Assembly: GCF_988243305.1 (NCBI RefSeq)
Contig: NZ_OZ547136.1
DNA: 64,000 nucleotides
Strand: one strand, 5' to 3'
Part shown: positions 1 to 64,000 of the stretch, piece after piece
Numbering within the stretch: position 1 is the stretch's first letter
Layout of the letters: the number at the start of each line of letters is the position of its first letter
Notes under the pieces: model-generated
Database searches by the model: none
Told to the model about the DNA's origin: nothing
What the model saw: only the letters and a program-made list of their open reading frames with translations
Translations under genes and position numbers: made by a program

Positions 1-22
1 CTAACGACGGTTAGCTTAATTG

Positions 23-1075
23 TCAGTCATCCGTATCAGAAAAGTTTTTACGCGTTTTTACCTGCGCCATGCTTTCCAGAATACGGTGATAGTTTTCGAA
101 ACGGGTTTCCGCGATTTTCCCTTCCTCAACCGCTTCCCGGATAGCGCAGCCCGGATCGGTATCGTGTTTGCAATCGCGATATTTACACAGACCTAAGTAG
201 TCATGGAATTCGACAAAGCCCTGAGTGATTTGTTCCGGCTCCAGGTGCCAGAGGCCGAATTCACGCACACCAGGGGAGTCAATCACATCACCGCCGTGCG
301 GGAAGTGATACAGCCGAGCGGCGGTCGTGGTGTGCTGACCAAGCCCCGAGTTGTCAGAGACATCGTTGGTCAGGATCTCTTTTTGCAGCCCCAGCAGCGC
401 GTTCAGCAGGCTGGATTTCCCGACGCCGGACTGCCCGGCAAAAATGCTGATGCGCCCGGTCAACGCCTCTTCCAGCGGTTTCAGCCCATCCTGAGTATGG
501 CTGGAAACCATCAATACGCGATAACCGATATTGCGGTAGATATCCATCTGCTCGTTGACGAATGCCATGCCTTCGTCGTCCAGCAGGTCTATCTTGTTGA
601 GCACAATAATCGGCTCAATCCGCAAGGTTTCGCAGGCCACCAGGTAACGGTCGATAATATTGAGCGACAGCTCCGGCAAAATGGCGGAGACAATGACAAT
701 CTGGTCGATGTTGGCGGCAATAGGTTTCACGCCGTCGTAGAAATCCGGACGCGTCAACACCGAGGTGCGCTCATGCACCGCTTCCACGATCCCTTTGACA
801 TTTACGCCTTCCGCCGCCGGTTTACCCGGACGCCAGACTACGCGGTCGCCGGTCACCAGCGAACGGATGGTACGGCGAATATTGCAGCGGTGAACGTCGC
901 CATCTGCGGATTCCACATCAGCGTGCATACCAAAGCGGCTGATGACGATACCTTCATCAGGCTCGCCAAACAGATTGTCGTCGTAGTCGGGCTTCTCCTT
1001 AGACGTTTTAAGACGACGCTGGTGATTGGCGTTCACGCGGCGCTGCTGGCCTTTGGAGAGTTTATTTTTACTCAA
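23..1075 (-). CDS. rsgA: Ribosome small-subunit biogenesis GTPase RsgA (YjeQ)
   Basis: ORF 23..1108(-); translation matches RsgA; 350-aa form starts at TTG (1075..1073, ...LSKNKLSK); P-loop [10 protein letters not shown]-terminal Cys/His zinc motif. Confidence 0.93.
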
Positions 1076-1169
1076 TCGTACAGACTCCTGGTCGCCCCTG
1101 ATGGGCAAAACATCTATGATACACGCAATTGTGGATCAATATAGTCACTGTGAATGGGTGGAAAATAGC

Positions 1170-1715
1170 ATGAGTGCCAATGAAAACAACCTGATTTGGA
1201 TCGATCTTGAGATGACCGGTCTGGATCCCGAGCGCGATCGCATTATTGAGATTGCCACGCTGGTGACCGATGCCAACCTGAATATTCTGGCAGAAGGGCC
1301 GACCATTGCAGTACACCAGTCTGATGAACAGCTGGCGCTGATGGATGACTGGAACGTGCGCACCCATACCGCCAGCGGGCTGGTAGAGCGCGTGAAAGCG
1401 AGCACGATGGGCGATCGTGAAGCTGAACTGGCAACGCTCGAATTTTTAAAACAGTGGGTGCCTGCGGGAAAATCGCCGATTTGCGGTAACAGCATCGGCC
1501 AGGATCGTCGCTTCCTGTTTAAATACATGCCGGAGCTGGAAGCCTACTTCCACTACCGTTATCTCGATGTCAGCACGCTGAAAGAGCTGGCGCGCCGCTG
1601 GAAGCCGGAAATTCTTGATGGTTTTACCAAGCAGGGGACGCATCAGGCGATGGATGATATCCGTGAGTCGGTGGCAGAACTGGCTTACTACCGTGAGCAT
1701 TTTATCAAGCTGTAA
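1170..1715 (+). CDS. orn: Oligoribonuclease
   Basis: ATG at 1170 inside ORF 1026..1715; 181 aa [29 protein letters not shown]... DEDD exonuclease signature. Confidence 0.95.
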
Positions 1716-1819
1716 AATTTTTCCTGGTCACGTAAGCGCCGGAATCCACTTGCGGCGGCGTGATTTTGACGCTAAATTGAACGTCTTGCTGATAATTTCA
1801 GCATTTGAGATAAAAACTC

Positions 1820-1876
1820 AAAAAAAATTTTTTAGGGGGGTTGCAGAGGGAAAGATTTCTCGTATAATGCGCCTCC
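1820..1876 (+). promoter_or_regulatory. Sigma70 promoter for the tRNA-Gly array (-35 TTGCAG 1841-1846, -10 TATAAT 1863-1868, GC-rich discriminator, upstream A/T tract)
   Basis: Near-consensus hexamers with 16-bp spacer about 55 bp upstream of the first tRNA; GCGCCTCCC after the -10 is typical of stringently controlled stable-RNA promoters. Confidence 0.6.
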
Positions 1877-1925
1877 CGTAACGACGCAGAAATGCGAAAA
1901 TTACGAAAGCAAAATTAAGTAGTAC

Positions 1926-2001
<76 letters not shown>

Positions 2002-2158
2002 AAATTTGAAAAGTGCTGCAAAGCACAGACCACCCAATCGCAGTATTTCGAATTGCGACAAGGCGGCAACTGAACGAATCCTTGGGAGCTTACAAAAGTA
2101 AGTGACTAAGGTGAGTGAAGGCAGCCAAGGCAGTAGCGGTTCGAAAAACGAAGATTAA

Positions 2159-2234
<76 letters not shown>

Positions 2235-2269
2235 AAATTTGAAAGTGCTATAAAGCACAGACCACCCAA

Positions 2270-2345
<76 letters not shown>

Positions 2346-2614
2346 AATTCTTCTCTCAATAAAATATCCACAGCGACGCGATGCGTTATTGCTGGTTTTT
2401 GTTGTCTCTGACAAACTATTGTAAACAGAGTTATCCACAGCCTCAGTCCGTAATCTTAATTTCAAAGAAACTTCGCACGGTGAATAGTATTTTTTTAACT
2501 TACTGATATATAGGTTGAAAATTAAGATTCTGTTTTGTCGAGTCGATCACTTGACGATTTTATTCGTCTTGAATTGCAATGTGTTTTTATTTTTATTCAC
2601 AAGCTGTGGATGAA

Positions 2615-3752
2615 TCAGGCATCACGCGGTAACCCTTTTTCAATTACCCGAACCAGACGCTGTTTTTTCGGCAATTGCACTGCGACTATGCACGCATTTC
2701 GTCTCTCGATTTGCTGCGCAATCGCCCACGCTATGTGCTCATCAAGAAGTGGGTGCTCACCTTTACGACTTTCCAGCGCCGCCAGAATCGTTTCATCCCA
2801 GGGCGCATTGCCTAAGGCTACGGCAATATTACGCAGCCAACGCAGGTGACCTATACGGCGAATCGCCGAACCTTCCGTGACTTTTAAAAACTTCTCTTCA
2901 CTCCAGGCGAATAACTCAATGAGTTCCGGTGCGTGTAGCGGCTTACGCGGGCTGAAATCGTCTTCTGTAGTGAGTTGCGAATAGCGATTCCACGGGCAGA
3001 TAAGCTGGCAGTCATCGCAACCATAAATACGATTTCCCATTAACGGTCGCAACTCTTCCGGGATCGCCCCCTCCAGTTCGATGGTGAGATAAGAGATACA
3101 GCGGCGAGCATCGACGGTATATGGCTCGACGATGGCTCCGGTCGGGCAAATCGTCATACAGGCCACGCATTTACCGCATCCTTCCTCGACTGGTTGATCC
3201 ACGGGCAGAGGAATATCGACCAGCAATTCGCCTAAAAAGAAGAACGAACCGGCCTCGCGATTGAGGATAAGTGAGTGCTTACCTGTCCAGCCAAGTCCTG
3301 CTTTTTCAGCTAACGGGCGCTCGAGAATAGGCGCAGAATCGACAAACGGTCTAAAATTCAGCGAAACACAATGTTGCTGAATCATCTCGCCCAGCTTTTT
3401 AAGTCGGTTGCGCAGAAGTTTGTGATAGTCACGGCCCAGCGCATAACGGCTAACATAGCCGAGTTTGGGATTTTTCAGCGTGCTGGCAAATGCGGCGTTA
3501 GCAGGAAGGTAATTCATCCGCACGCTGATCACGCGCAGCGTACCGGGCAATAACTCATGGGGGCGGGCACGTAGCATACCGTGACGCGCCATCCAGTCCA
3601 TTTCGCCGTGGTATTGTTTGTCCAGCCATGCTTGCAGTTTGGGCTCGGACTCGCTGAGATCGGTATCGGTAATACCTACCTGCTGAAAGCCCAGTTCTAG
3701 CCCCCACTGTTTAATATTTTGCGCTAATTGATTGAGATCGAGGGGCTCTGAC

Positions 3753-3754
<2 letters not shown>
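2615..3754 (-). CDS. queG: Epoxyqueuosine reductase QueG (4Fe-4S, cobalamin-dependent)
   Basis: ORF 2615..3862(-); 379-aa form starts at ATG 3754 (MSEPLDLNQL...); ferredoxin-type Cys motifs CGKCVACMTICP and CDDCQLICP. Confidence 0.9.
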
Positions 3755-5733
<1,979 letters not shown>

Positions 5734-5751
5734 CCTTTGAAAGGTGGCGGG

Positions 5752-7089
5752 ATGATGTATCGCATCAGAAATTGGTTGGTAGCGACGTTGCTGCTGCTGT
5801 GCGCGCCGGTGGGTGCCGCGACGCTCTCTGATATTCAGGTTTCTAACGGTAATCAACAGGCGCGGATAACGTTGAGTTTTATTGGCGATCCTGATTATGC
5901 GTTTAGCCATCAAAGCAAACGCACCGTGGCGCTCGATATCAAACAAACGGGCGTGATTCAGGGACTGCCATTGTTGTTCAGCGGTAATAATCTGGTGAAG
6001 GCGATTCGCTCCGGAACGCCTAAAGATGCACAAACGCTACGGCTGGTGGTCGATCTTACCGAAAACGGTAAAACCGAAGCGGTGAAGCGGCAGAATGGCA
6101 GCAATTACACTGTCGTCTTTACGATTAACGCCGATGTGCCGCCACCGCCTCCTCCGCCGCCTGTGGTTGCGAAACGCGTTGAAACGCCTGCGGTTGTCGC
6201 ACCGCGCGTCAGCGAACCGGCGCGCAATCCGTTTAAAACGGAAAGTAACCGCACTACAGGTGTTATCAGCAGTAATACGGTAACGCGTCCGGCAGCGCGC
6301 GCGACGGCTAACACTGGCGATAAAATTATCATCGCTATTGATGCAGGACACGGCGGTCAGGACCCTGGCGCTATCGGCCCCGGTGGTACGCGGGAGAAAA
6401 ATGTCACCATCGCCATCGCACGTAAATTGCGTACTTTGCTCAATGACGATCCGATGTTTAAAGGCGTTTTAACTCGTGACGGGGATTACTTTATTTCGGT
6501 GATGGGGCGCAGTGATGTGGCACGTAAGCAAAACGCTAATTTCCTCGTGTCGATTCACGCTGATGCCGCACCGAACCGCAGTGCGACTGGCGCTTCCGTA
6601 TGGGTGCTCTCTAACCGTCGCGCCAACAGCGAAATGGCCAGCTGGCTGGAACAGCATGAGAAACAGTCGGAGCTATTGGGCGGAGCGGGCGATGTGCTGG
6701 CGAACAGTCAGTCTGACCCCTATTTAAGCCAGGCGGTGCTGGATTTACAGTTCGGTCATTCCCAGCGGGTAGGGTATGATGTAGCGACCAGTATGATCAG
6801 CCAGTTGCAACGCATTGGCGAAATACATAAACGTCGACCAGAACACGCCAGCCTTGGCGTTCTGCGTTCGCCGGATATCCCATCAGTACTGGTCGAAACC
6901 GGTTTTATCAGCAACAACAGCGAAGAACGTTTGCTGGCGAGCGACGATTACCAACAACAGCTGGCAGAAGCCATTTACAAAGGCCTGCGTAATTATTTCC
7001 TTGCGCATCCGATGCAATCTGCGCCGCAGGGTGCAACGGCACAAACTGCCAGTACGGTGACGACGCCAGATCGCACGCTGCCAAACTAA
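5752..7089 (+). CDS. amiB: N-acetylmuramoyl-L-alanine amidase AmiB
   Basis: ORF 5737..7089; start ATG 5752 after RBS AAAGGTGG; signal peptide, AMIN domain, poly-Pro linker, amidase_3 domain. Confidence 0.92.
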
Positions 7090-7098
7090 GGACGATTG

Positions 7099-8946
7099 AT
7101 GCCAATTCAGGTCTTACCGCCACAACTGGCGAACCAGATTGCCGCAGGTGAGGTGGTCGAGCGACCTGCGTCGGTAGTCAAAGAACTGGTGGAAAACAGC
7201 CTCGATGCAGGTGCGACGCGTATCGATATTGATATCGAACGCGGTGGGGCGAAACTTATCCGCATTCGTGATAACGGCTGCGGTATCAAAAAAGATGAGC
7301 TGGCGCTGGCGCTGGCTCGTCATGCCACCAGTAAAATCGCCTCTCTGGACGATCTCGAAGCCATTATCAGCCTGGGCTTTCGCGGTGAGGCGCTGGCGAG
7401 TATCAGTTCGGTTTCCCGCCTGACGCTCACTTCACGTACCGCAGAACAGCAGGAAGCCTGGCAGGCCTATGCCGAAGGGCGCGATATGGACGTGACGGTA
7501 AAACCGGCGGCGCATCCTGTGGGAACGACGCTGGAGGTGCTGGACCTGTTCTACAACACCCCGGCGCGGCGCAAATTCCTGCGCACCGAGAAAACCGAAT
7601 TTAACCACATTGATGAGATCATCCGCCGCATTGCGCTGGCGCGTTTCGACGTCACGATCAACCTGTCGCATAACGGTAAAATTGTGCGTCAGTACCGCGC
7701 AGTGCCGGAAGGCGGGCAAAAAGAACGGCGCTTAGGCGCGATTTGCGGCACCGCTTTTCTCGAACAAGCGCTGGCGATTGAATGGCAACACGGCGATCTC
7801 ACGCTGCGCGGCTGGGTGGCAGATCCGAATCACACCACGCCCGCACTGGCGGAAATTCAGTATTGCTATGTGAATGGTCGCATGATGCGCGATCGCCTGA
7901 TCAATCACGCGATCCGCCAGGCCTGTGAAGACAAACTGGGGGCCGATCAGCAACCGGCATTTGTGTTGTATCTGGAGATCGACCCACATCAGGTGGACGT
8001 CAACGTGCACCCTGCCAAACACGAAGTGCGTTTCCATCAGTCGCGTCTGGTGCATGATTTTATCTATCAGGGCGTGCTGAGCGTGCTACAACAGCAACTG
8101 GAAACGCCGCTACCGCTGGACGATGAACCACAACCTGCACCGCGCGCCATCCCGGAAAACCGCGTGGCGGCGGGGCGCAATCATTTTGCTGAACCGGCAG
8201 TTCGTGAGCCAGTAGCTCCGCGTTACACTCCTGCGCCCGCCTCAGGCAGTCGTCCGGCTGCCCCTTGGCCGAATGCGCAGCCAGGTTACCAGAAACAGCA
8301 AGGTGAAGTGTATCGCCAGCTTTTGCAAACGCCCGCGCCGATGCAAAAACCAAAAGCGCCAGAACCGCAGGAACCTGCACTTGCGGCGAACAGTCAGAGT
8401 TTTGGTCGGGTACTGACTATCGTCCATTCCGACTGTGCGTTGCTGGAGCGCGACGGCAACATTTCACTTTTAGCCTTGCCAGTGGCAGAACGTTGGCTGC
8501 GTCAGGCGCAACTGACGCCGGGTGAAGCGCCAGTTTGCGCCCAGCCGTTGCTGATTCCGCTGCGGCTAAAAGTTTCTGGTGAAGAAAAATCGGCATTAGA
8601 AAAAGCGCAGTCTGCCCTGGCGGAATTGGGTATTGATTTCCAGTCCGATGCGCAGCATGTGACCATCAGGGCCGTGCCTTTACCCTTACGCCAACAAAAT
8701 TTACAAATCTTGATTCCTGAACTGATAGGCTACCTGGCGAAGCAGTCCGTATTCGAACCTGGCAATATTGCGCAGTGGATTGCACGAAATCTGATGAGCG
8801 AACATGCGCAGTGGTCAATGGCACAGGCCATAACCCTGCTGGCGGACGTGGAACGGTTATGTCCGCAACTTGTGAAAACGCCGCCGGGTGGTCTGTTACA
8901 ATCTGTTGATTTACATCCGGCGATAAAAGCCCTGAAAGATGAGTGA
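7099..8946 (+). CDS. mutL: DNA mismatch repair protein MutL
   Basis: 615 aa from ATG 7099; GHKL ATPase motifs ([16 protein letters not shown]) match MutL. Confidence 0.95.
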
Positions 8947-9889
8947 TATCAGTAAGGCGAGCCTGCCTAAGGCGATTTTTTTGATGGGGCCGACGGCCTC
9001 CGGTAAAACGGCGTTAGCCATTGAGCTGCGTAAAATTTTACCAGTAGAGTTGATAAGCGTTGATTCTGCCCTTATTTACAAAGGGATGGATATCGGGACG
9101 GCGAAGCCGAACGCTGAAGAGTTACTCGCCGCGCCGCACCGATTGCTGGATATTCGCGATCCGTCGCAGGCTTACTCGGCTGCTGATTTTCGCCGCGATG
9201 CGTTGGCGGAAATGGCCGATATCACCGCGGCGGGGCGGATCCCACTGTTAGTGGGCGGTACGATGTTGTATTTCAAGGCATTGCTGGAAGGGTTGTCGCC
9301 GCTACCGTCGGCAGACCCGGAAGTGCGGGCCAGAATTGAGCAACAGGCGGCAGAGCAAGGTTGGGAGTCATTGCATCGTCAACTTCAGGAGATCGATCCG
9401 GTTGCGGCAGCAAGGATTCATCCAAATGATCCACAAAGGCTTTCCCGGGCACTGGAAGTTTTTTTCATTTCGGGTAAAACTTTAACGGAACTGACGCAAA
9501 CGTCAGGAGACGCTCTACCGTATCAGGTGCATCAGTTCGCCATCGCCCCGGCGAGCCGTGAACTGCTCCATCAACGAATTGAGCAGCGTTTTCATCAGAT
9601 GTTGGCTTCAGGTTTTGAAGCAGAAGTCCGGGCGCTTTTTGCCCGAGGAGATTTGCATACGGACTTGCCTTCCATTCGTTGCGTGGGTTATCGCCAGATG
9701 TGGTCTTACCTTGAAGGCGAAATCTCATACGATGAAATGGTTTATCGAGGTGTTTGCGCCACGAGACAGTTGGCGAAGCGGCAGATAACCTGGCTGCGTG
9801 GTTGGGAAGGGGTTCACTGGCTTGACAGTGAAAAACCAGAACAAGCGCGTGACGAAGTATTACAGGTTGTTGGTGCTATCGCAGGCTGA
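8939..9889 (+). CDS. miaA: tRNA dimethylallyltransferase MiaA
   Basis: 316 aa; P-loop GPTASGKT; overlaps mutL stop by 8 nt. Confidence 0.95.
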
Positions 9890-9962
9890 ATGTGTACAAT
9901 TGAGACGTATCGTGCGCAATTTTTTCAGAATCGAAAGGTTCAAAGTACAAATAAGCATATAA

Positions 9963-10283
<321 letters not shown>

Positions 10284-10359
10284 GGTTTCGGGCTGTTTTT
10301 TTTACACGGGGAGCCAGCGATCCTGCGTTCCCCGCTGATCTATTTAGAGGGTTATACGC

Positions 10360-11640
10360 TTGTTTGACCGTTATGATGCTGGTGAGCAGGCGGTACTGGT
10401 ACACATCTATTTTACGCAAGACAAAGATATGGAAGACCTCCAGGAGTTTGAATCTCTGGTCTCTTCCGCCGGTGTCGAAGCATTGCAGGTGATTACCGGT
10501 AGCCGTAAAGCGCCGCACCCAAAGTATTTTGTAGGTGAAGGTAAAGCAGTTGAAATTGCGGAAGCTGTCAAAGCGACGGGTGCTTCGGTCGTTCTTTTTG
10601 ACCATGCCCTGAGCCCGGCGCAAGAGCGTAACCTGGAGCGTTTGTGCGAGTGTCGTGTTATCGACCGCACCGGCCTTATTTTAGATATTTTCGCCCAACG
10701 TGCGCGTACCCATGAGGGTAAGTTGCAGGTTGAGCTGGCGCAGCTGCGCCATCTGGCTACGCGCCTGGTGCGTGGCTGGACCCACCTTGAAAGACAGAAA
10801 GGCGGGATAGGTTTGCGTGGTCCGGGTGAAACCCAGCTCGAAACCGACCGTCGTTTGTTGCGTAATCGCATCGTGCAGATACAGTCGCGCCTGGAAAGAG
10901 TTGAAAAGCAGCGTGAGCAGGGGCGGCAATCGCGTATCAAAGCCGACGTTCCTACTGTTTCGCTGGTGGGATATACCAACGCCGGTAAATCTACCCTTTT
11001 CAATCGCATCACCGAAGCGCGGGTCTACGCGGCAGACCAGTTGTTTGCCACCCTCGACCCGACGTTGCGGCGTATTGACGTCGCAGATGTCGGTGAAACC
11101 GTGTTGGCAGATACCGTAGGGTTTATTCGCCACCTGCCGCACGATCTGGTGGCGGCATTTAAAGCCACGTTACAAGAGACGCGGCAAGCCACATTGCTGC
11201 TGCACGTCATTGATGCGGCGGATGTACGTGTACAAGAAAACATCGAAGCGGTGAATACGGTTCTTGAAGAGATCGACGCTCACGAGATCCCAACCCTGCT
11301 GGTGATGAACAAGATCGATATGCTGGAAGATTTCGAACCGCGTATTGATCGGGACGAAGAGAACAAACCGATCCGTGTCTGGCTTTCCGCACAGACCGGA
11401 GCGGGGATACCACAGCTTTTTCAGGCTTTGACGGAGCGGCTTTCCGGCGAGGTGGCGCAGCATACATTGCGTCTGCCACCGCAGGAAGGGCGTCTGAGAA
11501 GTCGTTTTTATCAGCTTCAGGCAATAGAAAAAGAGTGGATGGAGGAGGACGGCAGCGTAAGTCTGCAAGTTCGTATGCCGATCGTTGACTGGCGTCGCCT
11601 CTGTAAACAAGAACCGGCGTTGATCGATTACCTGATCTAA
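10360..11640 (+). CDS. hflX: Ribosome-associated GTPase HflX
   Basis: 426 aa, TTG start at 10360; G motifs [18 protein letters not shown]. Confidence 0.93.
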
Positions 11641-11725
11641 CGGCGTAGCGTCTGAAGCGTGGAGTCATATCCTCTGGCGTCGAAAGACAACAGGGATCAC
11701 CGCATAACAAATATGGAGCACAAAC

Positions 11726-12985
11726 ATGGCGTGGAATCAGCCCGGTAATAACGGACAAGACCGCGACCCGTGGGGAAGCAGCAAACCTGGCGGCAACTCT
11801 GAGGGAAATGGAAACAAAGGCGGTCGCGATCAAGGGCCACCTGATTTAGATGATATCTTCCGCAAGCTGAGCAAAAAGCTCGGTGGTCTGGGCGGCGGTA
11901 AAGGCACCGGATCTGGCGGTGGCAGTTCATCGCAAGGCCCGCGCCCGCAGCTTGGCGGTCGTGTCGTTACCATCGCAGCGGCAGCGATTGTCATTATCTG
12001 GGCGGCCAGTGGTTTCTATACCATTAAAGAAGCCGAACGTGGCGTGGTAACACGCTTTGGTAAATTCAGCCATCTGGTTGAGCCGGGTCTGAACTGGAAA
12101 CCGACGTTTATCGACGAAGTCAAACCGGTGAACGTGGAAGCCGTGCGTGAACTGGCCGCTTCTGGTGTGATGCTGACGTCGGACGAGAACGTAGTGCGCG
12201 TTGAGATGAACGTGCAGTACCGCGTCACCAATCCGGAAAAATATCTGTATAGCGTGACCAGCCCGGATGACAGCCTGCGTCAGGCTACCGACAGCGCCCT
12301 GCGCGGGGTTATCGGTAAATACACCATGGACCGCATTCTGACGGAAGGTCGTACCGTGATTCGTAGCGATACTCAGCGCGAACTGGAAGAGACGATTCGT
12401 CCGTATGACATGGGTATCACTCTGCTGGACGTCAACTTCCAGGCAGCTCGTCCGCCAGAAGAAGTAAAAGCGGCGTTTGACGATGCGATTGCCGCGCGTG
12501 AAAACGAACAGCAATACATTCGTGAAGCAGAAGCGTATACCAACGAAGTTCAGCCGCGTGCGAACGGTCAGGCGCAACGTATCCTCGAAGAGGCACGTGC
12601 GTACAAGGCCCAGACCATCCTGGAAGCTCAGGGTGAAGTGGCGCGCTTTGCTAAACTTCTGCCGGAATATAAAGCTGCGCCGGAAATTACTCGCGAGCGT
12701 CTGTATATCGAGACGATGGAAAAAGTGTTGGGTAACACCCGCAAAGTGCTGGTTAACGATAAAGGTGGCAACCTGATGGTTCTGCCGTTAGACCAGATGC
12801 TGAAAGGTGGTAACGCCCCTGCGGCGAAGAGCGATAACGGTGCCAGCAATCTGCTGCGTCTGCCGCCAGCCTCTTCCTCCACAACCAGTGGAGCAAGCAA
12901 CACGTCGTCCACCAGTCAGGGCGATATTATGGACCAACGCCGCGCCAACGCGCAGCGTAACGACTACCAGCGTCAGGGGGAATAA
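11726..12985 (+). CDS. hflK: FtsH protease modulator HflK (SPFH/band-7)
   Basis: 419 aa; Gly-rich N-terminus, TM segment, SPFH domain. Confidence 0.95.
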   Translation: MAWNQPGNNGQDRDPWGSSKPGGNSEGNGNKGGRDQGPPDLDDIFRKLSKKLGGLGGGKGTGSGGGSSSQGPRPQLGGRVVTIAAAAIVIIWAASGFYTIKEAERGVVTRFGKFSHLVEPGLNWKPTFIDEVKPVNVEAVRELAASGVMLTSDENVVRVEMNVQYRVTNPEKYLYSVTSPDDSLRQATDSALRGVIGKYTMDRILTEGRTVIRSDTQRELEETIRPYDMGITLLDVNFQAARPPEEVKAAFDDAIAARENEQQYIREAEAYTNEVQPRANGQAQRILEEARAYKAQTILEAQGEVARFAKLLPEYKAAPEITRERLYIETMEKVLGNTRKVLVNDKGGNLMVLPLDQMLKGGNAPAAKSDNGASNLLRLPPASSSTTSGASNTSSTSQGDIMDQRRANAQRNDYQRQGE

Positions 12986-12987
12986 CG

Positions 12988-13992
12988 ATGCGTAAGTCAG
13001 TTATCGCGATTATCATCATCGTGCTGGTAGTGCTTTACATGTCTGTCTTTGTCGTCAAAGAAGGTGAGCGCGGTATTACGCTGCGTTTTGGTAAGGTACT
13101 GCGTGACGATGACAACAAACCTCTGGTTTATGAGCCGGGTCTGCATTTCAAGATACCGTTCATTGAAACGGTGAAAATGCTCGACGCACGTATTCAGACC
13201 ATGGACAACCAGGCCGACCGCTTTGTGACCAAAGAGAAGAAAGACCTGATCGTCGACTCTTACATCAAATGGCGCATCAGCGATTTCAGCCGTTACTACC
13301 TGGCAACGGGCGGTGGCGACATTTCGCAAGCGGAAGTGCTGTTGAAACGTAAGTTCTCTGACCGTCTGCGTTCTGAAATTGGTCGCCTGGACGTGAAAGA
13401 CATCGTCACCGATTCCCGTGGTCGTCTGACCCTCGAAGTACGTGACGCGCTGAACTCCGGTTCTGCGGGTACAGAAGATGAAGTTACTACCCCGGCAGCA
13501 GATAACGCCATTGCCGAAGCGGCAGAGCGCGTAACGGCTGAGACGAAGGGCAAAGTTCCGGTCATCAACCCGAACAGTATGGCGGCGCTGGGTATTGAAG
13601 TTGTCGATGTGCGTATTAAGCAGATCAACCTGCCGACCGAAGTGTCTGAAGCGATCTACAACCGTATGCGCGCCGAGCGTGAAGCGGTAGCGCGTCGTCA
13701 CCGTTCACAAGGTCAGGAAGAAGCGGAAAAACTGCGCGCGACTGCCGACTATGAAGTGACCAGAACGCTGGCTGAAGCTGAGCGTCAGGGCCGCATCATG
13801 CGTGGTGAAGGCGATGCAGAAGCAGCCAAACTGTTTGCTGATGCATTCAGTAAAGATCCGGACTTCTACGCATTTATCCGTAGCCTGCGTGCTTATGAGA
13901 ACAGCTTCTCTGGCAATCAGGACGTGATGGTCATGAGCCCGGATAGCGATTTCTTCCGCTACATGAAGACGCCGACTTCCGCAACGCGTTAA
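12988..13992 (+). CDS. hflC: FtsH protease modulator HflC (SPFH/band-7)
   Basis: 334 aa; 2-nt gap after hflK; SPFH domain. Confidence 0.95.
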   Translation: MRKSVIAIIIIVLVVLYMSVFVVKEGERGITLRFGKVLRDDDNKPLVYEPGLHFKIPFIETVKMLDARIQTMDNQADRFVTKEKKDLIVDSYIKWRISDFSRYYLATGGGDISQAEVLLKRKFSDRLRSEIGRLDVKDIVTDSRGRLTLEVRDALNSGSAGTEDEVTTPAADNAIAEAAERVTAETKGKVPVINPNSMAALGIEVVDVRIKQINLPTEVSEAIYNRMRAEREAVARRHRSQGQEEAEKLRATADYEVTRTLAEAERQGRIMRGEGDAEAAKLFADAFSKDPDFYAFIRSLRAYENSFSGNQDVMVMSPDSDFFRYMKTPTSATR

Positions 13993-14020
13993 TATAACGA
14001 CTGCGGTACAGGTCAATAAA

Positions 14021-14060
14021 GCCACCGCATCCTCAGGGATGTCGGTGGTTTTCTTTTTCT
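14021..14060 (+). terminator. Rho-independent terminator after hflC
   Basis: Stem GCCACCG/CGGTGGT with 15-nt loop followed by TTTCTTTTTC. Confidence 0.6.
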
Positions 14061-14073
14061 ATAAGGATAATGA

Positions 14074-14271
14074 ATGAATTCGACAATCTGGCTGGCGCTT
14101 GCCCTGGTTTTGGTACTGGAAGGTTTAGGGCCGATGCTTTACCCGAAGGCATGGAAGAAGATGATCTCTGCGATGACCAATTTGCCCGATAATATTTTAC
14201 GTCGTTTTGGCGGTGGACTTGTGGTTGCGGGCGTTGTGGTCTACTACATGTTGAGGAAAACGATTGGCTGA
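14074..14271 (+). CDS. yjeT: DUF2065 small membrane protein YjeT
   Basis: 65 aa, two hydrophobic segments; conserved position between hflC and purA. Confidence 0.85.
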   Translation: MNSTIWLALALVLVLEGLGPMLYPKAWKKMISAMTNLPDNILRRFGGGLVVAGVVVYYMLRKTIG

Positions 14272-14371
14272 ACAAAAAACAGACTGATCGAGGTCATTTT
14301 TGAGTGCAAAAAGTGCTGTAACTCTGAAAAAGCGATGGTAGAATCCATTTTTAAGCAAACGGTGATTTTGA

Positions 14372-15673
<1,302 letters not shown>

Positions 15674-15877
15674 TTCTGGTACGCCTGGCAGATATTTTGC
15701 CTGCCGGGCTAACAGTGTGATACATTGCTGTGTCGGTTAAGCCATTACGCTTTCCGACACAGTGTTAAATCCTCGCTTTTTTCCTTCCCCGAACTGAAAT
15801 AAATTAGCGACACAGCTTGTGGCTGGTTTATCATCAATATAAATGTATTTTTTCCCGATTTCCCTTTTGAGGTTGAT

Positions 15878-16303
15878 GTGCAGTTAACGAGTTTCACTGA
15901 TTACGGATTACGTGCGCTGATCTACATGGCGTCATTGCCAGAAGGGCGGATGACCAGTATTTCTGAAGTGACTGACGTCTACGGCGTCTCCCGTAATCAT
16001 ATGGTCAAAATAATCAATCAACTTAGTCGTGCCGGCTACGTGACTGCTGTTCGTGGAAAAAATGGCGGCATTCGTCTGGGTAAACCGGCGAGTGCGATAC
16101 GTATTGGTGATGTGGTGCGCGAGCTGGAGCCCTTATCGCTGGTGAATTGCAGCAGTGAGTTTTGCCACATTACACCTGCCTGTCGGTTGAAACAGGCGCT
16201 TTCTAAGGCCGTGCAAAGTTTTCTTACGGAACTGGATAACTACACGCTTGCCGATTTGGTTGAAGAGAATCAACCGCTTTATAAATTATTGCTGGTGGAG
16301 TGA
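15878..16303 (+). CDS. nsrR: NO-sensing Rrf2-family repressor NsrR
   Basis: 141 aa, GTG start 15878; Rrf2 HTH; Cys ligands for Fe-S cluster ([12 protein letters not shown]). Confidence 0.92.
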
Positions 16304-16341
16304 CGAAAATCTTCATCAGAGATGACAACGGAGGAACCGAG

Positions 16342-18783
16342 ATGTCACAAGATCCTTTCCAGGAACGCGAAGCTGAAAAATACGCGAATCCCATCCCTAG
16401 TCGGGAATTTATCCTCGAACATTTAACCAAACGTGAAAAACCGGCCAGCCGTGATGAGCTGGCGGTAGAACTGCACATTGAAGGCGAAGAGCAGCTTGAA
16501 GGCCTGCGTCGCCGCCTGCGCGCGATGGAGCGCGATGGTCAACTGGTCTTCACTCGTCGTCAGTGCTATGCGCTGCCGGAACGCCTCGACCTGGTGAAAG
16601 GTACCGTTATTGGCCACCGTGATGGCTACGGCTTTCTGCGGGTTGAAGGGCGTAAAGATGATTTGTATCTCTCCAGCGAGCAGATGAAAACCTGCATTCA
16701 TGGCGATCAGGTGCTGGCGCAGCCGCTGGGCGCTGACCGTAAAGGTCGTCGTGAAGCGCGTATTGTCCGCGTACTGGTGCCAAAAACCAGCCAGATTGTT
16801 GGTCGCTACTTTACCGAAGCGGGCGTCGGCTTTGTGGTTCCTGACGACAGCCGTCTGAGCTTCGATATCTTAATCCCGCCCGATCAGATCATGGGCGCGC
16901 GGATGGGCTTTGTGGTGGTTGTTGAACTGACCCAACGCCCGACTCGCCGTACCAAAGCGGTGGGTAAAATCGTCGAAGTGCTGGGCGACAATATGGGCAC
17001 CGGCATGGCGGTTGATATCGCTCTGCGTACCCATGAAATTCCGTACATCTGGCCGCAGGCTGTTGAGCAACAGGTTGCCGGGCTGAAAGAAGAAGTGCCG
17101 GAAGAAGCAAAAGCGGGCCGTGTTGATCTGCGCGATTTACCGCTGGTCACCATTGATGGCGAAGACGCCCGTGACTTTGACGATGCGGTTTACTGCGAGA
17201 AAAAACGCGGCGGCGGCTGGCGTTTATGGGTCGCGATTGCCGACGTCAGCTACTATGTGCGCCCTCCAACGCCGCTGGACAGAGAAGCGCGTAACCGTGG
17301 TACGTCGGTGTACTTCCCTTCGCAGGTTATCCCGATGCTGCCGGAAGTGCTCTCTAACGGTCTGTGTTCGCTTAACCCGCAGGTAGACCGCCTGTGTATG
17401 GTGTGCGAGATGACGGTTTCGTCGAAAGGCCGCCTGACTGGCTACAAATTCTATGAAGCGGTAATGAGCTCTCACGCACGTCTGACCTACACCAAAGTCT
17501 GGCATATTCTGCAGGGCGATCAGGATCTGCGCGAGCAGTACGCCCCGCTGGTTAAGCATCTCGAAGAGTTGCATAACCTCTATAAAGTGCTGGATAAAGC
17601 CCGTGAAGAACGCGGTGGGATCTCATTTGAGAGCGAAGAAGCGAAGTTCATTTTCAACGCTGAACGCCGTATTGAACGTATCGAACAGACCCAGCGTAAC
17701 GACGCGCACAAATTAATTGAAGAGTGCATGATTCTGGCGAATATCTCGGCGGCGCGTTTCGTTGAGAAAGCGAAAGAACCGGCACTGTTCCGTATTCACG
17801 ACAAGCCGAGCACCGAAGCGATTACCTCTTTCCGTTCAGTGCTGGCGGAGCTGGGGCTGGAGCTGCCGGGTGGTAACAAGCCGGAACCGCGTGACTACGC
17901 GGAACTGCTGGAGTCGGTTGCCGACCGTCCTGATGCAGAAATGCTGCAAACCATGCTGCTACGCTCGATGAAACAGGCGATTTACGATCCAGAAAACCGT
18001 GGTCACTTCGGTCTGGCATTGCAGTCCTATGCGCACTTTACTTCGCCGATTCGTCGTTATCCTGACCTGACGCTGCACCGCGCCATTAAATATCTGCTGG
18101 CGAAAGAGCAGGGGCATCAGGGCAACACCACTGAAACCGGCGGCTACCATTATTCGATGGAAGAGATGTTGCAACTGGGTCAGCACTGTTCGATGGCGGA
18201 ACGTCGTGCCGACGAAGCAACGCGCGATGTCGCTGACTGGCTGAAGTGTGACTTCATGCTCGACCAGGTAGGTAACGTCTTTAAAGGCGTAATTTCCAGC
18301 GTCACTGGCTTTGGCTTCTTCGTCCGTCTGGACGACTTGTTCATTGATGGTCTGGTCCATGTCTCTTCGCTGGACAATGACTACTATCGCTTTGACCAGG
18401 TAGGGCAACGCCTGATGGGGGAATCCAGCGGCCAGACTTATCGCCTGGGCGATCGCGTGGAAGTTCGCGTCGAAGCGGTTAATATGGACGAGCGCAAAAT
18501 CGACTTTAGTCTGATCTCCAGTGAACGCGCACCGCGCAACGTCGGTAAAACGGCGCGCGAGAAAGCGAAAAAAGGCGATGCAGGCAAAAAAGGCGGCAAG
18601 CGTCGTCAGGTCGGTAAAAAGGTAAACTTTGAGCCAGACAGCGCCTTCCGCGGTGAGAAAAAAACGAAGCCGAAAGCGGCGAAGAAAGACGCGAGAAAAG
18701 CGAAAAAGCCATCGGCGAAAACGCAGAAAATAGCCGCAGCGACCAAAGCGAAGCGTGCGGCGAAGAAAAAAGTGGCAGAGTGA
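16342..18783 (+). CDS. rnr: Ribonuclease R (3'-5' exoribonuclease, RNB family)
   Basis: 813-aa form from ATG 16342 inside ORF 16300..18783; RNB catalytic domain, S1 domain, Lys-rich C-terminal tail. Confidence 0.95.
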
Positions 18784-18837
18784 TCAATACCCTCTTTAAA
18801 AGAAGAGGGTTAGATTGCTGACAAAATGCGCTTTGTT

Positions 18838-18940
18838 CATGCCGGATGCGGCGTGAACGCCTTATCCGGCCTACATAATCACGCAAATTCAATATATTGC
18901 AGAGATCATGTAGGCCGGATAAACGTAGTGCATCAGGCAA
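18838..18940. repeat. REP/BIME-type palindromic units (inverted pair)
   Basis: GCCGGATGCGGCGTGAACGCCTTATCCGGCCTACA and inverted TGTAGGCCGGATAAACG... between rnr and rlmB. Confidence 0.8.
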
Positions 18941-18962
18941 AACGTAAACAACGAGTACATTA

Positions 18963-19694
18963 ATGAGCGAAATGATTTACGGCATCCACGCAGTGCAGGC
19001 CCTGCTGGAGCGCGCCCCTGAACGTTTTCAGGAAGTCTTTATTTTAAAAGGTCGTGAAGATAAACGTCTGTTACCGCTGATTCACGCCCTTGAGTCTCAG
19101 GGCGTGGTTATCCAGTTGGCAAACCGCCAATATCTCGACGAGAAAAGCGACGGTGCCGTGCATCAGGGCATTATCGCCCGCGTGAAGCCAGGACGTCAGT
19201 ATCAGGAAAACGATCTGCCGGATCTGATCGCTTCGCTCGATCAACCGTTCCTGCTGATCCTCGACGGCGTAACCGATCCGCACAACCTCGGCGCGTGCCT
19301 GCGTAGCGCGGACGCTGCTGGCGTTCACGCGGTGATTGTGCCGAAAGATCGCTCCGCACAGCTCAACGCTACGGCGAAAAAAGTAGCCTGCGGCGCGGCA
19401 GAAAGCGTTCCGCTGATTCGGGTGACTAACCTTGCGCGCACCATGCGTATGTTGCAGGAAGAGAATATCTGGATCGTCGGTACGGCAGGCGAGGCGGATC
19501 ATACACTCTATCAGAGCAAAATGACCGGACGCCTGGCGCTGGTGATGGGTGCGGAAGGTGAAGGTATGCGTCGCCTGACTCGTGAACATTGCGATGAGTT
19601 GATCAGCATCCCGATGGCTGGAAGCGTTTCTTCCCTGAACGTTTCGGTTGCGACCGGAATTTGCTTATTTGAAGCGGTGCGCCAGCGCAGCTAA
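18963..19694 (+). CDS. rlmB: 23S rRNA (guanosine2251-2'-O)-methyltransferase RlmB
   Basis: 243 aa; SpoU/TrmH methyltransferase motifs. Confidence 0.95.
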
Positions 19695-19711
19695 TTTCTC
19701 AGAATTATGAA

Positions 19712-19742
19712 AAGCCATCCAGATTTGGATGGTTTTTTTTTG
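19712..19742 (+). terminator. Rho-independent terminator after rlmB
   Basis: Stem CCATCC/GGATGG with 5-6 nt loop followed by a run of 9 T. Confidence 0.75.
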
Positions 19743-19820
19743 TCTATAGCTGGTAAGATAATTACGTATTGCAAATATTCATTTTATTAATATTTAAACT
19801 TAATCTATATGGAATAATAT

Positions 19821-20222
19821 ATGACATGGAATCCGTTGGCGCTAGCGACGGCGCTGCAAACTGTACCTGAACAAAATATTGATGTAACAAATAGCGAGAA
19901 CGCATTAATTATTAAAATGAATGATTATGGCGATTTGCAAATCAATATTCTTTTTACTTCCCGCCAAATGATTATCGAAACCTTTATTTGTCCGGTGAGT
20001 AGTATCAGCAATCCAGATGAATTTAATACCTTCTTATTAAGAAATCAGAAGATGATGCCGTTGTCATCGGTAGGGATCTCCAGCGTACAACAGGAAGAGT
20101 ATTACATTGTTTTCGGGGCGTTATCGCTTAAATCTTCTCTTGAAGATATCCTGCTTGAGATAACCTCGCTGGTAGATAACGCATTGGATCTGGCTGAAAT
20201 TACAGAAGAATATTCACACTAA
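19821..20222 (+). CDS. yjfI: DUF2170 protein YjfI
   Basis: 133 aa; AT-rich upstream region; first gene of the yjfIJKLMC cluster. Confidence 0.85.
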   Translation: MTWNPLALATALQTVPEQNIDVTNSENALIIKMNDYGDLQINILFTSRQMIIETFICPVSSISNPDEFNTFLLRNQKMMPLSSVGISSVQQEEYYIVFGALSLKSSLEDILLEITSLVDNALDLAEITEEYSH

Positions 20223-20240
20223 TTACAAGGACGGGTATTT

Positions 20241-20939
20241 ATGGGAATTTTAAAAAGTTTATTTACGCTGGGGAAATCGTTTATCTCCCAGGCGGAAGAA
20301 TCCATTGAAGAAACCCAGGGCGTGCGCATGCTGGAACAGCATATTCGTGACGCTAAAGCTGAACTCGATAAAGCCGGAAAATCTCGCGTTGATCTGCTGG
20401 CGCGGGTGAAATTAAGTCACGATAAGCTGAAAGATTTACGTGAGCGCAAAGCCAGTCTGGAAGCCCGTGCGCTGGAAGCGTTAAGCAAGAACGTTAATCC
20501 GTCGTTGATTAACGAAGTTGCTGAAGAAATCGCGCGCCTTGAGAATCTCATTACCGCTGAAGAGCAAGTGTTGTCGAATCTGGAAGTCTCCCGTGATGGC
20601 GTGGAAAAAGCAGTTACAGCGACAGCGCAGCGTATCGCTCAGTTTGAGCAGCAAATGGAAGTCGTTAAAGCCACTGAAGCCATGCAGCGTGCACAACAGG
20701 CTGTAACAACCTCTACCGTTGGCGCATCTTCCAGCGTTTCGACAGCGGCAGAATCCTTAAAACGCCTGCAAACGCGTCAGGCCGAACGTCAGGCTCGCCT
20801 GGATGCTGCCGCACAGTTGGAGAAAGTCGCAGACGGTCGCGACCTTGACGAAAAGCTGGCGGAAGCCGGAATTGGCGGTAGCAATAAAAGTAGCGCCCAG
20901 GATGTATTAGCAAGACTGCAACGCCAACAGGGCGAGTAA
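20241..20939 (+). CDS. yjfJ: PspA/IM30-family protein YjfJ
   Basis: 232 aa, predicted long coiled coil, PspA/Vipp1-like. Confidence 0.88.
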   Translation: MGILKSLFTLGKSFISQAEESIEETQGVRMLEQHIRDAKAELDKAGKSRVDLLARVKLSHDKLKDLRERKASLEARALEALSKNVNPSLINEVAEEIARLENLITAEEQVLSNLEVSRDGVEKAVTATAQRIAQFEQQMEVVKATEAMQRAQQAVTTSTVGASSSVSTAAESLKRLQTRQAERQARLDAAAQLEKVADGRDLDEKLAEAGIGGSNKSSAQDVLARLQRQQGE

Positions 20940-20946
20940 TTTTTTT

Positions 20947-20979
20947 GCCAGCCTCGCTAAAAGGCTGGCAACTATTTTA
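20947..20979 (+). terminator. Hairpin plus T-tract after yjfJ (possible attenuator or terminator)
   Basis: Stem GCCAGCCT/AGGCTGGC followed by AACTATTTT. Confidence 0.45.
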
Positions 20980-20989
20980 AGGATAAAAT

Positions 20990-21649
20990 ATGTCTGGTTT
21001 TTTCCAGCGTCTGTTTGGCAAGGATAATAAGCCTGCTATCGCTCGCGGTCCGCTGGGACTTCATCTCAATAGTGGCTTTACGCTCGACACGTTAGCGTTT
21101 CGTTTGCTGGAAGATGAATTGCTGATTGCGCTGCCGGGTGAGGAATTTACGGTAGCCGCTGTCAGCCACATCGATCTGGGCGGCGGTAGTCAGATTTTCC
21201 GCTACTACACTTCAGGCGATGAATTTCTGCAAATCAATACCACCGGCGGCGAAGATATTGATGACATTGATGATATCAAGCTCTTTGTCTATGAAGAGAG
21301 CTACGGTATCAGTAAAGAGAGTCACTGGCGCGAGGCGATCAACGCCAAAGTGATGGGGGCAATGATCTTAAACTGGCAGGAAAAACGCTGGCAGCGATTT
21401 TTTAACAGCGAAGAACCGGGAAATATCGAACCCGTCTACATGCTGGAAAAAGTAGAAAATCAAAACCATGCCAAATGGGAGGTCCATAATTTTACCATGG
21501 GCTACCAACGCCAAGTAACCGAAGATACTTACGAATATTTGCTGTTAAATGGTGAGGAATCTTTTAACGATCTCGGCGAGCCAGAGTGGTTATTTTCGCG
21601 CGCGTTGGGTGTCGATATCCCGCTGACATCACTTCATATTATTGGTTAA
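20990..21649 (+). CDS. yjfK: DUF2491 protein YjfK
   Basis: 219 aa; conserved order after yjfJ. Confidence 0.85.
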   Translation: MSGFFQRLFGKDNKPAIARGPLGLHLNSGFTLDTLAFRLLEDELLIALPGEEFTVAAVSHIDLGGGSQIFRYYTSGDEFLQINTTGGEDIDDIDDIKLFVYEESYGISKESHWREAINAKVMGAMILNWQEKRWQRFFNSEEPGNIEPVYMLEKVENQNHAKWEVHNFTMGYQRQVTEDTYEYLLLNGEESFNDLGEPEWLFSRALGVDIPLTSLHIIG

Positions 21650-21666
21650 TTACAAGGACGTTTACA

Positions 21667-22065
21667 ATGCATATACTGGATTCACTTCTTGCCTTTAGCG
21701 CCTATTTTTTTATTGGCGTGGCTATGGTGATTATTTTTCTTTTTATCTATTCTAAAATTACACCGCACAACGAATGGCAGTTAATCAAAAACAATAATAC
21801 CGCGGCTTCACTGGCGTTCAGTGGTACATTGTTAGGTTACGTTATCCCATTATCCAGTGCGGCAATCAATGCGGTGAGTATTCCAGACTATTTCGCCTGG
21901 GGCGGGATTGCACTGGTGATTCAGTTACTCGTTTTTGCTGGTGTCAGACTTTATATGCCCGCATTAAGCGAAAAAATTATTAATCACAATACCGCAGCAG
22001 GAATGTTTATGGGAACCGCCGCGCTGGCTGGCGGTATTTTTAACGCAGCTTGTATGACATGGTAA
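21667..22065 (+). CDS. yjfL: DUF350 inner membrane protein YjfL
   Basis: 132-aa form from ATG 21667 (MHILDSLLAF...); multiple TM helices. Confidence 0.85.
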   Translation: MHILDSLLAFSAYFFIGVAMVIIFLFIYSKITPHNEWQLIKNNNTAASLAFSGTLLGYVIPLSSAAINAVSIPDYFAWGGIALVIQLLVFAGVRLYMPALSEKIINHNTAAGMFMGTAALAGGIFNAACMTW

Positions 22066-22074
22066 TGGACGATC

Positions 22075-22713
22075 ATGGCCAGAAAACGCAAATCAAGAAA
22101 TAACAGTAAAATTGGTCACGGAGCGATCAGTCGCATTGGAAGACCGCATAATCCTTTTGAGCCGCGCCGCAATCGCTACGCACAAAAATACTTAACGTTG
22201 GTGCTAATGGGCGGTGCCGTTTTTTTAATAGTCAAAGGATGGAGTGAAAGTAGCGATGTCGATAACGACGGCGACGGAACGTTTTACTCGACAGTGCAGG
22301 ATTGTATTGATGACGGTAATAATGCCGACATTTGCGCGCGTGGCTGGAATAACGCCAAAGCGGCGTTTTATGCCGATGTTCCGAAGAATATGACTCAGCA
22401 GAACTGTCAGTCTAAGTATGAAAATTGTTACTACGACAACGTTGAACAGAGTTGGATCCCGGTAATATCTGGATTTTTGTTAAGCCGGGTTATTCGTAAA
22501 GATCGCGATGAGCAGTTTGTTTATAACAGCGGCGGATCCTCATTTGCTTCCCGCCCCGTCTGGCGCAACACTTCCGGTGATTACTCCTGGCGCTCCGGTT
22601 CTGGCAAAAAAGAGTCTTACTCTTCAGGCGGCTTTACCACCAAAAAAGCGTCAACCGTTTCGCGCGGCGGCTATGGTCGTTCTTCCAGCGCCCGTGGGCA
22701 TTGGGGAGGCTAA
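22075..22713 (+). CDS. yjfM: DUF1190 protein YjfM
   Basis: 212 aa; basic N-terminus, TM segment, Ser/Gly-rich C-terminus. Confidence 0.85.
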   Translation: MARKRKSRNNSKIGHGAISRIGRPHNPFEPRRNRYAQKYLTLVLMGGAVFLIVKGWSESSDVDNDGDGTFYSTVQDCIDDGNNADICARGWNNAKAAFYADVPKNMTQQNCQSKYENCYYDNVEQSWIPVISGFLLSRVIRKDRDEQFVYNSGGSSFASRPVWRNTSGDYSWRSGSGKKESYSSGGFTTKKASTVSRGGYGRSSSARGHWGG

Positions 22714-22715
22714 TC

Positions 22716-23879
22716 ATGCTGAGACACAACGTTCCTGTGCGACGGGATCTGGACCAGATCGCCGCTAACAACGGTTTCGACTTTCATATCATCGACAATG
22801 AAATCTATTGGGATGAGAGTCGGGCTTACCGTTTTACTCTGCGCCAGATTGAAGAGCAGATCGAAAAACCGACTGCGGAACTGCATCAGATGTGCCTTGA
22901 GGTGGTGGATCGCGCGGTTAAAGACGAAGAGATCCTGACGCAACTGGCGATCCCGCCGTTGTACTGGGATGTGATCGCCGAAAGCTGGCGCGCACGCGAT
23001 CCTTCGCTGTATGGCCGGATGGATTTTGCCTGGTGTGGCAATGCGCCGGTGAAGCTGCTGGAGTACAACGCCGATACGCCGACCTCGTTGTATGAGTCGG
23101 CTTATTTCCAGTGGTTGTGGCTGGAGGATGCCCGGCGCAGCGGCATTATTCCGCGTGATGCCGATCAGTACAATGCCATTCAGGAACGCCTGATGTCGCG
23201 CTTTAGTGAGCTTTACAGTCGGGAACCGTTTTATTTTTGCTGCTGTCAGGACACCGATGAAGACAGGACTACCGTGCTGTACTTGCAGGACTGCGCCCAG
23301 CAGGCAGGGCAGGAGTCGCGGTTTATCTACATTGAAGATCTCGGTTTGGGCGTCGGCGGCGTACTGACCGATCTTGATGATAATGTCATCCAGCGTGCAT
23401 TTAAGCTGTATCCGCTGGAGTGGATGATGCGTGACGATAACGGTCCGCTGCTGCGCAAGCGTCGCGAGCAATGGGTGGAGCCGTTATGGAAAAGTATCTT
23501 GAGTAATAAAGGGCTAATGCCGCTGCTTTGGCGCTTCTTCCCTGGTCATCCTAACCTTCTTGCATCCTGGTTTGAAGGTGAAAAACCGCAGATTGCCGCT
23601 GGCGAAAGCTATGTGCGTAAACCGATCTACTCGCGCGAAGGCGGCAACGTCACCATTTTCGACGGTCAGAATAACGTCGTTGACCACGCTGATGGTGATT
23701 ACGCCGATGAACCGATGATCTACCAGGCGTTTCAACCTCTGCCGCGATTTGGCGATAGCTACACACTCATCGGTAGCTGGATTGTCGATGATGAAGCGTG
23801 CGGAATGGGGATCCGTGAAGATAACACGCTGATCACCAAAGACACCTCTCGTTTCGTTCCGCATTACATTGCTGGCTAA
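22716..23879 (+). CDS. yjfC: Glutathionylspermidine-synthase-like ATP-grasp protein YjfC
   Basis: 387-aa form from ATG 22716 (MLRHNVPVRRDLDQIA...); 2-nt gap after yjfM. Confidence 0.88.
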   Translation: MLRHNVPVRRDLDQIAANNGFDFHIIDNEIYWDESRAYRFTLRQIEEQIEKPTAELHQMCLEVVDRAVKDEEILTQLAIPPLYWDVIAESWRARDPSLYGRMDFAWCGNAPVKLLEYNADTPTSLYESAYFQWLWLEDARRSGIIPRDADQYNAIQERLMSRFSELYSREPFYFCCCQDTDEDRTTVLYLQDCAQQAGQESRFIYIEDLGLGVGGVLTDLDDNVIQRAFKLYPLEWMMRDDNGPLLRKRREQWVEPLWKSILSNKGLMPLLWRFFPGHPNLLASWFEGEKPQIAAGESYVRKPIYSREGGNVTIFDGQNNVVDHADGDYADEPMIYQAFQPLPRFGDSYTLIGSWIVDDEACGMGIREDNTLITKDTSRFVPHYIAG

Positions 23880-23962
23880 GAATGTTTTAGCAATCTCTTT
23901 CTGTCAGGAATCCATGGCAGTGACCATACTAAAGGTGACTGCCATTGATGGAGGGAGACACA

Positions 23963-25588
23963 GTGCACTGGCAAACTCACACCGTTTTTAATCAACCTAT
24001 ACCATTAAATAACAGCAACTTATACCTGTCTGATGGCGCGCTCTGCGAAGCGGTAACGCGTGAAGGTGCTGGCTGGGATAGCGATTTTCTAGCCAGTATT
24101 GGTCAGCAGTTAGGAACGGCTGAATCCCTTGAACTGGGGCGGCTGGCGAATGTGAATCCGCCTGAATTATTGCGCTACGATGCGCAAGGACGCCGTCTGG
24201 ACGATGTGCGTTTTCACCCCGCCTGGCACCTGCTGATGCAGGCGCTATGTACCAATCGGGTGCACAATCTTGCCTGGGAAGAAGACGCTCGCTCCGGCGC
24301 ATTTGTGGCGCGCGCGGCGCGTTTTATGTTACATGCGCAGGTTGAGGCGGGGTCGTTATGTCCGATAACCATGACCTTTGCCGCCACGCCATTGTTGTTA
24401 CAGATGTTACCCACGCCGTTTCAGGACTGGACCACGCCGCTGCTGAGCGATCGCTACGATTCTCACTTATTGCCAGGTGGGCAAAAACGCGGTTTGTTGA
24501 TTGGCATGGGAATGACGGAAAAGCAGGGCGGTTCCGATGTCATGAGCAACACCACCCGCGCAGAGCGCCTGGAAGATGGCTCTTATCGGCTGGTGGGGCA
24601 TAAATGGTTTTTCTCGGTGCCGCAAAGCGATGCGCATCTGGTGCTGGCGCAGACTACGGGCGGTTTGTCCTGCTTTTTTGTGCCGCGCTTTTTGCCTGAC
24701 GGGCAACGCAACGCGATTCGCCTCGAGCGGCTGAAAGATAAGCTGGGTAATCGCTCTAACGCCAGCTGCGAAGTGGAGTTTCAGGATGCCATTGGCTGGT
24801 TGTTGGGGCAGGAAGGGGAAGGAATTCGTCTGATCCTGAAAATGGGTGGGATGACGCGTTTTGATTGCGCCCTGGGTAGCCATGCCATGATGCGCCGTGC
24901 GTTCTCGCTGGCGATTTATCATGCACATCAACGCCATGTTTTTGGTAATCCATTGATCCAACAGCCCCTTATGCGTCATGTCTTAAGTCGCATGGCACTT
25001 CAGCTTGAAGGGCAAACGGCGTTGCTGTTTCGTCTTGCGCGAGCGTGGGACCGGCGTGCCGATGCCAAAGAAGCTCTGTGGGCGCGTTTATTTACACCTG
25101 CGGCAAAATTTGTGATCTGCAAAAGAGGTATGCCGTTTGTGGCCGAAGCGATGGAGGTGCTGGGCGGCATTGGTTATTGCGAGGAGAGCGAGCTGCCGCG
25201 GCTTTACCGGGAGATGCCGGTAAACAGTATTTGGGAAGGTTCCGGCAATATTATGTGCCTGGATGTGCTGCGCGTTCTCAATAAACAAGCGGGCGTATAC
25301 GACTTATTGTCGGAAGCATTTGTGGAAGTGAAAGGGCAGGATCGCTATTTTGATCGCGCGGTTCGTCGTTTACAGCAGCAGCTGCGTAAGCCAGCTGAAG
25401 AACTGGGGCGAGAGATTACTCATCAGCTATTCCTGCTGGGCTGCGGTGCGCAAATGTTGAAATATGCCTCTCCGCCAATGGCGCAGGCGTGGTGTCAGGT
25501 GATGTTAGATACGCGCGGCGGCGTACGGTTGTCAGAGCAGATCCAGAATGATTTATTGCTGCGGGCGACGGGGGGAGTGTGTGTGTAA
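23963..25588 (+). CDS. aidB: Adaptive-response acyl-CoA dehydrogenase-like protein AidB
   Basis: 541-aa form with GTG start 23963 (VHWQTHTVFNQ...); acyl-CoA dehydrogenase fold. Confidence 0.9.
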   Translation: MHWQTHTVFNQPIPLNNSNLYLSDGALCEAVTREGAGWDSDFLASIGQQLGTAESLELGRLANVNPPELLRYDAQGRRLDDVRFHPAWHLLMQALCTNRVHNLAWEEDARSGAFVARAARFMLHAQVEAGSLCPITMTFAATPLLLQMLPTPFQDWTTPLLSDRYDSHLLPGGQKRGLLIGMGMTEKQGGSDVMSNTTRAERLEDGSYRLVGHKWFFSVPQSDAHLVLAQTTGGLSCFFVPRFLPDGQRNAIRLERLKDKLGNRSNASCEVEFQDAIGWLLGQEGEGIRLILKMGGMTRFDCALGSHAMMRRAFSLAIYHAHQRHVFGNPLIQQPLMRHVLSRMALQLEGQTALLFRLARAWDRRADAKEALWARLFTPAAKFVICKRGMPFVAEAMEVLGGIGYCEESELPRLYREMPVNSIWEGSGNIMCLDVLRVLNKQAGVYDLLSEAFVEVKGQDRYFDRAVRRLQQQLRKPAEELGREITHQLFLLGCGAQMLKYASPPMAQAWCQVMLDTRGGVRLSEQIQNDLLLRATGGVCV

Positions 25589-25645
25589 GCGTATACGACT
25601 GATGCGACGCTGGTTTCGATTAACTCAATGAAATATGTGAAAATT

Positions 25646-25683
25646 GTAGGCCGGACAAGGCGCTCGCGCCGCATCCGGCATTG
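25646..25683. repeat. REP palindromic unit
   Basis: GTAGGCCGGACAAGGCGCTCGCGCCGCATCCGGCA between aidB and yjfN. Confidence 0.75.
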
Positions 25684-25704
25684 TTCATTTGCTGTAGATG
25701 ACAC

Positions 25705-25980
25705 TCATGCATACAGGATCGCCTGTACGCGCCAGTTATCAGGCTGCTGGTCTTCGTACATGGTAATAATGCGGTACCATGACGCACCTTGTTCATCGGC
25801 CTTTAACGCCACGATACGTTCCACGTCCTGCGGATCCCCTGAAATATTGCTAACTGAGATCTGACCTATTTCATTCAGGCCCGTCACGCAGTCAGCACTG
25901 GCGAATTCTGCAGACTGTGCCGTGGCGCTCGCAGGATAAGTCACTAATTGCAGCGAGGGTGAGGCAAGTAATTGTTTCAT
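25705..25980 (-). CDS. yjfN: DUF1471 (YhcN-family) small periplasmic protein YjfN
   Basis: 91-aa form from ATG 25980 (MKQLLASPSLQL...); signal peptide. Confidence 0.85.
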   Translation of the reverse strand: MKQLLASPSLQLVTYPASATAQSAEFASADCVTGLNEIGQISVSNISGDPQDVERIVALKADEQGASWYRIITMYEDQQPDNWRVQAILYA

Positions 25981-26128
25981 CGTCAGCTCCATTTTTCGTT
26001 TCCCCACATGTTGCAGGGCATTCCATCGCGGTAATAAACGCCCAGGCTTCCAGCCGGTAATTTATTGTGCACAGGTAAACGCATAGGGACGCAAAGCAAT
26101 GTAAAGCTGACTATGTAAGTTGTCTGAT

Positions 26129-26458
26129 TTATTTACGGTACAAAATGGCTTGTGAATACCACTGTCCTGTCACGATGGTTTCGTCCACCATGACGACAAC
26201 GTAATAATCAGCTTTTGCAGCGACAGCTTTCGCTCTGATTTCTGCTAAAGCGTCATCCGGAGAACCCCGAACCATCGTGCTTACGCTACCTATTCGCTGT
26301 AACCCTTGCGTCTGGTCGCGGCGAATCTCTTGCGGATGGTTCGTTACTGGCGGTGCTGGCTGTGGCGTACCTTGCAGTGCGCTACAGGCACTTAACATCA
26401 ACACCAATAATAAACTGGCAAACCGGTAAATAACGCTATTACGTTTCCTGCTAACCAT
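26129..26458 (-). CDS. bsmA: Biofilm stress and motility lipoprotein BsmA (YjfO)
   Basis: 109-aa form from ATG 26458 (MVSRKRNSVIYRFASLLLVLMLSAC...); lipobox LSAC. Confidence 0.85.
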   Translation of the reverse strand: MVSRKRNSVIYRFASLLLVLMLSACSALQGTPQPAPPVTNHPQEIRRDQTQGLQRIGSVSTMVRGSPDDALAEIRAKAVAAKADYYVVVMVDETIVTGQWYSQAILYRK

Positions 26459-26639
26459 AGTGTAGTGCCTTATTAATTTAACTTTGGGGGAATGTTCCCG
26501 AATTGTTACCTGGTACGCGATTTTCGAATGAAAACGTGACGAAAGCGTAACCCACATCTCAACATTATGAACTAATACCGCCAGCAGAAACTTGTGCTAA
26601 GGATTTCTTCATGTCATACCAGACAAAAAGGAGAGACAG

Positions 26640-27389
26640 ATGATTGAAATAGAATCACGCGAGCTGGCAGATATTCCCGTTCTTCATGCTTATCCTGTCG
26701 GGCAAAAAGATACCCCGTTACCGTGCGTAATTTTTTATCACGGCTTTACTTCATCCAGCCTGGTGTATAGCTATTTTGCCGTTGCGCTGGCGCAGGCTGG
26801 TTTGCGGGTGATCATGCCGGATGCGCCCGATCACGGTAGCCGTTTTAGTGGCGACGCAGCGCGGCGGTTAAATCAATTCTGGCAAATCTTGCTACAAAGT
26901 ATGCAGGAATTCACTACTTTACGTGCGGCAATAGCCGAAGAAAACTGGCTGCTTGATGACCGTCTGGCAGTCGGTGGCGCGTCGATGGGCGCGATGACGG
27001 CACTGGGAATTACCGCTCGCCACCCCACGGTGAAATGTACCGCCAGCATGATGGGATCGGGCTATTTTACATCGCTCGCCCGTTCACTGTTTCCACCGCT
27101 GATACCTGAAACGGCAGCACAGCAGAATGAATTCAATAACATTATCGCGCCGCTGGCAGAGTGGGAAGCGACAAACCACCTGGAACAACTTGGGGACAGA
27201 CCTCTACTGCTGTGGCATGGCCTCGACGATGACGTTGTGCCTGCCGACGAATCACTACGTTTGCAGCAGGCCTTAAGCGAGACGGGACGGGATAAACTGC
27301 TAACCTGTTCATGGCAGCCAGGCGTGCGTCACCGCATTACGCCTGAGGCGTTAGATGCTGCCGTGACATTTTTCCGCCAGCATCTTTAA
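26640..27389 (+). CDS. yjfP: Alpha/beta-hydrolase esterase YjfP
   Basis: 249 aa; nucleophile motif GASMG. Confidence 0.9.
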
Positions 27390-39473: not shown

Positions 39474-40544
39474 TTATTTAATCCGGGCCATCGCGCTTCT
39501 CAGTGCCAAATCTGCCTCTTCCGTTATCTCCAGACTTTTCTGCAACACCGTTTCTGACCGGGACAGTGCCTGACGTGCTGCCAGCGGTTTCCGGATATGC
39601 TCCATCGTCAGCATCGTGTCCTCGTAGCCCTGCTGACGCCAGGCGTCGGTATGTGCCGACGTGAAACTGAGCAGACCGCCACTGTTGCCACCATCACCTG
39701 CATATTTCAGCCTTTTCCGGGGACGGATCTCAAGGATTGTGGTGTCCGGAAAAGCCTGGCGATCCCATAAAGAACCGTCACTCAGATGCGACACAATCAC
39801 CATATTGCATCCGGCATCGACCAGAGGCGTTACAGGGGTATTTCCCTGCATATTTCGCCATCCTCCCATACCACCATCACCGAACATTGTCCCCTGAACC
39901 TCACGGGGACGGAACAACAGGGGCAGTGCGGCTGACGCAAGCAGAGCCTCTTTCTGCTGTCCGCGGGGCAGACTCTGGATATGCTGAAAAACGGCGTTTT
40001 TCGTGGTTCCGGAACCCAGTTCAGCACGAATGCAGTCAATAATATCCTGCATGCCCCCTTCTGTGGGGTACAGCGACACATACAGCGGTAGCCCGTCTGC
40101 CAGAGCATCTGTATCAAGATAATGATCCATCAGCGCTGTCAGGGGCCCATCTGACAACAACGGCTGAGTCATCGGATTGTCGAAGCCGTTGATTATCGAT
40201 ATATGGCGAAGAAGTGTCGTAAGCAGTGCTCCTGCACGTCCGGGGATCTGGCAGAGGTTCATTGCCTGGAACAATTTTTTCAGCAATGAAAAGTAAACCG
40301 ATCGGTTTACCGACAGCACCTGATTATTCCCAAGATGATCCCAGAGCGCCTCCAGGCGTACGGCAGCTTCTGACAGATCGGGAGAGGCCGCGATAATGGC
40401 ACCATTGAATGCGCCAATGCTGGCCCCTGAAACCATGCTGATCTGTGTACCACACTCTGCCAGTGCCTTAACCACTCCCGCCTGATAAGCGCCCACCGCC
40501 CCACCGCCGGACAGCACCAGCCCTGTTTTTATTTCTATACTCAT
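39474..40544 (-). CDS. Patatin-like phospholipase
   Basis: 356 aa; oxyanion motif SGGGAVGAYQAG, nucleophile GASIG (GxSxG), catalytic Asp in FGDGG; ATG overlaps stop of upstream gene (ATGA). Confidence 0.85.
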   Translation of the reverse strand: MSIEIKTGLVLSGGGAVGAYQAGVVKALAECGTQISMVSGASIGAFNGAIIAASPDLSEAAVRLEALWDHLGNNQVLSVNRSVYFSLLKKLFQAMNLCQIPGRAGALLTTLLRHISIINGFDNPMTQPLLSDGPLTALMDHYLDTDALADGLPLYVSLYPTEGGMQDIIDCIRAELGSGTTKNAVFQHIQSLPRGQQKEALLASAALPLLFRPREVQGTMFGDGGMGGWRNMQGNTPVTPLVDAGCNMVIVSHLSDGSLWDRQAFPDTTILEIRPRKRLKYAGDGGNSGGLLSFTSAHTDAWRQQGYEDTMLTMEHIRKPLAARQALSRSETVLQKSLEITEEADLALRSAMARIK

Positions 40545-41446
40545 GCAGCCCCCTTCTGAAATATTTCATCGACCATACTTTCAGAGAGGCGTTCTGCAGA
40601 GCAGAGACGGGGCATGCGAACCGGTAAGTGTTCTGCAGCCTGCGTGGTTGACCAGATCACCGGATGCTGCTCTTCACTGCACCAGTCCCCCAGCCAGTTA
40701 ATCGCGTCATGCCACTCGTTATCTGCCTGCTCCCGGCCCTGACCACCAAGCCAGTCCAGAGTGTTCAGACGCACGGTTGCACTACCGCCACTCTCCTGTG
40801 CCATCTGCGTTAATGCTTTATGTCTGAGAATATCCAGTAGCTGGTTAACCTGGCCTGTTTCGCCCTGACGTATCACATCACCAAACGCGCCCCAGCGAAG
40901 CTCTTCAAGTGCCACATAACAACGTCCGGCAGGGGAAAATGACGCATATCGCCCGGCGCTCCACCAGGAGAATATCTGCTCAAGATGTAACTGCGCCCGC
41001 TGAACCAGGTCAACACGGTGGAGTTTTTCTTCAAGATGATTCAGTTTCTGGTGAACCTGATCGGCCAGGGTGAGTAACTGCTCCCGCGTATCTGCGGAAT
41101 AATGCGCCAGCCTGGCAGTATCACTGACCAGTGAACTGACCCTGTCGTTTACCCGGGTAATCGCGTAGTTTGTGGTGGCAAGTGACGTTGTCAGCTCCGT
41201 CAGCCAGCGCAGGGACGCCTCAACGCCCTGTGCAAGCGAAGCATTGATGGCATTCTGCCGTGCAGCACCTTCGCCGCTCAGCCCCTCTTTTAACCGCCGG
41301 AAGAACGTGCGCTCTCCGGCCGTACGGATATGCTCCTGTGCAACATCAATACCGTTTGCGAAATCAACCACAAATTTTTCAGGAAGACAGGTGAGTACCT
41401 GACATACCCGGTTATCAGCAATTTGTTGAATAAATGGTGAAGTCAC
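40541..41446 (-). CDS. YjcZ-like protein (partner of dynamin-like GTPase)
   Basis: 301-aa ORF; GTG start overlaps dynamin stop; family call from memory of chromosomal crfC-yjcZ pair. Confidence 0.65.
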   Translation of the reverse strand: MTSPFIQQIADNRVCQVLTCLPEKFVVDFANGIDVAQEHIRTAGERTFFRRLKEGLSGEGAARQNAINASLAQGVEASLRWLTELTTSLATTNYAITRVNDRVSSLVSDTARLAHYSADTREQLLTLADQVHQKLNHLEEKLHRVDLVQRAQLHLEQIFSWWSAGRYASFSPAGRCYVALEELRWGAFGDVIRQGETGQVNQLLDILRHKALTQMAQESGGSATVRLNTLDWLGGQGREQADNEWHDAINWLGDWCSEEQHPVIWSTTQAAEHLPVRMPRLCSAERLSESMVDEIFQKGAA

Positions 41447-43827
41447 AGCATTGTCTCCAGTTCTTCCCTTAACGCCTTACTGTCAGTAATGAGCTCAGGA
41501 ACCCTTTCATTTAACGCCTGAAGACGCCCGGTCAGCCGTTCCTGCGCCTGCTGATCGCGTTTATGATCTTCAGAGCTCTGAATCAGCGTGTTACGCAGCT
41601 GTTCAACTTTCTCCCTGAATGTACAGAAAAAGGCATCGATTTCCTGGCGGACGGGCTGGTTAATATCCTGCTCAATGGATGCCTGCAGCTCCCCGAAATA
41701 TGCCCGGGTCAGTGACATCACTTCCTCTCTGACCTTGTTGATATTGATCACGCTGCGGCTCACATCCACACTGTACTCTTTCCAGCCCCAGTCACTGGTG
41801 TTTGCCCATCGACAAAGCGTACCCCAGACACCATCCTGTCGACAGCGACGGGTTACTGTCTCCGTTCTTTCCTCCATAAGCGCGCTCAGATTTGTTTTTA
41901 CTGCGAGCCGGGTCTGTAACTGGCTGACTGCCGGAAAACTGATTTTTACAGTGAAACCTTCATCCTCCAGACGGGCATTGATGCGTCCGGCAATATTTTC
42001 TGTGGCGTACAGGGCCGTACCACGAAAACCTGTTTCAATACCCCTGACGATTTTTTCCAGTTCAGGACGGAACTGTGCTTCAGCCTCACGGTGCAGGCTG
42101 GTCACGGTCGATTCGATTTGCGTCATCAGTTCAAGGGCTTCCCTGCGATCACTGAATTTTATTTCGGGGCTGTCCGGATCAAAGTCCCGCATCCTGTCAT
42201 GCTGATTTCCGGTTCCGAAAATATCGTGAAAGAAAGCGAATGCGTTTCTCTCCCGGGGCTGCGCTGAATTTTCTTCCTCCAGCATTTGCTGTTCTTTGCG
42301 TTTACCGCTTCTGAAATAGTCATTCAGCTCCTCTTCCAGTGAGGTGCAGACCCCCGTCAGTAATTCCCGGGTTCTGGCATCGATCTCCTCCATGGCCATT
42401 CTGACATCAGCGGTCACCTGCTCCTGACAGTCCGCGATTTCCCGGATATCCGCAAGCAGGCTGGTGATATGCGACTGCAGTGACTGAATGCTTTGCTGTA
42501 GCCCCTGATGGCGTAATGACAGATATTCGCTGACATTTTCCGCATTCTGCATCAGTTTTGCGGCGGCAGAATCAACCGCCAGTGCCGCCGCTCTGGAATG
42601 GGAGCTCTGTATGACTTCCGTTATCAGTTGATCGATAAGTGAGCCTTCCCACAGGTCTGTCGCCCCTTCGGTTGCCATTTCACTGTCTTTACAGACGTAT
42701 TCTTTTTTCATGCGACCGAAGGCTTCCCTGACAAAATCATCGACCCAGGCTTCATCAACAGGAAGGGTTCTGTTTTTCCGTAACTCATGAAGCGCACGGT
42801 TAGCCAGGTACGCCTGACGTGATGAGCCTGGATAAACGCGGGAGGCGGGCAGCACATCGCTGTTCAGCATTGCCGGAACTTTCTGGCGTACGGCATCTGC
42901 CCCATCGCCATTGCGGTCTTTCTCATCAAATTTATTGACCAGCACAAACAGGCGGCCAGCTGATACGTCAGCAATGGCATTAAGCTCTTTACGGACGTCT
43001 TCATCCGCTTTTGAGTTCATCTGGGTGTAATCCATCACCGCCAGCACCGCAGAGGCTTTCTGCAGTTGATCCCGCATCATCACTTCCATCTGCGGTTGTC
43101 CGGCCTCATTAGGGCCGGGGGTATCCAGCAGTGTGAGTGTTCCCTGGCATGGATCCATCCCCACCAGATGGCTGAATTCCACGTCGATCACCGGCAGTTT
43201 CTGCACTTCTGCGTATTCATCAAAAGGAAACTCACTCCCCATTGCCGCAGCAAGGCGAACCAGATCGTTTAACGATGCCAGTCCGGTAAAAATTTCCTCC
43301 TCCCCGTGGTATTCATTTTTGAGCCAGCCATCATTTGCCAGAATATCCAGCAGTTCGCAGGTATCCCCGGTTTGCTGCAGGGTCTGTGCGACTTGCTGTC
43401 CTGCCGGGGTGTCGAGTTTTTGTTTCAGTGTGCTTAATAAATTGCGGACGGGCTGAATATGTTCCAGATGGAGGACCGGCTCAGTTTTTCCGGGAACGTG
43501 GCGGATGAGCGTCGGTACAGAGGTCATGGGGCGGTTACGGTTAGGCAGAATTTCCTGCCCCACAATGGCGTTGATGGTGGTTGATTTACCTGCTTTCATC
43601 GTGCCGACAACAGCCAGCACCATCTCCCTGCGGGCGGTTTTGATTTGTTCGCCCTCCAGCTCCTCAATTCTTTTCAGTGCTTTCTGTTTATCAAAAAGCA
43701 GTCTGTTTTCGTTCTTACTGTCAGATAACACATCCGGCTCATCAACCATTTGCCGGAGCAGATTAATGTTCAGTTGCAAAAGTCGGTCGGCTTCATCACA
43801 AAGCAGGGCGATGTTCTTTTCGTGCAT
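41443..43827 (-). CDS. Bacterial dynamin-like GTPase (CrfC/YjdA- and LeoA-like)
   Basis: 794 aa; G1 GTMKAGKST, G3 DTPGPNE, G4 NKFD; long helical C-terminal region; RBS AGGAAGG upstream of ATG 43827. Confidence 0.85.
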   Translation of the reverse strand: MHEKNIALLCDEADRLLQLNINLLRQMVDEPDVLSDSKNENRLLFDKQKALKRIEELEGEQIKTARREMVLAVVGTMKAGKSTTINAIVGQEILPNRNRPMTSVPTLIRHVPGKTEPVLHLEHIQPVRNLLSTLKQKLDTPAGQQVAQTLQQTGDTCELLDILANDGWLKNEYHGEEEIFTGLASLNDLVRLAAAMGSEFPFDEYAEVQKLPVIDVEFSHLVGMDPCQGTLTLLDTPGPNEAGQPQMEVMMRDQLQKASAVLAVMDYTQMNSKADEDVRKELNAIADVSAGRLFVLVNKFDEKDRNGDGADAVRQKVPAMLNSDVLPASRVYPGSSRQAYLANRALHELRKNRTLPVDEAWVDDFVREAFGRMKKEYVCKDSEMATEGATDLWEGSLIDQLITEVIQSSHSRAAALAVDSAAAKLMQNAENVSEYLSLRHQGLQQSIQSLQSHITSLLADIREIADCQEQVTADVRMAMEEIDARTRELLTGVCTSLEEELNDYFRSGKRKEQQMLEEENSAQPRERNAFAFFHDIFGTGNQHDRMRDFDPDSPEIKFSDRREALELMTQIESTVTSLHREAEAQFRPELEKIVRGIETGFRGTALYATENIAGRINARLEDEGFTVKISFPAVSQLQTRLAVKTNLSALMEERTETVTRRCRQDGVWGTLCRWANTSDWGWKEYSVDVSRSVININKVREEVMSLTRAYFGELQASIEQDINQPVRQEIDAFFCTFREKVEQLRNTLIQSSEDHKRDQQAQERLTGRLQALNERVPELITDSKALREELETML

Positions 43828-44026
43828 TATTTAACCTTCCTGAGACGCATTTTCATGACAACCACGGAGGAGGTCATTTACTACAAACGATCGTTTATAA
43901 CGATCGATATACTCTATTAACTTGAGAAACACAACGCAAGGGGACAACCCGGGTATGGCTGCGTTTGCATAGTGTTTTCATGGAGTTAAAAATCTGTAAC
44001 AATAGCCTGGTACATCACCACCGGGT

Positions 44027-44899
44027 TCAGAAGAAAATCCAGTTCCATACCGCGCGGGCAACAGAGACCACCGAGTCACGGACGGCTCGCAGAACCGTAC
44101 GAGCCACAGAGGCAACACAGACGCTCTCCGCTGTGTCAAATATCCGGTCCACCGCACCGGTAAACTGTTCACGGGCCTGAGAGCGGACAGACTCCGTGCG
44201 CAGTTCGTCCTGCAGGCGGGTCATCAGGGGGCTGGCGGCATGGTCGGGAAGCGCTGTCATGAGCGCACTGACCAGCGTATCCAGTTCCCAGCCGGTGCAG
44301 GCCGATACGGCCACAACCGGATGTACGGGCCGGAACAGCCGGAATACCGCCTCCGTTTTCTCACGAATGTTCTGTGCCTGTGCGGGAGAAGGCTGAATGC
44401 CGGCCATATCCCATTCATGGCAGGGCTCCGTTTTGTCGGCCTGCGTCACCACAAACAGCACCTGCTGATGTCCCCGGTGCAGGATGTGTCGCCAGAAATA
44501 CTCATCCACAGACAGGGCACGGTCATCGGCTTTAATCAGCCACAGTACCAGGTCAAGTTCAGGCAGAATGTCACGGTACAGGGCTTCATACTCTGCATCC
44601 CTGTCCCGGCTCTCGCCCACCCCGGGCAGGTCAGTGATAATCATGCTGTGACCGTGGCCACTCAGACGGAAGCGCCGCACTTCCCGGGTGCCGGCGTGAA
44701 CATCACTGACCGGGGTGACCTCCCCCTGAAACAGCGCATTACAGAGTGAGGATTTACCGGCCCCGCTTTTACCCATAATGCCAATCACGGGTTCGTGACT
44801 GGTGAGTTTGCGCAGATGTTCCTGGATGTGACGGGAAAGTGAGTAAGGCAGGGAGGAGAGCGGTTTTTCAATTGCCTCAATGGCATCAGACGGATTCAT
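44027..44899 (-). CDS. YfjP/YeeP/YkfA-family GTPase of CP4-like islands
   Basis: ATG 44899 (MNPSDAIEAIEKPLSS...); P-loop GIMGKSGAGKSS, DLPG; possible upstream GTG start at 44962. Confidence 0.8.
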   Translation of the reverse strand: MNPSDAIEAIEKPLSSLPYSLSRHIQEHLRKLTSHEPVIGIMGKSGAGKSSLCNALFQGEVTPVSDVHAGTREVRRFRLSGHGHSMIITDLPGVGESRDRDAEYEALYRDILPELDLVLWLIKADDRALSVDEYFWRHILHRGHQQVLFVVTQADKTEPCHEWDMAGIQPSPAQAQNIREKTEAVFRLFRPVHPVVAVSACTGWELDTLVSALMTALPDHAASPLMTRLQDELRTESVRSQAREQFTGAVDRIFDTAESVCVASVARTVLRAVRDSVVSVARAVWNWIFF

Positions 44900-44983
44900 A
44901 CATGTATTCCCGGTGAAAAAAGACAAAACCCCCGCACACCGGAAAGGTGGCGGGGGACTCACAGAGATAATATATGTCTGAAA

Positions 44984-45901
44984 TTATCTGGAATGTCGGT
45001 ACCTTTTATACTCTTCAACAATCAGGTCATGCAGCATTTCGCCGGTACTGAGTCTTCTGACCCTCGATAATTCTTTGAGCTGCGCCCTGGTTTCTGCGTC
45101 AAGAAAAAACTGTACATTGACTTTATCTTCCTGCATTTTTTTGTACTTGCGCTGCGCCTTGGCCTTATTGAAACTGTTTCTGAAATTTTTTATATCGTCA
45201 GGTGAGGTGAGTGTACAGGTAACCCATATGTCAAATGAAAGGTGAATTGCGTGGTAAATATCAGCAGAACCAGGAAAACTGGCCAGTTTTTCCAGTGCAA
45301 TATTTTTTCCCTTCAAATAATTCCATGTCCATATGCATTCATGTTCGTTCTCCGGGAGGAGGTAACTGAAAGGACTCTTTGATTTAAATGCCCGTATCCA
45401 TCTGTCTTTGGTCTGGATTATCCACTCATCCCGCAAATTCTTATCAGAAAGAATATCGAGAACTCTGAGTATTTGTCTGAACTGTGTCGATGAGTCCGAC
45501 GGGAAGGCATTCCCTTCTAAATACTCTTCTTTAAGATACAGTTTATTCTTTTGAAGCAAGTCTGCACTTATTTTTGCCCTGTTATTCTGGATAAACTGCA
45601 TCAACAGATACCAGGAAAATAAGCATGCGCGTTCACTGCCCGCGATCCAGGATATTTTTTCCAGGGGGACCAGGAAGGCCTGGGCCTTCAGACGCATACC
45701 AGAAATGATTTGTTCAAGTTCAAAATCTGAAAGTGTGATGTTCAGATTTTCTCTGTTTTTTTTTATGTAAGCGATAAAACGTTCCGGGGGATCATAAACA
45801 TTAAGGGGCAGTACGGAGATATTACGCTCTCCAAGATAATAAGAGTAATACGCATTTGTTCTTTCATTCATAACCTTATCCGACAAAATTTTCTGAACCA
45901 T
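44984..45901 (-). CDS. AT-rich hypothetical protein with C-terminal ribbon-helix-helix-like segment
   Basis: 305-aa ORF; RBS GGAGAAAGGGG; C-terminus VQFFLDAETRAQLKELSRVRRLSTGEMLHDLIVEEYKRY resembles an RHH DNA-binding fold; base composition visibly lower in GC than neighbours. Confidence 0.7.
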   Translation of the reverse strand: MVQKILSDKVMNERTNAYYSYYLGERNISVLPLNVYDPPERFIAYIKKNRENLNITLSDFELEQIISGMRLKAQAFLVPLEKISWIAGSERACLFSWYLLMQFIQNNRAKISADLLQKNKLYLKEEYLEGNAFPSDSSTQFRQILRVLDILSDKNLRDEWIIQTKDRWIRAFKSKSPFSYLLPENEHECIWTWNYLKGKNIALEKLASFPGSADIYHAIHLSFDIWVTCTLTSPDDIKNFRNSFNKAKAQRKYKKMQEDKVNVQFFLDAETRAQLKELSRVRRLSTGEMLHDLIVEEYKRYRHSR

Positions 45902-47101
45902 CCCCTTTCTCCGGTTGCTTAAAAATTAAACACAACAAGGTGATAATAACATGATAAAAAGAAGTTTATAATGGTATATTAAGGTGGTCAATAAAAAGGC
46001 AATCTGCGCACTGTATAGTCATTATGACAGGAAATGCAGGAGGAAGGGAAGGTAACCGGCTTCGTTATGCTGACAGGAATACCTGTTATCATGGAAGTGC
46101 ATTCATGTGGCCGACGTAGCTTAAGAGGATGGAAGAGTGGAGACTGCAGACAGGGGGTATTGAAAGGTAAACATGTTTCGCCCGCCAGCTGCACCGGAGG
46201 CCAGCATCACTTTTTTTACGTTGTAACCTGGTATGCATTCCGGCTTTGATGATTACAGTCAGAGGGCAGCAGACTGACGTTATTTAACCGGACAGCAAAA
46301 TTATGGACACTGAAATATCGTCCGTTAATACCTCGTTTGTCGGTGTGGTATTCCCTGTATTACCGGCGTCACCGATAAAGAGAGTTATAAACGCCAGAAA
46401 GGTACCTGCTTTATGCCGGGGAACACTTATGGAAAATGAAGTCTGAAAAGGAGCACAATGAAAAGAGACGTGTCCCGTAAATATAACGAATCATCGCAGG
46501 ATATGCATTATCAGGTGATACCAGAGTGCATTAAACTGCCGTCACGGATAAGAATATACAACATTTCTGATAACAAAACATCATAACGTGTTTCAGATAT
46601 GTTCCGGCATCAGTCTGACGGATATTATTTCCCGGGAAAACAAACCTGCTACTGTGACGGTTAACTGTATCTGCATAAATTATTTATGATGAAAGAACAG
46701 TATTACGGATTCAAATATCATCCTGTTTGCATTCAGGCGGACATTCCCGGATGCCGAAAAGAATATCCTGCAGGCTGAGTGAGTCTCTTCCACAGTGCCG
46801 GGATCGCTGTCGCCACGTACATATTGTCACCAGGATGGGTATGTACCGCAGCATGCCATTTCTGGTGAATAACCGCACCTGCACATTCAGTCTGCTGAGA
46901 ACCTGGCGTGCATCGGGCTGTAAAGAACATCCCTGTCCGTGGCTCCTCTGGTGGTGTTGCCTGCTCAGTAATGACAGGATGCCCTTAAGACGCCCGTCAT
47001 GGCTCAGTATGATGACGACGAACACGCTCTGCAGGTGAGCATGCGGGGCCGGGAGCATCATCATTTCCGTATTTTGTCACACCTTCCGGAAGCAACCGGC
47101 A

Positions 47102-47719
47102 TCAGTTGCGGTTATCGTCAACCGTTGTGCGGTATGCCAGGAGCACGTACTGATCCATCAGATCCGTCAGTGCTGCGCTCTGCCTCTGACGGTTGATGAT
47201 CCATTCCTCCAGCTCTTTTTCTGATTTCCGTTTCAGGTTCTCTTTCCAGTCTTCAAGGCTGTTTCCGGTCATTAAATCAAGCCAGCAAAGCCAGACCAGT
47301 TTGAGGCGCAACTCCGTGCCACCAAACTGACGGAAGAGGCTAATCAGTTTATTTGCCAGAGAACGCTGCCTCAGACGTTCACATTCAGACAGGAGAATGC
47401 CTTCCAGCATCGGATGATGAACCAGCAGATGTTCACTGGTGCATAAATTCACTATCAGATCATCATCCAGGGGCGGCGTGGCCCGTTTGTCAGGGCCATA
47501 AATCAGCCGGTGCAGGCTCTGGGGTACGATGGCAATCTCCGGTTTTTCACCATTGAATGACACCCACCCGGGCGTCAGATTATGGAAGTAGTAGATATTC
47601 GGATGACACACGCCCCAGGATACGGCGTGCCGGGTGAAGCCGGTCAGCCATTTCTGGTAGCTTTCGTGGAGCAGTTCGTAACGGGTCTGATACTGTTGTT
47701 TCATTTTCATATTCCTCAC
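47102..47719 (-). CDS. Hypothetical protein (205 aa) downstream of alpA-like gene
   Basis: Uninterrupted ORF; no family recognised from sequence alone. Confidence 0.6.
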   Translation of the reverse strand: MRNMKMKQQYQTRYELLHESYQKWLTGFTRHAVSWGVCHPNIYYFHNLTPGWVSFNGEKPEIAIVPQSLHRLIYGPDKRATPPLDDDLIVNLCTSEHLLVHHPMLEGILLSECERLRQRSLANKLISLFRQFGGTELRLKLVWLCWLDLMTGNSLEDWKENLKRKSEKELEEWIINRQRQSAALTDLMDQYVLLAYRTTVDDNRN

Positions 47720-47798
47720 GGGGATATAACAGGCAGCAGAATGCCGCCGGCAGGCCGGGGATTACGTCTGCTGCGGGTGAACGGATAACGGTCAGAAA

Positions 47799-48005
47799 TT
47801 ACGGACGGGACTGTGCAATACGCGCCTGCAGCCAGGCTTCCACTTCACTTTTCAGCCATCGGGAACTGCGGCCCAGCTTGATGGGGGCCGGAAAGGCCCC
47901 ATCCCTGATGAGTTTGTAAAACCACTTATCGGTCAGGCCAGTCAGTTGAGTGATAAACGCCATGTCGACCATCTGGTCATCCATCAGTGAAACTGGGGTG
48001 GTCAT
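47799..48005 (-). CDS. AlpA-family prophage transcriptional regulator (excisionase-like HTH)
   Basis: 68-aa form from ATG 48005 after RBS GGAGG; MTTPVSLMDDQMVDMAFITQLTGLTDKWFYKLIRDGAFPAPIKLGRSSRWLKSEVEAWL. Confidence 0.8.
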   Translation of the reverse strand: MTTPVSLMDDQMVDMAFITQLTGLTDKWFYKLIRDGAFPAPIKLGRSSRWLKSEVEAWLQARIAQSRP

Positions 48006-48911
48006 GAGAATGTTCCTCCGGATGTTGTTAATCTCAACCGGCGTTGGTGATGAAAACAACGCACCACCTTCACCGGCATAACAACCGGGGAGAAACGTAA
48101 AAAATAATCGGGAATGTGACCGCCAGGAGATAAACGGGGGGATTGCGGTGGCTGAGCCGTACCGGTATGTCGGGTGGTTGTTGCGAAACGATGCTTCCGC
48201 ACGCGATAAAGGAGGGAGGACTTTCGTGAGACAAGGGGAAAACTAGCGTTCTGATAATTGCAGAGTTGTTTTTGAAGGCGGTTGTGGTATATCAGCCTGT
48301 GACCTGTGGGCAGGCGACAGTTATCACTGGTGGGATAATACTGTCTGATTGGTATTATAAATATATAAGAGAGATCAAACACATGAGATCAAACACATGA
48401 GTTCATATATGTGAAATAAATCTGTGAGTGTGATCAGCAGACCAGTCTACCCAGTAGCAACAGATTGCGTTGTACTCACAGGGTTATCCCTGATAACTGG
48501 CGTATAACCTGCGTACATAAAACGTACCTGCAATGCACCTGAACAGAGTGCATTAAGCATCCGCCTGAGCGGTAAACGTATCCGATCTGGTGAGTGACAG
48601 TCTGAGAGCATTCTCAGTAATCGCCCCCTTGTATCCTGGAAATTGGTTAAGATAACAGCGATTAGATTTGGCAAGGTGTATGCAGCCAGCAGCTTAACAT
48701 CTCAGCTAACTGGCTGGTTACCTTCAGGTTGTCGCAATGGCATCGGACATCCGGTGTCGGATAACTAAACGTAGCGTTAAGGCGATATTGCTGAGAGACC
48801 GGTTAAGTGGTTGCACGGGAGTAATGAGTTTGGGGAGGGCACCAGAATGCCAGGTTGGTGCGGTATGCTGACAGCATCCTGTTAACCGCAGCATAAAGTA
48901 ATGAGAGGCTA

Positions 48912-49124
48912 ATGGAAGTTAAAACCAAAGAAGACTGGCTGTATCAGCTCCGTCGTTGTTCATCCCGGGAGACACTGGAAAAAGTGATTTCCCACACACG
49001 TTATAAACTTACCCCTGCGGAGCTGGAAGCCTTCAACTCTGCGGTCGATCACCGGCTGGCAGAACTGACAATGAACAAGCTTTACGATCGCGTGCCGGCT
49101 TCAGTCTGGAAATATGTCATCTGA
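48912..49124 (+). CDS. Small hypothetical protein (70 aa)
   Basis: ORF with upstream GAGAGG; no family recognised. Confidence 0.4.
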
Positions 49125-49756
49125 GCGTTCGGTAATCACAACGGCATCGCGCCAGGTGTTATCCGCTTTGTGATTCTTATTGGCTCTTCTCAGGTTATTA
49201 AAAGCTGAATATGTTCCTGTTGTCGGGAACCAGGATAATGTCGGGAACGTTAAGCTGTATAACGACAACAAAGAATTCGAAATCAAAAGGGAATGGTGTA
49301 CGGAGGTGTGGACGGTAATGGGCCGATTTTCGGGCATTACCGACCTCTGCTGAGGTTTTCTCGTATTTCTGGGGATCCGGTGAGTTACTGTCACTGTCTG
49401 GCACAGCAAGCGCAGAGGCGGCGGGGCGCTTTGCTCCGCTGATTCCGGATAATTCCTCCCCTGTAACCTACCGCAACAGTACAAATACACTGACGCCTGA
49501 AACGACAGCCAGAATCAGCACAAGCCACAATCCCTGCACACCGTTTTGCGTATCACCATAACGCCTCCTCACAGCCTTACCCGTAACCGGTTTTTTACAT
49601 TAAAAAAACAACGCTGGGAATTCAATCGTCAGTCCGGAGACGACAGTCGGGTTATCACAGAGTGCCTGAGACAGTGTCCTGCCGGAGGTCACCTCAGGGA
49701 CTCTGCACATTTTTTACAGCGTGGCTATTCCGTATGAACCATACGGAGATTTAACC

Positions 49757-50326
49757 ATGACCTACAAATACAACCCCTTCTGGCAGCAACGTATTCGTGA
49801 GACGGTGCGGCACGCACTGAATGTTCATCCCCGCCTGACGGCATTGCGGGTTGACCTGCGTCTCCCGGATGTACCGGCAGCAACGGACGCAGCTGTGATA
49901 TCCCGCTTCATCAATGCCCTGAAAGCCCGAATCGACGCTTACCAGAAACGTAAGCATCGGGAAGGTAAACGCGTGCATCCCACAACCCTGCATTACGTCT
50001 GGGCCCGGGAGTTTGGGGAGTGCAAAGGTAAAAAACACTATCACCTGCTGCTGCTGGTCAACCGGGATACCTGGTGTCGTGCCGGTGATTACCGCGCTCC
50101 GGGGTCACTGGCCGGGATGATTAAACAGGCCTGGTGCAGTGCCCTGGGAGTGGATGCCGGACGTTATGACACGCTGGCACATTTTCCGGTCAGGCCGGCG
50201 GTGTGGCTGGAACGCGATGATGACACCGGCTTTCAGCAGGTGCTGGAGCGTGCTGACTATCTGGCGAAGGAGAGTACCAAAGCTTACGGCACCGGTGAGC
50301 GCAACTTTGGCTGCAGTCGTGGCTGA
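49757..50326 (+). CDS. YagK/YfjJ-family (inovirus Gp2-like) protein
   Basis: ATG 49757 after RBS GGAGAT (MTYKYNPFWQQRIRETVRHALN...); family typical of CP4-like islands. Confidence 0.7.
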   Translation: MTYKYNPFWQQRIRETVRHALNVHPRLTALRVDLRLPDVPAATDAAVISRFINALKARIDAYQKRKHREGKRVHPTTLHYVWAREFGECKGKKHYHLLLLVNRDTWCRAGDYRAPGSLAGMIKQAWCSALGVDAGRYDTLAHFPVRPAVWLERDDDTGFQQVLERADYLAKESTKAYGTGERNFGCSRG

Positions 50327-50491
50327 GCCCGACAGACGACTTATCTGACTTCAGTGTGATGACGTGTTCACAGCGACCACACTGATTTTCCCTTCTGAGA
50401 CTGAACTGAAAACCGCCATTCACACCTGACCACGCTGCCCGTACCGGGACGGCTGTTGCCTGCGTGTCGTCTGGCGGTAAGGAACCACACT

Positions 50492-50911
50492 ATGTACGCA
50501 AAATCTTTTCTCGCACTTGATGGCAACGGACGTCTGACCGGTGCCCGTACCGCACAGACCGCACCTTATGCTTACTACACCTGCCACCTTTGCGGCAGTG
50601 CACTCAGATACCACCCGCAGCACGACACGGAACGTCCCTGGTTTGAACACACTGACGACGGGCTGACGGAGCACGCGCAGCAATGTCCTTATGTCAGGCC
50701 GGAACGCAGAGAAATACGGTTGATTAAACGTCTGCAGCAATTCGTCCCGGATGCCTTACCCGTGGTACGTAAAGCCAGCTGGTACTGCAGGCAATGTCAC
50801 CACGATTATTATGGGGAGCAGTACTGCACACACTGCCAGACCGGGCGCTTCAGTGAGGACGGGGAGCAGAATGAACGGTATAAAAACGGGGCTGGGGATC
50901 ACGCCGGGTGA
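50492..50911 (+). CDS. Cys/His-rich zinc-ribbon protein, first half of a tandem pair (second half 50871..51179 in another frame)
   Basis: ATG 50492 after RBS AAGGAA; CHLCGSALRYH...WFEHTD repeated as CLSCHGRLIL...WFEHDL in the downstream frame; C-terminus runs into the IS66 end. Confidence 0.55.
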   Translation: MYAKSFLALDGNGRLTGARTAQTAPYAYYTCHLCGSALRYHPQHDTERPWFEHTDDGLTEHAQQCPYVRPERREIRLIKRLQQFVPDALPVVRKASWYCRQCHHDYYGEQYCTHCQTGRFSEDGEQNERYKNGAGDHAG

Positions 50912-51094
50912 GCACATTATCAGTGCCGACTCTGCGCTCAGCAGAAATATCCGGCATTGTTTCTGCCTTTCCTGTCATGGCCGGTTGATTCTGCAGACAG
51001 ATGCTCAGGGGGCGTGGTTTGAGCACGATTTACATGCCCTGAGTGAGCAACAGAAGGGTAAGCGTGCAGCAAGAACCGTATTGACGGGGATGTG

Positions 51095-52633
51095 TTATTC
51101 AGTCGGCAGTGCTACGCGCCAGGGGAGCAGTTCGCCGACCCGGTTTATCGGCCAGTCGGCTATGACGTCAAGGACATAGCGGAGGTAGCTTTCTGGCTCC
51201 ACTCCGTTCAGTTTGCACGTCCCGATCAGGCTGTACAGCAGCGCTCCCCGCTCTCCTCCATGATCCGAACCGAAGAACAGGTAGTTTTTGCGGCCCAGAC
51301 TGACCATCCGCAACGCATTTTCAGCGATGTTATTGTCCGCCTCAGCCCAGCCATCATCTGCATAGTACGTCAGCGCCGGCCACTGGTTCAGGGCGTATGC
51401 GAACGCTTTCGCCAGTTCTGAGTGTCGCGACAGGGTTTTCATCTTTTCACGCAGCCAGCTTTCCAGGGATTTCAGCAGCGGTTTCGTTTTCAACTGACGT
51501 TCGGCAAGGCGCTGTTCCGCCGTCATTCCCCTTATCTCTGCCTCGATGGCGTACAGTTCGCCGATCCGTTTCAGCGCTTCCTCCGTCAGGGCTGACGGGG
51601 TGCGAACGTGCACATCGTGGATTTTACGGCGGGCGTGAGCCCAACAGGCGGCTTCCGTTATCCGGCCATCCCGGTACAGCTCGTTGAACCCGGCGTATGC
51701 ATCCGCCTGCAGTACACCACTGAACCCCGCAAGATGGGTCTGCGGATGGATGCCTTTTCTGTCCGGGCTGTAAGCGAACCACACCGCCGGCGCCAGCGTT
51801 GACCCGGCGTTACGGTCGTCACGAACATACGCCCACAACCGCTCGGTCTTCGTTTTCTTATTGCCTGGCAACAGCACCGGGACAGGCGTGTCATCAACAT
51901 GGAGCTTACCGTCAGTCAGCACATAGCCATGAAGCGCCTCTTCCAGCGGAGACAGCTGCCGGCAGCATGCATCCACCCAGCCCGACAGCAGTGAACGGCT
52001 CAGCTCCACACCTTGCCGGCCGTATATTTCTGACTGGCGATACAGCGGGGTGTGCTCTGCATACTTCGAGGTCAGCACGCGGGCCAGCAGCCCCGGTCCG
52101 GCGATACCCCGCTCGATGGGCCGCGAAGGTGCAGGTGCCTGCACGATGGCATCGCACTGAGTACAGGCATGTTTTTCCCGTACCGTCCGGATAACCCGGA
52201 AGGCGCTACGCATCAACTCCAGCTGTTCGGCGATATCCTCGCCCAGATAGCTCAGTGAACCGCCGCAGTTCGGGCAGCACGGCGCCGCAGGCAACAGTCG
52301 CTTTTCGTCACGGGGTAGTGATTCAGGGAACGGCTTACGGGTGCGGGTCTGACGCAACGGACGCTGTACTGCCGGGTCATACACCCTACCAGTCAGCGTA
52401 TCGCTCTCTTTCTGAAGCCGGTTCAGATCGGCTTCCATTTGTGCGATACGGCGGGAGACTTTTTCGGAACGACTGCCGAAGTTCATCCGGCGGAGTTTAT
52501 CCAGCTGCGCCTGCAGATGGTCTATTTCGCGCTCCCGGTTGCTCAGCTTTTCCTGCAGGGCGTGGATCAGCGCTTCCTGTTCGGCCAGGCGCTGTTTCAG
52601 CAGGAAAATGTCGTCAGAAGAGATGTCGTTCAT
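51095..52633 (-). CDS. IS66-family transposase TnpC (full length)
   Basis: About 512 aa from [14 protein letters not shown]... (ORF extends to 52669); CxxC zinc motifs and DDE region. Confidence 0.85.
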
Positions 52634-53730
52634 ACATCGTGTATTTTTCGCCGGGCATGGACCCAGCACGCAACTTCTGTCTGTGCACCACCTTCACGTT
52701 TGGCACTGAACAGCCGATCGTAACCGCTGAATGCATCCGCCTGCAGGATACCCCGGAAGGGACGAAGGTGTTGTACCGGATGTTTTCCCTGCCTGTCTGG
52801 TGAGTAGGCGAACCAGACCGCCGGTGGCTCTGATGAGCCCGCATTCCGGTCATCCCGGACATACGTCCAGATGCGTCCTGTTTTTGCCTTTTTTCTGCCC
52901 GGTGTCAGCACTTTTACCGGTGTGTCGTCAGTGTGAACCTTGCGGGTGTTCATCACGTAACGGTACAGGGCATCATTCAGCGGAGTCATTAACTGGCAGC
53001 ACGCGTCAACCCAGTTGGAGATTAATGCACGGCTCAGTTCGGCACCCTGTCGGGCAAAGATTTCACTCTGACGATACAGTGGCAGGTGTTCGCAGTATTT
53101 TCCCGTTAACACGCGGGCAAGTAATCCGGAGCCCGCGATGCCGCGCGCTATCGGGCGGGACGGCGCTGGCGCTTCAACTATACAGTCACATTTTGTACAG
53201 GCTTTTTTTACCCGAACAGTGCGGATCACTTTCAGGGCGCTACTCACCAGTTCCAGCTGCTCAGCACTGACTTCACCCAGATAATCCAGCTCACTGCCAC
53301 ACTCCGGGCAACAACTTTCTTCAGGCTCCAGGCGGTGTATTTCACGGGGAAGATGTGCTGGTAACGGACGACGATGACGTGACTGTCGCAACTGGCGGGG
53401 AACCTGCGGGTCATCCTCACGCCCACTGTAACGATCGCTTTCCTGTTCGCGTTGTTTCAGTTGGGCCTCAGCCTGTTCAACCTCACGCTGCAGTTTTTCA
53501 GAACGGGTACCGAACAGCATCCGGCGCAGTTTTTCTATCTGGGCCCTCAGATATTCTATTTCCCGCTCCTCCTCTTCGATCTTTTCTTCGGCACGTGCCA
53601 GTGCAGAGCGCAGGAAGGCCTCCGTCTCTTCAACCAGACTCAGTTGCAGATCTCTCTGACGGAGGGCTTCAGCCTGCTCAGAGAGCAGCCTTTCCAGCTC
53701 AGTGATACGAATGAGGTATTTCCGACTCAT
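52630..53730 (-). CDS. IS66-family transposase TnpC, C-terminally truncated copy
   Basis: 366 aa [19 protein letters not shown]... ending at the conserved ARRKIHDV motif. Confidence 0.8.
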
Positions 53731-53760
53731 GACCGTTTTTATAATCCGGCCATGACATTT

Positions 53761-54111
53761 TTACAACATTGTCAGTGCGTTAAGACGGGATGTTTTTGGC
53801 TGACGCCAGTCCAGCTTATCGAGGAGCATTGCCAGCTGCGAGCGGGTAATGGATACCTTACCGTCACGCACCGCAGGCCAGATAAACAGGCCTTCCTCCA
53901 GGCGTTTGGTGAACAGGCACAGACCATCAGCATCAGCCCAGAGGATTTTAATCATGTCACTCCGTCGGCCACGGAAGATGAACAGGTGACCGGAGAAGGG
54001 GTTCTCATCCAGCACATGTTGTACCTGTTCCCCCAGACCGTTGAAGGATTTACGCATATCAGTAACGCCGGCAACCAGCGAGATTCGAGTGTCTGATGGG
54101 AGCGAGATCAT
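53761..54111 (-). CDS. IS66 accessory protein TnpB (Orf2)
   Basis: 116 aa MISLPSDTRISLVAGVTDMRKSFNGL... Confidence 0.85.
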   Translation of the reverse strand: MISLPSDTRISLVAGVTDMRKSFNGLGEQVQHVLDENPFSGHLFIFRGRRSDMIKILWADADGLCLFTKRLEEGLFIWPAVRDGKVSITRSQLAMLLDKLDWRQPKTSRLNALTML

Positions 54112-54533
54112 CGCCCCCTCCCGGTCAGTTCACGGATCAACACCGTGAGCAGCTCTGGTGAAGGATTTTCCAGCGTCATGTTACCGTGGCGGAACTCAAC
54201 TTTACAGGAACTGGCACTGACTGTGCTTTGTGAAGGAGTGGATAAAAGCGGAGTAAGAGCCGCCATAGGCTCTTTCTGCTCATCAGGCGTTATCTCAACA
54301 GGTAATAATTCAACGCCAGCGTCAGAAGAGGTTGTTACCGGAAGACGCCGCGATATACGCCCTTCGTTCTGCCAGAGCCTGAGCCATTTGAACAGGAGGT
54401 TATCATTGATATCGTGTTCCCTGGCAATACGGGCAACAGAGGCTCCTGGTTGCAAAGCCAGTTTAACCATTTGAAGTTTAAACTCATTTGAAAATGTTCT
54501 GCGGGGTTCTGCGGATAATATTTTCTGTTCCAT
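54108..54533 (-). CDS. IS66 accessory protein TnpA (Orf1)
   Basis: 141 aa; HTH region; 4-nt overlap with tnpB. Confidence 0.85.
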   Translation of the reverse strand: MEQKILSAEPRRTFSNEFKLQMVKLALQPGASVARIAREHDINDNLLFKWLRLWQNEGRISRRLPVTTSSDAGVELLPVEITPDEQKEPMAALTPLLSTPSQSTVSASSCKVEFRHGNMTLENPSPELLTVLIRELTGRGR

Positions 54534-55194
54534 AACAGGTGTCCACTAGTTGATGAAAAGGTGGGCACCTACGTTACCAATACTGGCTTAATGGCTACAT
54601 ACGGCGGTCAGTTTACGCTTACCATGTATCTGGCGAGTGAAGCTTTATGTCGTGTTCTGGCGTGTCCTGTGTTAGTTAGAACACGCCATCGATGGTCAGC
54701 AGGTTCATATTGCACCAGAGCGGATACAGCGTGGTGTTATGTCAGGGCTGCGCTGTTTACGTGAACACGTGGCGTATGGCCCCGCTTCCTGGCCGCTGCT
54801 GGGCATGGATCACGGCGCGACAAAGGGGCGACTACCTGGCAGCATGTGTCCAGCCGGTTCACAATCTGGTGAAGGTTCCTTACGCTCATGGGCCATACTG
54901 ATAATTCACCAGGCCATCATTTCCAGAGGAAGACGCCGTTTGCGTAGCGTGACAGTGTCGGACTCTTCAGGGCTGTGGGTAATCAGTTCCGGGGCAAGAT
55001 AGTCGCAGAGGGTTACGCAGAGAATAGTAACTGGACACTGGATCGATCAACCGATCCTTAACTGAGCGGCATGACAGCTTTCTGATGGTTTTTTTTTGAT
55101 AATCTTCACATTGTGCTTCTTTTCTGTTGGATAATCTTTGTACTTGATGGTGTACTAGGTATCCCATTATGCAGTTAAGTGAAGGTGATTAAAA

Positions 55195-56112
55195 ATGCAA
55201 TGTGAATTTAAAGGGGTCATATCAGCATTACCCACTCCTTATGACCAATCCCAGCAAACCGATATGGAGAGTCTTCGAAAACTGATCCGTTTTAATATCG
55301 AACAAAATATTAAGGGATTGTATGTTGGAGGCTCTACTGGAGAAGCATTTCTTCAGAATGTTGCAGAGCGAGAAAAAATTCTTGAAACAGTAGCCGATGA
55401 ATCAGATGGAAGACTGACACTTATAGCGCATGTGGGCGGAATCAGTACGGCAGAAAGCGAGGTACTTGCAAAAGCTGCAAAAAAATACGGATATCATGCT
55501 ATATCTGCTGTTACTCCATTTTATTATCCTTTTTCATTTGAAGAGCATTGTATCCATTACAGGAAGATTATTGATTCTGCAGATGGACTTCCGATGGTAG
55601 TTTATAATATACCGGCTCTTAGCGGAGTGCGTTTTTCTTTAGATCAGATAAATGAGCTTGTCACAATACCCAGGGTTTGTGCATTAAAACAGACATCCGG
55701 TGATTTATTCCAGATGGAACAAATCAAAAGGAATCATCCAGAGCTTGTGTTATATAATGGTTACGATGAAATATTTGCATCAGGGTTAATTGCAGGTGCA
55801 GATGGGGGAATCGGTAGTACATATAATATAATGGGGTGGCGTTATCTTGAAATATTTGAAGCAGTCAAAAACAATGATGTGATTAAGGCGAAGGAAATGC
55901 AAGTAGCCTGTAACCAGGTTATTGACACTCTTATTCAGAGTGGTGTCCTGGCAGGTATAAAAACTCTTCTTTACTATATGGGGATTATAAATACTCCTGT
56001 ATGCAGAAGTCCTTTTTCTCCGGTAAAGGAAAAGAATCTGGATGTATTATCAAAACTTGCAGAGCGACTGTTCGAAGAACATGACAGAAACAAAAAAATG
56101 AAAATAATCTGA
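55195..56112 (+). CDS. N-acetylneuraminate lyase paralogue (NanA-like, DHDPS family)
   Basis: 305 aa; GGSTGE and Schiff-base Lys region (ALKQTSGDL) resemble NanA. Confidence 0.8.
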
Positions 56113-56145
56113 ATAATTGCAAGATTGTTATATAGGTGAAAATGA

Positions 56146-57021
56146 ATGATAACACTGGCTGTTGATATAGGAGGAACGAAAATTTCAGCGGCGTTGATAT
56201 CTGATGACGGTTCATTTTTGCTGAAAAAACAGATATCAACACCTCATGAAAGATGTCCTGACGAAATGACAGGGGCTTTACGTCTACTGGTTTCTGAAAT
56301 GAAGGGAACAGCGGAGCGATTTGCAGTAGCATCAACAGGGATTATTAATAATGGAGTATTGACAGCTCTGAATCCAGACAATCTTGGAGGGCTGAAAGAG
56401 TATCCTCTGAAAAATATAATGGAAGATATAACTGGTTTAAATGGAAGTGTGATAAATGATGCCCAGGCAGCCGCATGGGCAGAATATACAGTTTTGCCGA
56501 AAGAAATTTGTGATATGGTTTTTATAACCGTTTCTACGGGGGTTGGAGGGGGAATTGTAGTTAACAGAAAATTATTAACAGGTGTTTCTGGATTAGCCGG
56601 ACATGTTGGGCATATATTGTCCGGAGTAACGGATACAGAATGTGGATGTGGTCGTCGGGGATGCGTTGAAGCGGTTTCATCTGGTCGGGCCATCATGGGG
56701 GCAGCAAAAAATAAACTTGCAGGATATAGCACCAAATATATTTTTGAATTAGCGAGACAGGGATATAAGGAAGCAGAATTTTTGACAGAGCGTTCTGCCA
56801 GTACTATTGCTGAATTAATAGTAAGTTTAAAATTACTGCTTGATTGTCAGGTTGTTGTTGTCGGAGGAAGTGTTGGACTTGCTGATGGGTATGTTCAGAA
56901 AGTGTCGAAACATCTTTCCATATATTCTGAAATTTGTAATGTAATGCTGTTTCCGGCATATTTCAGAAGTGACTCTGGTCTTATTGGTGCAACTCTTTGG
57001 GACCGGGATTGTATTACTTAA
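56146..57021 (+). CDS. ROK-family sugar kinase (NanK-like)
   Basis: 291 aa; N-terminal DIGGTK and ROK zinc motif CGCGRRGC. Confidence 0.8.
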   Translation: MITLAVDIGGTKISAALISDDGSFLLKKQISTPHERCPDEMTGALRLLVSEMKGTAERFAVASTGIINNGVLTALNPDNLGGLKEYPLKNIMEDITGLNGSVINDAQAAAWAEYTVLPKEICDMVFITVSTGVGGGIVVNRKLLTGVSGLAGHVGHILSGVTDTECGCGRRGCVEAVSSGRAIMGAAKNKLAGYSTKYIFELARQGYKEAEFLTERSASTIAELIVSLKLLLDCQVVVVGGSVGLADGYVQKVSKHLSIYSEICNVMLFPAYFRSDSGLIGATLWDRDCIT

Positions 57022-57069
57022 AGTAATACTCCAGTGTATTATAAATCCGCTATTATTGTGAGGTTTAAT

Positions 57070-58536
57070 ATGGACTCCTGTATTCAGAAAAAGCAGGTTT
57101 GGTATAAGCATCTTTCACCCAGACAGTGGAAGATATTCGGTGCGGCATGGACAGGTTATTTACTTGATGGTTTTGATTTCGTTCTGATATCTCTGGTTCT
57201 TACAGAGGTTCAGCATGAATTCGGCTTGACGACAATAGAAGCGGCAAGCCTTATTTCCGCTGCTTTTATTTCTCGATGGTTTGGGGGGCTTGCTATTGGC
57301 GCTTTATCGGACAAGATGGGGCGCAGGATGGCAATGGTTTTAAGTATAGTGCTATTCTCTCTCGGAACCCTTGCCTGTGGTCTGGCTCCTGGATATGCAG
57401 TGATGTTTATTGCTCGCATTGTTATTGGGCTTGGTATGGCAGGTGAATATGGCTCAAGTGTAACATATGTTATCGAAAGCTGGCCTGTTCATCTCAGAAA
57501 CAAGGCAAGTGGTTTTTTAATTTCTGGATTTTCTATTGGGGGAGGTTTAGCTGCACAGGTTTATAGCATTGTAGTACCACTATGGGGCTGGCGTTCTCTT
57601 TTCTTTGTCGGCATGCTTCCAATATTATTTGCTTTTTATCTTCGCAAGAATCTTCCGGAGTCTGATGACTGGCAAAAAAGGCAACAAGAGAATAAACCCG
57701 TCAGAACAATGGTGGATATTCTGTACAGAGAAAAGAATAAATACATAAATATTCTTCTGTCTTGTATTGCATTTGCATGTCTATATGTTTGTTTTTCAGG
57801 CGTCACTGCAAACGCTGCTTTAATCACAGTTATGGCATTGTGCTGTGCGGCTGTTTTTATCAGTTTTATATATCAGGGTATGGGGAAAAGATGGCCAACA
57901 GGCATTATGTTGATGCTTGTGGTTATGTTCTGTTTCCTCTACGGATGGCCACTGCAGGCTTTTCTTCCTACATGGCTTAAGGTTGATATGCAGTATTCAC
58001 CAGAAACTGTTGCTCTCATATTTATGCTGGCAGGTTTTGGCTCTGCAGCTGGAAGTTGTATAGGTGGTTTTATGGGGGACTGGCTTGGAACCCGAAAAGC
58101 ATATGTTATATCACTTCTTATCGGTCAGCTTGTTATTATCCCCGTTTTTCTTGTGGACCGGGACTATGTATGGTTACTTGGCCTTCTAATCTTTACTCAG
58201 CAGGTTTTTGGTCAGGGGATTGGTGCTCTGGTGCCGAAAATAATCAGTGGTTATTTTAATGTGGAGCAGCGTGCGGCAGGACTGGGGTTTATTTATAATG
58301 TAGGTTCACTTGGTGGAGCATGTGCGCCTATTCTTGGTGCAGTTGTTGCGTCTCATACAAGTCTTGGTACAGCAATGTGTTCTCTTGCTTTTATCTTAAC
58401 ATTTGTTGTTCTTGTCCTTATTGGTTTTGATATGCCATCACGTGTACAGAGATGGATCCATCCAGAAGCTGCGCTTGAATATGATACTGTCGATGGAAAA
58501 CCTTTTTATGGAGCAAGAAAAAAGAATGTTGCATAA
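57070..58536 (+). CDS. MFS sialic-acid-type transporter (NanT-like)
   Basis: ATG 57070 ([37 protein letters not shown]...); about 12 TM helices. Confidence 0.8.
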
Positions 58537-58566
58537 GAATAACGGATGCTATCAGGGAATAAAAAA

Positions 58567-59376
58567 ATGATTCATTACAGGGAGAATATATATTCTCTTG
58601 ATAATTATGAGCGTTATATAACTGACAGTTCGCTATTTGAGAATACTGGCGATGGCATAATATATACAGGTATTGTGCCCCTTATTACAGTTGTTGAGCC
58701 TGTTGTATCTAATCAACATAGTGTGCTGATTATACCTGGAGGTGGATACAGGAGGATTGTTTATGAAAGAGAGGGACTTGATGTTGGCAGATGGATAGCA
58801 GGTCAGGGATATACGGCATTTATTCTTTCTTACAGAATGCCCTCCGTTAATGGTTATTATTCCTTTGCAGATGCGAAGAATGCCCTGAACTTTATTTCTT
58901 ACTGGGCCGGAATGTCGGAGAGAACATTTAAGAGTGTTGGATGTATGGGGTTTTCGGCAGGTGGTCATCTTGCTGGATATATTACTCATCTCCATTATGA
59001 GGAAGAGACTTCTGTGCGTCCTGACTGGATGGCTCTGATATATCCAGTTATATCTCTTGACAGGAGTATTGCTCATCAGGGATGCCGGAAACGTCTTCTG
59101 GATGCAGGTGAAAGTGAATATTCAGCCAGTCTTGAAAATAGTGTTACAGAGTATATGCCACCAGTCTTTATTGTGCATGCAACAGATGATAAGGATGTTC
59201 CAGTTATTCATTCTCTGAGATATTTTAACTCTATTCGGGATAAGGGACATCATGCAGAAGCTCATTTTTTTGATAAGGGAGGTCATGGATTTGGTGTATC
59301 CGGAAAAAATGGATATCCGATAGAAAAATGGCAAAGCCTGCTTCTGGAATGGCTTGCGGAACATAAGTTTTATTGA
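58567..59376 (+). CDS. Alpha/beta-hydrolase esterase (copy 1)
   Basis: RBS AGGGA upstream of ATG 58567; IIPGGGY and nucleophile GFSAGGH motifs. Confidence 0.75.
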   Translation: MIHYRENIYSLDNYERYITDSSLFENTGDGIIYTGIVPLITVVEPVVSNQHSVLIIPGGGYRRIVYEREGLDVGRWIAGQGYTAFILSYRMPSVNGYYSFADAKNALNFISYWAGMSERTFKSVGCMGFSAGGHLAGYITHLHYEEETSVRPDWMALIYPVISLDRSIAHQGCRKRLLDAGESEYSASLENSVTEYMPPVFIVHATDDKDVPVIHSLRYFNSIRDKGHHAEAHFFDKGGHGFGVSGKNGYPIEKWQSLLLEWLAEHKFY

Positions 59377-59421
59377 GAAATCAAATTACAAGTGATAAAT
59401 ATATTTAATGATGAGGCATTT

Positions 59422-60132
59422 ATGAAAAAATATTATCCACTATTAACTGTAATTCTTCTTGGTTTACCTTTGTGCTCTCAGGCATTAACTCTTAATCTAC
59501 GTGGGGGATACAGAAGCGCCAGTCACGCTTATGAAACGTTGATTCAGGTTAGTCAGGGGTGGAATAATGGTTGGTGGGCAAGTTTTGAGTCAAACACCTG
59601 GAATACAATTCACAACAATGAAAATGAATTGTTTGCACTCAATTATAATAAAATAGATATAAATAAAACATATAAAATAGATGACAAATGGGCTCTAATC
59701 CCAGGGATTCAGACACAATGGATGTCAGCAGGAAGTCAGTATAACCCTTATCTGAAAATTTCGTATCAGGCAACGCCAGATCTTAATCTGGCCTTACGCT
59801 ATCGCTATGACTGGAAAGCTTTCCGACAGACGGATTTAGATGGCAACAGGGCGCGTAATGATCAGCATCAGTTTGATGGTTATGTGACATACAAAATTAA
59901 TGATTCATGGTTGTTTGCATGGCAGACCACGGTATATACGAAGGTTAATAATTTCAAATATGGGAATCATAAAAAAACAGCAACTGAAAATGCATTTGTT
60001 CTGCAATATAAAATGTCACCGGTGTTCACCCCATATATAGAATATGATTACTTGGATAAACAAGGGGTGTATAAGGGGAAAGATAATAAACATGAAAATA
60101 GTTACCGTGTCGGTGTTCTGATTAATTTTTAA
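59422..60132 (+). CDS. KdgM/NanC-family outer-membrane channel
   Basis: ATG 59422 (MKKYYPLLTVILLGLPLCSQA...); signal peptide; C-terminal beta-strand ending in F. Confidence 0.8.
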   Translation: MKKYYPLLTVILLGLPLCSQALTLNLRGGYRSASHAYETLIQVSQGWNNGWWASFESNTWNTIHNNENELFALNYNKIDINKTYKIDDKWALIPGIQTQWMSAGSQYNPYLKISYQATPDLNLALRYRYDWKAFRQTDLDGNRARNDQHQFDGYVTYKINDSWLFAWQTTVYTKVNNFKYGNHKKTATENAFVLQYKMSPVFTPYIEYDYLDKQGVYKGKDNKHENSYRVGVLINF

Positions 60133-60144
60133 AAGGTGATTACA

Positions 60145-64000: not shown

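Follow-up and report, generated by a model that had tools for sequence, protein, structure and literature searches.

An EF-P-dependent eight-proline run at the AMIN-linker junction of Escherichia coli AmiB: conservation in Enterobacteriaceae and in-frame length alleles

The amiB gene of Escherichia coli contains eight consecutive proline codons in the segment that joins its two domains, and the locus thus raises the question of what such a run costs in translation, how stable its length is, and why it is kept. The sequence analysed (the window) is a 64,000-nucleotide stretch of contig NZ_OZ547136.1 (assembly GCF_988243305.1), identified as E. coli chromosome with the genes queG, nnr, tsaE, amiB, mutL, miaA and hfq. 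A first-pass annotation, made from the nucleotide sequence alone, had placed the proline run in the amiB linker, between the AMIN and catalytic domains, and had suggested both a need for elongation factor EF-P and a tendency to vary in length by slippage.

Position of the proline run in amiB

The gene order in the window was tsaE-amiB-mutL-miaA-hfq, with amiB between tsaE and mutL (Table 1), and the start of this ORF is also the one that RefSeq gives amiB in 5,425 of 5,426 E. coli genomes. For most of these 5,425 genomes the region shared 97-100% identity with the annotated amiB, and in the 201-base stretch that surrounds the tract the K-12 records and the window differed by about one base (99.5% identity). 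The product is a cell-division amidase with an AMIN and an Amidase_3 domain. The AMIN family PF11741 matched residues 27-112 (20.8 bits, cut-off 20.5), and in the AlphaFold2 model, which was built on 48 homologs, strands between residues 24 and 127 formed a beta-sandwich (block pLDDT about 84-94), while the catalytic fold spanned residues 192-418. The only solved structure of E. coli AmiB, PDB 8C0J, matched with E = 5e-143 and covers residues 190-422, with the proline run outside. Between the domains lies a linker of about 63 residues, modelled without secondary structure at 128-191; the proline run itself was modelled as coil. Confidence was low here, with a mean block pLDDT near 58 over residues 131-140 and of 34-50 over the following residues 141-190. 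The predicted cleavage site of the putative signal peptide was placed from the sequence and from background on AmiB.

Table 1. Coordinates of amiB, its domains and the other proline-related features of the window.
Feature	Coordinates	Strand	AmiB residues	Basis or remark
amiB CDS, N-acetylmuramoyl-L-alanine amidase AmiB	5752-7089	+	445 aa + stop	ORF, translation, RefSeq annotation
Putative Sec-type signal peptide	5752-5817	+	1-22	Hydrophobic N-terminus, helix 2-15 predicted (AlphaFold2)
AMIN domain (septal peptidoglycan-binding)	5821-6132	+	about 24-127	Pfam PF11741 and AlphaFold2
Inter-domain linker	6133-6321	+	128-190	Proline run at N-terminal end; AlphaFold2
Eight proline codons, CCG CCA CCG CCT CCT CCG CCG CCT	6139-6162	+	P130-P137	Exact match, in frame
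Linker motif EPARNPFK	about 6214-6237		about 155-162	
Amidase_3 catalytic domain	6331-6990	+	194-413	Pfam PF01520, E = 2.8e-48
ORF of 104 aa	6037-6351	-		Spurious
Four-proline run	35167-35178	+		
Four-proline run	37249-37260	+		
Four-proline run	44945-44956	-		

The tract is real, and its sequence, CCGCCACCGCCTCCTCCGCCGCCT, occurs once in the window, on the + strand at 6139-6162. The first-pass annotation had set it at 6136-6159, where the codons are GTG followed by the first seven of the tract (one valine and seven prolines); the true position is three bases, or one codon, downstream. Its location between the AMIN and catalytic domains was confirmed, since Pfam, AlphaFold2 and RefSeq naming agree. 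More exactly, the run starts three residues past the last AMIN beta-strand, which ends at residue 127 in the AlphaFold2 model, and thus stands at the head of the linker. On the basis of the proline frequency of AmiB itself about 1e-7 runs of eight prolines would be expected, and the tract is far beyond chance. In the six frames of the window the next-longest proline run was four residues, a length reached at three sites (Table 1). The two four-proline runs of the + strand were in no + strand ORF of at least 150 aa, the convincing ORFs near them (RadC-like and similar) were on the - strand, and both are therefore probably not real polyproline motifs; the DNA there looks like a prophage or island. 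The minus-strand ORF opposite the tract was rejected as spurious, as it is entirely within amiB, its arginine run mirrors the CCN repeat, and it has no independent support.

The remainder of the linker is not uniformly free to vary, because the motif (E/Q)PARNPFK was nearly invariant across 80 Enterobacteriaceae species and the segment VVAKRVE.P right after the prolines was also well conserved. Other changes in linker length were encountered. In Escherichia whittamii (locus L014) a 10-residue tandem duplication, with VVAKRVEAPP as one copy, directly follows the eight prolines, so that the linker also changes length in frame in a second manner. The AmiB proteins P0008, P0009 and their relatives from E. 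coli, Shigella sonnei and Shigella flexneri (414-420 aa) retain the eight prolines and lack 25-31 linker residues, at alignment positions 158-182 or 152-182; P0008 is on 23 contigs. In the cryo-EM paper on FtsEX-EnvC-AmiB the linker is called flexible and was left unbuilt, and the word "proline" is absent from the text.

Translation of the run and EF-P

With eight in-frame CCN codons in a real gene, the tract contains the EF-P motif of at least three consecutive in-frame proline codons, and PPP ranks among the top stalling motifs (PMC11611912, Supplementary Data 3A). The run is a published one. Martens et al. 2015 named the eight proline codons of amiB the longest such run in E. coli and reported a "dramatic ribosome pause" for it, and in wild-type ribosome profiling a sharp footprint peak was found at amiB codons 130-138 (PMC4402525). 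Sieber et al. 2024 list six PPP motifs and one PPV motif of amiB (PMC11611912, Supplementary Data 3B), together with an asymmetry score, the ratio of ribosome occupancy upstream of a motif to that downstream. For amiB this score was 1.0-1.24 in the wild type and 1.0-2.9 in delta-efpL, against 6.7-10.5 in delta-efp; overproduction of EfpL in delta-efp gave 3.8-6.7.

The suggested need for EF-P is thereby upheld by published profiling of amiB itself, through the wild-type footprint peak (PMC4402525) and the rise in asymmetry on deletion of efp (PMC11611912). When EF-P is present the pause is local and, on balance, no ribosomes are lost along the tract; when it is absent, ribosome density 3' of the tract is about 7-10-fold lower than upstream, and most ribosomes fail to pass. 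This drop implies that AmiB synthesis would depend on EF-P. An amiB entry was not found in the supplements of Elgamal 2014, nor was a measurement of AmiB protein level in delta-efp found in the accessible literature.

The window run and that of E. coli K-12 (PMC4402525, PMC11611912) are the same gene, the same residues and the same eight codons, and nothing material differs between them. As in other EF-P-dependent XPPX or polyproline motifs, the prolines are in frame, and occupancy is increased in delta-efp and relieved by EF-P, partly by EfpL. Most EF-P targets have two or three prolines, whereas amiB has eight (PMC4402525), and no regulatory circuit is known to be tied to the amiB run. The AmiB eight-proline run, its pause and its EF-P dependence were accordingly already known, and the new part is the descriptive census of alleles given below.

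Length alleles in E. coli and conservation between species

The 201 bases around the tract were used as query and matched 5,425 of 5,426 complete E. coli genomes; rows were taken evenly down the ranking, and the search was repeated with each natural allele as query. The sizes of the allele classes in Table 2 are approximate, as they were counted from identity bands.

Table 2. Length alleles of the amiB proline tract among complete E. coli genomes.
Allele	Genomes	Lineages or strains
P8	about 83%	Most lineages
Six-codon class	about 15-16%; 860 genomes at least 95% identical to six-codon queries (may include some P7 alleles); 26 of 160 sampled rows	
PPSPPP (6 bp shorter, and CCG to TCG)	at least 711	ST131, NC101, other B2 strains
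Uninterrupted P6	at least 44	SCU-301 type
P7, O145:H28 haplotype	30	O145:H28 lineage
P7, AR_0369 haplotype	10	Scattered strains
P7 singleton	1	18SZHZ655Rt; tract codons resemble STEC313-type P8 allele minus one CCG
P5	19	Includes EPEC E2348/69
P11	1	EC42405

Every length change seen was a multiple of three bases and thus in frame, and several independent 3-bp deletions were present among the E. coli alleles. Seven-proline alleles occurred in at least 41 genomes and in three haplotypes. Between the P11 allele and the allele of R32_14_1F, its nearest P8 relative, the sole difference in 201 bases is a perfect 9-bp tandem duplication, and no P9 or P10 was present among the matches listed with the P11 allele as query. 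Synthetic seven- and nine-proline queries on the window haplotype returned no genome of at least 99% identity among the 5,425, these queries being too haplotype-specific; natural-allele queries did find P7 and P5 on other haplotypes.

The alleles tracked lineages, e.g. all 30 of 30 O145:H28-type genomes had one P7 allele, and the only singleton length alleles among the matches listed (5,425 genomes) were P11 and one P7. At most two identical codons are adjacent in the window allele. The tract, an imperfect repeat passed on clonally, is not a hypermutable locus. The expected slippage-prone variation in length is therefore real in that tracts of 5, 6, 7, 8 and 11 codons exist within E. coli, but it occurs only on an evolutionary scale, with clonal alleles and P8 in about 83% of genomes.

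Some single records stood apart in these searches. The tract of NZ_CP144930.1 (L002, "E. coli" SCPM-O-B-9504), with its flanks (60 nt), was identical to that of Escherichia albertii (L015), a P6 tract with the same codons, and in the 201-bp region this record shared just 87% identity with the window. Either the genome has been assigned to the wrong species, or its amiB came in through recombination. In NZ_CP010140.1 (E. coli strain D3, from dog) the match ended 11 bases short of the query end and the feature has no annotation beyond "AMIN domain-containing protein", which points to an interruption of amiB inside the linker. The amiB linker region had no match in one of the 5,426 complete E. 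coli genomes, and two extra copies were on plasmids.

Between species, the tract was compared in 80 species-representative genomes of Enterobacteriaceae, including Escherichia, Citrobacter, Salmonella, Enterobacter, Klebsiella, Raoultella and Kluyvera. A proline run directly followed FTI[NDK]AD[AVTE], the conserved end of AMIN, in all 80 species, and 77 of them had at least five uninterrupted prolines at this position, the other three having runs interrupted by S or T. The length of the first run was 5 in 11 species, 6 in 15, 7 in 13, 8 in 32, 9 in five and 10 in one, the mode thus being eight. Every codon began with CC, and the third positions differed in 62% of species pairs. With synonymous codons almost fully shuffled in this way, the constraint is on the amino acids and not on a DNA repeat. 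Likewise, no more than three identical codons stood in a row in the tracts of 75 of the 80 species, and the longest such stretch was 2-4 overall.

Codon usage in the tract was biased. The codon CCC made up 14 of 549 tract codons (2.6%) vs 160 of 1,734 other proline codons in the same genes (9.2%; Fisher p = 2e-8), and CCA was enriched within the tract (window and loci L011-L090). The avoidance of CCC may be an escape from homopolymers of five or more C, where frameshift mutation or ribosomal slippage readily occurs. Tract length and the length of the remaining linker showed no trade-off (Spearman 0.13, p = 0.25; 80 species).

Beyond the family the picture was different. Among 123 AmiB homologs with an identifiable catalytic motif (representatives from clustering at 50%), 108 had no run of at least three prolines upstream of that motif, and in the alignment homologs of at most 64% identity had unrelated sequence at the tract position. 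Judged from these alignments, the proline run is specific to the Enterobacteriaceae clade and is not a general AmiB feature.

Readings of the run

We hold with considerable confidence that the tract is a known polyproline segment at the AMIN-linker junction of AmiB, EF-P-dependent, conserved, and occasionally resized in frame, for which we infer a spacer role and resizing by slippage. Most likely the prolines would form a short, stiff polyproline-II spacer of about 8 x 3.1 Å, roughly 25 Å, that would keep the linker and the catalytic domain away from the peptidoglycan-bound AMIN domain, and EF-P dependence would be the price of this structure and not its purpose. Length shifts now and then by in-frame deletions or duplications of 3, 6 or 9 bp, for which misaligned CCN repeats or replication slippage are the most likely source, and the new length is then inherited clonally. 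As such a spacer would have it, the run between the two folded domains is conserved and uninterrupted in 77 of the 80 species in spite of shuffled codons. No paper was found that discusses the AmiB proline run as a structural element.

Several observations weigh against a strict form of the spacer. More distant AmiB orthologs (at most 68% identity) work without a proline run. Any length requirement must be loose, because E. coli tolerates 5-11 prolines and PPSPPP, and the missing trade-off between tract and linker length argues against strict selection on total span. Taken together with the linker deletions of 25-31 residues, this loose tolerance and the absence of the run in distant orthologs mean that any constraint is weak.

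The proline-rich region of TonB offers a partial analogy. It is a periplasmic region of (Glu-Pro)n and (Lys-Pro)n, i.e. of long alternating X-Pro repeats, and in TonB as in AmiB two functional modules of an envelope protein are set apart by a presumably extended, proline-rich segment. In AmiB, in contrast, the segment is an eight-residue homopolymer followed by a non-repetitive linker of about 50 residues.

A different purpose, selection of the run mainly as a translational brake, is in our view unlikely. A pause right behind AMIN would match the dosage of AmiB to growth state or EF-P activity, or would give time for targeting or export, and the proline structure as such would be of secondary importance. 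The strong EF-P-dependent asymmetry at amiB and the wild-type footprint peak fit it well. So does the enrichment of polyproline motifs -2 to +9 residues from domain ends in E. coli, which was interpreted as beneficial pausing (PMC5811046) and counts against the spacer reading, the amiB tract beginning three residues past AMIN. A brake leaves the length of the run unexplained, as a PPP triplet already suffices for a full stall, yet 5-10 prolines are kept; and with a wild-type asymmetry of about 1 (1.0-1.2) there is no net throttle on output as long as EF-P is present. A co-translational folding benefit is not obvious either, and this rationale is weakened because AmiB carries a signal peptide and its folding takes place after export, in the periplasm. 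The abundant B2 lineage, moreover, has PPSPPP and others have P5-P7, with no sign of compensation. For the first three of these reasons the spacer role is favoured over a role in pausing only.

It is likewise unlikely that the run is a selectively neutral low-complexity stretch of a disordered linker, made and resized by slippage and simply tolerated. Such neutrality would accommodate the range of 5-11 prolines within E. coli and 5-10 between species, the distant orthologs that lack the run, and the E. coli and Shigella variants without residues 152/158-182, which indicate a linker tolerant of large changes. A neutral run would, however, be broken quickly, since many non-synonymous changes could do so, and at least five prolines persist in nearly all of the species although third positions are near-saturated (62%); slippage alone cannot maintain a run whose DNA repeat is so imperfect (at most 2-4 identical codons in a row), and the specific avoidance of CCC points to selection on the tract.

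A regulatory reading is conceivable at the level of the gene cluster but is highly improbable. Here the tract would act as an EF-P-sensitive valve for amiB-mutL-miaA-hfq: at low EF-P, ribosomes would queue at codons 130-137, the downstream mRNA would be exposed to Rho, and read-through into mutL, miaA and hfq would be lowered, with the alleles P5, PPSPPP, P7, P8 and P11 setting the valve in each lineage. The facts in line with it are the gene order and the strong asymmetry in delta-efp only. Internal promoters for genes downstream of amiB, known from older operon studies, would blunt such an effect.

The tract shares with contingency loci a short tandem-like repeat in a coding region and length differences between strains, and it contains CCU-C contexts of a type reported as prone to +1 frameshifting, but a phase-variable repeat or a programmed frameshift site giving an alternative AmiB product is hardly credible, since the repeat is imperfect, its 3-base unit never shifts the frame, the variation is rare, clonal and bound to lineages, with just the two singletons among the matches listed, and no conserved alternative-frame product follows the tract in 81 sequences (80 species loci and the window), where the first stops came after 0-111 codons in the +1 frame and 2-37 codons in the -1 frame. 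The tract was accordingly rejected as a member of that class.

AmiB is one of three redundant septal amidases, and the finding is mostly confirmation of what was described for E. coli. The natural alleles would be convenient material for the effect of run length on EF-P dependence or on linker function.

Follow-up and report, generated by a model that had tools for sequence, protein, structure and literature searches.

The yjfI-yjfJ-yjfK-yjfL-yjfM-yjfC locus of the E. coli chromosome lies at positions 19821-23879, on the + strand, of the window analyzed here, a stretch of 64,000 nucleotides from NZ_OZ547136.1 (GCF_988243305.1). In agreement with an earlier note on this DNA, which described six co-directional genes with short gaps, the ORF list of the window contains six + strand ORFs that fill this interval exactly, separated by 18, 50, 17, 9 and 2 nt in order from yjfI to yjfC. 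The stretch is matched by megablast in 5425 of 5426 complete E. coli genomes, with a coverage of at least 80% in 5326, and the matches carry the annotation yjfI/J/K/L/M/C. Gene order is identical in the K-12 RefSeq genome, where the locus is flanked by rlmB and aidB, and no Rfam families were found in the yjfIJKLMC region. This locus is real and already known, and what it poses is a recognized open question, not a discovery. A component of an anti-phage defense island might be suspected from the 'phage shock' family name and from weak matches of YjfJ to the JetC and LmuB models of PADLOC (E 5e-4 and 2e-3). Such a role, which we regard as exceedingly improbable, is effectively refuted by the PADLOC results, with no real model match among the six proteins, none of any kind for the other five and YjfJ matches that are typical coiled-coil noise, and by the fixed position of this core gene set in all but one of the genomes.

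Pfam scores far above the gathering thresholds confirm all six domain names given in the earlier note. The first gene, yjfI (19821-20222, +; 133 aa), encodes a DUF2170 protein (PF09938, E 1.5e-44), which would act with YjfJ as a small chaperone or regulator of the CesT/Tir type; the CesT/Tir relationship of DUF2170 proteins has been assigned previously (PMC11237479, PMC10948618). YjfI matches PDB entry 8Q8O, the 'DUF2170 family protein' BacA, over residues 3-128 (E 1.1e-16), and the NCBIfam BacA equivalog model NF050185 over its C-terminal 115 profile positions only (1e-26). The score for the latter, 93.7 bits, is below the cut-off of 300, and YjfI is rejected as a BacA orthologue by this NCBI criterion, being a relative instead. 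The product of yjfJ (20241-20939, +; 232 aa) belongs to the PspA/IM30 (bacterial ESCRT-III) family, matching PspA_IM30 (PF04012) at full length, with all 220 profile positions covered (E 5.3e-58; score of 196.7 bits, cut-off 33.9), and is annotated in K-12 as 'PspA family protein YjfJ'. A sequence search of the PDB returned no match to YjfJ at E<=0.01. YjfJ reportedly forms no large PspA-type rings (PMC5333519), an observation counted against the two-module model described below. Both YjfI and YjfJ are 100% identical to their K-12 counterparts. The next gene, yjfK (20990-21649, +; 219 aa), encodes a DUF2491 protein (E 1.4e-70), predicted to be soluble and all-beta, that has a short basic/aromatic N-terminal helix and neither a signal peptide nor a transmembrane (TM) segment, and for which no close solved fold was found. 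It is followed by yjfL (21667-22065, +; 132 aa from the K-12 ATG), the product of which is a DUF350 protein (E 1.3e-33) with four hydrophobic segments, annotated in K-12 as an inner membrane protein.

The region upstream of yjfI, which shows no difference from K-12 between rlmB and yjfI, contains the intrinsic terminator hairpin of rlmB (19709-19741, +; RNA fold of -18.1 kcal/mol, z -4.8), ending in a run of nine T residues (19733-19741). When mapped from its K-12 coordinate (4410053, rlmB +47 / yjfI -80), the (T)9->8 'promoter' mutation that activates yjfIJKL in heat-evolved E. coli falls on this run. Downstream of it lies the published constitutive sigma-70 promoter of yjfI (TTAATA-17-TGGAAT, 19787-19815, +), which PMC3946193 places between rlmB and yjfI and assigns to the nsrR-rnr-rlmB-yjfIJ transcription unit. 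No match to the sigma-54 consensus TGGCAC-N5-TTGCW, allowing up to two mismatches, was found in the rlmB-yjfI spacer (19695-19820).

Gene order and the K+ channel gene

In a sample of 80 gammaproteobacterial loci, a DUF1190 gene lies immediately upstream of the ligase gene in 79, and the ligase gene also directly follows DUF1190, with gaps of 0-2 nt, in all three distant DUF1190 representatives. DUF350 precedes DUF1190 in all 61 non-tolC loci, tolC takes its place in 18, and the DUF350-DUF1190-ligase set occurs without further partners in at least 11. In 38 of the 80 loci this set is headed by I-J-(channel)-K, and these full-order loci span Enterobacterales, Alteromonadales, Vibrionales and Oceanospirillales-like genomes, with a ligase identity of only 50-55%. 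As judged from gene order, DUF350-DUF1190-ligase is the constant core of the system, whereas YjfI-YjfJ-(K+ channel)-YjfK is an addition that can be present or absent. This division is new here, together with the loss of the K+ channel in E. coli, the GG ending of DUF1190 proteins and the missing lipobox cysteine in the YjfM of the window; the operon family itself, comprising CesT-like, PspA, ATP-grasp, DUF350, DUF1190 and DUF2491 proteins, was described in 2024 and read as a coupling between PspA and polyamines (PMC11237479).

Between yjfJ and yjfK, related loci carry a K+ channel gene of about 350 aa, which is retained in only 19 of the 5426 E. coli genomes, the hairpin-bearing spacer being left in the others. 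In the window, the 50-nt spacer presents a stable terminator-like hairpin with a weak U-tract (20945-20971, +; fold of -18.5 kcal/mol, z -4.05). As judged from an alignment of the junction, the ancestral K+ channel gene has been deleted in E. coli and the hairpin sits at the scar. This hairpin is probably the end, or an attenuator, of the annotated yjfIJ transcription unit.

Such an arrangement might indicate that yjfIJ(KL) and yjfMC function independently of each other and are mere neighbors in E. coli. The extent of the published transcription unit, which stops at yjfIJ (PMC3946193), and the location of the hairpin directly after yjfJ are consistent with independence, as are the existence of L-M-C and tolC-M-C sets without I/J/K and the heat-tolerance iModulon reported in 2024/2025, which is raised in heat-evolved strains and limited to yjfIJKL, yjfMC not being among its members. 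However, the full I-J-(channel)-K-L-M-C order is kept in those 38 loci across several orders, and yjfL bridges both halves, since it is a member of the IJKL iModulon in E. coli and of the L-M-C core elsewhere. On balance, independence of the two units seems unlikely.

The YjfC ligase and the DUF1190 protein YjfM

The last gene, yjfC (22716-23879, +; 387 aa from the K-12 ATG), encodes an ATP-grasp peptide--spermidine ligase homologous to the glutathionylspermidine synthetase domain; its mechanical ORF begins upstream of the K-12 ATG, at TTG 22701. YjfC matches GSP_synth (PF03738) over profile positions 3-371 of 371 (E 2.4e-149) and the PDB entries 7UK6/7UK7, 'Putative acid--amine ligase YjfC', at E 4.8e-273, and crystal structures exist for both YjfC (7UK6/7UK7) and YgiC (7UK8/7UKA). 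The RefSeq product name in K-12, 'peptide--spermidine ligase YjfC', is in line with the in vitro peptide-spermidine ligase activity reported for YjfC and YgiC (Pederick et al. 2023). The two proteins reportedly make no glutathionylspermidine and are devoid of Gsp synthetase activity (Sui 2012). The identification of YjfC as a bifunctional GspSA was also rejected, the score for the NCBIfam model PRK10507 being 163 bits, well below the cut-off of 882, with a match in its C-terminal part only.

The adjoining gene, yjfM (22075-22713, +; 212 aa), is the most diverged from K-12 in the cluster. Its DUF1190 product, a predicted envelope protein (PF06693, E 4.4e-18, the model reaching the last residue but one), is laid out as a long basic n-region, a signal/lipobox segment, a four-cysteine domain, a conserved hydrophobic motif and a basic, disordered tail that carries RGG[Y/F]G and terminates in WGG-COOH. 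In the family alignment, C77, C87, C111, C118, R197-G-G-Y-G and G211-G212 fall in near-invariant columns. In a set of full-length DUF1190 proteins reduced by clustering at 50% identity to 128 representatives, the C-terminal end is GG in 110 and GS in 9, usually in the form of a [W/F/M]-G-G that closes a variable, low-complexity tail. Lipobox position 56 is Cys in 120 of the 128 sequences and in K-12; the YjfM of the window is alone among them in having Trp, and it lacks the lipobox residue at which lipidation and cleavage by signal peptidase II would take place.

Because of this near-universal ...[W/F/M]-G-G-COOH ending, DUF1190 proteins are candidate acceptors for the ligase. YjfC (and YgiC) would then attach spermidine, in amide linkage, to the carboxylate of the C-terminal Gly-Gly in the DUF1190 partner encoded beside it (YjfM or YgiB), mirroring by analogy the action of glutathionylspermidine synthetase on the glycine carboxylate of glutathione and yielding a cationic, polyamine-tipped envelope protein. 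The almost obligate and apparently translationally coupled DUF1190-ligase pair (79/80 loci, 3/3 distant ones) argues for this reading, as do the GG ending, which is kept between YjfM and YgiB within a shared TV[S/T]RGG[Y/F]G...GG-COOH in spite of 26% identity, the strongly basic tail (median net charge +8) after the conserved hydrophobic segment, and the reported activity of the enzyme on peptides. Nonetheless, we consider it rather improbable. The lipobox cysteine and the four conserved cysteines typify an exported, disulfide-bonded lipoprotein, whereas the ligase bears no export signal, and the hydrophobic motif in the middle of the protein lacks the length and the apolar character expected of a clear second TM helix (over 19 residues, the summed Hessa-scale value has a median of 8.6 and is never below 3). 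When YjfC fused through a linker to the YjfM tail was modeled with AlphaFold2, on a paired alignment of 20 rows, the whole tail stayed at a pLDDT of 27-31 with no docking signal. Moreover, C-terminal conservation is not unique to DUF1190: the YjfL C-terminus ...NAACM[T/S][Y/W] is kept in 61/61 loci, and the C-terminus of YjfK has G in 36/44. Topology and the fusion test give no support to DUF1190 as acceptor. The more specific proposition that the [W/F/M]-Gly-Gly of YjfM and YgiB is the physiological acceptor, modified before export or on a tail re-entering the cytoplasm and tuning envelope charge or stability with the PspA-like module, is one we hold to be very doubtful; if it holds, the attachment of spermidine to the C-terminus of an envelope protein (C-terminal spermidinylation) would be a kind of protein modification not described before.

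Alternatively, the partner to which YjfC couples spermidine might be a small, soluble molecule, either a peptide or a metabolite. The product would be a functional analogue of glutathionylspermidine that DUF350, DUF1190 and TolC would export, sense or bind, and co-regulation of the PspA module would follow from the effect of polyamine status on membrane stability. The closest characterized relatives, GspSA and trypanothione synthetase, use a tripeptide, and the in vitro activity was likewise reported on peptides. In the genome, the DUF1190-ligase pair adjoins either a membrane protein (DUF350) or an outer-membrane exit duct (TolC), AdoMet decarboxylase and polyamine oxidase genes occur in related operon variants (PMC11237479), and the growth and metabolic defect of ΔtolC is aggravated by the loss of YgiBC and YjfMC. 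However, E. coli is not known to contain a metabolite of this kind, glutathione is reportedly not used by YjfC or YgiC (Sui 2012), and the invariant GG C-terminus of DUF1190 would be left unexplained. A small acceptor appears less likely than not.

A two-module model of envelope protection

Our leading interpretation, to which we give about even chances, is that yjfIJKLMC constitutes a two-module system guarding the cell envelope, chiefly the inner membrane. The first module would comprise YjfI-YjfJ with YjfK and the ancestral ligand-gated K+ channel. Here, YjfJ, as a PspA/ESCRT-III-type protein, would bind and stabilize the stressed cytoplasmic membrane, and the CesT-like YjfI dimer may, by analogy with BacA, restrain or regulate YjfJ. 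In the second module, YjfL-YjfM-YjfC, cytoplasmic YjfC would use ATP to join spermidine to a peptide carboxylate as an amide, an activity reported in vitro, and YjfL and the envelope lipoprotein YjfM would connect the cationic conjugate to the envelope, either as an exporter-receptor pair or by being the acceptor. Both modules might jointly raise membrane robustness under heat, efflux loss or ion leakage. In this regard, plasmid activation of yjfIJKL leads to a >1.21-fold faster growth at 42 C, and the worsened growth of ΔtolC upon loss of YgiBC and YjfMC is a further link to stress. The finding of L-M-C and M-C modules without any PspA gene counts against a coupling of the modules, and the separation of yjfIJ from the remaining genes by the spacer hairpin/terminator and the exclusion of yjfMC from the iModulon were also counted against a two-module view. 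Since the K+ channel gene has been lost in E. coli and the YjfM lipobox cysteine in this strain, a relaxed need for parts of the system is suggested.

The idea of a membrane-stress scaffold combined with an amide ligase, advanced in the earlier note, agrees with published comparative genomics (PMC11237479). Its description of the cluster as functionally uncharacterized stands for the operon as a whole but no longer for YjfC, given its structures and in vitro activity, nor in view of the heat data on yjfIJKL and the bac phenotypes; in the literature and databases, a biochemical role is established for one enzyme in vitro and absent for the operon.

Comparison with related systems

The E. coli Psp (pspABCDE/pspF) and B. 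subtilis LiaIH systems share with yjf a PspA/IM30 effector, small membrane proteins and a link to membrane stress, but yjf is devoid of PspB/C, LiaI and PspF, and it presents a CesT-like DUF2170 partner and a coupled ATP-grasp ligase. The assignment of yjf to a classical Psp regulon was rejected, with no sigma-54 promoter, no psp genes and rlmB and aidB as neighbors. A closer likeness is found in the P. aeruginosa bac operon (bacA-F; PA3732-...), a six-gene operon also headed by a DUF2170-PspA dyad, for which phenotypes in biofilm formation and virulence have been reported, along with the crystal structure of a DUF2170 protein. BacA, the structure of which (8Q8O) is matched by YjfI, is a negative controller of this operon, and its deletion raises downstream Bac proteins 6-13-fold. 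The bac operon is reportedly sigma-54 dependent, whereas the yjfI spacer lacks a sigma-54 consensus and harbors a published sigma-70 promoter.

ATP-dependent carboxylate-amine ligases that act on a conserved protein C-terminus are represented by RimK, with ribosomal protein S6, and by PafA, with Pup; both Pup and ubiquitin present C-terminal GG-type motifs. The resemblance of YjfC to these ligases is an analogy only, the AlphaFold2 fusion test with the protein tail being negative. GspSA and trypanothione synthetase have in common with YjfC the ATP-grasp GSP_synth fold and the formation of an amide from a peptide carboxylate and spermidine. YjfC is nevertheless shorter than GspSA (387 vs 619 aa), lacks the N-terminal (CHAP) amidase domain, with its match confined to GspSA residues ~253-613, and reportedly makes no glutathionylspermidine (Sui 2012), glutathione being the GspSA substrate. 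Finally, tolC-ygiB-ygiC contains a DUF1190-ligase dyad paralogous to yjfMC, in which YgiC is 51% identical to YjfC and YgiB retains the RGGFG...GG-COOH tail. In ΔtolC cells, YgiBC reportedly functions redundantly with YjfMC, but its upstream partner is TolC, instead of DUF350 and the PspA module, and ygiB is regulated by Cpx.

The yjfIJKLMC operon and its published family

The six co-directional genes with short gaps described in the earlier note were recovered as open reading frames lying end to end on the plus strand at 19821-23879, with intergenic gaps of 18, 50, 17, 9 and 2 nt. Pfam places their products in DUF2170 (YjfI), PspA_IM30 at full length (YjfJ), DUF2491 (YjfK), DUF350 (YjfL), DUF1190 (YjfM) and GSP_synth (YjfC), all well over the gathering cut-offs, so that each of the domain calls previously made from the sequence was confirmed. 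Gene order is identical in K-12, where the operon is likewise flanked by rlmB and aidB, and the nucleotide sequences of yjfI and yjfJ match those of K-12 at 100%. According to Megablast, the stretch is present, annotated as yjfI, yjfJ, yjfK, yjfL, yjfM and yjfC, in 5425 of 5426 complete E. coli genomes. No RNA family was detected in an Rfam scan of 19400-24200 at E<=1, and a defence-system identity was discarded after PADLOC, run on the six proteins, returned coiled-coil noise only. A mechanical ORF of 253 aa runs antisense to yjfC on the minus strand (22710-23471).

A check of annotation and literature reveals that the same operon family has been described by Ravi et al. (mSystems 2024, PMC11237479) as a CesT/Tir-like (DUF2170)-PspA dyad accompanied by a Gsp-synthetase-related ATP-grasp ligase, a K+ channel, DUF350, DUF1190 and DUF2491, and proposed to be a PspA-based system coupled to polyamine chemistry. 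Since both the family and its PspA-polyamine coupling are in the literature, the cluster counts as already known and neither it nor its composition is a new object. The former label of functionally uncharacterised therefore applies to the operon as a whole, but not to the published family or to YjfC and its paralogue YgiC, encoded beside tolC. RefSeq names both K-12 products peptide--spermidine ligase, and crystal structures establish the ligase fold (7UK6/7UK7 and 7UK8/7UKA for YjfC and YgiC).

Modular architecture and the lost channel gene

When a profile built from YjfC+YgiC was run against a single genome of each species and the surrounding ORFs were annotated by phmmer, 80 ligase loci were obtained, all of them gammaproteobacterial. 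The pairing of DUF1190 with the ligase is strict: the former directly precedes the latter in 79/80 loci, and GSP_synth lies directly downstream, at gaps of 0-2 nt, in all three distant DUF1190 representatives picked from the protein side. DUF350 is found upstream of DUF1190 in the 61 loci (61/61) that are not beside tolC. The complete order, from yjfI to yjfC with an extra gene after yjfJ, occurs in 38 of the 80 loci (6 more are truncated by contig ends), a tolC-yjfM-yjfC arrangement in 18, and yjfL-yjfM-yjfC without the rest in at least 11, counting those whose upstream sequence extends the full 10 kb. What stays constant is therefore a core of DUF350/TolC, DUF1190 and the ligase, to which the PspA part is a detachable addition. 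The sole locus with another partner is that of Photobacterium ganghwense (L081, 7833-11164), in which a 676-aa lipoprotein gene replaces DUF1190 upstream of the ligase.

The extra gene carried by most relatives between yjfJ and yjfK (for instance, L005:3070-4140 and L017:7184-8239 in two of the ligase loci) codes for a K+ channel of ~350 aa. Its selectivity filter is of the TVGYGD type, and it matches Ion_trans_2 in Pfam and, weakly, TrkA_N/RCK. Among 5426 E. coli genomes, only 19 have kept the gene. In the window, as in K-12, yjfJ and yjfK are separated by a 50-nt spacer (20940-20989), and the end of the channel gene can still be aligned to the 3' part of this spacer. The E. coli six-gene operon derives from one of seven genes, and the spacer is the scar. 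A stable hairpin in the spacer (20945-20971; -18.5 kcal/mol, z -4.05) and the weak U-tract after it agree with the published transcription unit nsrR-rnr-rlmB-yjfIJ, which ends at yjfJ.

That same transcription unit bears on the activation of the operon. The predicted intrinsic terminator of rlmB (19709-19741) has a T9 run as its U-tract, and this run is the site of the (T)9->8 deletion that activates yjfIJKL in heat-evolved E. coli and is called a promoter mutation in the supplement to PMC12492005. Given the annotated nsrR-rnr-rlmB-yjfIJ unit, the deletion may instead bring about read-through from rnr-rlmB, or altered spacing, rather than a classical promoter change. Regulation of the sigma-54/Psp type in E. 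coli was ruled out, no consensus site being found upstream of yjfI.

YjfM and the possible acceptor of the ligase

From 1.84 billion representatives, 1111 relatives of DUF1190 were retrieved by profile search, among which 128 full-length representatives were counted. The lipobox Cys is present in 120 of them, and four further Cys, a hydrophobic P-x-M-x-G-[F/Y]-M motif and T-x-S-R-G-G-F-G are near-invariant. The tail, of ~80 aa, is of low complexity, with a median net charge of +8, and its extreme C-terminus is a near-invariant S-[W/F/M]-G-G (GG in 110/128, GS in 9). In the window, yjfM (22075-22713, plus strand) encodes Trp in place of the lipobox Cys at codon 56 (22240-22242), reading ...FLIVKGWSESS where K-12 has ...FFVLKGC|SDSS. 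No other gene of the cluster differs nearly as much from K-12 (14 aa changes, dN 0.030 and dS 0.164 for yjfM), and residues 39-60, the signal/lipobox segment, reach a dN of 0.161 and a dS of 0.199. A 191-nt segment bearing the Trp allele is found at >=99% identity in 672/5426 E. coli genomes, and the allele is therefore a common second haplotype and no sequencing error.

Glutathionylspermidine synthetase acts on the glycine carboxylate of glutathione. By analogy, the conserved DUF1190 terminus and the pairing with the ligase might suggest that the C-terminal GG of YjfM accepts the ligase's spermidine, and of the readings considered this one is the most specific. The topology, however, is wrong for such a reaction, for YjfM resembles an exported lipoprotein of the disulfide type whereas the ligase is cytoplasmic, and a second TM helix returning the DUF1190 tail to the cytoplasm is unsupported by a crude Hessa-scale scan (median 8.6, none <3). 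In an AlphaFold2 model of a YjfC-(GS)12-YjfM tail fusion, built on a paired 20-row alignment, the ligase has a pLDDT of about 90, but linker and tail are unstructured at 27-31. Nor are conserved C-termini exclusive to YjfM: YjfL homologues end in ...L/F-N-A-A-C-M-[T/S]-[Y/W]-COOH in 61/61 cases (loci L003-L082; window 22042-22065), and YjfK homologues mostly in ...I-N-G or ...I-I-G, with a terminal G in 36/44. On these grounds we regard the GG acceptor as quite unlikely. ATP-dependent peptide-spermidine ligation in vitro was reported by Pederick et al. (2023, Biochemistry 62:899), as cited in PMC12568646 and PMC11762307, the latter stressing that the physiological substrate is still unknown. 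A small-peptide product of YjfC is conceivable, if doubtful.

Proposed mechanism and comparison with known systems

Work on related operons bears on the remaining proteins. The homologous bac operon of P. aeruginosa has effects on biofilm, rhamnolipid and virulence. The crystal structure of its DUF2170 protein, BacA, is chaperone-like, and when bacA is deleted the other Bac proteins rise 6-13-fold. Negative control by the DUF2170 protein is thus reported by others, as is the benefit that yjfIJKL brings under heat. Rychel et al. (GBE 2025) identified a single-operon iModulon, yjfIJKL, with strong induction in E. coli evolved under heat, and plasmid activation increases growth rate at 42 C by >1.21-fold (PMC11472167). 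It is also reported that losing YgiBC plus YjfMC worsens the growth defect of ΔtolC, and that ygiB is under Cpx control. A 2026 review still describes YjfJ as little known. By inspection, YjfJ (MGILKSLFTLGKSFI, window 20241-20290) and YjfK (MSGFFQRLFGK, window 20990-21020; family consensus MF-K-[W/L]-F-K-K) start with short, basic/aromatic, amphipathic-looking segments, which could be helices that target the membrane, as helix alpha-0 of PspA/Vipp1 does. Beyond DUF2491, no relationship of YjfK to DUF4178 or another Pfam family was found at E<=1.

We infer a two-module envelope-protection system. YjfJ, an ESCRT-III-like scaffold under YjfI control, would act at the inner membrane and, in parallel, YjfC would make a cationic amide of spermidine, which YjfL and YjfM would tie to the envelope. 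That the locus instead consists of two merely adjacent units seems improbable. The cluster belongs, as a conserved core operon, to the E. coli unknome, and joins membrane repair by bacterial ESCRT-III/PspA to polyamine conjugation, both current topics. There are practical hints as well, in heat tolerance, in the fitness of efflux mutants and in Pseudomonas biofilm and virulence. Our contribution is to restate the functional question with a few testable details; knowing the natural acceptor of the ligase and the sensed signal would close a long-standing annotation gap.

Lacking both a sigma-54 site and PspBCF, the yjf locus falls outside the classical Psp regulon. Similarly, YjfC is not a true bifunctional synthetase/amidase (GspSA), for it has no amidase domain, scores under the equivalog cut-off and, in the account that a citing paper gives of Sui 2012, showed no glutathionylspermidine synthetase activity. 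As a whole, the locus behaves as a membrane-stress system of the Psp/Lia type with a Gsp-synthetase-like ligase attached.

Follow-up and report, generated by a model that had tools for sequence, protein, structure and literature searches.

The closest described relatives of the locus reported here are CrfC/RdcA (YjdA) and RdcB (YjcZ) of E. coli, a core pair forming a two-gene operon fixed between yjdM and proP (locus L011). A two-hybrid assay showed tight binding between RdcA and RdcB, the two proteins activate DgcE (PMC6510439), and the clamp-binding motif of CrfC is the N-terminal 41-QLALP (PMC6374313). Eleos (LeoA plus LeoBC) and the LeoABC proteins of ETEC are dynamin-like GTPases on E. 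coli islands with a proposed role in defence or vesicle formation. The patatin lipase CapV of CBASS (~350 aa, Ser-Asp dyad) is the product of the final gene in a mobile operon; once activated, it breaks down the inner membrane, and the infection is aborted. The bacterial dynamins BDLP (Nostoc), SynDLP, IniA and DynA combine a GTPase domain with a long helical hairpin stalk that has a membrane-interacting tip, and DynA, as cited in PMC12922286, delays phage lysis in B. subtilis.

Here we describe a minus-strand operon within a 64,000-nucleotide stretch of contig NZ_OZ547136.1 (assembly GCF_988243305.1), hereafter the window. It shares with the core pair both protein families, their order, the 4-nt overlap between them and identical dynamin G motifs. 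In contrast to the core pair, to which its proteins are only ~30-34% identical, it adds a patatin lipase as third gene and lies in a CP4-like E. coli island as a mobile, accessory copy.

Operon anatomy and control region

The features of the operon and the motifs discussed below are as follows.

41443..43827, minus strand: gene 1, dynamin-like GTPase, 794 aa (ORF, ATG start), a CrfC/RdcA paralogue and not an equivalog
43579..43605, minus strand: P-loop (G1) GTMKAGKST, residues 75-83 of the 794-aa protein (sequence read)
42178..42264, minus strand: tip loop, residues 522-550 (AQPRERNAFAFFHDIFGTGNQHDRMRDFD) of the 794-aa protein (alignment and AF2 model)
40541..41446, minus strand: gene 2, YjcZ/RdcB-family partner protein, 301 aa (ORF, GTG start overlapping the gene 1 stop)
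39474..40544, minus strand: gene 3, patatin-like phospholipase, 356 aa (ORF, ATG overlapping the gene 2 stop)
40413..40427, minus strand: nucleophile elbow GASIG (GxSxG), residues 40-44 with Ser42 (sequence read; conserved in 35/35)
43828..44026, minus strand: upstream intergenic region, 199 bp, with ATCGATCGTT repeats and a ribosome-binding site
43888..43906, minus strand: perfect 8-bp inverted repeat CGATCGTT-ATA-AACGATCG with two Dam GATC sites, a candidate operator
39438..39454, minus strand: intrinsic-terminator-like hairpin, 20 nt past the patatin stop codon (terminator scan)

Both junctions read as 4-nt overlaps, GTGA at 41446-41443 between genes 1 and 2 and ATGA at 40544-40541 between genes 2 and 3; the placement of a YjcZ-family gene directly 3' of a CrfC-type dynamin gene with such an overlap fits the usual position of the family. 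A Shine-Dalgarno-like AGGAAGG is found 7-13 nt 5' of the gene 1 ATG, and the inverted repeat lies ~60-80 nt 5' of the same start codon. No match to the sigma-70 consensus was found in the 199-bp intergenic region. Comparison with other E. coli copies (L001 and L002) revealed a third direct copy of the upstream repeats, which is missing from the window via a 19-bp indel. The operon is closed by the terminator-like hairpin at 39454-39438, with a stem of seven pairs (five of them GC) followed by TTTTTCC. An IS1 element lies just beyond this hairpin, at about 38547-39314.

The three ORFs are intact and are not chance ORFs but genes under purifying selection, because dN/dS is 0.13-0.33 between the window operon and another E. 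coli copy and because every catalytic residue is kept in 35/35 patatins and 80/80 dynamins. A sequence-only reading of this DNA, which had raised degraded fragments as a possibility to be checked, had placed the coordinates, both overlaps (GTG/TGA at 41443-41446 and ATGA at 40541-40544) and the translational coupling exactly to the base. The motifs it listed (GTMKAGKST, DTPGPNE and NKFD in the dynamin; GGGxxG, GxSxG and DGG in the patatin) are all present, and its family assignments were borne out by Pfam: Dynamin_N for gene 1 (3.2e-18), Patatin PF01734 for gene 3 (2.3e-24, residues 9-239) and, for the likeness of gene 2 to YjcZ that it had proposed, YjcZ PF13990 over the whole length of the model (2.4e-71, positions 1-272 of 272).

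The three proteins

Besides its P-loop the 794-aa protein carries T102 (G2), DTPG at 235-238 within DTPGPNE at 235-241 (G3) and NKFD at 298-301 (G4). G1-G4 are kept in 80/80 homologues, in all of which P-loop residues G75, K78, G80, K81 and S82 are invariant. The AF2 model (pLDDT 78.6) retrieved BDLP (2j69, E 1.3e-12), SynDLP (1.5e-12), IniA (4.6e-10) and MFN2 (4e-9) as top Foldseek matches, all with probability 1.00; the TM-scores against these are low (0.2-0.3) because domain orientations differ. The G motifs and modelled fold thus place the protein in the dynamin superfamily, with a predicted BDLP/mitofusin-like fold and a helical neck/stalk hairpin. BDLP, SynDLP, IniA and DynA are its best structural matches, yet they share only 12-14% sequence identity with it, and for none of them is a YjcZ-type partner or a cooperating lipase known.

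The distal tip of the modelled stalk is, in the window protein, a disordered basic/aromatic loop (residues 522-550), modelled with low confidence in the turn that joins helix 447-521 to helix 561-622 and preceded from residue 508 by a charged KRKEQQ.. stretch. In alignment, the segment that separates the conserved GK from DFDP measures 51 aa (median) in 29 three-gene dynamins versus 20 aa in 51 core CrfC proteins, and the window loop is roughly 30 aa longer than that of the core protein. In three-gene dynamins this segment is rich in K/R and F/W/Y, a basic stretch being followed by an aromatic/hydrophobic one; the tip-loop sequence is poorly conserved among homologues and its composition alone recurs. 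We regard the loop and the charged stretch before it as a candidate membrane paddle specific to the three-gene clade. No transmembrane segment was found in any of the three proteins.

Against the NCBIfam CrfC model NF007368 the 794-aa protein scores 560.1 bits, under the cut-off of 1146, and we rejected its identity as a CrfC/RdcA equivalog. The beta-clamp motif QLALP is absent at the aligned position from the window protein (which reads ..ENRLLFDKQ..) and from all three-gene homologues; it is also variable in the core clade outside E. coli. The 301-aa protein is 30-31% identical to RdcB, and the name that RefSeq gives it, 'diguanylate cyclase regulator RdcB family', goes back to the activation of DgcE and is a family-level transfer only. 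By homology to RdcA and RdcB with their two-hybrid result, the window GTPase most likely binds its YjcZ-type partner.

In the 356-aa protein the Gly-rich loop GGGAVG (13-18) and DGG (223-225) accompany the nucleophile elbow, and G13, G14, G15, G18, S42, D223 and G224 are kept in 35/35 homologues; judged by these residues, the oxyanion loop and the Ser42-Asp223 dyad are intact. Among solved structures, PlpD and VipD come nearest, with matches confined to the N-terminal ~60 residues. In some E. coli lineages the patatin gene is commonly truncated.

Comparison with catalogued defence systems

In PADLOC-DB v2.0.0 (2023) the YjcZ-like protein had no match and the GTPase and patatin had marginal matches only; no PADLOC model covers the trio, which is not a catalogued system there. 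LeoA (4aur) is a Foldseek match to the window GTPase (E 7.8e-6), but Eleos comprises two or three dynamin-like proteins with neither a YjcZ protein nor a lipase. Membership of Eleos was rejected: the LeoBC model reached 22 bits (1.9e-5) without any significant domain, and the 794-aa protein had no match to the LeoA model. CapV resembles gene 3 in size, dyad and position, but in the window gene 3 follows genes for a GTPase and a helical protein, and, as the operon lacks a cyclase, a cyclic nucleotide synthesised in cis cannot be the activator. A CBASS effector identity was likewise rejected, with 18.3 bits for the NCBIfam CBASS_lipase model against a cut-off of 200 and no cyclase among the neighbours; the PADLOC phospholipase effector models reached 1e-4 with no significant domain.

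The sequence-only reading had set the trio apart from Eleos and had not recognised the arrangement as a described system. The former agrees with the PADLOC result. The latter stands for PADLOC and needs qualifying elsewhere: RefSeq names all three genes, and a 2026 transcriptome paper (PMC12922286) reports the operon, labels it a putative dynamin phage-defence system and finds strong joint up-regulation of its genes in a Kapi1 lysogen.

Distribution and relation to the core pair

Of the 5426 complete E. coli genomes, 2441 carry the trio, and a single genome may have as many as five copies; it is also present on IncF and other Enterobacterales plasmids and was not found in the phage collection. 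The same gene order, with ORFs overlapping or abutting, recurs in Pseudomonas, Vibrio and Pectobacterium. All sampled non-core YjcZ loci keep this order, among them those of beta- and gammaproteobacteria, of a MAG from Synergistaceae and of a plasmid from Nostoc, and the ORFs also overlap or abut on the Enterobacterales and Nostoc plasmids. The module occurs in free-living environmental bacteria (e.g., Gallionella, Allochromatium and Nostoc), and all three distant YjcZ representatives have the trio. Distances are correlated among the three proteins (pairwise matrices, r = 0.81-0.91, Mantel p = 0.001). These comparisons show that the three genes are co-inherited, with order and coupling conserved across phyla, and that the trio is strictly accessory, mobile and patchily distributed.

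In a species-level scan of YjcZ loci (one genome per species), dynamin, YjcZ and patatin genes occurred together at 29/29 non-core loci, and the patatin was missing from 50/50 core crfC-rdcB loci, which were confined to Enterobacteriaceae. The core pair forms a monophyletic Enterobacteriaceae clade nested within the three-gene clade in 200/200 bootstraps, and because of this nesting the lipase is ancestral and was lost by the chromosomal pair. The three-gene module thus appears to be the ancestor of the E. coli CrfC/RdcA-RdcB pair, the core pair being a patatin-less offshoot that, judging from the alignment, has also lost the basic/aromatic stalk-tip loop. The function of core crfC-rdcB looks like a later domestication. 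The sequence-only reading had named a lack of co-occurrence in other genomes as a refutation, and the three genes do co-occur there; its proposal of a duplicated crfC-yjcZ pair that gained a lipase has the direction reversed.

Genomic neighbourhood

A YfjP-type GTPase gene (44962..44027) adjoins the trio, and RefSeq annotation of loci 96-98% identical to this one places DUF932, antirestriction, RadC and CbtA/CbeA genes 2-7 kb downstream, in keeping with the island-cargo setting already noted from the letters. Elsewhere, a regulator of the WYL/BrxR type is found close to the module at no fewer than 10 of 28 loci outside E. coli; in Gallionella, Marinospirillum and V. vulnificus it stands immediately upstream. 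WYL-type regulators (CapW) accompany many CBASS operons too. BREX adjoins the module in V. vulnificus and Pantoea eucrina, type I or type III RM genes in P. putida and E. albertii, and a dGTPase, type I RM and DarTG in E. coli C311; toxin-antitoxin neighbours include CbtA/CbeA and ParDE (E. coli and Nostoc) and PIN/VapBC (Gallionella). Among large flanking ORFs, a strong full-length PADLOC defence match was found at only 3 of 17 loci. By gene content these neighbourhoods appear mobile and defence-rich, and they support a role in phage defence or self-lysis, which is our working hypothesis, by association only.

Possible function

The explanation we favour, tentatively and as a whole at somewhat less than an even chance, is that the three genes of the window form a self-contained operon that moves horizontally, present here as an intact copy, and that the trio is an inducible defence against phage or membrane damage, carried as cargo on islands and plasmids, in which a GTPase-YjcZ complex controls a membrane lipase. 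We propose that the dynamin-like GTPase would oligomerise and use the basic/aromatic loop at its stalk tip to dock on the inner membrane; the loop of the three-gene clade and the fold matches to the remodellers BDLP, SynDLP, IniA and mitofusin are counted for such targeting. The YjcZ-type protein would bind the GTPase as an obligate partner, and the two, depending on GTP hydrolysis, might position or switch on the patatin, which would be the only enzyme of the trio acting on a substrate. Hydrolysis of membrane lipid might then either remodel and seal damaged membrane or, if unrestrained, kill the cell.

Alternatively, the dynamin and lipase might, as is proposed for DynA, IniA and LeoA, repair, fuse or bud membrane in non-suicidal maintenance or vesicle formation, giving stress tolerance or vesicle release and not dedicated immunity. 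That the closest folds are all membrane remodellers is consistent with this, as are the membrane-active composition of the tip loop and the module's presence in free-living Gallionella, Allochromatium and Nostoc; lysolipid made by the lipase would, moreover, favour membrane curvature. An accessory, mobile and patchy module found with WYL regulators, RM and BREX would however be unusual for a housekeeping membrane function, and we consider this reading rather unlikely, noting that it overlaps the defence explanation, one branch of which is membrane-protective defence. It is a good deal less probable that the lipase is a latent toxin, restrained by the GTPase-YjcZ pair, that stabilises the island or plasmid by addiction or acts against competing elements without being phage-specific. 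Carriage on plasmids and integrative islands beside toxin-antitoxin pairs, the possibility of several copies per genome and the truncated patatin genes, as expected of a costly toxin, would suit such a role. Yet the putative toxin comes from the last of three translationally coupled genes, nothing points to an unstable antitoxin, GTPase machinery of 794 and 301 aa is elaborate for a simple antitoxin, and the GTPase catalytic motifs are kept in 80/80 homologues.

The homology to RdcA and RdcB, which activate DgcE, suggests a paralogous c-di-GMP regulator in which the GTPase and YjcZ protein would adjust biofilm formation by activating DgcE or a different MASE1 protein; the 560-bit CrfC score, the full-length YjcZ match and the 30-34% identity fit this. 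We nevertheless judge it very unlikely: the CrfC score is far under the equivalog cut-off, the RefSeq name applies to the family, the patatin (obligatory here) and the tip loop are missing from the true RdcAB clade, whose function looks like a later domestication, and the module extends to distant phyla and to plasmids, where no cyclase gene is a conserved neighbour. A CrfC-like partition factor, segregating islands or plasmids by binding the replisome clamp, would be in line with the CrfC homology and with carriage on plasmids, but seems scarcely credible given the lack of QLALP at the aligned position throughout the three-gene proteins and a phospholipase without evident role in partition.

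We note, finally, that the high prevalence of the trio and its several copies per E. coli genome are also compatible with a backbone function of the island.

The operon and its products

We note that three minus-strand genes in the window are packed without gaps, the last being followed by a terminator-like element. The features are as follows.

43827..41443, minus strand: dynamin-like GTPase ORF, 794 aa, ATG start (ORF table)
41446..40541, minus strand: YjcZ-like ORF, 301 aa, GTG start (ORF table)
40544..39474, minus strand: patatin ORF, 356 aa, ATG start (ORF table)
39454-39438, minus strand: 7-pair GC-rich hairpin, then a T run, 20 nt past the last stop codon

On reading the strand, the stop/start overlaps GTGA and ATGA were found to join the three ORFs and a purine-rich ribosome-binding site to precede the first ATG; given the overlaps, the ribosome-binding site and the hairpin, the three genes form a closed unit. 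The ORF table and strand read thus agree with the coordinates and overlaps proposed in the sequence-only reading, and the motifs quoted there are all present (GTMKAGKST, DTPGPNE and NKFD in the first protein; GGGAVG, GASIG and DGG in the third). The three gene identities it had assigned were also borne out, by Pfam matches to Dynamin_N (3.2e-18), to YjcZ over the full length of the 301-aa protein (PF13990, 2.4e-71) and to Patatin (2.3e-24). An IS1 element (about 38547-39314) lies 120 nt downstream of the patatin terminator, where it interrupts a small secreted-protein gene (ATG at 39339, MKFIVKAL...) after 8 codons; in E. coli C311 the gene is intact and encodes 180 aa with a signal peptide. 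This ORF was considered as a fourth gene of the module and rejected, as it is cut by IS1 here and unconserved at other loci.

The 794-aa GTPase scores 560 bits against the NCBIfam CrfC model, for which the equivalog cut-off is 1146, and it is therefore a paralogue of CrfC/RdcA and not CrfC itself. In its AlphaFold2 model (pLDDT 78.6) the GTPase domain leads into a long hairpin of antiparallel helices, and its best Foldseek matches among solved structures were BDLP, SynDLP, IniA, mitofusins, the Campylobacter DLP pair and LeoA. The YjcZ-like protein was modelled confidently as all-helical (pLDDT 85.7, pTM 0.85). Searched against the PDB, the YjcZ family profile (about 58-155) gave heptad-repeat matches (E 1e-7 to 1e-3) to coronavirus spike HR1, reovirus sigma-1 and designed coiled coils; we read these as coiled-coil composition or noise, although they do suggest that the N-terminal half of the protein forms long coiled coils. 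The patatin matched solved patatins (PlpD, VipD) in the Gly-rich loop and nucleophile elbow region only, and scored far under the NCBIfam cut-offs for the CapV and RssA equivalogs. No transmembrane segments were found in any of the three proteins. Identity with a known system was rejected, since PADLOC and NCBIfam searches yielded only sub-threshold matches (CrfC, LeoBC, CapV, RssA).

Distribution and conservation

The 4.7-kb stretch occurs, at a coverage of 80% or more, in 2441 of 5426 complete E. coli genomes, with a median of one copy and a maximum of five. In RefSeq the genes are named, in order, "dynamin family protein", "diguanylate cyclase regulator RdcB family protein" and "patatin-like phospholipase family protein". 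The E. coli setting is a CP4-like island backbone with a YfjP-type GTPase on one side and a DUF932/antirestriction/RadC/CbtA-CbeA block on the other. Beyond E. coli, Pseudomonas fluorescens, Vibrio vulnificus and Pectobacterium keep the gene order, and their ORFs overlap or abut; a same-order variant, about 64% identical, is carried by plasmids, IncF among them, in Klebsiella, Enterobacter and E. coli, and a mobilisable Nostoc plasmid has the same order with a YjcZ protein only 20-25% identical. No YjcZ homologue was found in any record of the phage collection.

The YjcZ family is small, comprising 507 clusters at 50% identity among 1.84 billion proteins. When a YjcZ alignment was scanned against one genome per species, 79 loci were returned. 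All 29 non-core loci carry dynamin, YjcZ and patatin genes in that order, and they include Pantoea, Erwinia, Budvicia, Serratia, Pseudomonas, Allochromatium, Thiodictyon, Gallionella, Macromonas, Aquaspirillum, Comamonadaceae, Marinospirillum and one Synergistaceae MAG. A patatin gene was absent from the 7-kb flanks of 50/50 loci of the chromosomal crfC-rdcB core pair, which were from Enterobacteriaceae only. Gene junctions at the scanned loci are mostly -4 or -1 nt, and three of three additional distant YjcZ representatives also lie within the trio. Catalytic residues are kept in 35/35 patatin and 80/80 GTPase sequences, dN/dS against another E. coli copy is 0.13-0.33 (with the E. albertii dynamin row left out for indel mis-registration), and the distance matrices of the three proteins correlate (r = 0.81-0.91, Mantel p = 0.001). 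The trio is a conserved, mobile three-gene unit and no local accident.

Several apparent variants were also encountered. A long YjcZ-family representative (P0135) was considered as a Rosetta-stone fusion and rejected as a deletion chimera of core crfC-rdcB; the remaining longer representatives have extensions without an identified match, and E. coli YjcZ-patatin "fusions", 96% identical to the window, were set aside because they look like frameshift artefacts. In the Synergistaceae MAG (L040, 1290-6356) an ORF of 1688 aa, double the normal size, takes the place of the dynamin gene; it could represent a fusion or tandem form of a dynamin-like protein, or else an artefact of ORF extension. Three patatin copies (P0017, P0026, P0040) are truncated to 205-262 aa and bear the NCBI name "ferredoxin reductase", which looks like a propagated mis-annotation; these copies represent hundreds of member sequences and show that degradation of the lipase gene is frequent in certain lineages of E. 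coli. In a study of resistance evolution in E. coli ATCC25922 (PMC7696260, Table 3), variants are listed for "crfC" (122), "rssA" (patatin, 75), "yeeP" (10) and "yjcZ" (3), a pattern that fits read mis-mapping or gene conversion between island-module paralogues better than true core-gene mutations.

Origin of the core crfC-rdcB pair

Roles in partition of the nucleoid and in c-di-GMP signalling have been attributed to the core proteins CrfC/RdcA and RdcB. For core RdcA, binding to RdcB and to the MASE1 domain of DgcE has been shown, as has a requirement for GTP hydrolysis (PMC6510439). In neighbour-joining trees of either protein, distance-based and rooted with Nostoc, itself a three-gene locus, the patatin-less core clade is monophyletic within the three-gene clade. 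A concatenated GTPase and YjcZ tree (41 taxa, 1062 columns) recovered the core clade as monophyletic in 200/200 bootstraps, and the three-gene loci of Budvicia and Serratia oryzae as its sister, also in 200/200. By parsimony the lipase would be ancestral, and an ancestor of the Enterobacteriaceae would have fixed a lipase-less copy between yjdM and proP. The sequence-only reading had suggested acquisition of a lipase by a duplicated crfC-yjcZ pair; the nesting of the core clade (200/200) reverses that direction. Whatever the function of the trio, the phylogeny offers a concrete origin for CrfC/RdcA-RdcB, and the RefSeq labels "diguanylate cyclase regulator RdcB family", "crfC" and "rssA" are misleading for the island copies.

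The phylogeny also suggests a reason why CrfC is without a membrane-binding motif. The segment between the conserved GK (508-509) and DFDP (548-551) has a median of 51 residues in three-gene dynamins and of 20 in core CrfC. The extra segment consists of a lysine/arginine-rich stretch and then an aromatic or hydrophobic run, which reads NAFAFFHDIFG in the window and LFQYFGFDVLF in Nostoc; further examples from other species are GIKSTFGAFFSPFF and GLQSLFSSAFKMLGKW. In the model, residues 522-550 form a low-confidence loop that joins helices 447-521 and 561-622 at their turn, the distal tip of the stalk; BDLP has its membrane paddle at the stalk tip, and the loop of the window GTPase is predicted at the equivalent place. 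We infer that the lipase-linked dynamins act at the membrane, and that the lipase and the tip were lost together.

Neighbourhood and upstream region

Clustering of flanking ORFs across loci identified as further conserved genes only two kinds of WYL-domain regulator and an occasional small downstream ORF. Proteins of the WYL/BrxR type, which are typical companions of BREX (BrxR) and CBASS (CapW), lie within 7 kb of the module in at least 10 of 28 non-E. coli loci, and in Gallionella, Marinospirillum and V. vulnificus the gene is directly upstream on the same strand. Other neighbours include BREX (V. vulnificus, Pantoea eucrina), methyltransferases of type III (E. albertii) and type I (P. putida), a type ISP/MmeI-like enzyme (Marinospirillum), SIR2 with BrxR (P. 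fluorescens), and a dGTPase, type I RM and DarTG (E. coli C311). The majority of the large flanking ORFs probed with PADLOC had no match. This defence-gene neighbourhood, for which there is no background rate to set it against, is supportive of a defence role, not decisive. The YfjP-type GTPase was rejected as a module component; it is missing from the plasmid, Vibrio, Gallionella and Nostoc contexts, and so belongs to the island backbone.

Upstream of the E. coli dynamin gene are ATCGATCGTT repeats, each of which includes a Dam GATC site. In the window they form an inverted pair (43888-43906), and other copies from E. coli and E. albertii (loci L001, L002 and L012) have a third, direct repeat and differ from the window by a 19-bp indel; the repeats are not conserved in Pectobacterium or the plasmid variants. 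They may represent an operator or a Dam-dependent phase switch, and the published up-regulation of the operon in a Kapi1 lysogen "under all conditions" (PMC12922286) could reflect a clonal ON state and not an effect of the phage. A scan of the 199-bp upstream region found no sigma-70 consensus promoter.

Possible functions of the module

The operon has been noticed in print. It was described as about 30% identical to core RdcAB and called a putative dynamin phage-defence system (PMC12922286), and its genes are listed in an STEC O118 island (PMC13182975). A search of the literature outside subscription journals yielded no papers testing the function of the trio; the gene cluster is known from annotation and from a transcriptome observation. 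The trio is carried by close to half of the complete E. coli genomes and by many plasmids and environmental bacteria, yet annotation labels and one transcriptome remark are all that this literature says about it. The sequence-only interpretation is partly supported: it was right about gene identities and class of hypothesis and wrong about the evolutionary direction, and the arrangement, which it did not know as a described system, had been noticed in print. What is added here is the conservation across phyla, the way the trio relates to the core pair, the loop at the stalk tip and the association with regulators; dynamin-like defence or remodelling proteins and patatin effectors are each known, and their combination with a dedicated adaptor is uncharacterised.

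In the model we favour, the GTPase and its YjcZ partner would form a complex, by analogy with RdcA-RdcB; this complex would reach the inner membrane via the tip loop, and it would there set the place or time of patatin lipase action. The outcome might be membrane repair or remodelling, or alternatively lethal breakdown, during phage attack or other envelope damage. Taken as a whole, we consider such a defence or damage-response role a real prospect, a little short of an even chance. The bolder proposal is that the trio constitutes a new class of defence system, in which a GTP-fuelled dynamin detects membrane damage linked to infection, or perhaps an altered GTP pool, and with the YjcZ adaptor unleashes a membrane patatin lipase, core CrfC/RdcA-RdcB being a domesticated remnant minus the lipase and the membrane-binding tip; this we hold tentatively, as on balance doubtful. 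If the trio is a defence or membrane-damage system, it would represent a new control logic for patatin effectors, with a dynamin GTPase and adaptor replacing the cyclic-nucleotide signal.

Alternatively, the module might serve non-immune membrane maintenance or vesicle formation, a rather unlikely account that shades into the damage-response model. Toxin-antitoxin pairs adjoin the module, as might be expected if it served island or plasmid addiction or competition, which we nevertheless judge improbable. Control of c-di-GMP, for which the RefSeq name of the second gene speaks, conflicts with the equivalog cut-off, with an obligatory lipase and with the phyletic spread of the module, and appears very improbable. 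A CrfC-like part in partition is hardly credible, given that the clamp-binding motif (CrfC 41-QLALP) is missing: it is absent at the aligned position from all three-gene proteins, and was rejected as a shared feature for want of conservation.

Other features of the window

Positions 1-32600 are core chromosome, with three tRNA-Gly genes, queG, nnr, amiB, mutL, miaA, hflX/K/C, purA, rnr, rlmB and ulaR/G/A; the ula operon adjoins the island, and there is no tRNA gene at the junction. Upstream of the YfjP-type GTPase is a 305-aa ORF (44984-45901), hypothetical in RefSeq, within a 1-kb stretch (GC 0.40) far more AT-rich than its surroundings; it had no NCBIfam or PADLOC match, and its C-terminus resembles a ribbon-helix-helix motif. 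Two IS66 transposase ORFs (51095-53730) precede a low-GC (0.37-0.42) accessory cluster for sialic-acid use (55195-62239), which encodes N-acetylneuraminate lyase, N-acetylmannosamine kinase, a sialate MFS transporter, a YjhT-type mutarotase and two acetylesterases.

Follow-up and report, generated by a model that had tools for sequence, protein, structure and literature searches.

The gene for a YfjP/YeeP/YkfA-family GTPase located in the window (the entire 64,000-nucleotide stretch of DNA that was analysed) is preceded by a conserved and apparently undescribed cassette that combines a predicted promoter, a terminator-like hairpin, and a fold-back helix. Comparisons of related sequences indicate that the GTPase starts at ATG 44899, that an in-frame extension of its reading frame to an upstream GTG is a non-coding artefact of ORF finding, and that the ~95 nucleotides before the ATG are the GTPase family's own control cassette, with its native promoter region intact and with no insertion remnant. 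The cassette lies at the junction between variable cargo and the conserved backbone of the island, and its hairpin carries compensatory base changes. From this anatomy, we infer that the cassette might insulate the backbone operon at two levels from transcription that emanates from the cargo. We assign a probability of roughly 0.8 to this explanation as a whole, comprising the ATG start, the artefactual extension, the native four-part cassette, and the two-level insulation. A broader proposal is more tentative, and we would place it somewhat below even odds: the cassette may be an undescribed but widespread cis-regulatory module of P4/CP4-57-like islands at the cargo/backbone boundary, serving either as an insulator (terminator plus anti-Shine-Dalgarno arm) or, alternatively, as a factor-dependent antitermination switch. 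The positions of the relevant features are collected in Table 1.

Table 1. Features of the GTPase locus and its leader, with the evidence on which each assignment is based
Feature	Position	Strand	Basis or remark
YfjP/YeeP/YkfA-family GTPase CDS	44027..44899	(-)	290 aa, starts MNPSD
Spurious 21-codon GTG extension, assigned as non-coding leader	44900..44962	(-)	Overlies hairpin and T-run; frame-breaking indels; unconserved; no SD
Outer helix, 3′ arm (translation initiation region)	44897..44917	(-)	TTCACC, SD-like GGGAA 44911-44907, ATG 44899-44897
T-run TTTTGTCTTTTTT, intrinsic-terminator-like	44916..44928	(-)	Terminator scan; T-run after hairpin in most loci
GC-rich leader hairpin CCCCCGCCACC-TTTCC-GGTGTGCGGGGG	44929..44956	(-)	Fold energy and shuffles
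Outer helix, 5′ arm (-10, discriminator, start-site region; anti-SD)	44958..44976	(-)	RNA fold and permutation tests
Predicted transcription start, invariant G24	44960	(-)	Promoter geometry: seventh nt after -10
-10-like hexamer TATTAT	44967..44972	(-)	A11, T12, A13, T14, A16 invariant, T17 >=90% in A3
-35-like hexamer TTCCAG	44988..44993	(-)	TTnnAA kept 15 nt from -10 across loci; overlaps last codons of 305-aa ORF
AT-rich 305-aa ORF, hypothetical protein, variable-cargo side of junction	44984..45901	(-)	RefSeq annotation
Second promoter-motif copy TTGAAA-15-TATTAC	39382..39408	(-)	PWM and pattern scans; 5′ of Ivy-like gene cut by IS1

The protein encoded by this gene is a member of the family by several measures. 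It is matched by Pfam MMR_HSR1 at 1.1e-14 and is 49-51% identical to YfjP and YkfA of E. coli K-12. A P-loop GTPase core of the MMR_HSR1/Era type is present (G1 GxxxxGKS, G3 DxxG, G4 xQxDK), and an alignment of the window GTPase with 17 family members (A2; K-12 YfjP, YkfA, and 15 others) shows invariant core residues G67, G69, K70, S71, and S72; D111, L112, P113, and G114; and Q174, D176, and K177. The C-terminal VARAVW(N/D)WIFF tail of the family is likewise conserved in this alignment. The overall form is also that of the family, with ~287-291 amino acids and an M-x-x-(S/P)-(D/E) start ~38 residues before the P-loop.

The first-pass annotation of this locus, which was made from the letters of the sequence, noted that the reading frame opens at GTG 44962 and runs in frame through 21 proline-rich codons before reaching ATG 44899, and this description is correct. 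The minus-strand ORF 44027..44962 begins with GTG (44962-44960), continues through MSPPPPFRCAGVLSFFTGNTC, and then arrives at the ATG of MNPSD. However, a stretch of 21 codons without a stop has a chance of (61/64)^21, or ~0.36, and an open stretch of this length with a GTG, TTG, or ATG is no more than is expected by chance and is common upstream of true starts. At the nucleotide level, the 63-nt extension reads GTGAGT-CCCCCGCCACC-TTTCC-GGTGTGCGGGGG-TTTTGTCTTTTTT-CACCGGGAATACATGT, followed by the ATG. Read in this manner, the ostensibly proline-rich codons (CCC CCG CCA CC...) correspond to the C-rich 5′ arm of the leader hairpin.

That same annotation regarded MNPSD as the conserved start, considered the extension doubtful, and proposed an alignment with the N termini of YfjP, YeeP, and YkfA as a check. 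The alignment agrees on each point. The methionine at 44899 (M22 of the extended ORF) is invariant and starts 18 of the 18 aligned family members, and a conserved N-terminal extension with a ribosome binding site (RBS) was found in none of the aligned homologues. Full-length homologues in the databases are mostly 287-291 amino acids long, the largest cluster comprising 18190 sequences of 290 amino acids, and RefSeq/PGAP annotates an 873-nt CDS with an ATG start at homologous loci. Furthermore, one G of the 3′ arm of the hairpin is missing from half of the six close relatives, namely from E. coli cM8a, from E. coli S1-IND-02-A, and from E. albertii. This 1-nt deletion puts the GTG out of frame and leaves the GTPase CDS unaffected; in E. 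coli cM8a, PGAP reports an intact 873-nt CDS from the ATG despite the deletion.

Given these findings, we consider it extremely improbable that GTG 44962 is the real start in this strain and that the protein carries a 21-residue proline-rich N-terminal extension. This reading can draw on the fact that the GTG is in frame and open back to the TAA of the upstream gene, and on the existence of a few extended public gene calls (355 aa in P0002, 303 aa in P0085). However, these rare calls diverge in sequence at precisely the places where the stems do. No Shine-Dalgarno (SD) sequence lies 5′ of GTG 44962, where ATTATCTCT directly precedes the codon, and the predicted transcription start at 44960 is the third base of the supposed GTG itself. 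Four independent arguments thus establish that the extension is non-coding: the alignment at Met-44899, the 873-nt RefSeq CDSs, the frame-breaking indels, and the variant extended calls that track the stems. The ambiguity of the start codon is ordinary and is resolved, and annotation should call the GTPase from ATG 44899. More generally, an ORF extension rich in proline and glycine codons that lies directly 5′ of a conserved start can be taken as a warning that a terminator stem has been translated.

The region upstream of the ATG is far better conserved as an arrangement of elements than as an extended coding sequence. By a locus scan that used one genome per species and yielded 80 loci, we found the same ~95-nt architecture in ~55 Enterobacterales loci, with GTPase protein identity as low as ~42%. 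The order of elements is TTnnAA, a 15-nt spacer with TTTCAGAyAkA, TAT(T/C)AT, six nucleotides, a conserved TGA, a GC-rich hairpin, usually a T-run, an RBS, and the ATG. In the window, the four parts of the cassette are thus a sigma70-type promoter with its predicted start at G 44960, the terminator-type hairpin with its T-run, a weak SD, and the ATG. In a 56-sequence alignment (A3), A9, A11, T12, A13, T14, A16, and G24 are invariant, and conservation reaches 90% or more at C4, A5, T17, T23, and A25. When loci were scanned with a position-weight matrix, each had a single copy of the motif, always 5′ of the GTPase; the one exception is a second copy in this island, 5′ of an Ivy-like gene in the window and in locus L001.

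The conserved hexamers have the form of a sigma70 promoter. TTCCAG-15-TATTAT falls within the 15-19-nt range of spacing, and A(-11) and T(-7) are conserved. A generic promoter scan limited to 16-18-nt spacers did not list the cassette promoter. The 15-nt spacer makes the promoter weak. A genomic SELEX study with RpoD holoenzyme found binding sites in the K-12 rnlB-yfjP and perR-ykfA spacers (Shimada 2014, PMC3946193), and the promoter predicted in those spacers is TTGAAA-15-TATCAT (PMC3946193). This is the same motif as that of the window cassette. Among lists of mapped RNA ends, the Term-seq supplements of Adams 2021 include no yfjP or ykfA leader 3′ end, the Kim 2012 list of transcription start sites has for ykfA only weak starts 265 and 506 nt upstream and none at the predicted base, and SMRT-Cappable-seq data have no start at the predicted yfjP or ykfA positions. 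The stretch that separates the T-run from the ATG was also considered as the site of an alternative promoter and rejected, as this interval holds no conserved candidate and offers no room (16-25 nt). Without room for a promoter in this interval, every GTPase transcript must traverse the hairpin element.

The gene immediately upstream provides the context in which the cassette must be understood. Its TAA stop codon (44986-44984) is separated from the GTG by 21 nt and happens to share its reading frame; the first-pass annotation correctly saw an AT-rich gene close upstream, although it gave the distance as 22. The GC content is 0.37-0.43 over ~44900-46100 and 0.57-0.63 inside the GTPase gene. 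The 305-aa protein encoded by this upstream gene has no family in Pfam, NCBIfam, PADLOC, or PHROG. Of 5426 complete E. coli genomes, 4539 contain a match to the GTPase region. When a 2.5-kb query comprising the 305-aa gene, the GTPase gene, and flanks was searched against these genomes with a coverage cut-off of at least 80%, it was recovered from 1285 of them, with downstream cargo that is either dynamin/RdcB-like/patatin or Ag43. The pair of genes is also present in a Serratia locus. These occurrences do not fit the view that the AT-rich gene is a private insertion.

Comparison of the flanks places the cassette at a boundary. Among 58 loci, the 800 bp that precede the cassette form 42 similarity clusters, whereas the 800 bp downstream of the GTPase gene form only 9 clusters among 54 loci, the two largest of which hold 29 and 14 loci. 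Thus, the cassette is the first conserved element of the backbone and abuts hypervariable cargo. Past the cassette, the backbone consists of the GTPase gene and then usually DUF932 and others. In the family as a whole, the GTPase gene lies upstream of DUF932, antirestriction, RadC, DUF987, and CbeA/CbtA genes, and the window carries DUF932, Antirestrict, RadC, CbeA, CbtA, and DUF4942 on the same strand at 32.8-37.7 kb. Two homologous loci (L001 and L002) are annotated with like island genes, which fits a CP4-57/CP4-44-like location. The TAA of the 305-aa ORF adjoins the edge of the conserved cassette, and judging from these comparisons the AT-rich gene is one variable cargo among others, ending exactly at the edge of the cassette.

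The annotation had suggested that the native promoter and 5′ end of the GTPase gene may have been lost to the AT-rich insertion, and an extension of this idea would make GTPase expression dependent on read-through. The sharp drop in GC content over 44900-46100 and the upstream stop codon that abuts the leader favor this scenario. However, the same ~95 nt align in the ~55 family members, whose neighbors are unrelated, and the aligned region includes the -35-like element, which overlaps the final codons of the upstream ORF. Moreover, a terminator-type hairpin is located between the two genes, and the gene pair recurs in the Serratia locus as well as in no fewer than 1285 E. coli genomes. The comparative data thus contradict replacement of the promoter, which we regard as very improbable, and we return to the reading in which the cassette belongs to the GTPase gene.

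The most prominent element of the leader is its GC-rich hairpin. The hairpin RNA has a predicted stability of -22.5 kcal/mol (z = -4.1), and none of 200 shuffled sequences is as stable. Intrinsic terminators are characterized by a GC-rich stem (5 bp or longer), a loop of 3-8 nt, and an immediate 3′ U-rich tract; in the leader, the stem has 11 bp and a single bulge, the loop has 5 nt, and TTTTGTCTTTTTT follows. A consensus terminator scan lists part of the hairpin as terminator-like. A simple terminator scan alone does not rise above chance for the region, finding 2 where 2.5 are expected. The hairpin exists as a single copy in the window, and the idea that it is a dispersed repeat was discarded.

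Support for the hairpin as a structure comes from the yfjP/ykfA-like clade (clade B; 24 sequences, RNAalifold), where a 9-bp stem has double compensatory changes in 7 pairs. In this clade, 92.6% of stem cells are paired, as opposed to 82.7+-1.2 in column shuffles (0/500) and at most 52% in slid controls. The covariation score of 0.389 likewise exceeds the 0.201 of shuffled alignments (0/500) and the slid controls, which reach at most 0.153. Across clades, stems that are unrelated in sequence occupy the same place (CCCCCGCCACC, GGCCATCC, GAGGAATAC, GTGGCGGC, and CGCCTGAAT). What is conserved in the hairpin is thus its structure and not its sequence. Global MAFFT alignment and RNAalifold analysis of all 56 leaders gave no consensus structure because hairpins of different clades were misaligned; per-clade alignments worked. 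The T-run after the hairpin is weak or absent in Pectobacterium and Kosakonia, and the Providencia and Proteus loci are without the GC hairpin. Searches with Rfam gave no match at E<=1 for window positions 43000-47000, and for the K-12 loci only a chance-level match to sbrA, whose 23 bits (E = 0.5) fall short of the gathering score of 45.

A second, outer helix becomes available to longer transcripts. In a predicted fold of the RNA from 44983 to 44897, nucleotides 44976-44958 pair with 44917-44897 and enclose the hairpin (-32.4 kcal/mol, z = -4.75). The 5′ arm falls in the -10..+3 region of the predicted promoter. Analogous outer folds are predicted for K-12 yfjP and for a Providencia locus without the inner hairpin, and Providencia and Proteus retain this helix in an altered sequence (TCCTTGAA/TTCAAGGA). 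Between clades, covariation is seen in the arms, as in CTCAG/CTGAG, TCCTC/GAGGA, CATCC/GGAGATG, TCCTT/AAGGA, and ACTGTGAGT/ACTCACGG.

This complementarity is stronger than expected when arms are exchanged among loci. For short arms from 24 sequence types, the self-duplex energies sum to -152.7 versus -115.2+-9.2 with permuted partners (1/20000), and for extended arms from 27 sequence types the sum is -266.4 versus -204.7+-12.4 (0/20000), relatedness being ignored in both tests. For the initiation region of the window, the probability of pairing is 0.80 when the RNA is a read-through transcript, 0.32 when it begins at the predicted start, and 0.46+-0.12 when the 5′ extension of the read-through transcript is shuffled; none of 40 shuffled extensions reaches the real value. 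The corresponding means over the 27 types are 0.62, 0.44, and 0.53, and in 22 of the 27 pairing is higher with the real extension than with a shuffled one (Wilcoxon p ~6e-5, with shared ancestry ignored). The fold-back complementarity is nonetheless heterogeneous, being strong in ~10 of the 27 types and absent in ~8. A separate RNA helix between TTCAGA and TCTGAA around the -10 was rejected, as it has only 4-6 bp and no consistent covariation, and we treat this pair of sequences as a DNA-level near-palindrome or a coincidence.

We propose that these elements act together, in a manner reminiscent of IS200 and IS10, to shield the backbone operon from transcripts that emerge from the variable cargo. 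At one level, the hairpin and T-run would terminate transcripts that read through from the cargo. At another, RNA that escapes termination would carry the anti-SD arm (44976-44958), which could fold onto the SD and AUG and cause poor translation. RNA from the cassette's own promoter, starting at ~44960, would be without the anti-SD arm and may thus present an open initiation region. Because the hairpin is downstream of the predicted own start, it should attenuate the cassette's own transcription as well. Own transcripts would also meet the terminator, and expression would presumably be low unless read-through is partial or assisted. The model consequently needs either partial read-through or a hypothetical antitermination factor for the GTPase gene to be expressed at all. 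If this proposal is correct, it suggests how such islands might tolerate constant exchange of cargo without deregulating the GTPase, DUF932, antirestriction, RadC, and CbtA/CbeA genes. The cassette is also a precise landmark of the cargo/backbone junction in a very common enterobacterial island family.

The main rival for the regulatory part of this explanation is an antitermination switch of the type used by phage Q proteins or by AlpA of P. aeruginosa. Perhaps an island or host factor binds the conserved spacer or the near-palindrome (TTCA-N17-TGAA around the -10), loads onto RNA polymerase, and passes the terminator. The order of promoter, short leader, intrinsic terminator, and operon matches that of lambda PR′-tR′ and PalpB-tB. 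The spacer contains the conserved stretch TTTCAGAyAkA, in which A9 never varies and C4 and A5 are conserved to at least 90%, and the K-12 promoters are classed as constitutive RNAP binding sites (PMC3946193). However, Pfam scans of the island ORFs revealed no Q-like or P. aeruginosa-AlpA-like protein, and the hypothesis leaves the anti-SD complementarity unexplained. Overall, we judge such a switch to be unlikely. An AlpA-family gene at 47799-48059 was examined as a candidate antiterminator and rejected, as its product is an excisionase-type helix-turn-helix (HTH) protein for which a PDB sequence search returned only TorI and a phage regulatory protein of the AlpA family (8c3t). The chains of the P. 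aeruginosa AlpA antiterminator are not among the matches of this search; that protein is larger and has a 21Q-like fold, unlike the small HTH encoded at 47799-48059.

A further idea is that the promoter and terminator constitute an independent small RNA gene of ~45-55 nt that happens to lie ahead of the GTPase gene. The predicted transcript from 44960 to ~44916 would be a hairpin with a U-tail, and the yfjP/ykfA clade has a conserved 17-nt single-stranded 5′ segment (GAACAUACC..UAAC) before the hairpin, as in Hfq-type sRNAs. Yet the clade to which the window belongs has only 4 nt before the hairpin and no seed, the hairpin is missing altogether from Providencia and Proteus, and no Rfam match was obtained. 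In addition, the interval from the T-run to the ATG is too short to hold another promoter, so that the GTPase gene must be transcribed through the element. A free-standing small RNA gene is accordingly improbable, and insulation of the backbone operon continues to be the reading that we favor.

Several known systems offer useful comparisons for the insulation model. The left end of IS200 combines a terminator that acts against impinging transcription with a stem-loop in the tnpA 5′ UTR that sequesters the SD (PMC4513863). The cassette resembles this arrangement in having a terminator-like hairpin plus a predicted SD-sequestering helix. It differs in that it would guard the GTPase-led backbone operon of a P4/CP4-57-like island rather than a transposase gene, and in that its putative terminator is located inside the SD-sequestering helix and downstream of its own predicted start. 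The two have no sequence similarity.

The proposed second level has a closer counterpart in IS10 and IS50, for which 'fold-back inhibition' of externally initiated transcripts was reportedly described by Davis, Simons and Kleckner in 1985 and by Schulz and Reznikoff in 1991. As in those elements, the predicted helix that would sequester the RBS has its 5′ arm ahead of the cassette's own predicted start. The own transcript would be without this arm, and therefore only externally initiated transcripts would be translationally silenced. Unlike in IS10 and IS50, the cassette start is a prediction, and the complementarity is strong in about one-third of the sequence types and absent in ~30%.

In lambda PR′-tR′ and PalpB-tB, a binding element is situated between the -35 and -10, with terminators that begin at +26 to +54 (PMC7969949). 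The cassette resembles lambda PR′-qut-tR′ and PalpB-ABE-tB in its predicted constitutive promoter, its conserved element in or around the spacer, and its terminator-type hairpin, which follows within tens of nucleotides and precedes the operon. By contrast, no antiterminator protein was identified in the island, and no sigma-dependent pause element was recognised.

Related cassettes are those of K-12 yfjP (CP4-57) and ykfA (CP4-6), which precede genes of the same GTPase family and have the same architecture. They differ from the window in that the hairpin stem is unrelated in sequence and the leader is longer, with the hairpin beginning at +19 rather than at +5. The downstream cargo in the window is dynamin/RdcB-like/patatin, whereas yfjQ follows directly in K-12. 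The K-12 yeeP gene (CP4-44) belongs to the same family but is a 5′-truncated pseudogene without a cassette.

Finally, the window contains the second copy of the promoter motif that is listed in Table 1. At this site, the order is reversed, with a terminator-like hairpin ahead of the motif, and a homologue of the Ivy-like gene is annotated in locus L001.

The two features of the cassette, the roughly 95 nt upstream of the GTPase ATG, are evolutionarily separable. At four Providencia/Proteus loci (L055, L056, L059 and L060; about 2912-2973), the promoter motif is kept together with the outer helix, in which an anti-SD arm pairs with the SD-AUG region, and no GC-rich hairpin or T-run lies between the arms of that helix.

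Features of the window discussed in this part
Feature	Position	Strand	Remarks
tRNA-Gly(GCC) genes, three in tandem	1926-2345	plus	
IS1 element	38540-39310	minus	within Ivy-family (lysozyme inhibitor-like) gene
Second promoter-motif copy, TTGAAA-15-TATTAC	39382-39460	minus	also at L001 15880-15990
Three-gene cargo, GTPase to backbone	39474-43827	minus	
Terminator-like hairpin	43888-43906	minus	CGATCGTTATAAACGATCG then TTTGTAGTAA
AT-rich 305-aa protein gene	44984-45901	minus	
Two tandem IS66-family transposase ORFs	51095-54533	minus	with IS66 TnpB and TnpA accessory genes

The promoter motif occurs a second time, in a copy that has TTTCAGATATATAT in common with that of the GTPase and is directly preceded by the patatin gene. 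A terminator-like hairpin (GCCACCGCCTGTGGTGGTG followed by TTTTT) lies upstream of this copy, so that the hairpin comes before the motif, whereas in the GTPase cassette it comes after. The second copy would drive a short Ivy-like gene (ATGAAATTCATCGTAAAAGCACTT...). This gene is split by IS1, inserted 24 nt into it, and the annotation of E. coli cM8a (L001) carries the same insertion.

The first cargo gene encodes a CrfC/RdcA-like member of the dynamin family (794 aa), the second a YjcZ/RdcB-family protein of 301 aa and the third a patatin-like phospholipase of 356 aa; the start codons of the last two each overlap the stop of the preceding gene. The dynamin-family protein matches NCBIfam PRK09866 at 7.5e-168 but falls under the cutoff of that model. 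In its make-up the cargo resembles a paralogous copy of K-12 yjdA-yjcZ to which a lipase has been added, and PADLOC returned only weak LeoBC/phospholipase-effector matches for it. Another terminator-like hairpin lies in the spacer of 200 nt that separates the stop codon of the GTPase from the dynamin-family gene.

Of the tandem IS66 transposase ORFs, one is complete (524 aa) and the other (366 aa) is truncated in the DDE domain. This arrangement, together with the accessory genes, suggests that one IS66-type element is nested in another, and the region may represent the far end of the island. No integrase was seen in the examined part of the window. The tRNA-Gly(GCC) trio is distant from the island, and no link between them emerged in the present analysis.

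Searches of Pfam, NCBIfam, PADLOC and PHROGs assigned the 305-aa protein to no family. The C-terminal approximately 40 residues of the protein (VQFFLDAETRAQLKELSRVRRLSTGEMLHDLIVEEY) look like a candidate ribbon-helix-helix DNA-binding domain, with a sub-threshold RHH_1 match (E = 0.06). Its ORF is in frame with the GTPase, and a single TAA separates it from the GTG ORF, the GTPase ORF with its spurious extension.

The available portion of the Cappable-seq data places plus-strand antisense starts at 268186, 268258 and 268350 (U00096.2), inside and just upstream of the K-12 ykfA leader, the last of these being strong (score 28). These starts hint that the DNA around the ykfA cassette is transcribed divergently or in antisense.

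Follow-up and report, generated by a model that had tools for sequence, protein, structure and literature searches.

An AT-rich gene for a hypothetical protein lies between an AlpA-family regulator gene and a YfjP/YeeP-like GTPase gene in an Escherichia coli island, raising the question of whether it is recently acquired cargo or part of the machinery of the island itself. The window, that is, the whole 64,000-nt stretch of contig NZ_OZ547136.1 (RefSeq assembly GCF_988243305.1), was therefore analysed around this gene, here called X (Table 1). The predicted frame on the minus strand proved sound: it opens with an ATG, is preceded at 7 nt by a GGAG Shine-Dalgarno sequence, and is annotated in RefSeq as a hypothetical protein (WP_000250223.1-like). 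The dN/dS of X within E. coli was 0.17–0.38, comparison with the Serratia orthologue gave a dN of 0.21 with saturated dS, and uninterrupted 305-aa orthologues were found in Salmonella, Serratia fonticola, Enterobacter mori, and Edwardsiella. X is a genuine gene on which purifying selection acts.

Table 1. Features in and around gene X (positions in the window)
Feature	Position	Strand	Basis or remark
YfjP/YeeP-like GTPase gene, 873 nt	44027..44899	-	RefSeq annotation; GTPase family matches
Intrinsic terminator	44916..44956	-	GC-rich hairpin, then U-run UUUUGUCUUUUUU; between X stop and GTPase ATG
X coding sequence, 305 aa	44984..45901	-	ORF list; stop codon at 44984-44986 included
Predicted ribbon-helix-helix domain, aa 257-305	44987..45133	-	Strand VNVQFFLDA (aa 260-268), then two helices
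Segment exchanged among E. coli islands	44994..46779	-	X and ~880 bp of AT-rich upstream DNA; megablast of 43800-48200
Helical module R2, aa 173-256	45134..45385	-	Family consensus, hhalign, AF2 model
Helical module R1, aa 77-172	45386..45673	-	hhalign and family consensus
Helical module N, aa 1-76	45674..45901	-	Homologue of R1 and R2 at the N-terminus
Non-coding AT-rich region upstream of X, 1.2 kb	45902..47101	-	No annotated gene save a short dubious ORF
Cross-genus conserved block before X ATG	45921..45980	-	Candidate promoter and operator; E. coli/Serratia/Edwardsiella alignment
AlpA-family regulator gene	47799..48005	-	Annotation; same control module
YfjJ/YagK-family ('inovirus Gp2 family') gene	49721..50326	+	Conserved divergent partner of X family

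The original prediction held that X is visibly more AT-rich than the flanking island genes and took this as a sign of a separate, more recent acquisition. The first part was borne out by computation. The GC and GC3 of X were 0.405 and 0.448, compared to 0.588 and 0.646 for the downstream GTPase gene, and the GC was 0.51–0.57 in other island genes and 0.504 over the whole window. The depletion touched all three codon positions, and X was the lowest-GC gene within the 39–54 kb island segment. When the 64-kb stretch was scanned in pieces of 918 nt, 9.4% of them matched the GC of X or fell below it. Pieces as AT-rich as X lay almost entirely in an accessory sialic-acid (nan) cluster at 55–63 kb. 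The second part did not survive the comparison with other genera. An AT-rich X-family gene likewise stands directly upstream of a GC-rich GTPase gene in Serratia (GC of 0.375 vs 0.54) and Edwardsiella (0.366 vs 0.55), the family member on a Klebsiella plasmid had a GC of 0.449 against 0.56–0.58 for its neighbours, and there was no AT-poor family member in any genus checked. As the family was AT-rich beside its neighbours in every genus checked, the GC contrast is an old family trait; a GC-based scan would mislead at this locus, where low GC marks the family and not a recent arrival.

X had also been called an orphan, a label that does not fit its distribution. Megablast, with a minimum identity of 95%, detected X in 1408 of 5426 complete E. 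coli genomes, where it was chromosomal without exception, present in up to four copies per genome, and always annotated as 'hypothetical protein'. A profile search with X orthologues, covering 1.84 billion representative proteins, returned at least 271 clusters (50% identity) at E ≤ 1e-3, most of them 290–335 aa long and aligned end to end. A profile scan of genome contigs, which used a 12-sequence subset and sampled only members with the motif KAW[HSG]QKK[HY], placed the family in Enterobacterales, Vibrio, Shewanella, Psychromonas, and Marinobacterium, and structural matches (Foldseek against AFDB) added Moraxellaceae and Aeromonadales. The X family is thus large, unnamed, and spread across Gammaproteobacteria. 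No model in Pfam, NCBIfam, PHROG, or PADLOC covers it, and our literature search found no paper on the family and no functional study for WP_000250223, Ybl124, or YfjJ/YagK. In the published table of the Shigella SRL PAI, the genes in this slot are given as 'no similarity' or 'hypothetical protein' (PMC6980539).

What kind of protein does X encode? The original prediction recognised nothing in the N-terminal part, and sequence searches of this part against Pfam, NCBIfam, PADLOC, and PDB likewise gave no match; the region is nevertheless not featureless. In hhalign comparisons, R1 and R2 matched each other with a probability of 97.9% (E 5.5e-13), and module N matched R2 with a probability of 88% (E 3e-6) over 71 columns, indicating that aa 1–256 are one predicted three-helix module in three tandem copies. 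In the AF2 model, module N formed three helices (residues 8–24, 39–48, and 59–76), and the pLDDT of R2 was mostly 85–93. In the 60-sequence family alignment, R1 carried the motifs (F/I)xW(L/I)...RACxWxW and then ER..I..FFD.W, and R2 carried PFxWL...QCxWAWxYL and then YLAIxAxFDxW. R2 terminates in a basic helix, KAxxQ(R/K)KY(K/R).

Behind this helix follows the part that had been predicted to resemble a ribbon-helix-helix (RHH) DNA binder. The strand-helix-helix pattern was supported, but it spans approximately aa 257–303 and thus exceeds the last 35 residues first assigned to it. X by itself did not reach any RHH model, with Pfam E values above 10 in the C-terminal region and an E value of 0.07 for a PHROG Arc-like model. 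At the family level, the X profile matched the solved RHH proteins SvtR (PDB 2kel; E 0.005), CopG, and MatP. When 60 family members were scanned singly, 4 matched RepB-RCR_reg (PF10723) at E ≤ 1e-3 and 17 at E ≤ 0.1, and 6 matched RHH_1 at E ≤ 0.1. In the monomer AF2 model of X, the preceding helix ran on through the strand, which was helical. Considering that RHH strands form only in dimers, and that the monomer model was helical at this place, we joined aa 173–305 to itself by a Gly-Ser linker and supplied an alignment of 24 sequences duplicated in the same manner. The fusion model gave a strand at positions 88–96 and helices at 97–110 and 114–132, the same elements in the second copy, and a pLDDT of 83–91; the strands of the two chains were predicted to pair as an antiparallel ribbon, in the manner of an RHH2 dimer. 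X ends about 5 residues past the second helix. As the single-protein scores were non-significant and the monomer model was helical, the assignment rests on the family-level evidence and the artificial fusion, from which we consider it very probable that the C-terminus of X is an RHH domain and binds DNA.

The order of helical domain, basic helix, and RHH is identical to that of MatP (PDB 4d8j, 3vea), and X might accordingly be a MatP-like DNA organiser, bridging repeated sites so as to condense island DNA or set its position. The family profile matched MatP weakly, over profile positions 184–293 with an E value of 0.2–0.3, hhalign of the family alignment A2 against E. coli MatP gave an E value of 9e-4 over 105 columns, and the motif CxWxWxYL of X resembles GWKWKYL of MatP. 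This kinship, first seen by eye, was abandoned when a split test aligned only the RHH helices and a 12-residue W-x-W motif. The helical module of X matched MatP with a probability of 8.7% over 12 columns, homology to the N-terminal four-helix bundle of MatP (PF06303 and PF17414) was not found in X, and comparison of X with MatP gave no structural match. Further, MatP has a coiled-coil tail after its RHH, which X does not have, and is encoded by a chromosomal housekeeping gene, whereas X is an island gene. We regard a MatP-like role as extremely improbable.

We then turned to the genes that accompany the family. Of 15 genome loci examined in other genera, 13 had the X-family member beside a divergent YfjJ-like gene, across a gap of 270–600 bp, and the same arrangement occurred in three metagenomic contigs (L011–L013) and in an island of a Klebsiella IncHI1B plasmid. 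An AlpA gene usually lay just past the YfjJ-like gene, and in two compact elements (L011 and L012) the family member adjoined the integrase gene. The motifs RVDL, H-(Y/F)-H-hydrophobic, and Y-x-x-K were invariant in nine YfjJ-family sequences including K-12 YfjJ, YagK, and the copy in the window, which carries them as RVDL, HYHLLLL (HUH), and YLAK (YxxK). RVDL, HUH, and YxxK are the classical motifs of HUH Rep proteins. The AlpA of the window showed a weak match to the NCBIfam excisionase-family DNA-binding domain (E 2.9e-4, under the curated cut-off). In the window, X and the YfjJ-like gene are separated by 3.8 kb and are not adjacent; between them lie a Hha paralogue, AlpA, and a gene of 205 aa (200 aa in the annotation, which takes a later start). 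The conserved synteny with YfjJ and AlpA places X in the control core of the island, together with integrase, AlpA, and the HUH endonuclease.

This placement bears on the suggestion that the interval between alpA and the GTPase gene is a cargo slot and that X entered it recently as an anti-phage gene or defence gene of another kind, with its RHH tail serving for autoregulation only. The interval does vary: in K-12 CP4-57 it carries AbpAB and RnlAB, and in CFT073 a YfjI-family gene. Some genomes matched the alpA–GTPase query only on its alpA side (query 1–1422) or only on its GTPase side (query 3207–4401), and X alleles were swapped between otherwise near-identical islands. The AT-richness of X would fit such an origin, had it not been seen in every genus checked. 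In two other E. coli islands, the slot was occupied by a 383-aa gene that is intact (L002) and by a copy with a frameshift (L003), both of which were themselves divergent X-family members (HMM E values of 2e-24 and 4e-20). X was not found in K-12 CP4-57 and CP4-6 (including YfjH, YagJ, YagM, and PerR) or in the CFT073 slot. A search of X against PADLOC-DB v2 returned 0 families at E ≤ 1, PHROG gave no defence match either, and X was missing from the phage collection. The model of X was all-helical plus RHH and showed no enzymatic or effector domain. The slot thus exists, but X is not its cargo: the family keeps its synteny with core genes of the islands across a wide range of Gammaproteobacteria, and a defence role is, in our judgement, decidedly improbable.

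On its other side, X faces the GTPase gene, and it had been reported to end only 22 bp from the upstream-most candidate start of that gene. That distance was an artefact of a wrong start codon. RefSeq begins the GTPase gene at an ATG (44899) that lies 84 nt past the X stop, whereas a start at the GTG (44962) would add a spurious extension, translated through a terminator hairpin. The hairpin had a folding energy of −26.2 kcal/mol (z −4.9) in RNA folding, and a terminator scan found the same element. It is kept in Serratia and Edwardsiella, where three pairs are preserved via compensatory changes on both sides. As the stretch from the terminator to the GTPase ATG is too short to hold a promoter, transcription of the GTPase gene must begin further upstream, and we infer either that the terminator is read through or that a promoter lies within X.

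Such an arrangement could mean that X and the GTPase form a two-gene module, in which X would be an antitoxin-like RHH neutraliser or a dedicated regulator of the GTPase. Many type II antitoxins are RHH proteins, the spacing between X and the GTPase gene is fixed at 84–90 nt in E. coli, Serratia fonticola, and Edwardsiella, Providencia and Proteus keep the same gene order with about 30–45 nt between the open frames, and the missing promoter space makes it probable that the GTPase is transcribed from the X promoter. However, a GTPase gene downstream of an X-family member was found only in Providencia, Proteus, and the group of E. coli, Serratia fonticola, and Edwardsiella; X occurs without it in Vibrio, Shewanella, Psychromonas, Budvicia, Serratia oryzae, the metagenome loci, and the Klebsiella plasmid, and the K-12 GTPases YfjP and YkfA occur without X. 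The terminator, moreover, separates the two genes. In the two E. coli islands with divergent X-family members, the GTPases were 98% identical to that of the window while the X proteins were 17% identical, indicating that X and the GTPase do not co-vary. RHH antitoxins are also small, carry the RHH at the N-terminus, and are co-transcribed and co-varying with their toxin, whereas X has 305 aa and a C-terminal RHH. A partnership with the GTPase therefore appears improbable.

Based on these comparisons, we propose that X is a backbone-encoded DNA-binding regulator of the YfjJ/AlpA module and that it probably regulates itself, a reading to which we give an even chance. X would be a backbone gene of AlpA/YfjJ-type integrative islands, to which CP4-57, the Shigella SRL PAI, and islands of the pheV type belong. 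Its RHH (aa 257–305) would dimerise to form a DNA-reading beta-ribbon and bind phased or palindromic sites in the promoter-proximal region of X itself, and X would control the divergent module of the HUH endonuclease YfjJ and AlpA, presumably by repression rather than activation. The N-terminal modules may mediate oligomerisation or the binding of a partner or signal. X would form its own transcription unit, with a conserved promoter block at its 5' side and the conserved terminator at its 3' side. What the analysis shows directly is that the gene is real, how large its family is, its repeats, the prediction of the RHH fold, the synteny, and the conserved cis-elements; DNA binding by X, the identities of its operators, its regulatory targets, and its repressive mode are all things that we infer here from sequence and models.

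The DNA upstream of X offers candidate sites for such a regulator. The non-coding region yielded neither remnants of neighbour genes nor Rfam structured RNAs. Within it, the 60 nt before the ATG were almost invariant in E. coli, Serratia, and Edwardsiella, though the X proteins of the three genera were just 49–69% identical. This block contains three TTATCA-like hexamers with an 11-bp period (TTATCAtgttaTTATCAccttgTTGTGT; core 45939–45957) and an extended −10-like element, TGtTATTAT, at 45943–45951; a promoter-like TTGACC-17-TAAACT lies at 45991–45963. The block occurs once in the window, and no copy of the candidate operator was found near yfjJ or alpA, which, together with the 3.8 kb between X and yfjJ, weighs against the regulator reading. 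RHH dimers read 8-bp palindromes or hexamers phased by one helical turn, as in the MetJ metbox AGACGTCT and the operators of Arc and CopG. In distant family members, another motif, (A)CTACGTAGT(G/A)A, stands at the same place. Of 19 loci of distant members, 10 had TAC[GTA][TC]AGT no more than 80 nt before the start, against 0.15 expected, and Providencia and Proteus had the motif in three copies; its core, CTACGTAG, is an 8-bp palindrome of the type that a single RHH dimer reads. The motif variant followed the RHH beta-strand, LNTY going with ACGTAGTG and [CY][SN]xV with AC(T/G)(T/C)AGTAA, a match that is confounded by phylogeny. The conserved upstream motifs could be promoter elements, 5'-UTR elements, or the sites of another protein, for example AlpA. 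A further repeat, D2 (46018–46033 and 46064–46079), was considered as an operator and dropped on account of its poor conservation in Serratia and Edwardsiella.

The same AT-rich region gives rise to the main rival of the regulator reading, in which X is an architectural accessory for YfjJ that binds and bends an ori or oriT upstream of X for nicking. TraY, TrwA, NikA, and VirC2 do such accessory work for conjugative relaxases, and TraY was matched by the fusion construct. TraY, however, has two RHH repeats in a single chain and X has one RHH per chain, so that the match was favoured by the construct and is largely a product of its tandem design; TraY, TrwA, NikA, and VirC2 are also without the N-terminal triple module of X. 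No oriT or nick site was identified for the X system, and no nick-site-like inverted repeat shared across genera was found upstream of X. The conserved motif is located beside the start of X and not beside yfjJ. X and yfjJ are, in addition, set apart in the window by 3.8 kb and four genes. We consider an ori or oriT accessory role possible but unlikely.

A regulator of the proposed kind would correspond, in enlarged form, to the CopG/RepB-type RHH regulators known from rolling-circle replicons. RepB-RCR_reg, which comprises Rep-synthesis regulators of rolling-circle plasmids, and SvtR are the nearest sequence models to the RHH of X. With the RHH superfamily (MetJ/Arc/CopG), X shares the C-terminal strand-helix-helix of about 45 aa, its predicted RHH2 dimer, and a candidate short palindromic or phased operator at its own promoter; in most loci from other genera, though not in the window, the family member also lies beside a HUH Rep-like gene, as genes of the CopG/RepB type do. 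The differences are as clear. Proteins of the superfamily typically have 45–100 aa, and those of the CopG/RepB type are RHH alone with about 45–60 aa, whereas in the 305 aa of X the RHH stands behind 256 aa of repeated modules that have no known relative. X is also divergent from the Rep-like gene and not the first gene of a cop-rep operon, and it is carried by integrative islands and not by small plasmids. The most economical reading is a DNA-binding regulator of the control module of the island itself, akin in its logic to the CopG/RepB type and distinguished by a large new triplicated N-terminal domain; the family would be a new form among RHH DNA binders.

The position of X further resembles that of the Stl-type master repressors of SaPIs. 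Like Stl, X is a highly diverse, predicted DNA-binding protein divergent from an excision and replication module, adjoins the integrase gene in L011 and L012, and has alleles that are swapped between otherwise identical islands. This likeness is one of position only; X shows no sequence or fold kinship with Stl, which uses an HTH domain. We speculated that X might be both master repressor and sensor of this common enterobacterial island class, which we regard as rather unlikely. The RHH would then keep the excision and replication module of YfjJ (HUH Rep) and AlpA silent, the triple-module domain would capture a helper phage or plasmid protein and thereby derepress the island, and the divergent swapped alleles would represent different inducer specificities. 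If true, X would be the counterpart in function, among Gram-negatives, of SaPI Stl, but with a new fold.

For the regulator reading, the medical setting of these islands is of interest. A slot gene listed as 'hypothetical' becomes a defined family whose architecture is clear and which has a predicted DNA-binding domain, a conserved HUH partner, and candidate operators, and the family offers a concrete handle on the regulation of medically relevant islands. Among the islands built on this backbone are the Shigella SRL PAI and, in UPEC, STEC, and Nissle, pathogenicity islands of the pheV/pheU/selC type; the cargo of such islands comprises Ag43, toxins, iron uptake, toxin–antitoxin pairs, and defence genes. 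The strain Nissle 1917 was among the carriers of X.

The stretch upstream of the AT-rich 305-aa gene was searched for a convincing ORF, remnants of neighboring genes and an Rfam match, and none was found there. Other E. coli islands, Edwardsiella and a Klebsiella plasmid have comparably long gaps, of 1.0–1.6 kb, upstream of their family member. This DNA may act as an origin or as a silencer bound by H-NS, or it may encode a non-coding RNA. At 120–180 nt upstream of the 305-aa gene, the stretch carries a 16-nt direct repeat, the first copy of which contains the palindrome GTCAT-T-ATGAC; conservation of the repeat was weak in Serratia and Edwardsiella. Among the distant family members (comparison loci L011–L029), the motif (A)CTACGTAGT(G/A)A, the core of which is the palindrome CTACGTAG, recurred within 80 nt upstream of the start codons and was present in triplicate, as AATACTACGT, in Providencia and Proteus. 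The variants of this motif correlated with the β-strand sequence of the ribbon-helix-helix (RHH) part of the family protein.

Coordinates of the features in the window and in comparison loci (L)
Feature	Position	Strand	Remark
Three-gene operon: CrfC-like dynamin, RdcB-family protein, patatin-like phospholipase	39474–43827	−	downstream of the YfjP/YeeP-like GTPase gene
AT-rich stretch	45902–47101		1.2 kb; upstream of the 305-aa gene
16-nt direct repeat, GTCATTATGACAGGAA and GTTATGCTGACAGGAA	46018–46033 and 46064–46079		copies 46 bp apart
Hypothetical protein, 200–205 aa	47102–47719	−	constant companion of AlpA in these islands
Hha paralogue	48912–49124	+	109 bits to Hha subfamily model
YfjJ/YagK-family gene	49721–50326	+
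Accessory sialic-acid utilisation cluster	54900–63000		second AT-rich block
Split family member, E. coli CUVET17-1418	L003:10685–11553
K-12 YfjJ	L006:7548–8174
K-12 YagK	L014:34323–34949
YfjI-family gene and 1.3-kb unannotated stretch, 38% GC	L030:7117–8447		occupants of the slot in CFT073

The slot upstream of the GTPase gene varied among E. coli islands. CFT073 has the same island backbone and lacks the 305-aa gene. In CUVET17-1418, a frameshift splits the family member, with the modules in a 219-aa ORF and the RHH part in another frame, which is evidence that some alleles of the family undergo decay.

On the other side of the AT-rich stretch, the hypothetical protein accompanying AlpA matched nothing in NCBIfam, PADLOC or PHROGs, and a 198-aa gene adjoins AlpA at the equivalent position in Serratia fonticola. 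The Hha paralogue is situated between yfjJ and alpA. That a co-modulator of H-NS is encoded beside island DNA so rich in AT is a hint that H-NS/Hha silences the region.

In an alignment including the window copy, K-12 YfjJ and YagK, three motifs, RVDL, H-(Y/F)-H-hydrophobic and Y-x-x-K, were invariant among the YfjJ/YagK (“inovirus Gp2 family”) proteins. These are the classical HUH Rep/relaxase trio, so the “cryptic prophage” yfjJ/yagK genes probably encode a nicking endonuclease serving island replication or transfer.

The operon downstream of the GTPase gene possibly forms a module for membrane remodelling or for defence. Its dynamin scored 560 bits against NF007368, below the cutoff of 1146, and is thus a paralogue; PADLOC returned for the operon only LeoBC and phospholipase-effector matches, all of them weak. 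Copies of IS66 lie between the island core and the sialic-acid cluster. The cluster comprises genes for Neu5Ac lyase, ManNAc kinase, an epimerase, sialate O-acetylesterase and NanR, and is 99.9% identical to CFT073.

Follow-up and report, generated by a model that had tools for sequence, protein, structure and literature searches.

The 1.2-kb gap at positions 45902-47101 of the window, by which we mean the entire 64,000-nt stretch of DNA analysed here, is quite probably composite: a control region that is still live, the fossilised regulatory module of the island itself and a drifting spacer make it up, and it is as a whole a mostly non-functional scar lying beside that control region. The sequence following the control region is homologous to the 5' end of AlpA-family regulator genes, the control region itself is homologous to its counterparts in related islands, and the gene order differs from theirs. 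The gap exists as described, can be accounted for and is ordinary; all that is new in it is a pseudogene relic without annotation and a conserved box upstream of the 305-aa gene. Its import beyond annotation is little, and the explanation covers an 'empty' 1.2 kb that recurs in roughly one of every four complete E. coli genomes. The features discussed below are collected in Table 1.

Table 1. Features of the gap and of its surroundings, in window coordinates.
Feature	Position	Strand	Remarks
Dynamin-family protein, 794 aa	41443-43827		adjoins RdcB-family and patatin-like genes
YeeP/YfjP-type GTPase (MMR_HSR1)	44027-44962		Pfam
305-aa AT-rich gene (X-gene)	44984-45901	minus	no Pfam or NCBIfam family
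Ancestral control region upstream of the 305-aa gene	45902-46302	minus	blastn, nhmmer, five-taxon alignment
Conserved 24-nt box GTTATTATCACCTTGTTGTGTTTA	45927-45950	minus	26-49 nt upstream of the 305-aa ATG
Best sigma-70-like match (TTGACC, 17 nt, TAAACT)	45963-45991	minus, facing the 305-aa gene	9 of 12 matches; predicted
Palindrome AAACATGTTT, core AACATGTT	46169-46178		distal conserved block; five-taxon alignment
AlpA' pseudogene relic	46303-46484	plus	frameshifted, middle deleted, divergent orientation as in relatives
Probable p205' relic, first ~75 codons of a second p205	~46563-46702	plus	stops and ~80-nt deletion; weaker support
Island-specific segment, 76 bp	46703-46778		specific to islands carrying this 305-aa gene
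Tail	46779-47101	minus	downstream of functional p205; common to E. coli-type islands (L004-L007, L040-L043)
p205 (functional), 200-205 aa	47102-47719	minus	no Pfam family; AlpA directly precedes, always
AlpA-family regulator (functional)	47799-48059	minus	Pfam Phage_AlpA 1.4e-8; RefSeq start 48005
Hha-family ORF, full-length	48912-49124		Pfam HHA 5e-28, profile positions 2-57 of 57
YagK/YfjJ 'inovirus Gp2' protein (YagK_YfjJ_C)	49721-50326		Pfam

Extent, coding content and distribution of the gap

The gap separates two genes on the minus strand, an AT-rich gene for a 305-aa protein (the X-gene), which starts at 45901, and a 205-aa ORF referred to here as p205, whose stop codon occupies 47102-47104. 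The first-pass annotation had seen no convincing ORF between them, the longest being of 117 aa, and this description is accurate to the nucleotide. The longest complete ORF inside the gap is indeed 117 aa long (46711-47064, minus strand); in 500 dinucleotide-preserving shuffles of the gap the longest ORF averaged 92 +/- 23 aa and 117 aa was reached in 13% of cases. Since the ORF lengths are at the level of the shuffles, the ORF content is that of non-coding DNA. RefSeq annotation places at most one or two 65-aa 'hypothetical proteins' here in the E. coli genomes inspected. Among the stretches of the window without an ORF of at least 150 aa the gap ranks second; the longest, 47720-49720, contains AlpA and the Hha-family ORF, the counterpart of which is a truncated pseudogene according to RefSeq in the two closest genomes inspected.

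The gap is present at full length, with 95-99.8% identity and in a chromosomal location every time, in 1285 of 5426 complete E. coli genomes, and is a stable feature and no quirk of assembly. The island is found, with 97.9-98.3% identity, in O104:H4 2011C-3493 and in ST131 strain 4224. Of the two matches labelled 'plasmid', one is to an E. coli record of 0.8 Mb and the other to one of 4.9 Mb, both probably chromosomal, and phages gave no match to the gap sequence. A tandem-repeat scan of the region (TRF) returned nothing relevant, and a literature search turned up no work on this region. Variable columns among nine E. coli copies amount to 2.7-6.7% in the gap and 4.1-5.8% in the flanking genes; the gap varies about as much as its neighbours, so divergence within E. 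coli is too low to prove the left part neutral. An exact 10-nt inverted repeat, CCGGTTGCTT / AAGCAACCGG, lies roughly 10 nt inside each end of the gap (45911-45920 and 47090-47099). On a rough calculation, chance alone should produce about one match of this kind per 1.6 kb; E. coli-type islands keep the right copy, and other genera do not keep the left one. The repeat is probably due to chance.

Gene order in the window and in related islands

AlpA, a YfjP/YeeP-type GTPase and a YagK/YfjJ protein co-occur in the window, each recognised by Pfam, and together make up a CP4-57-like backbone. Directly after the YeeP-type GTPase, at ~38000-43827, the window carries genes for the dynamin-family protein, an RdcB-family 'diguanylate cyclase regulator' and a patatin-like phospholipase; strain Ecol_448, where the context of the control region is near-identical, has an Ag43 autotransporter in place of the dynamin, RdcB and patatin genes.

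Seven homologues of the 305-aa protein, 49-79% identical to it, turned up; the nine contigs that carry them come from Salmonella, Serratia, Enterobacter and Edwardsiella, from a second E. coli lineage and from two unidentified sources. A separate set of 17 loci from species-representative genomes was recovered with a p205 alignment. In Salmonella, Serratia, Enterobacter and Edwardsiella the homologue occupies a position equivalent to that of the gene in the window; the module that opens with it in relatives continues into a YeeP/YfjP-type GTPase. Wherever neighbours could be placed in these relatives, the X-gene and then the GTPase run in one direction while AlpA, p205 and Gp2/YagK, in that order, run in the other, the X-gene and AlpA being separated by a joint divergent control region of 400-600 bp. 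This divergent order is seen in Salmonella, Serratia, Enterobacter, Yersinia, Hafnia, Photorhabdus and others, and also on a single divergent contig from E. coli. The window and the E. coli variants L004-L007 depart from it: here the AlpA-p205 pair is co-directional with the X-gene/GTPase side, opposite to the relatives.

In the comparison with other islands that had been proposed as a check of the gap, the control region matches the relatives and the tail matches E. coli-type islands. The E. coli variants L004-L007 and L040-L043 match the right part of the gap alone, from 46779 or 46822 to 47101, as a continuation of the p205 homology, and in place of the left part and the 305-aa gene they carry other sequence. 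E. coli BL21 (L002, NZ_CP060121.1, 3080-5294) has kept the 305-aa gene and the first ~150 bp of the control region, a remnant that is joined directly to a truncated tyrosine integrase beside tRNA-Phe; the AlpA-p205 module and the remainder of the gap are deleted.

The control region of the 305-aa gene

The left third of the gap is colinear, from the ATG of the 305-aa gene onwards, with the divergent intergenic region between AlpA and the X-gene of Salmonella, Serratia and two other relatives. Matches to the relatives reach E values of 1e-25 to 1e-41 by nhmmer, and blastn aligns 45917-46221 with locus L010 at E 9e-25. Identity with the copies of Salmonella, Serratia and related islands is 61-68% in the control region and about 75% in the coding sequence. 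Within the five-taxon alignment a proximal block is nearly invariant and a distal block is conserved.

Close to the gene lies the 24-nt box. Hardly any change is seen in its core, CCTTATTnTGTTTA, not even in Enterobacter, in Edwardsiella or in the second E. coli lineage. Its conservation there exceeds that of the adjoining coding sequence, the protein identity being 49-53% in these three; because the box is better conserved than its gene, it is likely to be a cis-regulatory element. The best sigma-70-like match faces the 305-aa gene, and its -10 part is conserved in the five closer relatives and not in the three distant ones. In the distal block, the palindrome core is invariant in all five taxa and extends in relatives up to GTGAACATGTTCAC, which makes it a candidate operator. 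The first-pass annotation had offered a promoter and long 5' leader of the AT-rich gene as one reading of the entire gap; the promoter half of this suggestion fits the first ~400 bp, judging from the colinear alignment with relatives and from the box, and no long leader need be assumed. The control region would be the working promoter of the 305-aa gene, and the conserved box and promoter-like site would still drive the 305-aa/GTPase operon. The box is also a concrete target for studies of regulation in these widespread cryptic islands, upstream as it is of a whole gene family.

A broader claim can be formulated, namely that the control region, and the box above all, is an undescribed cis-regulatory element, either an operator or a short RNA leader, that serves the X-gene/GTPase operon family-wide across Enterobacterales, was kept after the adjacent regulator died, and leaves the operon now under the relocated AlpA-p205 pair in trans or by read-through. 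Taken together as one proposition this is rather unlikely. A stretch of ~120 bp upstream of the functional AlpA (48006-48125) is a duplicate of part of the ancestral control region.

Relic of a second AlpA and probable relic of a second p205

Directly after the control region comes a sequence homologous to the AlpA genes of this island family, in the position and orientation that are conserved in the relatives. Its ATG is at 46303, a 4-nt deletion lies near 46353, after about codon 17, and the C-terminal codons with the stop are recognisable as GTCCCGTAAATA at 46472-46483, where the 3' end aligns to locus L024. A DNA profile built from 18 AlpA-p205 modules of other genera finds the real module of the window with nhmmer at E 4e-175 and, at E 5e-5, the plus strand of 46275-46392, the start codons coinciding. 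AlpA proteins from this island family match 46350-46412 (plus strand) in a shifted frame (tblastn E 0.001, hmmsearch E 0.035), which is exactly where the 4-nt deletion predicts the match to be. In addition, 31 nt at 46362-46392 match the functional AlpA at 47912-47942 in inverted orientation. Against Pfam PF05930 neither the frameshift-corrected nor the raw-frame peptides gave a match at E<=10. With its frame broken and its middle lost, the sequence is a pseudogene relic, AlpA', and no gene. An independent island lineage, L004, has an AlpA' relic of its own upstream of its own X-gene (E 0.006).

Past 46412 the similarity, that of the GTCCCGTAAATA codons included, is weak though consistent: the 80 nt after GTCCCGTAAATA match the AlpA-p205 spacer, and ~46563-46702 matches the first ~75 codons of p205, with traces of its FPG and LH motifs. 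When 46413-46778 was compared with the modules by nhmmer, all five matches of at least 2.5 bits fell on the sense strand in roughly colinear order, and a sixth, weaker one was sense as well; in 120 shuffles of this segment five same-strand matches never occurred (0/120), and the best score was reached in 2/120. The mappings overlap at 46590-46622 and are reconciled only by assuming a deletion of ~80 nt. Neither protein HMM searches nor Smith-Waterman alignment with shuffles recovered p205' at the protein level, and the module profile by itself gives nothing past 46392. On these nucleotide matches, 46563-46702 is probably a relic of the start of a second p205.

A full-length p205' relic reaching to 47101 was rejected, as no reliable match came from the protein HMM, from tblastn or from Smith-Waterman alignment with shuffles; a continuation beyond 46702 is unsupported, nhmmer of the tail and of a tail profile against the modules having returned nothing. 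The visual resemblance of a 42-aa ORF to the p205 N-terminus was likewise set aside, that ORF beginning inside the AlpA' C-terminal relic. One of the first-pass readings, decayed remnants of a former cargo gene, is half right: remnants exist, over ~400 of the 1200 bp, and what decayed was a second AlpA and probably a second p205, not cargo. Nor does a single ordinary pseudogene run across the whole region, which that annotation had named as the outcome that would overturn its description.

The tail and the recurrent insertion site downstream of p205

To the right of the relics, 46703-46778 has no match in other loci, plasmids or phages. The tail that follows diverges faster than the third codon positions of p205, being 89.7% identical to L004, with indels, and 66% identical to L005, the corresponding values for third positions being 94.5% and 79%. 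A deletion of ~107 nt in the tail is common to four of eight island types, one type is cut by IS3, and, among the matches listed, lineages differ in where their similarity to the window stops, with six end points in the tail. In other genera, homology between the tail and the p205-Gp2 intergenic region does not extend beyond 20-40 nt past the stop codon. The tail evolves like unconstrained sequence, neither coding nor under structural constraint, and drifts neutrally. A scan of 45700-47300 found no intrinsic terminator on the minus strand in the gap; with no terminator-like site on that strand read-through from AlpA-p205 is possible, and transcription of the pair may indeed continue through the gap.

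The region downstream of p205 is a recurrent site of insertion and decay of IS elements (IS21, IS3, IS1, IS66). RefSeq lists an 'AAA family ATPase' or 'ATP-binding protein' pseudogene there in L004 (3315-3694), L006 (3601-3735), L007 (4045-4478) and L041-L043, and these are IstB/IstA relics with the motif LLHHSTTLNIKGERYRLKEK. A cargo ATPase pseudogene was considered on account of these annotations in the related gaps and was dropped, as they are, by translation, IstB relics of IS21 and have no sequence in common with the gap of the window.

Origin of the arrangement

The arrangement can be pictured as follows. At the ancestral place the control region has been kept, followed on the plus strand by the original AlpA start (ATG 46303), frameshifted and partly deleted, and then by the fainter, probable trace of the original p205 start. 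The working AlpA-p205 pair, at 47102-48005, stands in the opposite orientation, so that the two copies lie tail to tail, with 46703-47101 between them in neutral drift. The second module would have arrived either through an inverted duplication or when two islands recombined, and the original copy would have decayed afterwards. Inverted duplication or recombination between two related islands is the most likely source of the E. coli-type arrangement, and the dead second AlpA-p205 copy in the ancestral position would be its record, an old event in either case.

Alternative explanations

Other readings of the gap have been weighed against the composite scar. The right part, 46703-47101, could be all that is left of a cargo gene or IS, unrelated to the module, that formerly lay downstream of p205. 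Other E. coli-type islands do have IS21 (IstA/IstB) and IS3 remnants at the equivalent position, and the six homology end points in the tail (among the matches listed) form the pattern expected of repeated insertions and deletions; however, 46703-47101 has no nucleotide or protein similarity to any IS, fetched locus, plasmid or phage, and the tail sits between p205 and the IS relics in other islands and is therefore older than those relics. We regard this reading as unlikely. An active invertible switch, in which a site-specific recombinase would flip the AlpA-p205 segment at a recombination site in the gap, could be read from the inverted position of the segment relative to other genera and from an 11-mer, AACGTAAAAAA, found inverted at 46212-46222 and 48094-48104, near the edges of homology. 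Yet this exact 11-mer is all that the segment borders share, and a match of its kind was reached in 10 of 500 shuffles. The full-length E. coli matches listed have the arrangement of the window and are colinear with it, three of them being split in two pieces, two by IS1; no partial match listed breaks at the predicted junction, around query position 320; and the opposite orientation is absent among the listed matches of the 1285 full-length genomes. The separate AlpA' relic, moreover, points to two copies rather than one flipped copy. As 11-mer matches of this kind occur in shuffles too, no listed match has the opposite orientation and the relic implies two copies, the switch is unsupported, and we consider it extremely improbable. 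A simple inversion between inverted repeats was rejected, again because of the shuffle result for the 11-mer and because the AlpA' relic means two copies.

A functional product of the gap, whether RNA or protein, was considered as well. A structured non-coding RNA, in the form of an sRNA encoded by the tail or of a long, folded leader to the 305-aa gene, would agree with the two blocks of the tail kept in most E. coli-type islands, with the local hairpins predicted at 46827-46868 and in the block immediately past the p205 stop, and with the box proximal to the 305-aa gene being more conserved than coding sequence. The covariance-model scan that the first-pass annotation had recommended for its own non-coding RNA suggestion speaks against it: cmscan with Rfam over 44000-50000, both strands, returned no match at E<=1, and ARAGORN found no tRNA or tmRNA. 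For the tail in eight island types RNAalifold gave, on the p205-sense strand, a covariation term of +2.42, positive values being unfavourable. In the divergent L005 type the pairs of the main tail hairpins are mostly broken and not compensated; the tail as a whole outpaces p205 third codon positions in divergence, and four types have the ~107-nt deletion. The RNA proposal is unsupported and quite improbable. A real small protein is very improbable. The 42-aa ORF (46458-46586, plus strand) has a strong Shine-Dalgarno-like AAGGAG 5 nt upstream, and PGAP calls hypothetical proteins at 46999-47196 (plus) and 46733-46930 (minus) in many genomes. Among nine E. coli copies, however, the 42-aa ORF has lost a net 15 nt in frame in two and is frameshifted by 2 nt in one, every one of its substitutions is non-synonymous, and its first codons are the AlpA' C-terminus and stop relic. 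The 117-aa ORF is frameshifted in L037 and interrupted by a stop in L004, and its relatives among 5.8 billion proteins are near-identical E. coli matches only. Across the E. coli copies each small ORF of the gap is either broken or altered by non-synonymous changes alone. Whatever the frame, synonymous changes account for 11-37% in the tail, with no excess of them, and Pfam and NCBIfam searches with the small ORFs gave nothing. The RefSeq 65-aa ORF at 46999-47196 overlaps the end of p205 in antisense and has a frameshift in L037; the two 65-aa proteins WP_001333284.1 and WP_001329788.1, at 46999-47196 (plus) and 46733-46930 (minus) respectively, are probably spurious.

Comparison with known systems

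The window resembles Enterobacterales islands of the CP4-57, CP4-44 and CP4-6 type in its AlpA (PF05930), its MMR_HSR1 GTPase (YfjP/YeeP/YkfA in those islands) and its YagK_YfjJ_C protein, and the K-12 elements CP4-57, CP4-44 and CP4-6 would, judging by their gene content, be members of the same backbone. The relatives and the closest E. coli genome contain further families of the CP4-57 type, namely DUF932, Antirestrict, RadC and CbtA/CbeA. What sets the window apart from the backbone of the relatives sampled is that the working AlpA-p205 pair is inverted and a decayed second copy stands at the original place.

The AlpA' relic is of a kind with the intergenic pseudogene relics of bacteria, whether of unitary or of duplicated genes: it is frameshifted and internally deleted, its start remains aligned, its synteny is conserved and no ORF survives. 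It differs from other such relics in having no RefSeq annotation in the E. coli genomes inspected and in being too decayed for Pfam. The control region, for its part, shares its layout with the divergent promoter/operator regions of phage- and island-type modules, in which some 400 bp likewise lie between the gene of a small HTH regulator and a divergent operon, with a conserved palindrome and promoter-like hexamers. Unlike in those systems, the regulator gene on one side is dead, and the region is still conserved.

Follow-up and report, generated by a model that had tools for sequence, protein, structure and literature searches.

In the CP4-57 island of Escherichia coli K-12, an AlpA-family gene (alpA) is followed by one further gene (yfjI) and then by a YagK/YfjJ Gp2-like gene (yfjJ), after which the island continues with the defence cargo abpAB and rnlAB and then with a YfjP GTPase gene, DUF932, antirestriction, RadC-like and DUF987 genes and a CbtA/CbeA-type pair. 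The AlpA of E. coli PICIs turns on its own operon, leading to excision and replication, and the auto-activating AlpA of EcCICFT073 switches on downstream island genes that include replication functions (PMC6092414). In ROD21, the AlpA-like protein SEN1998 is a recombination directionality factor and binds att regions (PMC8844411); together with P4 Vis it belongs to the AlpA/excisionase family, whose members bind att or regulatory DNA and modulate excision (PMC8844411, PMC6092414). In Pseudomonas, the tmRNA islands I23, I44 and I55, which are transduced by a jumbo phage, combine a tyrosine integrase with AlpA, an inovirus Gp2-like protein and RadC; their defence cargo varies, and they lack genes for conjugation or packaging (PMC12595487).

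Here, we examined a stretch of 64,000 nucleotides (the window) from contig NZ_OZ547136.1 of RefSeq assembly GCF_988243305.1, in which a gene downstream of an alpA-type regulator had drawn attention in an earlier note made from the sequence alone. That gene, which we call X200 together with its family, lies in an island of the CP4-57/CP4-44 type, in line with the type of island that the note had supposed. The features on which our analysis relies are the following:

44027 to 44899, minus strand: YeeP/YfjP-type GTPase gene, the start of the conserved backbone, found in most related loci (Pfam MMR_HSR1; PGAP 'GTPase family protein')
44984 to 45901, minus strand: AT-rich gene of 305 aa (AT305; GC 40.5%), of a backbone family tied to the GTPase
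47102 to 47704, minus strand: the target gene X200, 603 nt, 200 aa (PGAP WP_000813435.1, 'hypothetical protein')
47713 to 47717, minus strand: Shine-Dalgarno sequence GAGGA of X200, 8 nt before the ATG at 47704, read from the sequence
47733 to 47774, minus strand: hairpin in the spacer between alpA and X200, with outer stem GCAGCAGA/TCTGCTGC and inner stem CCGG/CCGG, found by folding and a terminator scan
47799 to 48005, minus strand: alpA-type gene for a 68-aa helix-turn-helix protein of the AlpA/excisionase family (Pfam PF05930 Phage_AlpA, E=1.4e-8; PGAP WP_000211312.1)
49721 to 50326, plus strand: Rep-like gene of the YagK/YfjJ 'inovirus Gp2 family', divergent from alpA (Pfam PF11726, E=1.2e-47, and PF23343)
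50456 to 50911, plus strand: gene for a DUF7828/Zn_ribbon_11 protein (Pfam) after the Rep-like gene

The likeness to CP4-57 lies in the arrangement, since in 18 of the loci examined an AlpA-type gene is likewise followed by one gene, X200, and then by a Rep-like gene, and the K-12 backbone behind the cargo is the same GTPase-to-CbtA backbone as in X200 islands. Gene order and orientation in the window differ from those of CP4-57, and so does the middle gene: YfjI is a DUF3987 protein of 469 aa to which X200 is unrelated, and an X200 profile run against all CP4-57 ORFs (hmmsearch --max) gave E=0.68 at best, to an unrelated short ORF. By positional analogy only, X200 would hold the place that YfjI occupies between alpA and the YfjJ/Gp2-like gene. 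A comparison by eye suggests that the K-12 AlpA and the AlpA of the window are only distantly related, with presumably about 30% identity. The likeness to EcCICFT073 is that X200 comes first after an AlpA-type gene and has a Rep-like gene as its neighbour. However, PICIs bring a pri-rep primase/helicase and packaging-redirection genes, whereas in the X200 island the Rep-like gene is of the Gp2/HUH type, the backbone is a YeeP-CbtA one and packaging genes are absent. X200 has no PHROG homologue and was matched in one of 50,697 phage records. The Pseudomonas islands reside in a different bacterial order from the Enterobacterales hosts of X200, and the exhaustive profile search described below yielded no X200 homologue beyond Enterobacterales. 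P4 Vis and SEN1998 are kin of the neighbouring alpA product, and no 200-aa helical co-factor has been reported as needed in systems of their type; SEN1998, being an AlpA-like recombination directionality factor, was rejected as a relative of X200 itself. The kind of island and its AlpA/Rep-like module were thus already known, and what is new is the X200 family, an orphan middle gene that is not homologous to YfjI. WP_000813435 is not mentioned in any paper found, and the literature on alpA/yeeP/defence, YfjJ/YagK, RDF/PAI excision, she PAI rox and CP4-57 hotspots held no description of X200.

The maximal minus-strand reading frame runs uninterrupted from a GTG at 47719 to the stop at 47102, as first described, and its 205 codons account for the 205 aa given in the earlier note; the likely start codon, however, shortens the protein to 200 aa. 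We took X200 as 47102-47704 because the GTG overlaps the Shine-Dalgarno GAGGA (47717-47713), the ATG at 47704 is the RefSeq/PGAP start in identical islands, and this ATG aligns with the conserved 'MK' N-terminus of the homologues. The ATG at 47704 is therefore the most likely start, and another ATG at 47710, which gives 202 aa, is a possible one. An AAGGAAT element before the start codon is kept in other genera. The balanced composition that the note had remarked on is borne out by a GC content of 51.7%, against 50.4% for the window, and the downstream gene of 305 aa is indeed AT-rich at 40.5%. X200 shares its strand with alpA (47799-48005) and with the YeeP/YfjP-type GTPase gene (44027-44899), so that the reported co-orientation of the three genes stands.

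We show that X200 is a genuine gene under purifying selection. Pairwise dN/dS was 0.07-0.15 in 10 comparisons within and between clades (Nei-Gojobori), and most full-length members measure 191-202 aa, with distant ones down to 174 aa. In complete E. coli genomes, blastn found X200 in 3455 of 5426, with a median of 2 copies and a maximum of 6; these copies are almost always chromosomal, and every record calls them 'hypothetical protein'. The gene is often truncated or pseudogenised in E. coli assemblies. Among plasmid records, 9 of 72,556 gave a match, and six of the nine exceed 800 kb, far beyond the usual size of plasmids; the single match among the 50,697 phage records is an unannotated 3.6-kb fragment. 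X200 is essentially absent from plasmids and phages. A word-indexed search of 5.8 billion proteins returned 188 relatives, an exhaustive HMM search of 1.84 billion cluster representatives returned 125, mostly fragments, and a more diverse profile returned 249, all unnamed or 'hypothetical', with no Pfam domain among the 120 of them that were listed. Named members and recovered loci belong to Enterobacterales, with full-length homologues in about 20 genera (Escherichia, Salmonella, Klebsiella, Enterobacter, Citrobacter, Kluyvera, Lelliottia, Hafnia, Serratia, Yersinia, Photorhabdus, Providencia, Pectobacterium, Brenneria, Dickeya, Mixta, Pantoea and others), and the only exceptions among the relatives are two metagenome bins labelled Clostridiales and Bacillota. 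A frame open by chance, or the remains of a decayed gene, would fit an annotation that reads only 'hypothetical' in every source and databases that hold many fragments, but such an account has next to no probability: the dN/dS values, the conserved length, the start codon and Shine-Dalgarno sequence kept across about 20 genera, and 19 invariant columns at identities down to 23% refute it.

We define the X200 family as proteins of 174-202 aa with the motif G-x-L-[LI]-S-E-C-x-R-L, an L-C-W motif and a Y-Q pair near the N-terminus, and also by the position of their genes, behind an AlpA-type gene in a YeeP-GTPase/CbtA-type island. The window protein agrees with the motif (Y16, Q17, G102-L111, L139-C140-W141 and Y186 are present) and with the context, as alpA lies 94 nt upstream and the GTPase gene is present. 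Across members down to 23% identity, the 19 invariant columns include Y16-Q17, G31, P61, G102-x-L-x-S-E-C-x-R-L111, L139-C140-W141 and Y186, whereas conservation of the HH pair of 'HLLVHHPMLEG' is confined to the alpA-adjacent clade. The invariant S106-E107-C108-x-R110, together with C140, Y16, Q17 and Y186, could, judging from the alignment, form a catalytic, redox or ligand site.

Profile and structure-based homology searches, which the earlier note had proposed, returned no family, no PDB sequence and no fold match in PDB or BFVD. Specifically, the window protein had no family at E<=0.1 in Pfam-A, NCBIfam or the PADLOC-DB defence models and none in PHROGs, in keeping with the note's statement that no motif could be assigned. 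Seventeen diverse members searched against Pfam at E<=10 gave only four scattered single-member matches (E>=0.019), and the sequence profile of the family gave noise at best against PDB (E=1.2). Inspection of X200 revealed neither a signal peptide nor a transmembrane segment, and neither a P-loop nor a helix-turn-helix; motifs of NTPases, nucleases or helicases are likewise absent, and the pI of family members is 5.9-7.8. The names 'Malate transporter' and 'Secretoglobin family protein' are isolated labels on single UniRef entries, and we rejected them as unsupported by the family and structure searches. The AlphaFold2 monomer, built from a 28-sequence alignment, reached medium confidence (pLDDT 74.9, pTM 0.75). 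In an AlphaFold2 model of the fusion AlpA-(GGGGS)6-X200, built from a paired alignment of 23 rows, each of the two parts folded well, with pLDDT 85-94 over most of the X200 part; the pTM of 0.62 is about the level of undocked domains and thus lends no support to a complex of AlpA with X200. A long N-terminal helix and a beta-hairpin appear in both models, as does a C-terminal bundle of six or seven helices, and in both the loop at about residues 70-90, which is variable, is poorly predicted. A Foldseek search of the X200 model against BFVD and PDB gave no match below E=0.5. X200 thus represents an undescribed family, one that neither Pfam nor NCBIfam models and whose predicted fold has no relative in PDB or BFVD.

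To describe the gene context, we used 28 loci from one-genome-per-species contigs, plus the loci of distant X200 members, and searched them by tBLASTn with the window genes. In 25 of the 28 loci, the gene immediately upstream of X200, on its strand, is of the AlpA type, with a spacer of 71-103 nt (94 nt in the window) and 60-81% identity to the window alpA. Two further loci (L038 and L040) have a single Zn-ribbon gene between alpA and X200, and the last (L026) is cut at the contig end, so that alpA is upstream of X200 in 27 of 28 overall. The pair stays intact while its orientation relative to the GTPase and Rep-like genes varies between the E. coli type and other genera. In E. coli-type islands (the window, L001, L002, L045 and L046), alpA-X200 is inverted relative to other genera, faces the AT-rich gene and the GTPase gene, and is divergent from an hha-Gp2-Zn-Zn set. 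We conclude that alpA-X200 moved as a unit, which argues for a self-contained transcription unit; a search for inverted repeats that could accompany the inversion gave only weak matches of 18-19 nt at 78-79%, which we treated as chance. Distant paralogues with 23-33% identity end a yfjJ-alpA-Zn-Zn-UCP030791 operon (L003-L005 and L020), and other distant paralogues follow the first copy in tandem (L006; truncated in L029, L030 and L032). The gene after alpA, which the note had taken to be variable in this type of island, is instead adjacent to alpA in the 25 loci above and in the same operon in two more. X200 is the constant partner of its alpA subfamily and not variable cargo.

A Rep-like gene flanks the pair in most loci as the third member of the module, directly downstream of X200 in 18 loci and directly upstream of alpA in about ten. 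It comes in two types, one of about 225 aa belonging to YagK/YfjJ (PF11726) and one of about 190 aa that is REP_ORF2-G2P-like and bears an HxH motif ('HHYHAHVVFW'). On the strength of the linkage of X200 to alpA and to the Rep-like gene, we regard {Gp2/YfjJ-like Rep, AlpA, X200} as a conserved unit. DUF7828/Zn-ribbon genes often follow this unit, and the set of Rep-like and DUF7828/Zn-ribbon genes seen in the window recurs in L001-L005, L020, L024, L038 and L045. In E. coli-type islands, an hha-like gene adjoins the module. IS66 elements disrupt the module in the window, where IS66 truncates a second DUF7828/Zn_ribbon_11 copy at about 51095; we identified no integrase close to the module in the window.

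Beyond alpA, the backbone of non-E. coli genera is transcribed divergently and opens with an AT305-family gene of 290-340 aa and the YeeP-type GTPase gene, followed by WYL/YfjS/IrmA/DUF905/DUF932 genes and by antirestriction, RadC, CbeA/CbtA and DUF4942 genes. The closest relative of the window has the DUF932/antirestriction/RadC/CbtA backbone downstream of the GTPase gene. An iterated HMM search found 30 ORFs of the AT305 family in the fetched loci, always on the strand of the GTPase. In the E. coli type, AT305 and alpA-X200 run in the same direction; in 21 of the 22 non-redundant non-E. coli loci that carry it (the exception is L040), AT305 lies upstream of alpA and runs divergently from the pair. 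As this relative orientation is not conserved, AT305 is not an operon partner of X200. The co-occurrence of X200 with the AT-rich gene, which the earlier note had singled out, therefore holds in the sense that both belong to the backbone and fails in the sense of a shared operon.

Comparison of divergent E. coli islands places the border of the conserved part within X200. Nucleotide similarity of 83-90% extends over alpA and X200 and breaks off at about 47118, 16 nt short of the X200 stop codon, making X200 the last conserved gene before the variable segment. The variable cargo past the module very often consists of anti-phage systems and includes BREX with a GmrSD gene (L041), Dnd with associated genes (L042-L044 and L032), type I R-M with an HNH protein (L006) and LlaJI/AAA_5 (L007-L010); in the window, a dynamin/patatin operon lies further on. 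Across 24 loci, the 97 ORFs downstream of the module gave matches to type I methyltransferases (7-10), specificity subunits (5-6) and MADS (6-7). In most non-E. coli genera, alpA-X200(-Rep) and the cargo downstream of it share a strand. In the window, tBLASTn with ORFs of at least 150 aa from other loci revealed no Rep-like or other pseudogene in the gap of 1.2 kb that follows X200. X200 does not show the patchy presence of hotspot cargo, as its alpA partner is found in 27 of 28 loci and variable DNA starts at its 3' end. The suggestion that the gene after alpA has a defence or helicase-like function did not hold up: X200 has no PADLOC match and no NTPase, nuclease or helicase motif, and the defence-rich part begins only after it. 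The earlier note had named as its own refutation a clear match to a conserved island backbone protein of known housekeeping role; X200 did turn out to be conserved island backbone, but one without a known role.

The spacer between alpA and X200 has a conserved structure of its own. In other genera, its hairpin consists of a 5-bp G+C inner stem, followed by TTTTCT, within a longer outer stem, and given this T-tract after the stem it looks like a terminator or attenuator. Across 18 aligned spacers, 81.6% of hairpin cells were paired, compared with at most 53% when the 3' partners were slid, and RNAalifold showed one inner pair with five compensatory cells (GC, CG, AU, UG). An Rfam scan of 45800-49800 found no known RNA. 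A consensus scan found no promoter-like site between alpA and X200 on the minus strand, and it found one at 45991-45963, upstream of the AT-rich 305-aa gene. We infer that X200 is co-transcribed with alpA, possibly with attenuation at the hairpin.

Taken together, we tentatively propose, knowing that it may well prove wrong, that X200 is a protein-binding accessory or regulatory subunit of an AlpA-driven excision, replication or mobilisation programme in CP4-57/CP4-44-like islands. This reading is drawn from the strict linkage of X200 to AlpA and the Rep-like gene, its backbone status and its lack of an enzymatic or DNA-binding signature. It has precedents in the AlpA-led operon of E. coli PICIs, in the alpA-yfjI-yfjJ order of CP4-57 and in the gene set of the Pseudomonas tmRNA islands. 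X200 is the second gene of a conserved module, after an AlpA-type regulator and with a Gp2/YfjJ-type Rep-like gene alongside the pair, and it is most likely transcribed from the alpA promoter via read-through of the spacer hairpin. Its product would be soluble, near-neutral, mostly alpha-helical and probably non-enzymatic, and it might act through protein-protein contacts during island induction. The invariant polar cluster, if it were a catalytic or ligand site, would contradict a non-enzymatic X200, and gene neighbourhood is no proof that X200 and its neighbours share a function. The disruption of the window module by IS66 and the lack of an identified integrase near it also speak against the proposal. 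It is distinctly unlikely, in our judgement, that X200 founds a family with a new fold and serves, in a very common class of enterobacterial islands with defence cargo, as a switch or sensor that, under AlpA control, couples induction (excision together with Rep-driven replication or mobilisation) to a helper element or promotes cargo exchange at the hotspot starting at its 3' end, by means of a site formed by the S-E-C-x-R helix and the second invariant cysteine.

Other functions have to be weighed against an accessory subunit. X200 might be an AlpA-controlled effector directed against invaders or the host, acting in abortive infection or defence, or an anti-defence protein that protects the island on its entry to a new cell, given that the module adjoins defence cargo in many loci and that the backbone contains antirestriction and RadC-like genes. 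Inhibitors and immunity proteins are often small helical bundles, a further point for an effector. AlpA is also induced by helper phages in PICIs (PMC6092414). Nevertheless, an effector is unlikely, because X200 has no PADLOC or PHROG match, is all but missing from phages (1 of 50,697 records) and from true plasmids, and belongs to the invariant backbone, whereas defence genes are the variable part of islands; its purifying selection is strong and uniform, with no arms-race diversification. We would likewise call it unlikely that X200 regulates or insulates the cargo, for example by anti-silencing or anti-termination that lets AlpA-initiated transcription into AT-rich, H-NS-prone genes. A role of this kind would make sense of a terminator-like hairpin ahead of X200, of AT-rich DNA following it in the window, of the hha-like gene that adjoins the module in E. 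coli-type islands and of cargo that, in most non-E. coli genera, lies downstream on the alpA-X200(-Rep) strand. Yet X200 has a near-neutral pI and no nucleic-acid-binding motif, the Rep-like gene usually stands between it and the cargo, and the E. coli-type pair faces backbone genes rather than the Rep-like gene and the cargo beyond.

Finally, alpA and X200 could constitute an addiction pair, similar to a toxin-antitoxin system, that stabilises the island; X200 would then be toxic, and the small helix-turn-helix protein would neutralise or repress it. The two-gene operon architecture with a small DNA-binding protein first, the persistence of the pair through rearrangements and the frequent truncation or pseudogenisation of X200 in E. 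coli assemblies are what such a pair might show. We hold it to be very improbable, since the spacer of about 95 nt (71-103 nt) with its hairpin is unlike the overlapping or tightly coupled genes of type II TA systems, neither protein matches a toxin or antitoxin family, CbtA/CbeA pairs are already present in the same islands, and AlpA-family proteins are known as activators or excisionases (PMC6092414).

Islands of the X200 type occur in about two thirds of complete E. coli genomes, often in several copies, and carry adhesins, toxin-antitoxin pairs and many anti-phage systems. Hochhauser et al. described defence islands whose mobilization mechanisms are unclear (PMC10121019). If X200 were only a structural helper of AlpA, the finding would be an ordinary one. 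Because it is among the very few constant genes of the AlpA/Rep-like module, is without a known relative or fold and stands at the border of the cargo slot, X200 is a natural first target for studying the life cycle of these islands, and the alpA-X200(-Rep) module offers a practical landmark for finding new defence cargo downstream.

The alpA-X200 pair (47102-48005), formed by the AlpA-type regulator gene and the gene for the 200-aa orphan protein X200 directly downstream of it, is flipped as one unit with respect to the YeeP-type GTPase gene and the Rep-like gene in E. coli-type islands compared with those of other genera. For this comparison, the E. coli-type loci comprised the window and the fetched loci L001, L002, L045 and L046, and window positions 47102-48005 were set against L013-L042. 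We found no convincing inverted repeats flanking the block, the best candidates being 18-19 nt long with 78-79% matches. Other features of the window are as follows:

1926-2345, + strand, tandem array of three tRNA-Gly(GCC) genes, a long way upstream of the island segment
39474-43827, - strand, operon of three genes, lying downstream of the gene for the YeeP-type GTPase
44984-45901, - strand, AT-rich gene (40.5% GC) for a 305-aa protein
46999-47196, + strand, 65-aa "hypothetical protein" WP_001333284.1 (RefSeq), overlapping the 3' end of X200 in antisense
47733-47774, - strand, terminator-like hairpin in the alpA-X200 spacer, conserved in aligned spacers
48371-48398, perfect tandem duplication (two copies) of the 14-nt unit GAGATCAAACACAT, with the alpA start codon ~370 nt downstream
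48912-49124, + strand, gene of the Hha family, intact and coding for 70 aa (109 bits against NCBIfam Hha), with alpA on one side and the Gp2-like (Rep-like) gene on the other
51095-53730, - strand, nested IS66-family insertions

Among divergent E. coli islands (L045, L046), nucleotide similarity ends at ~47118, 16 nt short of the stop codon of X200, and beyond X200 lie a 1.2-kb unannotated spacer and then the AT-rich gene, both of which vary between islands. Together, these sequence comparisons point to the 3' end of X200 as a recombination breakpoint. The antisense WP_001333284.1 is probably a spurious call; its reading frame is frameshifted in strain BR1220. The 305-aa AT-rich gene belongs to a backbone family that evolves fast and numbers 30 ORFs across the fetched loci, where the GTPase gene always adjoins it on the same strand. 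The protein has no Pfam match, its C-terminus gives a weak Arc/ribbon-helix-helix-like match (phrog_582, E = 0.071), and YfjH of the K-12 CP4-57 island is not detectably related.

Within the block, the spacer hairpin recurs across many genera (18 aligned spacers), and its inner stem carries compensatory changes; its T-tract is degenerate in the window copy, and no Rfam family matches the hairpin. The GAGATCAAACACAT duplication is possibly a regulatory site, a recombination site or a slippage product. Distant X200 paralogues occur as a tandem second copy (L006) or closing a Zn-ribbon/UCP030791 operon (L003-L005, L020); in L029, L030 and L032 the second copy is truncated and lies directly downstream of the first. 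These arrangements hint at past duplication and perhaps at hetero-oligomers.

On the Rep side, the Hha-family gene is labelled a partial pseudogene in related RefSeq genomes, apparently owing to a different start codon choice. In the IS66 nest, a 524-aa tnpC either adjoins or breaks into another tnpC, itself truncated (366 aa). An IS66-family insertion cuts the second DUF7828/Zn-ribbon gene, which disrupts this island's Rep-side operon. No tRNA or integrase gene was seen adjoining the alpA module within the window.

Beyond the GTPase gene, the three-gene operon encodes a 794-aa dynamin-family protein (CrfC-like at 560 bits, under the NCBIfam cut-off; weak PADLOC match to LeoBC, E = 1.9e-5), a 301-aa RdcB-family protein and a 356-aa patatin-like phospholipase. 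This operon looks like island cargo, and could represent an undescribed defence-type system acting on membranes.

Follow-up and report, generated by a model that had tools for sequence, protein, structure and literature searches.

The window (the whole stretch of 64,000 nucleotides that we analyzed) contains an alpA-like gene and, divergent from it, a gene of the hha2/hha3 type, and between the two lies a short array of a 14-bp direct repeat (Table 1). The array is 366 bp upstream of the ATG of the alpA-like gene (position 48005, minus strand), much as in a preliminary description made from the sequence alone, which had put the distance at about 370 bp. On the other side, the array is 511 bp from the hha gene.

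Table 1. Features around the 14-bp repeat, with positions in the window
Feature	Position	Strand	Remarks
alpA-like gene, 68 aa	47799-48005	minus	Pfam Phage_AlpA (E = 7.8e-9) and HTH_17
Conserved non-coding stretch upstream of alpA	48006-48365	minus	80-99% in both island classes; its right end borders the array, and similarity falls there
AT-rich core between alpA and hha	48345-48421		Array bracketed by imperfect inverted arms, rich in A/T, at 48353-48366 and 48405-48418
Perfect TATAAT on the alpA strand	48354-48359	minus	Adjoins the array; no acceptable -35
Repeat unit 1, GAGATCAAACACAT	48371-48384		GATC at 48373-48376
Repeat unit 2, same as unit 1	48385-48398		GATC at 48387-48390
Partial third unit, GAG	48399-48401		In alleles with a single unit, this 3-nt microhomology is present on both sides of it
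Degenerate partner (76%) of 48357-48377	48416-48436		Ends in the third GATC (48432-48435)
hha2/hha3-type gene of the Hha family, 70 aa	48912-49124	plus	Pfam HHA (E = 5e-28); intact in the window
Gp2-family (YagK/YfjJ) gene	49721-50326		1.3 kb from the array; Pfam YagK_YfjJ_C, weak REP_ORF2-G2P

Relatives of this island in RefSeq share a gene order: a YeeP-like GTPase, a YfjI-family protein (in some), a hypothetical protein, an AlpA-type HTH regulator, hha, a small hypothetical protein, an "inovirus Gp2 family" (YagK/YfjJ) protein, and zinc-ribbon proteins. Islands with this gene order also hold CbtA/CbeA, an antirestriction protein, and a JAB/RadC-like protein. Among the annotated neighbors in the related records, we saw neither an att site nor an integrase gene. 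Elsewhere in the island, at 39474-43827 on the minus strand, there is an operon for a patatin-like phospholipase, an RdcB-family protein, and a dynamin-family GTPase, which looks like a defense-type cargo module. (RefSeq gives these names for the closest relative; Pfam was run on the 794-aa ORF alone and gave Dynamin_N.)

Extra paralogs of hha, known as hha2 and hha3, have been described in pathogenic E. coli (PMC4864382), and the hha gene of the window appears to be their counterpart. In strain 042, a duplicated island region that includes hha2 is reported to be repressed by H-NS/Hha (PMC6480617), which by analogy would fit an AT-rich, silenced control region at our locus. Neither of these papers contains a promoter or intergenic analysis of the alpA/hha locus. 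Across related islands, the two divergent genes have fared differently. An intact alpA-like gene was found at 96 of 103 related loci, while only 21 of 116 relatives have a full-length single tblastn match to the Hha of the window (from query residue 2 or earlier to residue 69 or later, with no stop or gap). Most of the other relatives have matches that begin only at residue 5 or 12, which may reflect N-terminal variation or truncation, and in several RefSeq records hha is flagged as a pseudogene or as frameshifted. Because hha is full length in a minority of relatives and is often flagged as broken, while alpA is usually intact, constraint seems to be relaxed on the hha side, which is the array's side. 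The number of repeat units in a relative showed no association with whether its hha gene is intact.

Between alpA and hha, GC content is lowest at the array (0.27-0.30 at 48320-48409, versus about 0.5 in the surroundings). A consensus scan for sigma-70 promoters, with -35 and -10 hexamers spaced by 16-18 bp, found none in 47700-49200. There is a TTGATC within the unit, and it is only 13 bp from the TATAAT on the minus strand, which is too close for a -35. If that TATAAT serves as a -10, then the units would be at about -24 to -51.

The non-coding stretch of about 360 bp between the array and alpA is as conserved as the coding sequence of alpA and is common to two classes of islands. In its minimum free energy fold, GUUUCUCC pairs with the Shine-Dalgarno sequence of alpA, GGAGGAAC, with a z-score of only -1.37. 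It is possible that this predicted pairing would sequester the start of alpA from translation.

The repeat and its spread

The exact periodic stretch runs from 48371 to 48401 and consists of GAGATCAAACACAT twice and then GAG, with a period of 14. Tandem Repeats Finder (TRF) extends it slightly, to 48371-48405 (period 14, 2.5 copies, 95% matches, score 63). The preliminary description had reported a 16-mer, GAGATCAAACACATGA, in tandem. Both copies of this 16-mer are indeed present (48371-48386 and 48385-48400), but the second shares its first 2 nt with the end of the first, and the unit is therefore 14 nt long. The same description placed the motif in a region with no ORF, which is right in substance, as only mechanical ORFs overlap the repeat (48266-48400 on the plus strand and 48002-48382 on the minus strand).

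The array is the sole exact tandem duplication with a period of 7-60 in the window, and none of 200 first-order Markov simulations of 64 kb gave even one such duplication. The repeat is real and beyond chance; it proves that a duplication occurred, but not that it has a function. The unit does not recur in the window beyond chance: if we allow up to three mismatches, there are 8 matches (5.75 expected), and a relaxed core of the unit was not enriched either. At a score of at least 50, a TRF scan of the window found one other array, which is weaker (period 17, 2.1 copies, 11% indels, score 52) and lies in an IS66-family region at 54460-54492.

Both the array and its surroundings are very common in E. 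coli. The 852-bp intergenic region has matches in 3,599 of 5,426 complete E. coli genomes, at a median of two places per genome, and a 110-bp segment centered on the array has matches in 2,116 of them. Absence of the repeat from every related island would have spoken against the preliminary description; instead, conservation of the unit is wide, as more than 2,000 of the 5,426 genomes have it. That description had also suggested islands of the CP4-57 type for comparison. The alpA of CP4-57 in E. coli K-12 is built differently, with only 43 bp between it and yfjH, so it is not a relevant comparator.

Beyond E. coli, we found little. An anchored repeat pattern had no matches in 100,044 species-representative genomes, and a conserved 20-mer from the alpA leader had one match in the same genomes, in a 512-bp contig with 0.8x coverage. 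This contig (NZ_JAHZMO010000129.1, our locus L009) is from an assembly of Terrisporobacter petrolearius and is presumably contamination from E. coli. The phage collection had no match. Plasmids carry a few copies of the island, almost all from E. coli and one in a record from Klebsiella pneumoniae, as well as an unrelated element of about 65 bp. Judging from these sequence searches, the element looks essentially confined to E. coli in the collections that we searched.

The unrelated element is part of a segment of about 189 bp (48602-48790) that is bounded by a 7-bp direct repeat, CTGAGAG; only about 31% of related alleles contain this segment. The segment is single copy in each genome, so it is not a proliferating MITE. 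The sub-segment of about 65 bp (about 48620-48690) is found on Shigella pINV and on E. coli F-type plasmids, with 81-95% identity, and also by itself in many other E. coli chromosomes, at about 88%.

Matches to the intergenic region fall into coverage classes that stop at query position 306 or 360 (position 48365 of the window), just to the left of the array. A second class of islands (L005, L006, L139, and the plasmid locus L138) keeps the stretch upstream of alpA through ...GGTATTATAAATATA. Beyond GGTATTATAAATATA, these islands can be aligned to the window only in patches, and they have no array at this position. Because the similarity between the two classes ends directly to the left of the array, we consider the array to be part of the hha-side module, where it abuts a mosaic junction. 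The 11-mer CAAATACATGA is common to the unit and to the upstream region of the second class, where it lies about 125 bp further out. A multiple alignment does not pair it with the array, so we treat it as uninformative.

The two classes can share proteins. The same AlpA protein (WP_000632607.1) is encoded beside regions that have the array (L004 and L007) and beside one that lacks it (L005), and the same Gp2-like protein (WP_000221530.1) is encoded in L014, which has the array, and in L138, which does not. Because identical proteins occur with and without the array, neither the AlpA nor the Gp2-like protein is likely to have its cognate site there.

Variation in copy number

We read the alleles of the array at 15 loci from genomes and at 120 places in metagenomes. 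Related islands have one, two, about 2.6, or three copies, and the units of an array have often diverged from each other: besides the unit of the window, we saw GAGATCAAATACAT, GAGCTCAAACTCAT, and GAGAGCAAACACAT. Two units is the most frequent state in the metagenomes (72 of 120 places). The commonest two-unit allele is GAGATCAAACACAT GAGATCAAATACAT, at 48 places, and the two identical units of the window were seen at six. A single unit was found at 42 of the 120 places (35%), of which 28 have GAGCTCAAACACAT, which lacks GATC. Three diverged units, GAGATCAAATACAT GAGCTCAAACTCAT GAGATCAAACACAT, were found at two places, and four places have two units and a partial unit of 9 nt (hence about 2.6 copies), which can be explained as a three-unit array that is missing 5 nt. 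Among records from complete genomes, 95 match the allele of the window at 99% identity or above, 339 match a one-copy allele (L003), and 56 match a three-copy allele (L010). For these counts, the queries were segments of 96-124 bp around the array (110 bp for the allele of the window). Chromosomal matches of any identity numbered roughly 3,000 for the query from the window and 4,400 for the other two.

The GATC within the unit has been destroyed by several different changes (GAGCTC, GAGAGC, GAGACC, and a 5-nt deletion) in the arrays of L010, L012, L013, L004, and L011. In every three-unit-like allele that we saw, the middle unit has no GATC. One flank haplotype was split 4:4 between GATC and GAGC and was otherwise uniform.

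Single-copy alleles read GAG-ATCAAACACAT-GAG, so a short direct repeat brackets the unit. Tandem copies beyond chance, polymorphism in copy number, and bracketing microhomology are what is expected of a variable-number tandem repeat (VNTR) that arose by slippage, and the array has all three. If the array were as mutable as a typical VNTR, then we would also expect to see different copy numbers in near-identical backgrounds. We did not see this in 13 flank haplotypes, each defined by 400 bp to the left and 200 bp to the right of the array and each seen 2-17 times: within each of them, copy number was uniform. Because copy number never differed between identical flanks, we conclude that the array is an old and stable polymorphism and is not hypermutable. 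On the other hand, copy number varies within both types of flank, and therefore it has changed more than once.

What the array could be

What would such an array do? One possibility is that the units bind a nucleoid-associated protein or a regulator of the island (H-NS/Hha, something like IHF, or another factor) at divergent promoters for alpA and hha2, so that copy number would tune the expression of alpA and hence the excision or regulation of the island. The location is suggestive: the array sits in an AT-rich trough beside a perfect TATAAT on the alpA strand, and a degenerate partner with its own GATC lies 45-59 bp away, which is reminiscent of operators with multiple sites. Also, the two-copy state is both common and old, and H-NS/Hha repression has been reported for the duplicated region of 042 with its hha2 (PMC6480617). 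But the scan for canonical promoters came up empty, the motif is not found beyond chance elsewhere in the 64 kb, and 35% of the sampled alleles have just one unit. The sharing of identical AlpA and Gp2-like proteins with array-less upstream regions also counts against it. As for IHF, the consensus WATCAANNNNTTR has no match within one mismatch at 48371-48401 (each unit has two mismatches), and in the window as a whole it matches at the chance rate (60 matches versus 57 expected). Overall, we doubt that the units are binding sites of this kind, although this is the main rival of our preferred explanation and a possibility that we take seriously.

AlpA itself is one candidate for such a factor. 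Excisionases and other RDF-type winged-helix proteins use direct-repeat sites (for example, X1-X1.5-X2 of lambda Xis, and the sites of TorI), and as with those sites and the AlpA sites of Pseudomonas, we have tandem direct repeats near a gene of the AlpA/Xis family. The units would also overlap the -35 region of a promoter that has no -35, as do loading sites of the Q/AlpA type. In Pseudomonas, however, the element that AlpA binds is GGGACGN5GGTA, between the -35 and -10 of the target promoter (PMC7969949). This box is absent from our array and there is no resemblance to it, and the AlpA-like protein is also found beside regions without an array.

A more specific and more speculative idea is that the unit is the operator of a factor from the island or the host at an activator-dependent alpA promoter that lacks a -35 (or at the divergent hha2 promoter), and that the alleles with one, two, and three copies are heritable "set-points" for the excision or silencing of the island in different lineages of E. 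coli. Precedents for tuning by repeats exist. Promoter-proximal tracts, such as the TAAA repeats of nadA in Neisseria or the TA repeats of hif in Haemophilus, tune expression via spacing or the binding of regulators. Like them, the array is directly upstream of a -10-like element in a divergent promoter region, and a change in copy number would alter the spacing. Those tracts differ in that they have short units in many copies and switch frequently, while our unit is 14 bp, has at most three copies, and shows no sign of rapid switching. We consider set-points to be improbable. A more general role, as AT-rich DNA that is bound by H-NS/Hha or another factor at an activator-dependent alpA promoter, is conceivable.

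It seems very unlikely that the GATC sites at 48373, 48387, and 48432 form an epigenetic switch for alpA or hha2 that depends on methylation by Dam. Well-known switches of this type include agn43 (with OxyR), pap (with Lrp), gtr, and opvAB, and the same family of islands often carries flu (agn43), which is controlled by Dam and OxyR (PMC6480617). As in those systems, there is a cluster of GATC sites (three within 63 bp of the window) in the upstream regulatory region of a horizontally acquired element. Nevertheless, in contrast to them, the GATC of the unit is poorly conserved and is often mutated to GAGCTC, GAGAGC, or GAGACC or lost in 5-nt deletions. Of the 42 one-copy alleles, 28 have GAGCTC and thus an array without GATC. 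The three units of L012 all lack it too, and the only GATC in the core there is downstream of the array. Furthermore, we did not recognize an OxyR- or Lrp-like context, and the spacing of 14 bp is out of helical phase.

Slightly less plausible still is that the units are iteron-like origin sites at which the YagK/YfjJ ("inovirus Gp2 family") protein of the island would act after excision. A gene of this family is nearby, and there are direct copies and a degenerate copy in an AT-rich setting. However, iterons come as three or more phased repeats, typically of 17-22 bp, while the array has one to three units of 14 bp and is down to one unit in 35% of alleles. The match to REP_ORF2-G2P is below the Pfam cut-off (25.0 versus 27.8 bits), the array does not covary with the Gp2-like protein (WP_000221530.1 occurs with it in L014 and without it in L138), and we know of no replication function for the YagK/YfjJ family.

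Least likely of all, and largely refuted, is that the repeat belongs to a coding sequence or to a structured or regulatory RNA: mechanical ORFs do overlap it, and the one on the minus strand ends in an ATGA overlap with the start of alpA, but a period of 14 is not a multiple of 3 and shifts the reading frame, the minus-strand frame of 126 codons from the array to alpA has no Pfam match and is cut short in about half of the relatives (to 21-94 codons, versus 128-141 in the others), Rfam had no match in 46000-51000 at E ≤ 1, and the folding z-scores of the array region on its two strands (+0.16 and -1.24), of the 345 nt from the TATAAT to alpA, and of the 512 nt on the hha side are not significant (+0.16 to -1.37).

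An old duplication and what it means

Our preferred explanation, with a probability of roughly 0.6, is that the array is an old tandem duplication, derived by slippage, and that it persists as a stable polymorphism of one to three units in an AT-rich control region, on an island that is very common in E. coli. Most likely, a single-copy ancestor of the form GAG-ATCAAACACAT-GAG was duplicated by slipped-strand mispairing or by unequal exchange between the two GAGs. The array lies in the AT-rich core of a putative divergent control region for the alpA-like gene and the hha2/hha3-type gene. We infer that the array has no dedicated sequence-specific function and is either neutral or weakly modulating. 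At most, the gain or loss of 14 bp (about 1.3 helical turns) would change how much AT-rich DNA precedes the putative -10 of alpA, and also the spacing there, and this could mildly shift silencing of the H-NS/Hha type or the strength of a promoter.

The preliminary description had offered two readings of the repeat. A recombination remnant is borne out in a broad sense, given the one to three copies, the bracketing GAGs, and the adjacent junction. The other, a site for a regulator, is less probable: the specific candidates that we tested (IHF, a Dam switch, an AlpA box of the Pseudomonas type, and a cognate site of AlpA or of the Gp2-like protein) all failed or were weakened.

There are three arguments against neutrality. 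First, two copies is the majority state, and it has been kept for long enough that the units have diverged; weak selection for two units predicts the same thing. Second, the array is at the one intergenic spot where promoters and operators are expected, in an AT-rich trough next to a TATAAT. Third, the degenerate copy with a GATC, 45-59 bp away, recalls operators with multiple sites.

As a slippage-derived duplication, the array is an ordinary case of a familiar kind of feature, though this particular case is undescribed. It resembles the intergenic VNTRs or minisatellites of enterobacteria that are used in MLVA: these also have non-coding units of 10-20 bp arranged head to tail, with copy numbers that vary between strains and an origin that slippage between short flanking direct repeats can explain. 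The array differs from VNTRs of the MLVA type in having just one to three diverged copies, in being far more stable, and in being on a mobile island that is present in multiple copies instead of at a single core locus.

If the array is only a product of slippage, then it would be useful as a stable indel marker for typing the alleles of a very common family of E. coli islands. It is also a landmark between a conserved module that contains alpA and a variable module on the hha side. In other elements, proteins of the AlpA family drive excision or antitermination. If the units do bind a regulator, then the array would be a control point for alpA, and its alleles would be a natural series for studying how islands that are silenced by H-NS/Hha are switched on.
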